Source of the DNA: a virus
Lineage: Duplodnaviria; Heunggongvirae; Uroviricota; Caudoviricetes
DNA length: 9,373 nt
Virus record (IMG/VR): IMGVR_UViG_2563366846_000008
Reading direction: 5' to 3' (one strand)
Shown: positions 1-9,373 of the stretch, one piece after another
Numbering within the stretch: position 1 is the first letter of the stretch
Layout of the letters: the number at the start of each line of letters is the position of its first letter
Notes under the pieces: model-generated
Database searches by the model: none
What the model saw: the letters and a program-made list of their open reading frames with translations, nothing else
What the model was told of the DNA's origin: nothing
Program-made: the position numbers and the translations under genes

Positions 1-750
1 ATGAGACGTGTTTTCTTGTTCACGCTGACGTGTGTTACAACTCTAATGTCTTTCGCTGTAGTTGCTGATAAGGGCGAACGCATGGACTTCGTTGCTGCAA
101 ATCAATGTCGGAGTCAGCCGGATGATGCAAAGCGGATAGAATGTTATGACAAAGCTGTAACTCCAACACGCACTAAAACATTAGAAAAGTTTGACAGCAG
201 GGATCAATGCAGGGAGGAGGCGTGGGAGAAAAAAAGGCTGTCTTGCTATGATCGTTTTTTTTCTCCAACATTCACTAATGCCAAAGTTGACAAAGTACAT
301 GAAGACAGTAGGGATGTTGGGAACTGGAAGGTTGATATAAAAACATCTCCAATCGATGACTCTAAAAATGTTGTTATCTTTGTTAATGGTAATGATTCTT
401 TTAGATCCCCGTTTGGAGACAACATAACCCCAACTCTTTATATTGCGTGTAGGGAAAATAAAACAGAACTGTTTATAGATTGGGATGTATACTTGGGGCT
501 GAACCAAACTACGATGATTCATCGAATAGATAAACAAAAAGCCATAAACAGAGAGTGGTCTATTTCAACAAATACAAAGGCCGTCTTTTATGATGGCAAT
601 GTGATTGATTTTATAAGAAAGTTACAAAATGGTAATCAGCTATTTGCTCAGATAACCCCATATAGTGAAAGCCCGGTGAGCACAACCTTTAATCTCAAAG
701 GTCTTTCTGAAGTTATTAAACCATTACAAGAATCATGTAACTGGAAATAA
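1..750 (+). CDS. Secreted hypothetical protein with N-terminal signal peptide and tandem Cys-pair repeats; A+T-rich cargo gene
   Basis: ORF from ATG at position 1 to TAA at 748-750 (249 aa). N-terminus MRRVFLFTLTCVTTLMSFAVVA looks like a Sec signal peptide. Two copies of a C-x12-C-Y-D motif (QCRSQPDDAKRIECYDK and QCREEAWEKKRLSCYDR). Visibly more A+T-rich than the tail genes. The upstream region is outside the window, so RBS and true start cannot be checked. Confidence 0.7.
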   Translation: MRRVFLFTLTCVTTLMSFAVVADKGERMDFVAANQCRSQPDDAKRIECYDKAVTPTRTKTLEKFDSRDQCREEAWEKKRLSCYDRFFSPTFTNAKVDKVHEDSRDVGNWKVDIKTSPIDDSKNVVIFVNGNDSFRSPFGDNITPTLYIACRENKTELFIDWDVYLGLNQTTMIHRIDKQKAINREWSISTNTKAVFYDGNVIDFIRKLQNGNQLFAQITPYSESPVSTTFNLKGLSEVIKPLQESCNWK

Positions 751-773
751 CTATTGGTGTTGTTTTCCGAATA

Positions 774-804
774 ATAGCCCCGCAATTGTATATTGCGGGG
801 CTAT
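774..804. terminator. Bidirectional intrinsic terminator between convergent genes
   Basis: Perfect 13-bp inverted repeat ATAGCCCCGCAAT (774-786) / ATTGCGGGGCTAT (792-804) with a 5-nt loop TGTAT, followed by TGTTTG on the + strand. Sits between the stop of the 1..750 gene and the stop of the 828..1124 minus-strand gene. Confidence 0.6.
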
Positions 805-827
805 TGTTTGGGTCTGATTGTCAGGCA

Positions 828-1124
828 TCAGCCATATTTACGGGCAAAATCTTCATCAGAGGTGCATAGATAGATAAAAAATTCAATAAATGCCACGATT
901 GCCGGAATGAATGTCCAGCAAAAAATAAGGTAAAGGAATCCTTGCCCCACTTTACCTAAATAAAATTTGTGTGCACCAAGACCACCTAAAAAGAAAGCCA
1001 GTAGTGCGGCTGTCATTCTGCTTTTTGAACTTGCTGTTCTTTGAGGTGCTCCACAATTGGGGCAGGATGTGGCATCTTTATGTATTTCCTTGCCGCATCC
1101 GCGACAAAATACCATTTCACTCAT
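828..1124 (-). CDS. Zinc-ribbon plus TM2-domain small membrane protein (NINE/YozV-like)
   Basis: 98-aa ORF. N-terminal CxxC...CxxC zinc ribbon (CRGCG...CPNCG) followed by a TM2-type hydrophobic core (LLAFFLGGLGAHKFYLGKVGQGFLYLIFCWTFIPAIVAFIEFFIYL). RBS AAAGGAA about 7 nt upstream of the ATG at 1124 on the minus strand. Convergent with the 1..750 gene and shares its terminator. Confidence 0.8.
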   Translation of the reverse strand: MSEMVFCRGCGKEIHKDATSCPNCGAPQRTASSKSRMTAALLAFFLGGLGAHKFYLGKVGQGFLYLIFCWTFIPAIVAFIEFFIYLCTSDEDFARKYG

Positions 1125-1157
1125 AAAGAGTTCCTTTCAAATTTAAACAAGCGTTAA

Positions 1158-1180
1158 GCCCACCACTCTTACTGGTGGGC
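1158..1180. other. GC-rich stem-loop (8-bp stem GCCCACCA/TGGTGGGC, 7-nt loop) flanked by an 8-bp direct repeat AATTTAAA
   Basis: Inverted repeat read directly: GCCCACCA at 1158-1165 and TGGTGGGC at 1173-1180. AATTTAAA occurs at 1140-1147 and again at 1184-1191. Lies between the hok-like ORF and the TM2 gene; could terminate the hok-like transcript on the minus strand. Confidence 0.35.
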
Positions 1181-1228
1181 CTCAATTTAAATTTGGGTGC
1201 CACTTCGACCTTACCCTGGCAACCGATT

Positions 1229-1251
1229 GACGGGGGATTGCTCCCCCCGTC
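1229..1251. other. GC-rich stem-loop immediately 3' of the hok-like ORF (minus-strand sense)
   Basis: GACGGGGG (1229-1236) and CCCCCGTC (1244-1251) form an 8-bp stem with a 7-nt loop. It lies about 10 nt downstream of the hok-like stop codon on the minus strand. Hok-family mRNAs carry structured 3' ends, but this assignment is inference. Confidence 0.35.
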
Positions 1252-1260
1252 GCGGTTTCC

Positions 1261-1401
1261 TTACTGCTTACACTGTAAGAACGCCGCAAACTCCGCTCCC
1301 CAGAAGCTCATCCGTATTTCACACAGCGAACCGTGCAGCATCCAGATGATGAGGATTGCCGTCACGCAGAACGTGATGGCCGTAAGCGATTTTTGCGACA
1401 T
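1261..1401 (-). CDS. hok: Hok/Gef-family type I toxin (small membrane toxin), not in the supplied ORF track
   Basis: Manual minus-strand translation from the ATG at 1401-1399 to the TAA at 1263-1261 gives 46 aa: MSQKSLTAITFCVTAILIIWMLHGSLCEIRMSFWGAEFAAFLQCKQ. It has one hydrophobic transmembrane stretch followed by SLCEIR...AAF, which matches the Hok-family pattern as I recall it (R1 Hok ...KSLCEIR...EVAAF...; HokA-like ...AAFLACK). RBS AAGGAG about 9 nt upstream. Overlapped by a longer upstream ORF in another frame, as mok overlaps hok. Confidence 0.55.
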   Translation of the reverse strand: MSQKSLTAITFCVTAILIIWMLHGSLCEIRMSFWGAEFAAFLQCKQ

Positions 1402-1504
1402 AGCGCTTGCTCCTTTTTCGGGGAGGCGCTAACCTATCACTTGCTAAGGGTAGATGGTTAGGGCCTCGGGTTAACGTTAAAGTTGACTCGGGGCTTTTCC
1501 ACAT
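1319..1504 (-). CDS. mok-like overlapping leader reading frame upstream of and overlapping the hok-like ORF
   Basis: 61-aa minus-strand ORF (MWKSPESTLTLTRGP...) starting at 1504 and overlapping the hok-like ORF (1401-1261) in a different frame, as mok does with hok in plasmid R1. Sequence is not recognisably conserved; called on architecture only. Confidence 0.3.
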   Translation of the reverse strand: MWKSPESTLTLTRGPNHLPLASDRLAPPRKRSKRYVAKIAYGHHVLRDGNPHHLDAARFAV

Positions 1505-1592
1505 CTGGCCTTCGGGTATTCCCTCCGACCATCAGCCGAAAGGCACCCGCGCGTAATCTATCGCTTTTTTGTTACTCCGGCAATTCTGCCTG

Positions 1593-1853
1593 TTAATTCT
1601 GAGGTAAAGGCAAACTCATCTGATTGTTTCCCCTGTGTGAAGCTGGCAGCTCATGCCACGGGATACCTTCTGAAGAGTGAACGCCGGAGGCGTGTTTTGA
1701 TGTGAATTTATGGAAAGCTTCCAGTGTTGAGAAGCATACGCCGCATTCCAGATTGTTACACTGGTAATACTTTTGCCGCACGGTGTTTGAATCATTTTCC
1801 GGACGACTGGTGCGGATACGGGCAGATGCGCCACAAAGCGGACAACGGAACAT
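1593..1853 (-). CDS. ogr: Ogr/Delta-family zinc-finger late-gene transcription activator
   Basis: 86-aa ORF beginning MFRCPLCGASARIRTSR...YYQCNNLECGVCF, the CxxC...CxxxxC zinc-finger N-terminus typical of P2 Ogr. Consensus SD AAGGGAGG 5 nt upstream of the ATG at 1853. Sits immediately downstream of gene D on the same strand, as in P2. Confidence 0.85.
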   Translation of the reverse strand: MFRCPLCGASARIRTSRPENDSNTVRQKYYQCNNLECGVCFSTLEAFHKFTSKHASGVHSSEGIPWHELPASHRGNNQMSLPLPQN

Positions 1854-1895
1854 AGCGACCTCCCTTAACGTGGTGCTGCCGCTATTCTAAGTTGC

Positions 1896-3005
1896 TCACT
1901 CTGTTTCCGCTATCCATTCCGGGATTTTTGCCTCAAGCTCAAGCTGCGTGGTAAAGCCACTGTTATCAATGGTGTGCTCGGCTTTCGCAATAATCCAGTC
2001 CTGATTATCAATCTCGCTTTTAAATCCTGTTACCGTGCCATGCATTTCGGGGTAGAGTTCTGCTCGTCCACGTGCCAGCGTGATGGAGAATGATGCGGCT
2101 CCGCGTTGTAGTTGTTGCCACTTTGCCGCCGCTGCGCGTCTTGCTGCCTGCTCGTTCTGATAAGTCTTGCGTAACACAAACACATTGCCTTCCGCGCCTT
2201 CCATATAATCACCTTCACGGCTGCTGCTTTTCTCCTTTTTGGGCTTGGGCGGTTTGCGGCGTTTCACGCTGACTTTTTTCTTTTTCCCGTAATTAAGATC
2301 AAGCCAGTAAGCGCGTACCCCCGTATACGCTTCGCGGTCAGCAATGCGGAACTGATGGCGATCGCCGCTGCTGCGTGTAATGGCGAACGATGGCAACGGC
2401 TGGCCCTGTGCGTTCACGCCACCGCCGGGCATGATGAATAACAGATTACCGCTTTTTACCGTGGTGATTGCGCCCAGCATTTCCGCCATGCGCGTAAGGA
2501 AGGACATGTCACTTTCTTCGGTCTGGTCGGCGTGGTCGATTTCGATATCCATCAGCATTTCGCTGATTTGCGGTTTCAGACCGTACCGATGAGCGATGGC
2601 GGATACCACACGCTCAACGGTCACATCATGCCAGGACACCTCACGTTTAACGTTAAATTCATCCCGAAAATCTGCGCTTCTGGCTGAAACAGTCAGCCTG
2701 TCCGGCGGTCCTTCGTGAGCGATTTCATCAACAATGTAAGTGCCTTTTTCTGTCAGCGGTTCTCCTTTCCAGCCAATGAGAACCGTCAGGCGCGCGCCCC
2801 GTGGCGGTAGCTGCAACTGACCATCCGCATCATCCAGCGTGATGGTGAGCTGGTCTGCTTCAAATCCCCGGTTGTCGGTCAGTGACAGACTCATCAGGCG
2901 CTCTGCCACGCCGGACAGCGTTTCCCCCTCCGCGAGAATATCAAAATCCGGCATTTTCACGGGGTCTGTGCTCTGACTGAGCAATTGCATGGTGGTGTCG
3001 GTCAT
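1896..3005 (-). CDS. D: Phage tail protein D (gpD, late control gene D / baseplate hub family)
   Basis: Translation carries gpD-like blocks (SLSLTDNRGFEADQL..DDADGQL, SARSADFRDEFNVKREVSWHD, FLTRMAEMLG, a Lys-rich linker KKKKVSVKRRKPPKPKKEK, GFTTQLELE). Start preferred at the ATG at 3005 (MTDTTMQ...), which has a strong SD GGGAGGG 4-5 nt upstream; the in-frame ATG at 3026 has no SD. Confidence 0.9.
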   Translation of the reverse strand: MTDTTMQLLSQSTDPVKMPDFDILAEGETLSGVAERLMSLSLTDNRGFEADQLTITLDDADGQLQLPPRGARLTVLIGWKGEPLTEKGTYIVDEIAHEGPPDRLTVSARSADFRDEFNVKREVSWHDVTVERVVSAIAHRYGLKPQISEMLMDIEIDHADQTEESDMSFLTRMAEMLGAITTVKSGNLLFIMPGGGVNAQGQPLPSFAITRSSGDRHQFRIADREAYTGVRAYWLDLNYGKKKKVSVKRRKPPKPKKEKSSSREGDYMEGAEGNVFVLRKTYQNEQAARRAAAAKWQQLQRGAASFSITLARGRAELYPEMHGTVTGFKSEIDNQDWIIAKAEHTIDNSGFTTQLELEAKIPEWIAETE

Positions 3006-3161
3006 CTTTCCCTCCCTGTGCGGCATGGTCGCATGTGCGTGCGGAGTGGGTTACTGCTTTTTGTTGTCGCCGTGGCGGGAGAACGGCGCAGGGGTGAGAT
3101 TACGCGCGTGGTGGGTGATGATTGTTGCCGAATCATTTAACGGATACAAGGGGCTGAAGCT
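3006..3161. promoter_or_regulatory. Divergent intergenic region between D (-) and FI (+); presumed late promoter region for the sheath operon
   Basis: 156-bp non-coding gap between two divergently oriented genes with strong RBSs on both sides. Contains a GC-rich dyad CGCCGT-N9-ACGGCG (3068-3088). No clean Ogr-type TGT-N12-ACA box was found by eye, so the promoter call is positional inference only. Confidence 0.35.
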
Positions 3162-4346
3162 ATGAGTGAAACTCGTTTTCATGGTGCCCGTGTCACGGAA
3201 AGTACCGACCTGGTAACAGCGATTAATGATGTTGATTCCAGCGTTATCGGTATCGTGGCAACGGCGGATGATGCGGATGCGGAGCTGTTCCCGCTGAACA
3301 AGCCCACACTGCTGACCCGCGTCAATGACGTGCTGGGAAAATGCGGTACTACGGGGACGCTTTATCGTGCGCTTAAGGCTATCGCAGACCAGGTGAGCAC
3401 AAAGGTGATCGTCGTTCGCGTGGCTGAACACAAAAAAGAAGGCGGTAAGACGCAGGATCAACTGGTTATCGGTGGTTCTGAGGATGACGGCAGCTATACG
3501 GGGATGTATGCGCTGCTTGTTGCAGAGCAGGATGAAAGCATCGGATACCGTCCGCGCATTCTGGCTGCGCCGGAGCTGGACACGGAGGCGGTGACAAAAT
3601 CTCTGTGCGTGATTGCAGGTAAACTGCGCGCGTTTGTGTATGCCTCATGTCATGGCTGTGACACGATGGCCGAGGCAATTACCTACCGCCAGAAATTCAA
3701 CGAACGTGAGGTGATGCTCTTATGGCCGGACTTTATCGCCTACAACCCGAAAAGTGGCAAAAACGAAACGTTCCCCGCGCCTGCCTATGCGTGCGGCCTT
3801 CGTGCGTACATTGACCATGAGCAGGGCTGGCACAAATCGCTGTCCAACGTTCCGGTTAAAAATGTGCTGGGGATGTCCAGGCATGTGTTCTGGTCGTTGC
3901 AGGCCGAAGACAGTGATGCCAACAGCCTCAACAACAAAGAAATCACGACCATTATTCGTCGCAACGGGTTCCGCTTCTGGGGCAACCGCACACCGGAAAC
4001 GAACGCCTACATCTTTGAGGTGTATACCCGAACCGCACAGGTGCTGGCTGATTCAATTGCGGAAGCGCAGTTTGAAACCATCGACAGTCCACTGACGCCT
4101 GCGAACGTGAAGGATGTTATCAGTGCCATCAGGGCAAAACTGGATTCACTGGTTACTGCCGGGAAACTGATTGGTGCGGAGTGCTGGTATGACGTGGTGG
4201 ATAACGGCACCACGAATTTACGTCAGGGGCGTGTGCGTATTCGCTACAAATATACGCCTGTTCCCCCGCTGGAAGACATGGAGCTTTACCAGTCGTTTAC
4301 TGATGAATTCTTTGGTCCCGCATTTGCGGTGCTGGGAGGTGCCTGA
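3162..4346 (+). CDS. FI: Contractile tail sheath protein (P2 gpFI family)
   Basis: 394-aa ORF with RBS AAGGGG 8 nt upstream. Conserved sheath blocks (FPLNKPTLLT, KLRAFVYASCHGC, YRQKFNEREVMLLWPDF, HEQGWHKSLSNV, IRRNGFRFWGNRT, YKYTPVPPLEDM) match P2 FI as recalled. Stop TGA overlaps the FII start (TGATG). Confidence 0.95.
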   Translation: MSETRFHGARVTESTDLVTAINDVDSSVIGIVATADDADAELFPLNKPTLLTRVNDVLGKCGTTGTLYRALKAIADQVSTKVIVVRVAEHKKEGGKTQDQLVIGGSEDDGSYTGMYALLVAEQDESIGYRPRILAAPELDTEAVTKSLCVIAGKLRAFVYASCHGCDTMAEAITYRQKFNEREVMLLWPDFIAYNPKSGKNETFPAPAYACGLRAYIDHEQGWHKSLSNVPVKNVLGMSRHVFWSLQAEDSDANSLNNKEITTIIRRNGFRFWGNRTPETNAYIFEVYTRTAQVLADSIAEAQFETIDSPLTPANVKDVISAIRAKLDSLVTAGKLIGAECWYDVVDNGTTNLRQGRVRIRYKYTPVPPLEDMELYQSFTDEFFGPAFAVLGGA

Positions 4347-4858
4347 TGGCTGTACCAAAACATCTTCGCTTTTTTACGTTGTTTGTGGATGGTGAAAACG
4401 AAGTGGGTAAAGTGACATCCGTCACGCCGCCCAAACTGACGCGCAAAACCGACAGCTATCGTGGTGGTGGCATGATGGGGGCAGTAAGTATTGATCTCGG
4501 TCTGGACGACTCCGCACTTGATGCGAGTTTTGTCATGGGGGGAGCTGTTCGTGCGCTGTTCCTTAAATATGGCGGCACGATTGACGGCACGCTGCTGCGT
4601 TTTGCGGGTGAATACTACACCGATGCAGAAAGCGATCTGTATGAAATCGAGATGCGCGGGCGTGTGACGGAAATTGATATGGGGGAAGCCAAACAGGGCG
4701 AAGCCACATCACACACTTACGCTGTCAAAAACACCTACTACAAGCTGAGCGTTAACGATCGCCCGCTGTGGGAAATCGACCTGTTGAACCACATCTACCG
4801 GAAGGACGGCAAGGACATTGTGCCTGACCGCATCCGTTCCGCGCTTGGGCTTGGCTGA
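4346..4858 (+). CDS. FII: Tail tube protein (P2 gpFII family)
   Basis: 170-aa ORF translationally coupled to FI (ATG overlaps the FI TGA; GGGAGG 6 nt upstream). Motifs VTPPKLTRKTDSYRGGGMMGAVSIDLGLDD and LRFAGEY...EIEMRGRVTEIDMGEAKQGE resemble P2 FII. Size and position immediately after the sheath gene fit. Confidence 0.95.
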   Translation: MAVPKHLRFFTLFVDGENEVGKVTSVTPPKLTRKTDSYRGGGMMGAVSIDLGLDDSALDASFVMGGAVRALFLKYGGTIDGTLLRFAGEYYTDAESDLYEIEMRGRVTEIDMGEAKQGEATSHTYAVKNTYYKLSVNDRPLWEIDLLNHIYRKDGKDIVPDRIRSALGLG

Positions 4859-4871
4859 TAAGTAATATGCA

Positions 4872-4890
4872 GGCGGCGCAGTGCGTCGCC
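4872..4890 (+). other. Intergenic stem-loop between tube gene and gene E (possible attenuator or mRNA-stability element)
   Basis: GGCGGCGC (4872-4879) / GCGTCGCC (4883-4890) forms an 8-bp stem with one G-U pair and a 3-nt loop. It is not followed by a T-run, so it is not a canonical intrinsic terminator. Confidence 0.35.
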
Positions 4891-4913
4891 TCTGACTGAA
4901 AAGGAGACAACTG

Positions 4914-5288
4914 ATGAAAGACATCGATACTGAAACCCGGAATAACACCGTGGCGGATGATGTGACGGCAGGTGAGGATATGGCTGTCGAACGTGGCGTA
5001 AAACTGACCCGACCAATTGAGCGTGGTGGCGAAAAAATCACGTATGTGGAGATCACCGGGGCTATTGAACAGGCTGGATCCCTGCGTGGTCTGTCGCTGT
5101 CTGATGTGCTGAATCTGAAAGCGGATACCATGTTCACGCTGTTGCCTCGCGTGACCTCGCCACGACTGGATGAAGTGATGATTAAAAAAATGTCGTCACG
5201 CGATTTTATTCAGTTGTGCGCTGTGGCTGTAAATTTTATGAGCGAGCCAGACTCTGGCGCGAAGAGCGTGCAGGCGACGGCAGCGTAA
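4914..5288 (+). CDS. E: Tail assembly chaperone gpE (zero-frame product)
   Basis: 124-aa ORF with RBS AAGGAG upstream. Lies between tube and tape-measure genes, the conserved position of the tail chaperone. Its 3' part is overlapped by a -1 frame that is open from 5186 to 5452. Confidence 0.85.
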   Translation: MKDIDTETRNNTVADDVTAGEDMAVERGVKLTRPIERGGEKITYVEITGAIEQAGSLRGLSLSDVLNLKADTMFTLLPRVTSPRLDEVMIKKMSSRDFIQLCAVAVNFMSEPDSGAKSVQATAA

Positions 5289-5452
5289 TCACCCTGGTGT
5301 GCTTTGAGCACATCGAAGATCTGGTGGCAGATATCGCCGCCATTTTTAACTGGTCGCCCGCCGAAATCTTCATGATGACGCCCGGCGAAGTGGTTAGCTG
5401 GCGTGAGCGGGCGGCACTTCGCAGCGGGAATGCAGACAATGAAGACTCTTGA
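4914..5452 (+). CDS. E+E': gpE+E' tail chaperone fusion made by programmed -1 ribosomal frameshift
   Basis: The -1 frame relative to E is open from 5186 (after TAA at 5183-5185) to TGA at 5450-5452 and overlaps the start of T. Candidate slip sites inside the overlap are the A7 run at 5184-5190 and the heptamer A_AAT_TTT at 5231-5237. The chaperone frameshift between tube and tape-measure genes is conserved in long-tailed phages and known in P2 E/E'. The exact slip site is not determined. Confidence 0.6.
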
Positions 5453-8246
5453 TATCCGGGTCGCTTTCAGCGCCGTTGACAGGCTGACCCGGCCTGCCGA
5501 AAACGCCCGCCGCCTGATGGGGCAGTTTGGTGACTCCATCCAGCGAACGCAGGGGGCGATCAAAAATCTCGAGCGTCAGGCGCGATCATTTGAGCGCGCC
5601 CGCGACGCTGTCAGTAAAGCGGATGCGGGTATCGTGAAAGCACGACGCCAGCTTAACGCCCTTAATCAGTTACAACGCACGGGTACAGTGCTCAGCGAAA
5701 AACAACAAAAGCTGATGCAGCAGTTAAGCACCCGGCTTGAACGCCTGAATGAATCGCGCACACGGGAAATTCAGAAAATGCGGGAGCTTGGCGGAGAGCT
5801 GAAACGCCACGGCATTTCCCTGACAGGCAGCGATAACACCATCCAGCAGGCCATCAGACGCACCGAACAGTACAACAACCAGCTTGAACGTGAACGGCAG
5901 GCGCTTGCGCGTGTAACGCGGGCGCGTGAGCGGTATTCGCGCACGCAGGAAACAGCGGGAAAACTGAAAACAGGTGGTGCGCTGGCAATTGGTGCGGCAG
6001 CGGCTGGCGGCTATGCTGCCGGGCGTTTTTTGCAGCCCGCTATCGGGTTCGGGAAAGAGATGTCCCGCGTTCAGGCGCTGACGCGAATCGACCAGAACAG
6101 TCCACAGTTTAAGGCGCTGCGTGAACAGGCGTTAAAACTTGGCTCTGAAACGCAGTTCACCGCAGGCGATGCCGCCAGTGGGCAGGCATTTCTGGCAATG
6201 GCTGGTTTTACTCCGCAGGCCATTCAGGCTGCGCTCCCTGGCGTACTGAGCATGGCAACGGCTGGCGGTATGGACCTCGGCGAGACGGCGGATATTGGCT
6301 CAAATATTCTGACGCAGTTCGGTCTTTCTGCTGACCAGATGGACCGGGTCGGCGACACACTCACTGCAGCGTTTACCCGTACCAACACTGACCTTCGCGC
6401 ACTGGGCGAAACCATGAAATATGCAGGCCCGGTGGCAGGTAAGCTGGGAATATCGCTGGAGCAGGCCGCAGCGATGGCGGGCGTGCTGGCGAATATGGGG
6501 ATCAGGGGGAGTGATGCTGGCACAGCGTTGCGTAAAAGCCTTGCCAATCTGTCATCGCCGCCAAAGGCGGCAGCAGAAGCTCTGAAAGAGCTGGGAGTGG
6601 CTGTCTCTGATGCGAACGGCAAAATGCGCCCGATGGAGGATGTGCTGGTCGACCTTTATAAAGCCACCCGCAAATACGGGGAAGTTGACCGGGTATCCTT
6701 CTTTAAGGACATCGCCGGAGAAGAGGCTTTCACATCATTTATGGCCCTCGTTGATGCGGCGGGTAACGGCTCCTTACCCAAACTGAGAAAAGAACTTGAG
6801 GGCGCACGCGGTGAGGCTGAACGCACGGCAAAAGTTATGGCCGACAACCTTGATGGCGATCTGAAATCACTCGGCAGTGCATGGGAAGGGTTGCGCATCC
6901 GCATTGCAGATCTGATTGATGGTCCGCTGCGTTCTGTCACGCAGTGGCTCACGCGGGTGGTCTCAAAAGTGACGGCACTGGCGCAGGCCCATCCGGCACT
7001 GACACGCCAGTTACTGATAGCAGGCGGTGCGTTACTGGCAATGACTGCAACGATTGGCTCGTTGTCGCTGGTTATTGGGGTGCTTTACGGGAAACTGGCC
7101 ACCTTGCGTCTTGGTTTCGACATTCTTACCCGGTCAATGAATGTCGTCAGGGTGTTGCCTGCGCTGTGGGGAATGGTGACGGGTTCTGTTTCTTTGCTGG
7201 GAGGCGCTATCGGGGCGCTGTTCAGTCCGGTTGGTCTTATCGTGGCTGCGCTTGCCGGAGCTGCCGTTCTTATCTGGAAATACTGGGATCCCATCAGGGC
7301 ATTTTTTGCCGGGGTGTTCAGCGGGATTATGGAAAGGCTGACCCCGTTGCGCGAAACCTTTGAACGGTTTGGTCCTGTTTTTGACGCAATCGGAAGCGGG
7401 ATAAGCCAGGTGTTTAACTGGTTTAAATCGCTGCTGTCACCGATGGAGTCCAGCAAGGAAACGCTGGATAAATGTACCAGTGCTGGCGAGATATTCGGTA
7501 ACGTTCTTGGTGGCGCGCTACAGCTTGTTCTGACGCCTGCAAAAATGTTGCTGGATACGCTGGCGTGGATACTTGAAAAACTCGGTGTGCTTCCGGATGA
7601 AGCGGAAAGGGCGAGAAAGAAAATCGAAGACGCACAGCGTGCGGCCATTCTTCAGGACAAGGTTGCTCTGTTTCAGGGAGACATTGCGAAAATCAATCCG
7701 CCGAAGTCCGCGGAAAATGGCAATGGCACCGGAGGCGATAACCCCAAAGATAACAAACCGCTCACAGACAGCAATACCGGCACGCTACGCAGACTCAGCA
7801 AAATTGCTGATAACACAGGTAAGCTGGTTGATGAGACAAAAAAACGTATTGGCCCCGGCGATATTGTCTTTAAGAACCTGCCCCGCGCACTTGCTGTTCG
7901 TGGGGAGTGGCAGGAGCGGAAGATTGCGCAGGTCAGTAAACCTGCTTCCGCAATCAACATCACACCCGTGGTCCCGACTCCGCTGCCTCCGGCGCTGGTC
8001 CCTGTTGTTGCGGCCAGCTCCCGCCCGGTGGCGGAGGCCATACGATCGCCAGTGGCATCAGTTCCTGCAACTTCCCGTAACCGGGAGCCTGTTGCCTCCG
8101 GATTTGGCGGTGAAATTCATGTTCATCTGCATAACGTTGTTACGCAGAATCCCCGCGAACTGGCGAAACTGGTCGGTGAAATGGTCAGGGCAGAGACGGA
8201 ACGGCGCACCCGTGCCGGACGTGGCAGTTTTTACGATAAAGATTGA
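5439..8246 (+). CDS. T: Tail tape measure protein (P2 gpT family)
   Basis: Long ORF of about 935 aa from the preferred ATG at 5439 (GGGA about 9 nt upstream); alternative in-frame starts at 5430 and 5403. Coiled-coil-like N-terminal third, central tape-measure core region, two long hydrophobic segments (LIAGGALLAMTATIGSLSLVIGVLYG and GAIGALFSPVGLIVAALAGAAVLIW) and a Pro-rich C-terminal region. Start overlaps the end of E'. Confidence 0.9.
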   Translation: MKTLDIRVAFSAVDRLTRPAENARRLMGQFGDSIQRTQGAIKNLERQARSFERARDAVSKADAGIVKARRQLNALNQLQRTGTVLSEKQQKLMQQLSTRLERLNESRTREIQKMRELGGELKRHGISLTGSDNTIQQAIRRTEQYNNQLERERQALARVTRARERYSRTQETAGKLKTGGALAIGAAAAGGYAAGRFLQPAIGFGKEMSRVQALTRIDQNSPQFKALREQALKLGSETQFTAGDAASGQAFLAMAGFTPQAIQAALPGVLSMATAGGMDLGETADIGSNILTQFGLSADQMDRVGDTLTAAFTRTNTDLRALGETMKYAGPVAGKLGISLEQAAAMAGVLANMGIRGSDAGTALRKSLANLSSPPKAAAEALKELGVAVSDANGKMRPMEDVLVDLYKATRKYGEVDRVSFFKDIAGEEAFTSFMALVDAAGNGSLPKLRKELEGARGEAERTAKVMADNLDGDLKSLGSAWEGLRIRIADLIDGPLRSVTQWLTRVVSKVTALAQAHPALTRQLLIAGGALLAMTATIGSLSLVIGVLYGKLATLRLGFDILTRSMNVVRVLPALWGMVTGSVSLLGGAIGALFSPVGLIVAALAGAAVLIWKYWDPIRAFFAGVFSGIMERLTPLRETFERFGPVFDAIGSGISQVFNWFKSLLSPMESSKETLDKCTSAGEIFGNVLGGALQLVLTPAKMLLDTLAWILEKLGVLPDEAERARKKIEDAQRAAILQDKVALFQGDIAKINPPKSAENGNGTGGDNPKDNKPLTDSNTGTLRRLSKIADNTGKLVDETKKRIGPGDIVFKNLPRALAVRGEWQERKIAQVSKPASAINITPVVPTPLPPALVPVVAASSRPVAEAIRSPVASVPATSRNREPVASGFGGEIHVHLHNVVTQNPRELAKLVGEMVRAETERRTRAGRGSFYDKD

Positions 8247-8258
8247 GGAGTCATGGTT

Positions 8259-8747
8259 ATGATGATGATCTACGGCATGTTTGTTTTTGAGCTGCGCACA
8301 CTGCCGCATCAGCAGTTACAGCAAAACAAAAGCTGGCGGCATGTGAAAAATGAACGCGTTAACCGTTCAGCAAGCTGGCAGTATATCGGTGCAGGTGATG
8401 ATCGCATCGTGCTTTCCGGCGTGCTTTATCCTGAAATTACAGGTGGCGAAGTGTCGCTTTCGTTGCTGACCACGCAGGCATATACAGGACGCCCCTGGCC
8501 TCTGATTGATGGTGTCGGGCAGATTTACGGCATGTATGTACTGACTGAAACGAATACGACCCGTTCCGAGTTTGATCGCTACGGTAAGGCGAAAAAGATA
8601 GAATTTTCACTGACTCTTGAACGCTGTGATGAGGATTTGCGGGAGCGCCTGCAATCCTCATCGTTCAGTGATATGCTGTCCGGCTTCAAAGATAAGGTCA
8701 CATCATCCCTTAACAGCGCGGCCAGCTCCGTTAAAGGGCTGTTTTGA
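8259..8747 (+). CDS. U: Tail protein U (P2 gpU family)
   Basis: About 162 aa from the ATG at 8259 (SD GAGGAG ends at 8250; in-frame ATGs at 8253, 8262 and 8265 are alternatives). Motifs FVFELRTLPHQQLQ, WRHVKNERV, GRPWPLIDGVGQIYGMYVLTE and KIEFSLTLER resemble P2 gpU. Directly follows T. Confidence 0.9.
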   Translation: MMMIYGMFVFELRTLPHQQLQQNKSWRHVKNERVNRSASWQYIGAGDDRIVLSGVLYPEITGGEVSLSLLTTQAYTGRPWPLIDGVGQIYGMYVLTETNTTRSEFDRYGKAKKIEFSLTLERCDEDLRERLQSSSFSDMLSGFKDKVTSSLNSAASSVKGLF

Positions 8748-8754
8748 TTAACGC

Positions 8755-8784
8755 AAAACCGCTAATGGTCAGATTAGCGGTTTT
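8755..8784. terminator. Intrinsic terminator of the tail operon; overlaps the invertase stop codon
   Basis: Perfect 12-bp inverted repeat AAAACCGCTAAT (8755-8766) / ATTAGCGGTTTT (8773-8784) with a 6-nt loop. On the + strand the stem ends in TTTT followed by CATTTTCC. It sits 8 nt after the U stop. The minus-strand invertase stop (plus-strand TTA at 8774-8776) lies inside the right arm. Confidence 0.55.
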
Positions 8785-9373
8785 CATTTTCCTGAGTCTG
8801 CCTGGTTGTTTCTTCAGCCTGTATATCGCCTACAGGGTGATAACGATAAATCGTCGATATGCCGATGTCGTAAATGATCGCCAGTTGTTTCCTGTCATGA
8901 CCGTTTTTAATCAGCCTCGCTATTTGCTCGTGTTGTTCTTTTGTCAACTTCGGGCGACGTCCGCCAATGCGTCCTTGTGCGCGTGCTGCTGCCAGCCCGG
9001 CCAGTGTACGCTCTACAATTAATTCACGTTCCATTTCGGCTAAAGCCCCCATGACGTGAAAAAAGAAACGCCCCATGGGTGTTGATGTGTCAATGCTGTC
9101 CGTCAGACTACGGAAATTAACACCTTTTTCCCGCAATTCCTCAATAAGCGTGATCAGGTGTTTCATACTTCTGCCCAGTCTGTCCAGCTTCCAGACAACC
9201 AGCGTATCTCCTTCTGATAGCGTTCTGAGCAGTTTTTTCAATCCCGGTCTGGCTGATTTCGTTCCGCTGATTTTATCTTCAAAAATCAGTTCACATCCTG
9301 CGCAGTTCAGTGCATTGCGTTGTAAATCCGTGTTTTGGTCATTTGTTGACACACGAATATAGCCAATTTGCAT
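8774..9373 (-). CDS. Serine DNA invertase of the Hin/Gin/Cin/Pin family
   Basis: 199-aa ORF starting exactly at the last base of the window. N-terminal catalytic motif IGYIRVSTNDQNTDLQ (catalytic Ser) and conserved blocks GDTLVVWKLDRLGRS, DSIDTSTPMGRFFFHVMGALAEMERELIVERT and GRIGGRRPKLT, with a C-terminal helix-turn-helix region. As recalled it is closest to Pin of e14 and Gin of Mu. Confidence 0.92.
   Translation of the reverse strand: MQIGYIRVSTNDQNTDLQRNALNCAGCELIFEDKISGTKSARPGLKKLLRTLSEGDTLVVWKLDRLGRSMKHLITLIEELREKGVNFRSLTDSIDTSTPMGRFFFHVMGALAEMERELIVERTLAGLAAARAQGRIGGRRPKLTKEQHEQIARLIKNGHDRKQLAIIYDIGISTIYRYHPVGDIQAEETTRQTQENENR

Follow-up and report, generated by a model that had tools for sequence, protein, structure and literature searches.

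An A+T-rich VasI/TagO-family cargo gene at the end of a P88-like prophage and its tentative role in phage exclusion

A stretch of 9,373 nucleotides, referred to here as the window, opens with a gene for a 249-residue protein that lies close to the tail genes of a P2-like prophage. Its position raises the question of whether it belongs to the phage or to the flanking chromosome, and of what its product might do for the lysogen. The window is an exact part of contig KB732282.1 of GCA_000350745.1 (locus L009, positions 10001-19373). An initial annotation, made by eye, had described the gene as more A+T-rich than the adjacent tail genes, and the computed composition and codon comparison bears this out. 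The gene has a GC content of 0.384 (38%), compared with 0.495-0.565 (50-57%) for the tail genes D, FI, FII, E, T and U and 0.54 for the flanks, and its GC3 of 0.340 (34%) lies well below the 0.545-0.600 (55-60%) of the same tail genes. The features of the window that are relevant to these questions are collected in Table 1.

Table 1. Positions of the features discussed in the text, counted from the first nucleotide of the window.
Feature	Position	Strand	Basis or remark
VasI/TagO-family ORF, 249 aa plus stop	1..750	+	ATG start; first gene of the prophage left end
Sec-type signal peptide, aa 1-22, predicted cleavage VVA/DK	1..66	+	Hydrophobicity profile; homologues
Helical hairpin 1, aa 29-55, C36-x11-C48-Y-D	85..165	+	Motif; model helices 30-38 and 42-52
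Helical hairpin 2, aa 63-89, C70-x11-C82-Y-D	187..267	+	Helices 67-72 and 76-86; homologue conservation
IalB-like beta domain, aa 101-249	301..747	+	
Hairpin with 20-bp stem between the convergent VasI and TM2 genes	767..811	.	RNA fold
Membrane protein with N-terminal Zn-ribbon and TM2 domain, 98 aa	828..1124	-	Pfam TM2 (68.6 bits), Zn_Ribbon_1; phrog_10292
Hok/Gef-family toxin gene, 46 aa	1261..1401	-	Pfam HOK_GEF; annotated in E. coli and phage records
Ogr/Delta late-gene activator	1593..1853	-	Pfam Ogr_Delta (52.4 bits)
gpD tail/baseplate hub	1896..3005	-	Pfam Phage_GPD; 93-95% identity to Xuanwuvirus phages

The product of the first gene is predicted to be an exported, disulfide-stabilised protein of the VasI/TagO family. 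A signal peptide is followed by two helical hairpins, each with a conserved cysteine pair, and by a beta domain that contains a third pair. The signal peptide, already recognised in the initial annotation, begins with MRR and continues with a hydrophobic core (Kyte-Doolittle values of up to 2.1 in 12-residue windows); an AxA-type cleavage site is retained among the homologues. Anchoring as a lipoprotein through Cys11 was considered and rejected, as there is no lipobox and Cys11, which lies within the signal peptide, is not conserved in homologues.

The two hairpins carry the copies of the cysteine motif CRSQPDDAKRIECYD (residues 36-50) and CREEAWEKKRLSCYD (residues 70-84). The tandem arrangement had been noticed before, but the spacing between the cysteines is x11 rather than the x12 claimed at that time. 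Among 200,000 shuffles of the residues, none contained two copies of the motif and 71 contained one, and the 29-residue internal repeat scores 69 in an ungapped alignment, where shuffled sequences average 19.4 (z = 12.2). Hairpin 2 is the canonical N-terminal element of the VasI family. [quoted passage not shown] Hairpin 1 is an extra copy relative to the one-hairpin members of the family and is missing in homologues of 200-218 residues. When the N-terminal 83 residues are searched in isolation, each hairpin is matched to the start of the Pfam VasI profile (positions 1-30), and hairpin 1 can therefore be regarded as a duplicate of the family’s own N-terminal element.

A beta-rich domain after the repeats had also been anticipated, and an AlphaFold2 model agrees with this. 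The model, which has a mean pLDDT of 80, places two helix-turn-helix hairpins ahead of a beta domain whose pLDDT is ~90-97 over residues 120-240. W109, S116, D119 and D120 (in the segment TSPIDDSKNV) are invariant in this domain, and from E. coli to Vibrio its identity is 42-50%, with SPIDD and the tryptophan unchanged throughout. The cysteine near the C-terminus (ESCNWK) had been described as a lone one. This is not the case, since Cys150 (YIACREN) had been overlooked and is conserved alongside Cys246. Of 47 homologues, at least 90% retain C70, and the same holds for C82, for C150 and for C246; the T6SS VasI of E. coli Sakai, at 21% identity, has counterparts of all four. Because both cysteines of the beta domain are conserved across homologues, a third disulfide very probably links C150 and C246.

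Profile searches assign the protein to the Pfam family VasI (PF11319) with 66.5 bits against a gathering threshold of 26.5 (E = 3.1e-18), residues 69-248 covering positions 1-184 of the 184-position profile. The hallmarks of that family are all present: a signal peptide, a C-x11-C-[YF]-D hairpin (here twice) and two beta-domain cysteines. A match to phrog_1848, a phage protein family of unknown function, extends over residues 99-249 and profile positions 18-166 of 166 (E = 4.4e-38). The best fold match to the 249-residue protein is IalB, and the Pfam family IalB (PF06776) comes second in the profile search, its 19 bits lying below the cutoff of 22.1. The weak resemblance to IalB/VasI-like proteins that the initial annotation had suggested thus proved to be real, over the full profile for VasI and at the level of the fold for IalB. 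A PDB sequence search with the protein returned only noise, and the PADLOC models gave no match for VasI, for the TM2 protein or for the pair of Zn-ribbon and TagO proteins of phage phiSM.

Within PF11319, the protein is readily told apart from the members that accompany T6SS genes. It resembles the T6SS proteins VCA0118 of V. cholerae and ECs_0222 of E. coli O157 Sakai in its family, its predicted export, the x11 hairpin, the two beta-domain cysteines and a C-terminal C-x-W. ECs_0222, however, is only 21% identical to it, and the hairpin is duplicated in the window protein. The window gene is A+T-rich and lies in a prophage, whereas the T6SS gene is G+C-rich (0.638 against 0.569 for its flanks in Sakai) and sits between tssH and tssM. 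The same division is seen with TIGR03360, the equivalog model for T6SS VasI. It scores 57.5 bits with the window protein, below the cutoff of 124.2, and 43.6-75.4 bits with three relatives, two of which are phage-borne; ECs_0222, encoded between ClpV and TssM in the Sakai T6SS cluster, reaches 257.4 bits.

We used an alignment of ten sequences as the query for a scan of loci in one genome per species, which returned 66 loci. A window-like product is encoded in 58 of these, at seven P2-type prophage ends and in 51 other contexts, and T6SS markers were found within 10 kb of none of them (the markers were those of E. coli T6SS-2, which very divergent systems could escape). An ECs_0222-like product is encoded in eight loci, all of which lie inside T6SS clusters. 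A Pfam census of the neighbours, covering 46 of the 51 non-phage, non-T6SS loci and the additional locus L099, likewise contained no T6SS family, and of 107 families among 92 neighbours none was present in more than two. The window and the 10 kb upstream of it contain no T6SS genes either. Two clades of PF11319 separate cleanly, one embedded in T6SS clusters and one “orphan”, and the 249-residue protein belongs to the latter. A profile search for the family as a whole yielded 6266 representatives at 50% identity (E <= 1e-3). Since only three of the best 150 of these match in more than one stretch, forms with several hairpins are a small offshoot of the VasI family.

The upstream flank, which is 99.6% identical to E. 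coli, contains the host genes cysQ-like, ytfJ, ytfK, ytfL, msrA, tamA, tamB and ytfP. Homology to phage genomes starts at ~1195, just upstream of hok, and from there onward the window is 91-95% identical to the Xuanwuvirus phages P88, P88_4B11 and Shae_phiSM. The boundary between host and phage could be placed with the help of the complete E. coli genome RM8082, in which ytfP and chpS are separated by an equivalent prophage with a copy of a 14-bp core, CACCTTCGGGTGGC, on either side; this core is the terminator hairpin of ytfP. Of 5426 complete E. coli genomes, 5198 contain the reconstructed empty ytfP/chpS junction in intact form, the best matches being 100% identical. In the lysogen analysed here, the core forms the host-phage junction at the left end of the prophage (positions 9841-9854 of locus L004). 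It is followed by a 67-bp arm common to phage P88 and by unique sequence, and a second hairpin lies between the arm and the ATG of the VasI gene. With its ATG 146 bp past the core and beyond the phage arm, VasI therefore opens the gene order of the prophage, a P88-like (Xuanwuvirus) element that has inserted at the terminator hairpin of ytfP.

Three other readings of this end of the prophage were discarded. Sequences that combine a hairpin with AATTTAAAT, upstream of VasI and at 1150-1200, had been candidates for a second att pair, which would have turned the VasI and TM2 genes into a separate islet; this was rejected, since the true core is the ytfP hairpin and positions 1151-1175 directly follow hok on its downstream side. 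Core E. coli homology reaching to 79 bp before the ATG was likewise discarded, because the longest matches came from other lysogens with the 67-bp phage arm. The G+C-rich stretch at 1175-1500, considered as an ssrA-type att site, is the hok locus, and scans of the window for tRNA, tmRNA and Rfam families returned nothing.

The contents of the slot between att and hok differ from phage to phage. In P88 and RM8082 it holds DUF4177 and YidD-like genes, in DSM 103246 genes for a DNA methyltransferase, Com and a TM2 protein, and in FHI_NMBU_03, which is integrated at flk, genes for RES, Zn-ribbon and 297-residue TagO proteins. P88_4B11 carries gp33-35 together with a Zn-ribbon protein and a 297-residue TagO in a slot adjoining the integrase, the TagO gene lying between the integrase and hok. 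The att-to-hok/ogr slot is therefore a hypervariable cargo slot, and since its contents vary among phages that are 91-95% identical and the empty site lacks the gene, we regard VasI as cargo. The gene is an autonomous one located within the att boundary, its composition is unlike that of the backbone, its presence varies among near-identical phages, and P88 shows that the phage can dispense with it. Horizontally acquired cargo, as the initial annotation had supposed, thus agrees with all of these observations; of its two suggestions for the origin of the gene, a moron or an adjacent islet, only the moron is compatible with a position inside the att core. The combination of host-like GC content and conserved chromosomal synteny that would mark an ordinary flanking gene was not found. 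The P2 morons old, tin and Z/fun are also A+T-rich, variably present among close P2-like phages and situated at module boundaries. Their products, however, are cytoplasmic or unrelated proteins encoded at other positions of the P2 map, and we know of no VasI-family protein among them. We are highly confident of both the identity and the cargo status of the VasI gene.

Two phage proteins of the orphan clade, both TagO-like and 297 residues long, are ORF1 of the Citrobacter phage Shae_phiSM and gp37 of P88_4B11; they are ~45-56% identical to the window protein, the value varying with the alignment. Their genes occupy the same att-hok/ogr slot of Xuanwuvirus and are also A+T-rich. Both proteins have three hairpins where the window protein has two, and both genes read outward to att as the second member of a Zn-ribbon/VasI pair with a 4-nt gap. 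The window departs from this order, with a VasI gene that points inward from att, towards the convergent gene for the Zn-ribbon and TM2 protein.

Relatives are present on 69 viral contigs of IMG/VR, mostly within ~1.3 kb of a contig end. Genes for Ogr, D, sheath and tube are adjacent in 63 of the 69, so that these relatives share the position of the window gene on the Ogr/D side of P2-like prophages, and a small Zn-ribbon membrane protein accompanies 58; forms with one, two and three hairpins all occur. A Salmonella relative (250 residues) lies beside hok-ogr-D, and relatives from Klebsiella (298 and 218 residues) and Pectobacterium (247 residues) have the order ogr, Zn-ribbon, VasI, host DNA. 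The clade recurs at this prophage end in E. coli, Salmonella, Klebsiella, Citrobacter, Pectobacterium, Enterobacter, Raoultella, Pantoea and Brenneria. An Orbus relative (210 residues) follows the tape-measure gene of a siphovirus-type prophage. Nearly all sampled relatives are phage-borne; of the most distant, some are chromosomal orphans and others sit in a mobile element. The GC content of the relative is below that of its flanks in all loci sampled, by ~6-17 points in the P2-type loci. In Enterobacterales, the orphan clade is carried by P2-like prophages as an A+T-rich accessory gene (moron) in the hypervariable slot from att to hok/ogr. Because the Zn-ribbon/VasI pair also occurs away from tail genes, at loci L099 and L105, the two genes may form a module of their own.

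In the window, the TM2 gene takes the position held by the gene for a Zn-ribbon membrane protein in most related loci, and its product resembles the phiSM Zn-ribbon protein across the Zn ribbon only. The hairpin between the convergent VasI and TM2 genes has a folding energy of -40.7 kcal/mol (z = -8.4) that was equalled by none of 200 shuffles. It is probably a bidirectional terminator, although a simple terminator scan did not list it. On the far side of hok and ogr, gpD is divergent from the sheath-tube-E-T-U genes at 3162-8747 on the plus strand.

An identical 249-residue protein is encoded in 85 collection blocks from draft and metagenome assemblies, and the gene order ytfP/VasI/TM2/hok/ogr/D is found in all eight contexts shown of these 85. 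The exact allele of the window occurs in none of the 5426 complete E. coli genomes. A second E. coli allele, 87% identical, occupies the same slot and differs at otherwise near-invariant positions, for example by a change from SPIDD to SLIDD. Pairwise dN/dS between the two alleles is 0.35, and the gene is accordingly under purifying selection; this value gives no sign of positive selection. The dN of the VasI gene between the two alleles is ~10x that of the tail genes.

How the gene might be expressed in the lysogen is suggested by the integration site. A promoter scan found no sigma-70-like promoter upstream of VasI on the plus strand. Integration keeps the ytfP hairpin but replaces the T-tract GTTGTTTTTTG of the empty site with ACGAAAACTG, and the displaced T-tract ends up at the far end of the prophage. 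Given this displacement, the position of VasI 146 bp downstream on the same strand and the lack of a detected promoter, we propose that the gene could be transcribed by read-through from the host tamA-tamB-ytfP transcript. The second hairpin, between the phage arm and the ATG, speaks against expression in the lysogen.

As for the function, our proposal is a tentative one, and we hold it to be possible rather than probable: the VasI protein may exclude incoming phages in the periplasm of the lysogen. Once made in the lysogen, it would act alone in this compartment as a binding protein, shield the envelope and hinder the entry of superinfecting phages, perhaps partnered by the TM2 or Zn-ribbon membrane protein. 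The Imm and Sp proteins of phage T4, an inner-membrane and periplasmic exclusion pair, offer a parallel. Taken as a whole, the explanation that combines the identity and cargo status of the gene with this exclusion mechanism seems to us moderately probable.

A comparison that bears on exclusion is with SDIC4B from a Serratia defence island, which according to its authors has a VasI-like fold, is encoded outside T6SS clusters, and alone confers 10-200-fold anti-phage protection (10.1101/2024.01.28.577318). Its sequence, which we took from a plasmid map in the supplement of the same preprint, is that of a small exported protein that has a signal peptide and just two cysteines, of which the first lies in a strand and the second close to the C-terminus. 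Unlike the window protein, SDIC4B has no hairpin, and it is tied to BrxR in defence islands rather than to prophage ends; gene calling across the window and the preceding 10 kb produced no BrxR-like gene. Comparison of SDIC4B with the VasI family gave an hhalign probability of 0.3%, no Pfam match and no similarity at the sequence or profile level. The precedent therefore depends on the fold comparison of the preprint’s authors, and by these sequence and profile tests SDIC4B is a functional analogy and not a relative.

Lytic phages, RB16, KP15 and Vibrio VH7D among them, also encode uncharacterised proteins in which Foldseek identified the fold of the window protein. This argues for exclusion, because an accessory of T6SS or virulence would be of little use to a lytic phage. 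Pointing the other way, the conservation of the beta domain hints at a ligand that is itself conserved and not at phage proteins that evolve fast, and a dN/dS below 1 also speaks against exclusion. Since the wider orphan clade is found in unrelated chromosomal contexts without a conserved neighbour, its ancestral role may have had nothing to do with phages. A more specific form of the proposal is that phage-borne VasI might bind the tip or tube of incoming contractile injectors, with or without the Zn-ribbon or TM2 protein, the number of hairpins tuning its reach or oligomerisation; we consider this rather doubtful.

The most serious alternative is that the prophage protein is a T6SS accessory acting in trans, which would replace or boost the chromosomal TagO and allow the lysogen to kill competitors or eukaryotic cells more efficiently. 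The window protein and T6SS VasI share a Pfam family, and V. cholerae VCA0118, the only member for which such a phenotype is known, is needed for the killing of amoebae and E. coli, while secretion of Hcp and VgrG does not require it (PMC3166118). E. coli T6SS-2 has tagO between tssH and tssM (PMC10562709), and this chromosomal gene was all that a literature search for TagO and prophages turned up. In addition, phiSM ORF1 has been tabulated, without any test, as virulence cargo under the name “T6SS VasI family protein” (Magaziner et al., PMC6456863). We nevertheless judge a T6SS role in trans to be improbable. The identity of 21% to E. coli T6SS VasI and the TIGR03360 score below cutoff stand against it, as do the absence of T6SS genes within 10 kb in all 58 loci of the clade, the occurrence of clade members in a prophage of siphovirus type and at chromosomal sites outside T6SS clusters, and the fold relatives in lytic phages.

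Protection might instead be directed at the T6SS or tailocins of neighbouring cells and not at phages. The predicted export to a compartment that contractile spikes cross, the adjacent contractile-tail genes and the association of the sister clade with T6SS would be in keeping with this, but the argument is purely inferential, no effector gene is adjacent, and the matches returned include no known T6SS-immunity or tailocin-resistance protein with this fold. We regard such a role as distinctly unlikely. A slightly poorer candidate still is an IalB-type host-interaction or virulence factor, mediating adhesion or invasion after lysogenic conversion. The fold match to IalB of Bartonella henselae (PDB code 3dtd, PF06776) amounts to 15% identity over a region that excludes the N-terminal hairpins, and the Pfam IalB score is below threshold. 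Moreover, IalB has no established molecular role of its own, many free-living Proteobacteria of marine and soil habitats carry the clade, and there is no sign of export past the periplasm. Finally, an ordinary chromosomal flanking gene or a decaying, functionless passenger is very hard to maintain despite the empty promoter scan and the altered near-invariant positions of the 87% allele, because the gene lies inside att boundaries and is missing from the empty site (which largely refutes the flanking-gene version), its reading frame is intact and identical in 85 blocks with a dN/dS of 0.35, and prophages of all the enterobacteria listed above carry the clade at this end.

The VasI family itself was already known, as was its carriage by phages at the level of annotation. 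What is new is the allele with two hairpins, the split of PF11319, the recurrent placement at the ends of P2-like prophages and an exclusion hypothesis that can be tested. “T6SS VasI” annotations in pathogen genomics need to be reread, since the orphan clade has no T6SS linkage in the loci scanned. Together with the Zn-ribbon/TM2 protein, VasI would make a compact and easily cloned candidate for a phage-exclusion module acting at the level of the envelope. A review of T6SS accessory factors from 2026 lists the function of TagO/VasI as unknown (PMC13584744), and a phenotype for the phage protein could also illuminate its T6SS counterpart. If the binding of injector tips or tubes were true, the whole VasI/TagO family would consist of periplasmic proteins that interact with contractile devices, and the long-uncharacterised T6SS gene vasI/tagO would gain a testable function.

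At ytfP, the stem-loop of the intrinsic terminator doubles as the P88-type att core. Integration shifts the T-tract of this terminator to the integrase end of the prophage, which may let host transcription run on into the VasI/TagO-family gene, the first gene of the prophage. Homology to sequenced phages starts at window position ~1195 and is marked by the Hok/Gef-family toxin gene, which is kept in P88-like phages. An Rfam scan of the window returned no call for a sok-like antisense RNA at hok. The TM2 gene on the other side of this boundary moves independently of VasI, and in E. coli DSM 103246 its neighbours are a DNA methyltransferase gene and one for a Com-family regulator. Its dN/dS is ~0.96 between two alleles that differ by few changes.

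Features of the prophage and related loci (window positions unless a locus is named)
Feature	Position	Strand	Remark
P88-type att core	L009 (locus containing the window) 9841-9854		window starts 146 bp downstream
P88-type att core, two positions	L098 442 and 37143
Zn-ribbon + TM2-domain membrane protein, phrog_10292	828-1124	-
Hok/Gef-family toxin, 46 aa	1261-1401	-	between TM2 gene and ogr
ogr + gpD	1593-3026	-	divergent from sheath-tube-E-T-U
sheath-tube-E-T-U	3162-8747	+
gpE	4914-5288	+
short GpE-family ORF	5297-5452	+	overlaps start of tape-measure gene
Hin/Gin-type DNA invertase (Resolvase + HTH_7)	8774-9373	-
alpha/beta-hydrolase	L165-L167 8204-8962	-	inserted between ogr and gpD

The gap between ogr and gpD is a second cargo position within the same phage lineage, filled by the hydrolase gene in prophages that carry the 87% identical VasI allele. 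In P2, D and ogr come after U on the same strand, whereas in the window they are read divergently from sheath-tube-E-T-U; this inverted unit was found in every P2-type prophage locus examined for gene order. The succession of gpE and a short GpE-family ORF is the arrangement expected for the programmed frameshift of P2 E/E+E', for which the gene layout makes it a candidate.

Two database records call for comment. In GenBank OR565851 (Citrobacter phage Shae_phiSM, 165-4745), the product names look displaced along the genes: the Zn-ribbon gene is labelled tagO and the real 297-aa TagO homologue ‘hypothetical’, while ogr is given to the gpD ORF and ‘late control gene D’ to the sheath gene. A 4.2-kb contig (L100) of the Firmicutes-labelled MAG ‘Planococcaceae bacterium UBA3378’ holds an enterobacterial-type Zn-ribbon/VasI/Ogr/D block, and is most likely a binning contaminant.

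Beyond 18.7 kb in loci L004-L011, the tail-fibre and fibre-assembly genes vary in orientation among otherwise similar lysogens; no invertase gene was called in L005, L007 and L011. Together with the invertase gene, which lies upstream of these fibre genes, the observations would fit a host-range segment capable of inversion.

Follow-up and report, generated by a model that had tools for sequence, protein, structure and literature searches.

Does the DNA between the ogr gene and the cargo genes of a P2-family prophage hold a complete type I toxin-antitoxin module, and if so, is its toxin controlled in the manner of the classical hok/mok/sok system? The window, meaning the whole 9,373-nt stretch that was analysed (IMG/VR record IMGVR_UViG_2563366846_000008), had been given a preliminary description from its letters alone, in which a short ORF was read as a Hok-like toxin gene accompanied by a mok-like frame and possibly by a Sok-like antisense RNA. 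We put the probability that positions 1195–1585 form an intact, prophage-borne hok/sok-type module at about 90%. The features of the locus are collected in Table 1.

Table 1 Coordinates of the observed and predicted features of the hok/sok-type locus in the window
Feature	Position	Strand	Basis or remark
hok promoter -35, TTGCCG	1578..1583	-	17 nt upstream of the -10
hok promoter -10, TAGATT	1555..1560	-	hokW locus has TAGAAT in the alignment
Predicted full-length hok mRNA, ~400 nt	1150..1548	-	5' end by homology; 3' end uncertain
tac element	1534..1548	-	core GGGUGCC 1548-1542; mRNA 5' end; invariant in alignment
Alternative tac partner GUGGAAAAGCCCC (5' tac-stem)	1490..1502	-	helix 1 of RF01794
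Open mok-like frame, 61 aa	1319..1504	-	not conserved
Anti-SD CUCC within GCGCCUCC	1422..1425	-	MFE partner of GGAG
hok SD, AAGGAG	1410..1415	-	read from sequence
hok CDS	1261..1401	-	PF01848; PHROG 251; WP_000078920.1-type RefSeq; identity to 72_1621
Coding segment, codons 35-40	1282..1297	-	pairs with start-codon region 1385-1400
Post-stop GC hairpin	1228..1252	-	fold and terminator scan
fbi element	1195..1210	-	core GGCACCC 1201-1195; end of conserved module
Second hairpin, 10-bp stem then UUAACGCUUGUUU only	1158..1180	-	within cargo-specific DNA
Predicted Sok-like promoter -35, TTGCTC	1407..1412	+	overlaps hok SD region
Predicted Sok-like promoter -10, TAACCT	1430..1435	+	conservation; sokW homology
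Predicted Sok-like RNA, ~57 nt	1442..1498	+	ends inferred from sokW homology
Sok terminator hairpin, 13-bp core, G·U-rich	1463..1494	+	followed by UUUU 1495-1498

The Hok/Gef peptide and its genomic setting

The claimed 46-codon minus-strand ORF is real and encodes the 46-aa peptide MSQKSLTAITFCVTAILIIWMLHGSLCEIRMSFWGAEFAAFLQCKQ. Its Hok/Gef identity was borne out by profile searches: Pfam PF01848 (HOK_GEF) matched at 29.9 bits (cut-off 22, E = 4e-7), with residues 7–44 aligned to profile positions 5–42 of 42, and PHROG 251, "MokW-like host killing", agreed with an E value of 1e-22. The best NCBIfam match was HokA (NF007290; 34 bits, E = 2e-8), far under the 89-bit equivalog cut-off of that model, so the peptide is not a HokA orthologue and belongs to a distinct cluster. 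HokA of E. coli K-12 and the 93_-type HokA-like sequences share its C-terminal ...AAFL.CK motif. NCBIfam Hok (NF007279) scored below threshold (21.6 bits vs 73), and searches against PADLOC defence-system models and PDB sequences returned no match.

The peptide has the format of a Hok protein, with 46 aa in a family of ~50 aa and a single N-terminal membrane helix. The hydrophobic stretch covers approximately residues 6–22, and the 15-residue Kyte-Doolittle mean peaks at 2.55 over residues 8–22. Among 1264 Hok peptides, M1, C16, T18, L30, C31, E32, and E41 are conserved in >80% (bioRxiv 10.1101/2025.08.07.668861); M1, C12, T14, L26-C27-E28, and E37 of the peptide match conserved residues of the family, and C44 corresponds to its C/Y position 48. 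C27, E28, and E37 were invariant across 21 cluster members.

The carrier is a P88-like (Xuanwuvirus, P2-family) prophage in which the module is an accessory gene immediately downstream of ogr, confirming the proposed placement between ogr and variable cargo. The description of the gene as unannotated is wrong for public records, and the ORF was missing only from the first-stage ORF track. RefSeq E. coli genomes carry the same 141-nt CDS, labelled "Hok/Gef family protein" (WP_000078920.1-type), at the same post-ogr position in P88-like prophages, and the records of phages P88, P884B11, and Chuche annotate it as "MokW-like host killing". We found the module in 1544 of 5426 complete E. coli genomes (~28%). 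A scan of genome contigs yielded no more than 7 loci, and three of these are probably contaminants, so the diversity of homologues was drawn from plasmid, phage, and protein-lookup loci. Members of the cluster occur away from ogr as well: in Stx phages they follow lom, and others are found on plasmids or beside ykgM, ppiD, and fieF. The module boundaries were the same in every context, and homology to both phages and plasmids all ended at position 1195, spanning 1195–1569 or further. A short ORF directly after ogr might have been a chance reading frame, its structures merely terminators of ogr, and this reading is already refuted by the Pfam and PHROG matches, by conservation of the ORF where ogr is absent, and by the constant boundaries.

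The locus is already known, having been called by PGAP and PHROGs and catalogued as Hok 72_1621, and the impact on annotation is small. The peptide is identical to 72_1621 of Hok cluster 72 (Table S2 of the 2026 catalogue preprint), without a single difference. The preprint reports it as toxic: the peptide was cloned for an assay that found toxicity for 42 of 45 homologues, and the three non-toxic ones do not include it (bioRxiv 10.1101/2025.08.07.668861).

A decayed and silent relic, with its peptide or its expression signals dead like the IS-disrupted hok of E. coli K-12, is very unlikely here. Decay does occur in the cluster, as an IS interrupts some E. coli copies (H123) and some Salmonella copies are without the tac region (L012-14). 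Pedersen and Gerdes reportedly found in 1999 that chromosomal hok loci are often inactive. Against decay in the window stand an ORF, SD, both promoters, tac, fbi, and Sok hairpin that are all intact and consensus-like, the dN/dS of the hok CDS (0.22–0.41, indicating purifying selection), and the identity to a peptide that is reported as toxic.

The predicted hok mRNA and its folds

Promoters. A sigma-70 consensus scan of both strands over positions 1050–1900 called no promoter, and we placed both promoters of the module through homology and conservation instead. On the minus strand, 17/18 homologues have a TAnAnT hexamer 6 nt upstream of GGGTGCC. An ATTG... hexamer stands at the same distance as the hok -35 in most of the 18, although the upstream DNA is unrelated. 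The hok promoter is weak, since its -35 falls under the threshold of the consensus scan. The preliminary description had suggested that a plus-strand T6 run at 1565–1570 ends a Sok-like RNA. The run exists, but it is the A6 of the spacer that separates the two hok promoter hexamers. Since the hok mRNA only begins downstream of it, at ~1548, the run cannot end Sok. The terminator scan called none at this run.

Leader match. Searching the whole window with Rfam at the gathering threshold gave no match, while a relaxed search with RF01794 (hok leader) gave a full-length match at 1548..1388 on the coding strand (E = 7e-7; 37.6 bits vs a gathering score of 59). The hokW locus, used as a positive control, matched in the same orientation with 113.5 bits. 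The hokW-mokW-sokW system of the Stx2 phage 933W/Sp5 (Takada et al. 2021, PMC8621323) is also phage-borne, and the two leaders align at the promoter -10, the GGGUGC 5' end, GAAAAGCCCC, GAGGC, and the TAGGTTAGC box. The peptides are further apart, with 31% identity over 35 residues and 51 aa in HokW vs 46 aa here.

Folds. The 399-nt minus-strand RNA has an MFE of -169 kcal/mol (z = -5.9 vs shuffles). In the full-length MFE structure, tac and fbi form a 15-pair closing helix, and the seven pairs of the tac-fbi core were kept in 123/126 cells of the consensus fold of 18 homologues. When the RNA is trimmed from its 3' end, the fold contains the tac-stem instead, a helix with 98.7% of cells paired in the 18 homologues. 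Both helices and the SD/anti-SD pairing are nearly invariant, which makes covariation uninformative for all three; support for tac-fbi and the tac-stem is thus conservation and not covariation. The consensus fold also holds a 14-pair long-range helix between codons 35–40 and the start-codon region, present in MFE folds too, with a two-sided change in two sequences at one of its pairs.

The GC hairpins reported 3' of the stop codon were both recovered. Covariation is real for the post-stop hairpin, with compensatory changes in 6–7 sequences at two pairs, and partial for the Sok hairpin discussed below. The post-stop hairpin is the likely stop point for 3' trimming. The second hairpin, common only to relatives carrying the TM2 gene, is a possible transcript end. 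The terminator scan did not call it, and the hok mRNA 3' end has no good terminator in the window.

Ribosome-binding site. The good SD noted in the preliminary description, 8 nt before the ATG, was confirmed. Its pairing probability in the full-length fold is ≥ 0.98 for 17/18 homologues. The MFE partner of its GGAG in the window and most homologues is the anti-SD CUCC, with 87.5–99% of cells paired and no compensatory changes. Trimming the 3' end lifted the free-SD probability only from about 0.01 to 0.0–0.3, a weak thermodynamic switch. With so weak a release of the SD, the activation step is one that we infer.

The predicted antisense RNA and the leader frame

The preliminary description placed a possible antisense RNA on the plus strand and found no convincing promoter for it; a promoter can now be predicted at 1407–1435. 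A plus-strand promoter, hairpin, and U run together predict an antisense RNA of ~57 nt. The -10 is TAACCT in 17/18 homologues and TATCCT in one, and the -35 is conserved as TTGCTC, TTGACT, TTGCCT, or TTTACT at a spacing of 17 nt. In 933W the same hexamer, TAACCT, precedes the annotated sokW start by 7 nt, and we placed the predicted Sok start at that distance after the -10. Antitoxin activity was lost when the region around the sokW -10 element was mutated (PMC8621323). The predicted Sok 3' end, GGGGCUUUU, is identical to that of sokW, and the RNA would be fully complementary to nt 51–107 of the hok mRNA.

The hairpin that would terminate this RNA is some 20 nt shorter than that of the hokW locus. 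Its segment folds with -19 to -30 kcal/mol on the plus strand vs -10 to -19 kcal/mol on the minus strand in 18/18 homologues. Its pairing held in 89.5% of cells, vs 26–66% with slid partners, and a U·G pair at columns 28/55 was kept in 16 of 17 sequences.

The preliminary description also proposed a mok-like frame overlapping hok. The open overlapping frame is there, and its role as mok did not hold up, as it is not conserved. Under the canonical hok/mok/sok scheme these 61 codons would be the mok leader, translated so that Hok can be made and blocked by Sok. The precedent is plasmid R1, where mok has to be translated as far as the hok SD (PMC9841398). The frame shares with R1 mok the -1 register relative to hok, GAAGG precedes it, and an ATG at its start position is kept in 14/18 homologues. 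However, the frame is open only in the window and in E. albertii; by-hand reading of the alignments from the same ATG gives just 8, 19, and 24 codons before a stop in the second 933W copy, E2855, and Chuche, respectively. In the window it is open only because the hairpin variant there lacks stop codons. An overlapping leader frame with an ATG, GTG, or TTG start was absent in both alternative registers from 10/18 homologues, including the closest relatives (Chuche and E2855). Where the hokW locus has the real mokW ATG, the aligned triplet in the window is ACC, and the predicted Sok misses both the ATG at 1504 and its SD. We consider the canonical scheme improbable for this locus. A 3-codon GUG mini-ORF and an ATG at nt 45 were tried as other leader frames and dropped, as their stops vary.

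In contrast to R1 and hokW, the locus has no conserved mok leader frame. The antisense RNA probably acts via leader structure and decay and not by blocking mok translation. The broader proposition, that Hok of cluster 72, this locus included, functions without any mok leader frame and that the antisense RNA controls Hok synthesis directly, is one we advance tentatively, at somewhat short of an even chance. Under it, Sok would set which partner the GCCUCC anti-SD takes, the GAGGC of the target hairpin or hok's own SD, and would trigger decay of the mRNA. That this Hok cluster may lack a mok leader frame is the one mildly new point of the locus, and the absence of a conserved frame departs from the R1 model in a way that can be tested. 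If true, cluster 72 would be a simpler, mok-less variant of a hok/mok/sok paradigm that is 35 years old, and roughly one E. coli genome in four would carry it. The catalogue preprint deliberately left Sok, mok, and mRNA structure unanalysed (bioRxiv 10.1101/2025.08.07.668861, Escalera-Maurer et al.), and the coordinates in Table 1 supply base-level positions for the promoters, tac, fbi, and Sok of a very common Hok cluster that it left unmapped.

Proposed mechanism and biological role

The likenesses to R1 hok/mok/sok (parB; model in PMC9841398) are a weak hok promoter, a predicted ~400-nt mRNA closed by tac-fbi, an alternative tac-stem, a sequestered ribosome-binding site, a post-stop hairpin, and a predicted antisense RNA from within the leader with its -35 beside the hok SD. 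R1 differs in its plasmid location, as opposed to a prophage here, and in its 70-codon mok, where the SD of mok is the regulated one, while the sequestered SD here is hok's own. By analogy with R1 and hokW-sokW, the full-length mRNA would be made constitutively from its weak promoter and be translationally inert. Its first 7–15 nt (tac) can, in the predicted folds, pair either with fbi or with the nearby leader segment, and slow 3' trimming would strip fbi and let the leader refold. An abundant, short-lived antisense RNA would pair with the leader, and RNase III would cut the duplex. Were antisense transcription to drop, whether the element is lost, transcription is shut off, or the prophage is induced, Hok would be made, enter the inner membrane, and collapse the membrane potential.

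The preliminary description assigned the module an addiction or abortive-infection role, which is plausible. Our own ranking of the candidate roles would place retention of the prophage or module (post-segregational killing) first, help with lysis at induction second, and abortive infection third. The module might instead mainly serve the phage and neither addiction nor defence: on induction Sok would fall, Hok would permeabilise the cell early, and lysis and release would be faster. The sole experiment on a phage-borne hok, that on hokW-sokW of Sp5, found that it helps lysis on induction (PMC8621323). The stretch from the ogr stop (1593) to the hok -35 (1583) contains no terminator, so late read-through from ogr could raise hok mRNA over Sok on induction. 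According to a section title of the catalogue preprint, hok shows no enrichment close to defence systems (bioRxiv 10.1101/2025.08.07.668861). However, hokW had a small effect that changed the titre two-fold, the identity between the cluster peptide and HokW is low, and the cluster is also found on plasmids and at non-phage sites, where a lysis role would be senseless. A phage-serving role strikes us as a lesser though appreciable chance.

Phage 933W carries a second, unannotated cluster-72 copy between lom and L0129. This second hok locus of 933W/Sp5 persisted in the ΔhokW-sokW strain behind the hokW phenotype.

The hok ORF and its prior record

The locus is not new: it is an ordinary Hok locus, previously annotated and assayed, and its first identification was correct. 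The ATG-started ORF at 1401..1261 on the minus strand encodes MSQKSLTAITFCVTAILIIWMLHGSLCEIRMSFWGAEFAAFLQCKQ, and the good Shine-Dalgarno (SD) sequence claimed for it is present. A Hok/Gef profile check matched the peptide to Pfam HOK_GEF at 29.9 bits (gathering score 22, E 4e-7), and PHROG 251 ‘MokW-like host killing’ spanned it end to end (E 1e-22). The peptide fell far under the cut-offs of both the NCBIfam HokA and Hok models and shares 31% identity with the characterised HokW; judged by sequence, it is a member of a separate Hok cluster (cluster 72), distinct from HokA/Hok. Residues ~6–22 form a hydrophobic stretch, and all of the residues that are >80% conserved in a 1264-peptide survey (M1, C, T, L-C-E, E) are present. 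Relatives sharing 59–98% identity come from E. coli, Shigella, Salmonella, E. albertii, Citrobacter, and Klebsiella oxytoca, and dN/dS for the hok CDS is 0.22–0.41. Near-identical copies (72–98% peptide identity) also turned up in assemblies under the names Planococcaceae MAG, Vagococcus sp., and Xanthomonas pisi (L004, L005, L008); these look like enterobacterial contamination, not true hosts.

The preliminary description called the locus unannotated, but the 141-nt CDS is already in RefSeq E. coli as ‘Hok/Gef family protein’, also after ogr, and is labelled ‘MokW-like host killing’ in phages Chuche, P88, P884B11, and 500465-2. The identical peptide is 72_1621 in Table S2 of Escalera-Maurer et al. 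(bioRxiv 10.1101/2025.08.07.668861), who made clone LRP137 of it for a toxicity assay under arabinose induction; 42/45 homologues were toxic and 72_1621 is not one of the three exceptions.

Position 1195, directly past the 3′ element fbi (core GGCACCC, 1201–1195), is the limit of all phage and plasmid homology. The module is therefore 1195–1585, and the transcript end is supplied by whichever cargo follows. This 391-nt module was found in 1544/5426 complete E. coli genomes, at up to 8 copies per genome, and also on plasmids. One E. coli copy (H123, NZ_CP027103.1 3248493-3248655) matches just the first 163 nt, after which it enters a probable transposase gene (annotation ‘integrase core domain-containing protein’). 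It resembles the IS-disrupted hok loci of K-12.

The hok promoter and mRNA

At gathering thresholds Rfam gave no match in the window. In a relaxed search, 1548..1388 (-) aligned to the whole of RF01794 (37.6 bits, E 7e-7). The consensus of this model terminates in an SD-like box and AUG, and its 113.5-bit match in the genuine hokW locus of 933W (L026 411-585 (-)) lies on the strand that encodes hokW, with the annotated sokW on the other strand. From these alignments we read RF01794, though named ‘sok’ for the antitoxin, as a sense-orientation model of the hok mRNA leader. By homology to it, the hok mRNA is predicted to start at ~1548 with GGGUGCC, the core of the 5′ element tac (1548–1542). 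The hok promoter hexamers recur at the same positions in nearly all 18 aligned homologues despite unrelated upstream DNA (ogr, lom and terminator, ykgM, others).

Table. Features of the hok locus and of the second 933W hok locus (window positions unless an accession or locus is named)
Feature	Sequence	Position	Strand	Basis or remark
hok promoter -35	TTGCCG	1583-1578, 17 nt from TAGATT	-	recurrent position in homologues
hok promoter -10	TAGATT	1560-1555	-	recurrent position in homologues
hok SD	AAGGAG	8 nt 5′ of hok start	-	read from sequence
Post-stop hairpin		1228-1252	-	compensatory changes across homologues
Sok-like promoter -35	TTGCTC	1407-1412	+	conserved order
Sok-like promoter -10	TAACCT	1430-1435, after 17-nt spacer	+	conserved order
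Tail between TAACCT and hairpin		~20 nt	+	variable
Sok hairpin		core 1463-1494	+	conserved order; long, G·U-rich
Sok U run	UUUU	1495-1498	+	conserved order
Second 933W hok		L003 1566-1706 = AF125520.1 ~45.5-45.9 kb	-	between lom and L0129

Folding of the 399-nt RNA 1548..1150 gave -169 kcal/mol (z = -5.9), with nt 1–15 paired to GGUCGAAGUGGCACCC (1210–1195), and the RNAalifold consensus of the 18 homologues retained this tac–fbi closure. When the RNA was trimmed from its 3′ end back to the post-stop hairpin, the tac partner became GUGGAAAAGCCCC (1502–1490), a pairing that is helix 1 of RF01794 (98.7% of cells paired). The hok SD paired with an upstream CUCC in 17/18 full-length folds (probability at least 0.98), and in the consensus fold the start-codon region paired with codons 35–40. 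Both hairpins proposed 3′ of the stop are present; the second, in the cargo at 1180–1158, is the candidate transcript-end element here and is without a good U run.

The ogr stop codon (1593–1595) and the hok -35 are only ~10 nt apart. A terminator was not predicted in this gap (1583–1595), so ogr transcripts may extend into the hok leader. Such read-through would tie hok mRNA levels to ogr transcription. In three Salmonella enterica copies (L012–L014), hok, fbi, and both the promoter and the hairpin of Sok are retained, while ~165 nt 5′ of the hok ATG the tac/5′ leader segment is swapped for unrelated sequence. The 5′–3′ closure therefore cannot form there, and these copies may be deregulated or dead.

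The Sok-like RNA and the mok frame

No convincing antisense promoter had been seen at first, but TTGCTC/TAACCT is conserved on the plus strand. The hexamer 7 nt 5′ of the annotated start of 933W sokW is an identical TAACCT, and the sokW 3′ end, GGGGCUUUU, is the same as that of the RNA predicted here. Mutations around the sokW -10 element eliminated its antitoxin activity (Takada et al., PMC8621323). In 18/18 homologues the hairpin segment was more stable on the plus strand (-19 to -30 kcal/mol) than on the minus strand (-10 to -19), and it was 89.5% paired vs 26–66% for slid partners; its U·G pair is almost invariant and would become A·C in the minus-strand RNA. From the conserved order of promoter, hairpin, and U run, the -10 hexamer and 3′ end shared with sokW, and the plus-strand folding bias, we predict a Sok-like RNA of ~57 nt at 1442–1498 (+). 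The T6 run at 1565–1570, earlier suggested as its end, exists but corresponds to the A6 between the two hok promoter hexamers; lying outside the hok mRNA, it cannot be the Sok terminator and was rejected.

The hairpin/target segment (1463–1494; columns 82–107 of alignment A2) is the variant of E. albertii and the second 933W locus, while the remainder is nearest to P88-type phages, whose hairpin differs; by this comparison the locus looks mosaic. The mok-like frame 1504–1319, which has the register that mok takes relative to hok in R1, is open here because this hairpin variant is present. Its conservation was rejected: hand-read from alignments, the frame from the same ATG ends after 8, 19, and 24 codons in the second 933W locus, E2855, and Chuche, respectively, and an overlapping leader frame starting with ATG, GTG, or TTG is missing from 10/18 homologues. 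The true mokW ATG aligned to ACC in the window. In R1, hok requires mok translation as far as the hok SD (PMC9841398), whereas cluster 72, with no conserved mok frame, seems from sequence to depart from this requirement. By its own account, the 2026 catalogue made no attempt at mapping Mok or Sok (bioRxiv 10.1101/2025.08.07.668861). Whether cluster 72 truly does without mok is the single point meriting experiment.

Proposed role and prophage setting

By analogy with R1 and hokW-sokW, the full-length hok mRNA would be inert, 3′ trimming would activate it, and the antisense RNA would pair with it and lead to RNase III cleavage; a drop in Sok would then permit Hok synthesis and membrane depolarisation. 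The thermodynamic switch predicted on 3′ trimming is weak, so trimming is a candidate activation step only. Candidate roles are prophage or module retention, lysis help on induction (the hokW role; PMC8621323), and abortive infection. No PADLOC models matched.

Prophages are ~four-fold enriched in hok genes according to the catalogue (bioRxiv 10.1101/2025.08.07.668861). Cluster-72 loci recur at the outer edges of prophages: L015/16 follow ogr in an ordinary Salmonella prophage of P2-like type, L012–L014 follow tail-fibre genes, and the copies in Stx phages follow lom. This distribution fits an accessory-gene lifestyle. The window from 1195 to its right end is 91–95% identical to P88-like (Xuanwuvirus) phages, and 1–1194 is variable cargo. 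The cargo comprises a VasI-family ORF (1–750 (+), T6SS-associated, PF11319), which matched none of the 5426 complete E. coli genomes, plus a membrane protein with zinc-ribbon and TM2 domains (828–1124 (-)); where the window has the VasI-like gene, relatives have a com/DNA-methyltransferase pair. gpD and ogr (1593–3026) lie on the opposite strand to the sheath-tube-tape-measure-gpU block (3162–8747). The serine recombinase at 8774–9373 (-) (Resolvase and HTH_7; ‘DNA invertase’ in P88-like phages) is presumably a tail-fibre inversion switch.

A second hok locus, belonging to the same 46-aa cluster (peptide 72_1589), is present in 933W and in Sp5-type Stx phages. The original 933W record does not annotate it, and it is distinct from hokW-mokW-sokW, which is annotated at ~58.5 kb. 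This locus would persist in the ΔhokW-sokW Sp5 strain that Takada et al. studied, and it may bear on the modest phenotype of that strain.

Follow-up and report, generated by a model that had tools for sequence, protein, structure and literature searches.

Inverted tail genes as the inherited order of a large P2-like phage group, with a predicted divergent late promoter pair between D and FI

In the record of phage P2, H, G, and fun(Z) are followed by FI-FII-E-T-U-D-ogr, where all the phage genes share a strand and fun(Z) lies on the other. The consensus of P2 late promoters is TGT-N12-ACA (PMC3931495), and Ogr/Delta late promoters are recognized in sequence by this dyad ~55 bp upstream of the start combined with a correctly spaced −10 element. 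The P2 record assigns one activator site to both pP (start at 3016) and pO (start at 3127): the two divergent starts are separated by 111 bp with a single dyad box at their midpoint, and the −10 hexamers stand 34 nt from each box edge, a spacing that was reproduced by our scan. Sequenced P2-like phages include P88, which is inducible and lytic, and the active temperate phage PhiSM (PMC5285337, PMC6456863); their activity is counted here for the viability of the arrangement described below.

Gene content and order

We analyzed a stretch of viral DNA of 9,373 nt (the window), whose features are collected in Table 1. The P2-like tail-core module (Peduoviridae), in which E and E′ are chaperones, is complete, and each of its genes has a Pfam match, that of GpE being in the −1 frame; an Rfam scan of the window returned nothing at the gathering threshold. 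The start of D agrees with the P88 annotation, an ATG at 3005 after a GGAGGG Shine-Dalgarno sequence in an ORF open to 3026, and its product is 99% identical to cluster P0001 (6052 member sequences). The ogr gene, which follows D on the same strand after 42 nt, is 99 to 100% identical to the P88 and PhiSM loci. T likely starts at the ATG at 5439, giving a product of 935 aa as annotated in relatives (935-aa gene calls in P88 and in loci L170-L173). The hairpin between the convergent U and invertase genes, which overlaps the invertase stop codon, has a folding dG of −15.6 (plus strand) and −16.9 (minus strand) kcal/mol, with z-scores of −3.6 and −4.2, and is likely a bidirectional terminator.

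Table 1. Positions of genes and of candidate regulatory elements in the window.
Feature	Position	Strand	Evidence or remark
ogr, late-gene activator (zinc finger)	1593-1853	minus	PF04606 Ogr_Delta, E=5e-14
D, baseplate hub / late control D, 369 aa	1896-3005	minus	PF05954 Phage_GPD, E=3e-17
Predicted −10 hexamer GACCAT (D strand) of PD, leftward late promoter	3025-3030	minus	34 nt from box edge
Ogr-type activator box TGTCGCCGTGGCGGGAGA (TGT-N12-AGA), centre 3073.5	3065-3082	none	comparison with relatives
Predicted −10 hexamer GATGAT of PF, FI operon late promoter	3117-3122	plus	34 nt from box edge
FI, tail sheath	3162-4346	plus	PF04984, PF22671, PF17482
FII, tail tube	4346-4858	plus	PF04985, E=2e-45
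E	4914-5288	plus	PF10109 in frame 0, weak (20.6 bits, below the 25-bit Pfam cutoff)
E+E′, −1 frameshift product	4914-5452	plus	PF06528 Phage_P2_GpE in −1 frame, E=2e-12
Candidate slippery heptamer A AAT TTT of E/E′	5231-5237	plus	read by eye
T, tape measure (ORF)	5403-8246	plus	PF10145, E=1.5e-58
U (GpU), final gene of the inverted block	8253-8747	plus	PF06995, E=5.5e-39
12-bp hairpin with U-tracts on both strands	8755-8784	none	terminator scan
Serine DNA invertase (Gin/Hin/Pin type)	8774-9373	minus	PF00239 (Resolvase), E=1.5e-51; PF02796 (HTH_7)

The window shares with the P2 F operon its gene set (protein identity of 32 to 49%), the E/E′ frameshift design, an Ogr-type box ~80 nt before FI, and the succession of D and ogr. 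However, the co-directional organization FI-FII-E-T-U-D of P2 is absent: the last gene of the FI operon in P2 is D, whereas D of the window lies on the strand opposite FI-U and diverges from FI. Gene identities and strands confirm the layout given in a preliminary description (D and ogr on the minus strand, FI-U on the plus strand, U convergent with the invertase), and the co-directional order of the P2 record bears out its view that FI-U is inverted relative to P2. As the P88 map shows, D and ogr still point in the direction of the other late genes. Since D has become divergent through the inversion of FI-U, it cannot be on the transcript of the FI operon promoter, PF.

Alignment to P2-like relatives, which the preliminary description had proposed, showed that positions 1195-9367 of the window are colinear with P88, P884B11, PhiSM, and 500465-2 (91 to 95% identity, one or two pieces). 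The window belongs with Xuanwuvirus (P88-like phages), at 93.6 to 95.2% identity over 87% of its length in one colinear piece, a comparison that covers the window rather than the remaining prophage outside it. Gene order and strands are identical in P88, Xuanwuvirus P884B11, and Citrobacter phage PhiSM (Xuanwuvirus, Peduoviridae), and the D/FI box and hexamers of P88 are as in the window. The records of these three phages differ in lacking the first ~1.2 kb of the window (a VasI-like gene and a TM2 gene), and the invertase is only 87 to 88% identical at the protein level. Salmonella phage SEN5 (Senquatrovirus) belongs to another genus and has no invertase at the U side; its FI-U block is likewise inverted, between the tail-fibre genes and D. 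D proteins of SEN5 and of Klebsiella Reipivirus prophages are 63 to 73% identical to that of the window; Reipivirus is also a different genus, whose unannotated record is likened to the window by D identity rather than by annotated gene order. Backward tail genes are the normal inherited order of a large, already sequenced P2-like group comprising P88, PhiSM, SEN5, and their relatives.

Predicted late promoters in the D/FI gap

In the 156-bp D/FI gap there is just one late-activator (Ogr) box of the P2 type, and it alone among sites in the window is flanked in both directions by −10-like hexamers at the correct spacing. Its sequence is one mismatch off the consensus and its hexamer spacing is that of P2 pP/pO, so that with this mismatch it has the sequence features of an Ogr/Delta late promoter. 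An exact search of the window for TGT-N12-ACA returned one irrelevant site (448-465) and missed the box because of the mismatch; the box was found only through comparison with relatives. A generic sigma-70 scan found nothing in the gap, as expected, since activator-dependent promoters have poor −35 elements. Of the 60 divergent loci examined, 56 have an equivalent box (TGT-N12-ACA/AGA) 75 to 89 nt ahead of the ATG of FI, and TTTTGTTGT-N11-AGAAC is common to the P/O intergenic box of P88 and the D/FI box of the window. Because the small ORFs over the gap (2985-3140, 2989-3165, and 3051-3461) run across conserved promoter elements, they were treated as probably spurious. P88 gp50 and SEN5_27 are annotated at the same place.

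On the FI side, a −10-like hexamer is found at the 34-nt offset in 93% of 30 clade sequence clusters and in 13 of 15 P2-type loci, and the predicted start of PF is near 3129. On the D side, an nAnnnT hexamer occupies the 34-nt offset in 83% of the 30 clusters and at most 20% at any other offset; the clade sequences are related, so this positional conservation is not fully independent, and the flanking columns are otherwise poorly conserved. Such a hexamer is present on the non-FI side in only 2 of the 15 co-directional P2-type loci. The predicted start of the leftward promoter, PD, is near 3018. Just upstream of the D-side hexamer lies a conserved GC-alternating tract, CGCGCGCG.

These elements suggest that the FI-U operon would still be driven by the Ogr-dependent late promoter PF, its transcript ending at the hairpin, which it would share with the convergent unit of invertase or tail-fibre genes. 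D, which now faces away from FI, would be read leftward from a second late promoter, PD, using the same dyad-symmetric Ogr box, whose centre is ~56 bp from both predicted starts. A single activator site would serve both directions in the manner of the divergent pP/pO pair of P2, and ogr, which comes after D, probably also has a promoter of its own. The P2 pair serves packaging and head genes and was mapped experimentally, while the D/FI-gap design is predicted. By this sequence comparison, D has probably remained a late gene, its leftward promoter having the Ogr box in common with PF. The earlier concern that D is uncoupled from the operon promoter and late control is probably unfounded, given the conserved leftward −10 element sharing that box.

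The inversion could also be fixed while D makes no use of the shared box and is transcribed from an Ogr-independent promoter or through another activator, the hexamer being conserved for another reason, for example, because of the adjoining CGCGCGCG tract. The D-side hexamer is indeed weaker than its FI-side counterpart and less constant in occurrence (83% versus 93%): in the window, GACCAT is a weak −10 element and the predicted D leader is very short, only ~13 nt. However, the spacing is exactly mirror-symmetric and identical to that of the mapped pP/pO pair, and the hexamer is absent from this position in P2-type loci, where that side has no gene. We therefore consider D expression independent of the shared box unlikely.

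Origin and fixity of the inversion

When each species was represented by one genome, the scan gave 80 D-gene loci, of which 59 were divergent, representing ~25 genera from Salmonella to Xenorhabdus, Yersinia, and Aeromonas (D identity of 58 to 99%), and 19 were co-directional (D identity of 47 to 54%). All 80 of the 80 IMG/VR loci were divergent. A single-protein scan of viral contigs gave only relatives with 99% identical D, and other genera were reached only through D-protein alignment. In neighbor-joining trees of D, FI, FII, and U, which are simple distance trees without support values, the divergent loci make up a single clade that contains no co-directional locus. The co-directional order is found in P2, Burkholderia phiE12-2, Mannheimia phiMhaA1, and Aeromonas LPM4, and a Mixta locus (L144) carries the un-inverted order of invertase, FI...U, and D on one strand.

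This distribution and the monophyly of the divergent loci point to one ancient inversion. The segment carrying the PF promoter and FI-FII-E/E′-T-U would have been inverted once, in the common ancestor of a large P2-like clade, with one breakpoint where the tail-fibre region ends and the other at the U/D boundary, and the arrangement would have been inherited unchanged since. We are confident in the overall reading that the window covers the left end of a prophage of the P88 type, with one fixed ancestral inversion and a D gene predicted to be transcribed late from a PD promoter that shares its Ogr box with PF. The genuine inversion suggested in the preliminary description stands as an old, fixed, clade-wide arrangement but not as an event in this strain.

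The direction of change is not readable from gene order alone, and the divergent order could be ancestral, with the co-directional order of P2 derived from it. This polarity is highly improbable: the distant relatives from Burkholderia, Mannheimia, and Aeromonas are all FI...U-D co-directional, and rooting the trees on the Burkholderia phage places the divergent loci in a nested clade.

We also considered whether the 5.7-kb block is a live switch, flipped by the adjacent Pin/Gin-type invertase so that both orientations coexist in cell populations, a possibility raised in the preliminary description. As in Gin/Hin/Cin/Pin segments, a serine invertase of that family directly adjoins the block, and enzymes of this kind invert tail-fibre segments in this phage group. 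However, the P88 map shows tail-fibre and assembly genes in opposed orientations next after the invertase, so that the tail-fibre substrate is on the 5′ side of the enzyme, whereas the block is on its 3′ side; by analogy, the invertible tail-fibre segment of the window's invertase would lie beyond the right end of the window. Crossover repeats are also missing from the block ends: none of the 25 longest inverted pairs joins 3006-3161 with 8748-8784, and gix/hix-like cores (AAACC-NN-GGTTT) are found at neither junction, their total count in the search being at chance level. The earlier statement that the two junctions have no convincing inverted repeat in common therefore holds.

Nor was a second orientation seen. 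The observed D/FI junction is present in 1353 of 5426 complete Escherichia coli genomes, and a synthetic flipped D|rcU junction in none of the 1420 E. coli genomes containing both of its halves, the comparison being between genomes (isolates) rather than from reads within populations. In most clade members, no invertase match is found beside U, yet the layout is unchanged, and flipping the block would split the conserved, predicted bidirectional promoter. The live-switch reading is thus close to refuted and we give it almost no weight.

An assembly artifact, or a recent rearrangement confined to this strain, is just as hard to credit and is refuted, having nothing in its favor beyond the difference from P2: the divergent D-ogr/FI-U layout is the norm in independently sequenced related phages (P88, P884B11, PhiSM, and SEN5) and in more than 1000 complete chromosomes (in 1035 of the 5426 E. 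coli genomes, 80% or more of the window is matched at one place), and four independent assemblies agree in carrying it with the VasI-like gene and the chromosomal neighbors tamA, tamB, and a GGACT-domain gene.

Implications for P2-like phages

The gene order itself is already known from sequenced phages and is ordinary biology. The inversion is not mentioned in the P88, PhiSM, and SEN4/5 papers, and a search for Peduoviridae and inversion, conducted outside the subscription literature and ICTV proposals, found nothing; the shared box is the sole part of our reading not found in the literature searched. We tentatively propose, at somewhat less than even confidence, that the inversion created a second bidirectional promoter of the pP/pO style, with one Ogr operator firing PF and a new PD, and that inversion and promoter together are an undescribed shared derived character. 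If so, this character would unite Xuanwuvirus, Senquatrovirus, probably Reipivirus, and many prophages and would span some 25 genera of Enterobacterales and Aeromonas.

Annotation against the P2 map will show this “inversion” in about one-quarter of complete E. coli genomes; the correct reading is the normal order of the P88/SEN5 clade, neither a rearrangement nor a misassembly. Gene order provides a simple marker for a deep split within Peduoviridae. The clade also offers a testable case of a phage surviving the break-up of an operon: a symmetric activator site moved with the inverted block and appears to be used in the opposite direction, which would hold the hub gene D, and via D ogr, under late control.

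Gene content and orientation of the FI–U block

Genes were called from six-frame open reading frames (ORFs) and Pfam scans of the window, which bore out all the gene identities named in the preliminary description. The start of D was taken as the ATG at 3005; it is preceded by GGAGGG and yields a length that agrees with the annotation in relatives.

Features of the window and their positions
Feature	Position	Strand or direction	Pfam match or remark
VasI-like gene	1–750	+	PF11319
Hairpin	767–811
Zinc-ribbon/TM2 gene	828–1124	−
hok stretch	1195–1569
Hok/Gef-family gene	1261–1401	−	PF01848
mok-like ORF	1319–1504
ogr	1593–1853	−	PF04606
D	1896–3005	−	PF05954
D-side −10-like hexamer	reverse complement of 3025–3030	toward D	GACCAT; 34 nt from box edge
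Alternating tract, degraded	3032–3043		gcacgcacatgc
Candidate Ogr box	3065–3082		TGTCGCCGTGGCGGGAGA
FI-side −10-like hexamer	3117–3122	toward FI	GATGAT; 34 nt from box edge
FI sheath	3162–4346	+	PF04984
FII tube	4346–4858	+	PF04985
E, with GpE domain in −1 frame	4914–5288, to 5452	+	PF10109 (weak, below cutoff), PF06528
T tape measure	ORF 5403–8246	+	PF10145
U	8253–8747	+	PF06995
Hairpin	8755–8784
Serine invertase	8774–9373	−	PF00239, PF02796

The P2 record gives the order H, G, fun(Z), FI-FII-E-T-U-D-ogr, with the phage genes all on the same strand; compared with P2, FI–U is therefore indeed inverted, as the preliminary description observed. The divergent layout (D on the minus strand, FI–U on the plus strand) is not peculiar to the window. 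Positions 1195 to 9367 are colinear at 91 to 95% with phages P88, P884B11, PhiSM, and 500465-2, and at least 80% of the window is covered in one place in 1035 of 5426 complete E. coli genomes. On the full P88 map, D and the invertase are on the minus strand and FI to U between them on the plus strand. Beyond the invertase come an invertible fiber segment and then H, I, J, W, V, and the other late genes, also minus; among the tail genes, FI–U alone runs the opposite way. Since P88 and PhiSM can be induced and form plaques (PMC5285337, PMC6456863), this gene order is compatible with making virions.

At the left end, a low-GC (35 to 41%) gene for a VasI-like type VI secretion–associated protein lies at the prophage/chromosome border, adjoining tamA, tamB, and a GGACT-domain gene (probably ytfP). 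In E. coli, the strongest megablast matches begin only at ~820, past this gene, yet an identical protein is encoded in 85 blocks of the assembly collection; its context is the same in the four places examined. Between it and a small gene for a zinc-ribbon and TM2-domain membrane protein is a very stable hairpin (20-nt arms, ΔG of −34.7 kcal/mol, z = −8) that is probably a bidirectional terminator. The Hok/Gef-family toxin gene (46 amino acids) is overlapped by the longer mok-like ORF; the hok stretch is 82 to 85% identical to hok loci of the Stx-converting phages 933W and VT2-Sakai, and Rfam revealed no Sok-type RNA there.

Spread and age of the divergent layout

A D-protein alignment served as the query for a scan covering one genome per bacterial species, and the tail proteins of the window were placed by tblastn on the 80 loci returned. 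The divergent layout was found in 59 of them (D identity of 58 to 99%), in hosts ranging from Salmonella, Citrobacter, Klebsiella, Serratia, Pectobacterium, and Erwinia to Xenorhabdus, Photorhabdus, Providencia, Morganella, Yersinia, and Aeromonas; one more locus, L119, is disrupted but consistent with it. The co-directional P2 layout accounted for 19 loci (D identity of 47 to 54%). All 80 IMG/VR loci are divergent. The annotation of Salmonella phage SEN5 (Senquatrovirus) gives the same order as the window, and D in Klebsiella Reipivirus records is 71 to 73% identical, a range met only in divergent loci. P2, Burkholderia phiE12-2, Mannheimia phiMhaA1, and Aeromonas LPM4 are co-directional, as is a Mixta prophage with invertase-FI...U-D on one strand, the "restored" order imagined in the preliminary description. 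Neighbor-joining trees built for D, FI, FII, and U, with phiE12-2 as the root, place the divergent loci in a single clade that contains no co-directional locus. The simplest reading is one ancient, vertically inherited inversion.

Several records of relatives have irregularities. The GenBank labels of Citrobacter phage Shae_phiSM (OR565851) are shifted: D is called "ogr/Delta-like zinc finger," the sheath gene is called "late control gene D protein," and no annotation marks the true ogr (1994–2251 of this locus, L002). This prophage, with a D 98% identical to that of the window, is also present on a 226-kb contig deposited under a Gram-positive genus ("Vagococcus sp. WN89Y," NZ_JBQPOM010000071), which most likely reflects enterobacterial contamination or a mislabeled assembly. 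IS100 (IS21 family) is annotated inside the aligned tail region of the P88-like prophage records NC_049344 (520873) and NC_049341 (503458), whose prophage copies are probably defective.

Junctions of the inverted block

The flipped junction, built by joining the D 5′ end to the reverse-complemented U 3′ end, was searched for in all complete E. coli genomes. None of the 1420 genomes holding both halves has them joined; 1353 genomes carry the observed D/FI junction intact. No inverted repeat common to both junctions was found, as the preliminary description had stated, and neither junction contains a gix/hix-like core. Strain-level readings (a switch, a recent inversion, or an artifact) are wrong or unsupported, and the divergent D-ogr/FI–U arrangement is the norm in related complete P2-like genomes.

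Four independent assemblies sharing the VasI-like gene and its tamA, tamB, and GGACT-domain gene neighbors keep the D/FI order while differing beyond U (invertase, nothing, or a hexapeptide-repeat gene); therefore, the invertase is not what maintains the arrangement. In loci L170 to L173, the content of the slot between U and the tail-fiber genes (window 8748 onward) varies: it may be an invertase, nothing at all, or a gene with hexapeptide repeats (a weak match to Pfam Hexapep). The slot appears to correspond to the fun(Z) cargo region that P2 has between G and FI. In the window, a plausible bidirectional terminator, a 12-bp hairpin with U-tracts on both strands, lies between U and the invertase and overlaps the stop codon of the latter.

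A candidate shared promoter in the D/FI gap

P2 late promoters contain a TGT-N12-ACA dyad recognized by the activator Ogr (PMC3931495). When D/FI gaps from 60 divergent loci were scanned allowing at most one mismatch, a box was found 75 to 89 nt before the FI ATG in 56; in P2, the FI operon promoter PF has an annotated activator site and a box, read from the sequence, ~80 nt before the FI ATG. With both flanks stacked from the box edges, a −10-like hexamer starts exactly 34 nt away on either side. After clustering to 30 groups (<80% identity), nAnnnT occupied this position in 93% of groups toward FI and in 83% toward D; no other offset exceeded 20%. As a negative control, 15 P2-type loci without a gene on the far side of the box had the hexamer in 13 cases on the FI side and in 2 on the far side. 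The positive control was the divergent P2 pair pP/pO, for which the record lists a single activator site (3057–3087) and mapped starts at 3016 and 3127; here too the scan places a hexamer 34 nt from the box on either side. The P88 P/O box and the D/FI box have TTTTGTTGT-N11-AGAAC in common, which fits one activator reading both.

The box, the hexamers on both sides, and the controls lead us to propose that one Ogr box would serve two divergent starts 111 bp apart, predicted near 3129 for FI and near 3018 for D (promoter PD). An alternating CGCGCGCG tract, conserved across many genera and degraded in the window, lies just upstream of the predicted D −10 element (D-side spacer, 22 to 33 from the box edge in L086 to L142). 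In a Yersinia aleksiciae locus (L135), the D-side ATG is almost at the predicted transcription start, which would imply a leaderless or very-short-leader D mRNA or another D start codon.

The arrangement itself is already present in published, ICTV-classified phage genomes, and its novelty is therefore low. No discussion of a shared-box PD/PF promoter or of the inversion as a clade marker was found in the accessible literature; both are modest, testable additions.

Follow-up and report, generated by a model that had tools for sequence, protein, structure and literature searches.

The window analysed here, a stretch of 9,373 nucleotides of tailed-phage DNA, ends in a gene for a DNA invertase that begins at its very last bases, and this raises the question of which DNA the enzyme acts on. 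An earlier note on this stretch had proposed a Pin/Gin-family invertase and, just outside the window, an invertible segment carrying alternative tail-fibre ends. From left to right, the window comprises a VasI-like gene, a TM2-domain gene, a hok/gef-like open reading frame, ogr and D on the minus strand, then FI, FII, E/E', T and U, all on the plus strand, and last the invertase gene on the minus strand. The features of its right end are the following.

8253 to 8747, plus strand: homologue of P2 gpU (PF06995, 5.5e-39)
8755 to 8784, no strand assigned: hairpin AAAACCGCTAATGGTCAGATTAGCGGTTTT with a 12-bp stem between the convergent U and invertase genes (terminator-like match, positions 13317 to 13346 of source locus L013)
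8774 to 9373, minus strand: DNA invertase gene, 199 residues, Pin/Gin/Cin/Hin subfamily of small serine recombinases (open reading frame, Pfam, PHROG and PDB searches)
8777 to 8833, minus strand: C-terminal tail after the helix-turn-helix, 19 residues (amino acids 181 to 199), exceeding the tail length of Pin and Cin (alignment)
8834 to 8962, minus strand: C-terminal DNA-binding domain HTH_7 (PF02796), amino acids 138 to 180 (Pfam, E=1.4e-12)
8969 to 9367, minus strand: catalytic domain Resolvase (PF00239), amino acids 3 to 135 (Pfam, E=1.5e-51)

According to the open reading frame list, the ATG of the invertase gene occupies bases 9371 to 9373, the last three of the window; the gene is complete and stops at the window edge, as the earlier note had read it. 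The hairpin, which overlaps the invertase stop codon, is likely a bidirectional terminator. A scan of the entire window against Rfam revealed no family above threshold.

The domain layout of the protein fits the serine recombinase class, with a catalytic N-terminus, a serine at about residue 9 or 10, a C-terminal helix-turn-helix and a length of about 180 to 200 residues. The nucleophile, Ser9 (codon TCA, 9347 to 9349), lies in the motif YIRVSTNDQ and aligns with that of Gin, Cin, Pin and Hin; in the same alignment, the oligomerisation-helix motif FFFHVMGALAEMERE is kept in its wild-type form. The best match in the PDB search was Gin (4m6f/3uj3, E~1e-91), followed by the gamma-delta and Tn3 resolvases (1e-26 to 1e-31, gamma-delta at 1e-31) and the TP901 integrase (7e-14), and the helix-turn-helix domain matched the DNA-binding domain of Hin (1hcr, 1.6e-11). 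Alignment gave identities of 82% with PinE of e14, 81.5% with the P88 invertase, 79.5% with the Fels-2 invertase, 74% with Cin and 71% with Gin of D108, and the PHROGs search returned phrog_125 'DNA invertase' (E=1e-98). The PDB ranking, the identities and the PHROG assignment place the protein among the invertases, and not among the resolvases or the large serine integrases, in agreement with the family named in the earlier note. The exact 199-residue protein is present in 7224 blocks of public assemblies, indicating that the open reading frame is no chance feature. From these comparisons, the gene very probably encodes an intact DNA invertase of the Fis-dependent type, nearest to Pin of e14, belonging to a P88-like (Xuanwuvirus-type) prophage of the P2 family. 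The prophage adjoins tamAB-ytfP in an Escherichia-type chromosome.

In order to follow the DNA beyond the invertase start codon, we used the source scaffold, to which the window's tape-measure protein led; the identical tape-measure protein also occurs in sequencing runs SRR652398 and SRR639948. Scaffold KB732282.1 of GCA_000350745.1 (locus L013) reproduces the window letter for letter at positions 4563 to 13935. The features outside the window, given below in window-equivalent coordinates derived from L013, are the following.

9428 to 9453, 55 to 80 nt past the window end: 26-bp pix/gix-like crossover site TTCCCCCAAACCAACGTTTTCGTCTT, composed of TTCCCCCAAACC-AA-CGTTTTCGTCTT and read towards the invertase (L013 sequence)
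from 9436, plus strand: silent tail-fibre Collar cassette, beginning NVGLGEGSALPVGVPVPW (Pfam Collar, E=4.4e-17)
9639 to 12393 (L013 14201 to 16955): scaffold gap of 2755 N, beginning 265 bases beyond the window end
12417 to 12442, inside gene H, which is on the minus strand: inverted second site TTCCCCCAAACCAAGGTAATCAAGAA, reading TTCCCCCAAACC-AA-GGTAATCAAGAA (L013 sequence)

The first site closely resembles pixL (TTCTCCCAAACCAACGTTTATGAAAA), gix (TTCCTGTAAACCGAGGTTTTAGATAA) and hixL (TTCTTGAAAACCAAGGTTTTTGATAA). The 54-nt spacer that separates it from the invertase ATG carries a ribosome-binding site, AAAGAGGA; a sigma-70 promoter scan of the 5' region of the gene in L013, from the site to the ATG, gave no consensus match. 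[quoted passage not shown] Directly after the gap lies the constant part of H, on the minus strand, with Phage_tail_fib and Phage_fiber_2 domains (Pfam). It ends DYLGLGEGSALPVG at the second site and shares the junction GLGEGSALPVG with the silent cassette. The crossover point in L013 is therefore inside the fibre gene, at a position where alternative C-terminal parts can be fused in frame to the constant N-terminal part of H. The two sites share an identical AA core, are in opposite orientations, and are both intact. Extension of the flank thus revealed what the earlier note had expected of it, namely inverted gix/hix-like 26-bp sites next to tail-fibre gene fragments, with one adjustment, since the start of the predicted flip-flop segment for the tail fibre and host range is about 55 bases beyond the window edge and not at 9374. 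The gene, its family, the two sites, the cassette and the H junction are all observed in the source assembly. The scaffold displays the two outermost sites, and about three others would fit into the 2755-N gap. In two independent short-read contigs, the sequence stops 89 nt beyond the ATG, after some 30 nt of the repeated site and cassette part. Repeated or heterogeneous cassettes would cause such breaks in a de Bruijn assembler, which accounts for the interruption of both the contigs and the scaffold at this place.

Inversion has been demonstrated by others in a very close relative. Paired-end sequencing of enteropathogenic E. coli E2348/69 revealed that a P2-like prophage undergoes two inversions that overlap, and four variants were found to coexist in clonal cultures, as validated by PCR (Goldberg et al. 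2014, PMC4272514). The inversions listed in Table S1 of that study span positions 1891695 to 1893703 and 1892127 to 1893703 of NC_011601.1 (PMC4272514). We found that endpoints 1893703 and 1892127 map exactly to positions 13234 and 14810 of locus L001, the outer ends of two of the sites that we identified, and that the third endpoint, 1891695, maps to 15242, within a third identified site (15229 to 15249). The shared endpoint, 1893703, is located 60 bp from the invertase ATG and falls at the counterpart of the source scaffold's site at 9428 to 9453. The invertase of E2348/69 differs from that of the window by a single substitution, E197K, and the DNA is 99.2% identical over the end of T, U and the invertase gene. 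Inversion has thus been shown for an enzyme one residue different from the one encoded here. The same kind of switching is supported by PacBio evidence for prophages of strain EC958 (Forde et al., PMC4134206), and the L013 site matches the Phi2 site of that strain, the half-site GGTTTGGGGGAA being common to both (PMC4134206). The term 'shufflon' is used in PMC4272514 by analogy. We ruled out a strict shufflon (R64 Rci type, with a tyrosine recombinase, sfx sites and pilV as the target) for the locus studied here, which has a serine recombinase and a tail-fibre target.

Loci encoding the identical invertase were compared with each other by scanning for crossover sites in each of ten long loci listed among the 7224 blocks. 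Tail-fibre cassette DNA was present on the 5' side of the invertase gene in all ten. Eight of the ten displayed an intact layout consisting of H, Collar cassettes of 142 to 177 residues in both orientations, and one assembly gene of 203 residues. One locus (L011), with two cassettes and two chaperones, was of the classical form, and in another (L004) the region was cut down by an IS insertion. The number of sites per locus ranged from 2 to 8 among the ten (5 each in L006 and L012, and 8 in L008), and all sites had AA at the centre; the E2348/69 prophage has 3 sites. Relative to the assembly gene, sites towards H were in one orientation and those towards the invertase in the other. In most of the relatives with a single chaperone, the tail-fibre assembly gene was antisense to H. 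Comparison of L006 with L012 revealed collinear flanks on either side of a 2561-bp segment that ends at two of the sites and is in opposite orientation in the two loci, at 99.84% identity; other pairs of loci displayed further permutations. These comparisons show that inversion between such sites occurs among genomes with the identical enzyme. With 2 to 8 sites, the system in these relatives is not always a simple two-site switch.

The earlier note had also placed a Fis-dependent recombinational enhancer in the 5' coding region of the invertase gene, at roughly 9250 to 9373. The candidate elements in that region are the following.

9289 to 9351, minus strand, gene nt 23 to 85: predicted recombinational enhancer (sis) spanning 63 bp (homology to the hin and cin enhancers)
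9337 to 9351, minus strand, gene nt 23 to 37: Fis-like core I, TGTCAACAAATGACC, 14 of 15 positions identical to hin TGTCAACAATTGACC
9289 to 9303, minus strand, gene nt 71 to 85: Fis-like core II, GCGCAGGATGTGAAC, fitting GNNYRNNNNNYRNNC and identical to the Fels-2 core

The enhancer of Cin is annotated in the P1 record at nt 19 to 90 of cin, and the homologous stretch of the window, 9284 to 9355, is identical to its counterparts at 58 of 72 positions for cin, 62 of 72 for pinE and 55 of 72 for hin, in each case above the identity over the first 400 nt of the gene. The hin gene was retrieved from S. enterica subsp. diarizonae with a degenerate pattern derived from the protein. It has TGTCAACAATTGACC and GTGCAAATTGTGACC at the corresponding places, the latter aligning with core II, with ATTTA and TAATG between them; the window has ATTTA and CAATG. 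The published hin enhancer is 65 bp long, with a Fis site at each end, lies about 100 bp from hixL, and is mentioned with ATTTA and TAATG elements (PMC3798978). In the window, 48 bp separate the centres of the two cores. An alternative placement of core I at gene nt 22 to 36, with G...C ends, was rejected because it results in a 49-bp spacing and a poor fit to the inner consensus, whereas nt 23 to 37 fits YR...YR with a spacing of 48 bp. In the chosen register, core I begins with T where the consensus has G, and the centre of core II contains G/C. Measured between their centres, the crossover site and core I are separated by 96.5 bp in the window and equally in D108 gin, e14 pin, Fels-2 and P88, across spacers unrelated in sequence, and 106.5 bp in hin, one helical turn (10 bp) more. 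The conservation of this spacing is a small, tidy observation in itself. Among 11 invertase genes, synonymous divergence was lowest (0.42) in 24-codon windows starting from codons 8 and 9, and amounted to 0.46 over codons 7 to 30 versus 0.61 over the rest of the gene. Together, these features support a predicted enhancer at 9289 to 9351, within the region named in the earlier note, Fis itself presumably occupying the two cores.

The position of the invertase gene next to U was accounted for by comparing gene orders. Fels-2 displays the P2-type order, H, invertible segment, invertase, FI, FII, E, T, U and D, on a single strand. Relative to P2 and Fels-2, the FI-U block of the window is flipped in place between the invertase gene and D, and it is because of this flip that the invertase gene adjoins U. 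The earlier note had tied this placement to an inversion; the flip of the block is indeed present, although it is fixed and has no sites at its ends. The order of the window, D on the minus strand, FI-U on the plus strand, the invertase on the minus strand and then the fibre, is the same in P88 (Xuanwuvirus) and is also that of the E2348/69 prophage. Besides P88, six distinct phage genomes (11 records) displayed the adjacency of the T end, U and the invertase gene, and the corresponding junction was present in 619 complete E. coli genomes. At least 80% of the window was found in one place in 1035 E. coli genomes, with 14 of the 15 best rows consisting of a single unbroken alignment. One could propose that the invertase flips, or once flipped, this 5.7-kb FI-FII-E-T-U block as a second invertible segment, since the block is inverted relative to P2 and Fels-2 and one of its ends abuts the invertase gene. 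Against this, neither the specific 21-mer, with up to 3 mismatches allowed, nor the generic crossover core AAACCNNSGTTT, with up to 1, gave a crossover-like match anywhere in the window, and no inverted repeat pairing the ends of the block (3027 to 3161 and 8748 to 8773) was found. In addition, the block meets the 3' end of the invertase gene, whereas the crossover site is at the opposite end, and its orientation is the same in P88, the six other phages and the 1035 E. coli genomes. We found no evidence at the block ends, which have neither crossover-like site nor inverted repeat, for the invertase having caused the flip, and a second invertible segment is accordingly a very improbable reading. 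As judged from the shared order in P88, the other phages, E2348/69 and the E. coli genomes, and from the lack of sites at its ends, the flip is an old, fixed trait of the P88-like lineage.

The other readings of this locus concern the enzyme itself. The combination of Resolvase and HTH_7 domains is common to the Tn3 and gamma-delta resolvases, and the protein might on that basis be the resolvase of an adjacent transposon. This is hardly credible in view of the difference between the matches to Gin (E~1e-91) and gamma-delta (1e-31) and of the 71 to 82% identity to invertases. Moreover, the 22.8-kb source locus contains no transposase, the neighbours are gpU and tail-fibre DNA, and, unlike directly repeated res sites, the sites here consist of single 26-bp dyads facing in opposite directions. 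We therefore rejected a transposon resolvase of the Tn3/gamma-delta type on both genomic context and similarity; the two outcomes that the earlier note had regarded as fatal, a neighbouring transposon and a flank devoid of sites and fibre genes, are both absent from this locus. That the gene is intact but an idle relic, the fibre region being frozen by mutated sites, lack of expression or prophage decay, would be in keeping with the unassembled state of the invertible region in the source, with the negative promoter scan, and with the decay of some relatives, such as L004 with its IS interruption. We consider it improbable, since the open reading frame is full length and its product is identical in thousands of assemblies, neither outer site is damaged and their AA cores match, the one-residue variant of E2348/69 inverts at high frequency, and the assembly breaks exactly at the repeat. 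It is also unlikely, to a somewhat lesser degree, that the invertase dispenses with a Fis-bound enhancer, the 5' conservation resulting from protein conservation and translation signals only. Conservation of the protein is indeed highest in the part encoded by this region, which contains Ser9, and synonymous divergence falls modestly (0.46 versus 0.61). The Fis consensus is matched in degenerate form, and by our own calculation a sequence of the size of the window would contain the paired pattern about once by chance. Homology to the annotated P1 cin enhancer and to the hin stretch argues in the opposite direction, as do the 48-bp spacing of the cores and the site-to-core I distance, which is the same in five systems with unrelated spacers and exactly 10 bp longer in hin. 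The enzyme also has the wild-type residues His106 and Met114 at known positions of Fis-independent mutations, His106 corresponding to the position of Hin H107Y. The Fis-independent substitution corresponding to Met114 is M114V of Gin; AEMERE in the invertase of the window aligns with AEVERE in the solved Gin chain 4m6f.

Among the characterised systems, Pin and the P segment of e14 provide the closest enzyme (82% identity). In e14, as here, the site is upstream of the invertase ATG and has the same half-site and AA core (TTCTCCCAAACCAACGTTTATGAAAA versus TTCCCCCAAACCAACGTTTTCGTCTT), the distance from site to enhancer is 96.5 bp, and the C-termini of a tail-fibre gene are switched. Whereas e14 comprises two sites and two each of cassettes and assembly genes, relatives of the present element have as many as 8 sites but just one assembly gene, and the C-terminal tail of the window enzyme is 15 residues longer. 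The double-inversion locus of E2348/69 is essentially the same element, with the same gene order and endpoints at the same sites, although it is integrated by ihfA/pheST whereas the source prophage lies by tamAB-ytfP. Gin and the G segment of Mu and D108, as well as P88, resemble the present locus in that the site adjoins the invertase gene at its 5' end and the enhancer is in the 5' coding region, and in Mu and D108 it is likewise the tail fibre (Sv/U) that is switched; the identity with D108 Gin is 71%. P88 differs by its Gin-type enzyme and gix-type site TTCCTGTAAACCGAGGTTTTAGATAA with a GA core, as opposed to the Pin-type enzyme and AA-core site found here, indicating that the module composed of the invertase and its site has been swapped within the lineage. 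Cin of P1 is 74% identical and has a homologous enhancer (cin nt 19 to 90), but cixL overlaps the 3' end of cin, which points into the C segment, whereas here the site is on the 5' side and the gene points away. The earlier generalisation that in Mu, P1 and e14 the crossover site is next to the 5' end of the gene for the invertase thus holds for Mu/D108 and e14, and also for Fels-2 and hin, but not for P1. In the Hin system of Salmonella, hixL is upstream of hin and the enhancer is in the 5' coding region, core I is identical at 14 of 15 positions and the ATTTA between the cores is kept; Hin differs in controlling a flagellin promoter and in its site-to-enhancer distance, longer by 10 bp.

The standard invertasome pathway is the most likely mechanism. 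Invertase dimers would bind the 26-bp sites, one located 55 to 80 nt upstream of the invertase ATG and one or more, in the opposite orientation, at the 5' ends of the Collar cassettes and where the constant part of H ends. Two inverted sites and the Fis-bound enhancer would assemble into an invertasome on supercoiled DNA. A staggered cut at the shared central AA, rotation of the subunits and religation would then flip the intervening DNA, fusing a different C-terminal cassette in frame to H at the junction ...GLGEGSALPVG.... The new H fusion would be expected to change the receptor specificity of the progeny phage. For the source strain, we infer both the activity of the enzyme and this effect on host range.

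The gap in the source scaffold offers room for a more elaborate arrangement. Min of p15B, the subject of work by Sandmeier et al., is reportedly a classical serine-invertase system with many crossover sites in the tail-fibre gene. By comparison with the eight relatives that have a single assembly gene, we tentatively suggest, as a possibility that we regard as doubtful, that several Collar cassettes are arrayed in the gap as in Min, with one assembly gene that serves them all and flips at every inversion. The single assembly gene sits between two opposing arrays of sites and would accordingly change orientation with each event. Like the conserved spacing between site and enhancer, this single flipping gene is a small, tidy observation. 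No description of such a design for serine-invertase fibre switches was found in the literature that we examined. If the arrangement exists, only some permutations would co-express the fibre and its chaperone, and the invertase would switch between 'chaperoned' and 'unchaperoned' fibre states in addition to receptor specificities.

The reading of the window was correct in that it foresaw, from the sequence alone, DNA lying outside it. The biology is already known, as invertase-driven tail-fibre switching has been described since Mu, P1 and e14, and little of it is new here; the element has in effect been studied, the same prophage type having been shown to invert in enteropathogenic E. coli E2348/69 (PMC4272514), with similar cases in EC958 (PMC4134206). 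The value of the finding is for annotation and assembly, since it accounts for the gap in the source scaffold and for contigs that end about 90 nt beyond the invertase gene. The orientation and order of the cassettes in any assembly of this region are one snapshot of a mixed population.

Comparison of gene order with P2 and Fels-2 revealed that the sheath-to-U tail block of the window is inverted in place. P88-like (Xuanwuvirus) phages share this arrangement as a fixed gene order, as do more than 1,000 E. coli prophages. Neither repeats nor crossover-like sites were found marking either end of the FI-U block. The features of the window considered here are as follows.

1-750, + strand: VasI-like gene
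1261-1401, - strand: hok/gef-family open reading frame (ORF) of 46 residues
1896-3026, - strand: D
3162-8747, + strand: FI-FII-E-E'-T-U block
8755-8784: hairpin with a 12-bp stem, AAAACCGCTAATGGTCAGATTAGCGGTTTT, where the U and invertase genes converge
8774-9373, - strand: invertase
8777-8833: C-terminal tail of the invertase (residues 181 to 199), ending in ..VGDIQAEETTRQTQENENR

The hairpin fills the 26-nt gap between U and the invertase gene and also overlaps the stop codon of the latter; it is probably a bidirectional terminator.

Both ends of the window coincide exactly with an ATG start codon, that of the VasI-like gene at position 1 and that of the invertase gene at position 9373; gene boundaries were evidently used to delimit it. 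A search of complete E. coli genomes gave no match to bases 1 to 822 adjoining this prophage. The tamA-tamB-ytfP genes are located upstream in the source scaffold (L013). The hok/gef-family ORF sits between ogr and a gene encoding a TM2 domain, close to the prophage end, and an Rfam scan of the window detected neither Sok nor any other family.

Beyond the invertase gene, the source scaffold contains a gap of 2,755 N exactly over the invertible region (L013 14201-16955), and two short-read contigs from other runs (L014 and L015) both stop 89 nt past the invertase ATG. The gap and the contig ends are assembly artifacts typical of repeated or heterogeneous cassettes.

Cassette organization was visible in the E2348/69 prophage locus (L001) and in the invertible regions of relatives (L003-L012). 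At L001 14809-14812 and at the internal sites of L003-L012, each cassette terminates at a stop codon (TGA in ..GCATGAAAACGTTGG..) within the outer half of the crossover site that follows, in a frame different from that of the post-fusion reading ..AAC GTT GGT TTG GGG GAA... Thus, the cassettes form a head-to-tail series without any intervening spacer. Nine invertible regions (L001, L003, L005-L010, and L012) contain a single tail-fiber assembly gene, which is always located between two opposing arrays of crossover sites and is therefore flipped by every inversion. In seven of these nine assemblies, this gene is antisense to the tail-fiber gene H.

Alignment indicated that the C-terminal tail of the invertase, which is acidic and polar, is longer than that of Pin or Cin by ~15 residues. 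E197K, the sole difference from the E2348/69 enzyme, falls within this tail. The invertase gene of the P1-like phage vB_EcoM-673R5 (L025 301-872) is 91.8% identical to that of the window at the DNA level. Its annotation as two ORFs, "Hin2" and "Hin1," suggests that this copy is frameshifted.

Phage P88 has the whole gene order in common with the prophage of the window. However, comparison of P88 (L002 8839-8948) with the source scaffold (L013 13936-14045) revealed that P88 combines a Gin-type invertase with a gix-type site containing a GA core, whereas the prophage of the window combines a Pin-type invertase with a site containing an AA core. The invertase and its site have thus been exchanged as a module within a single phage lineage.
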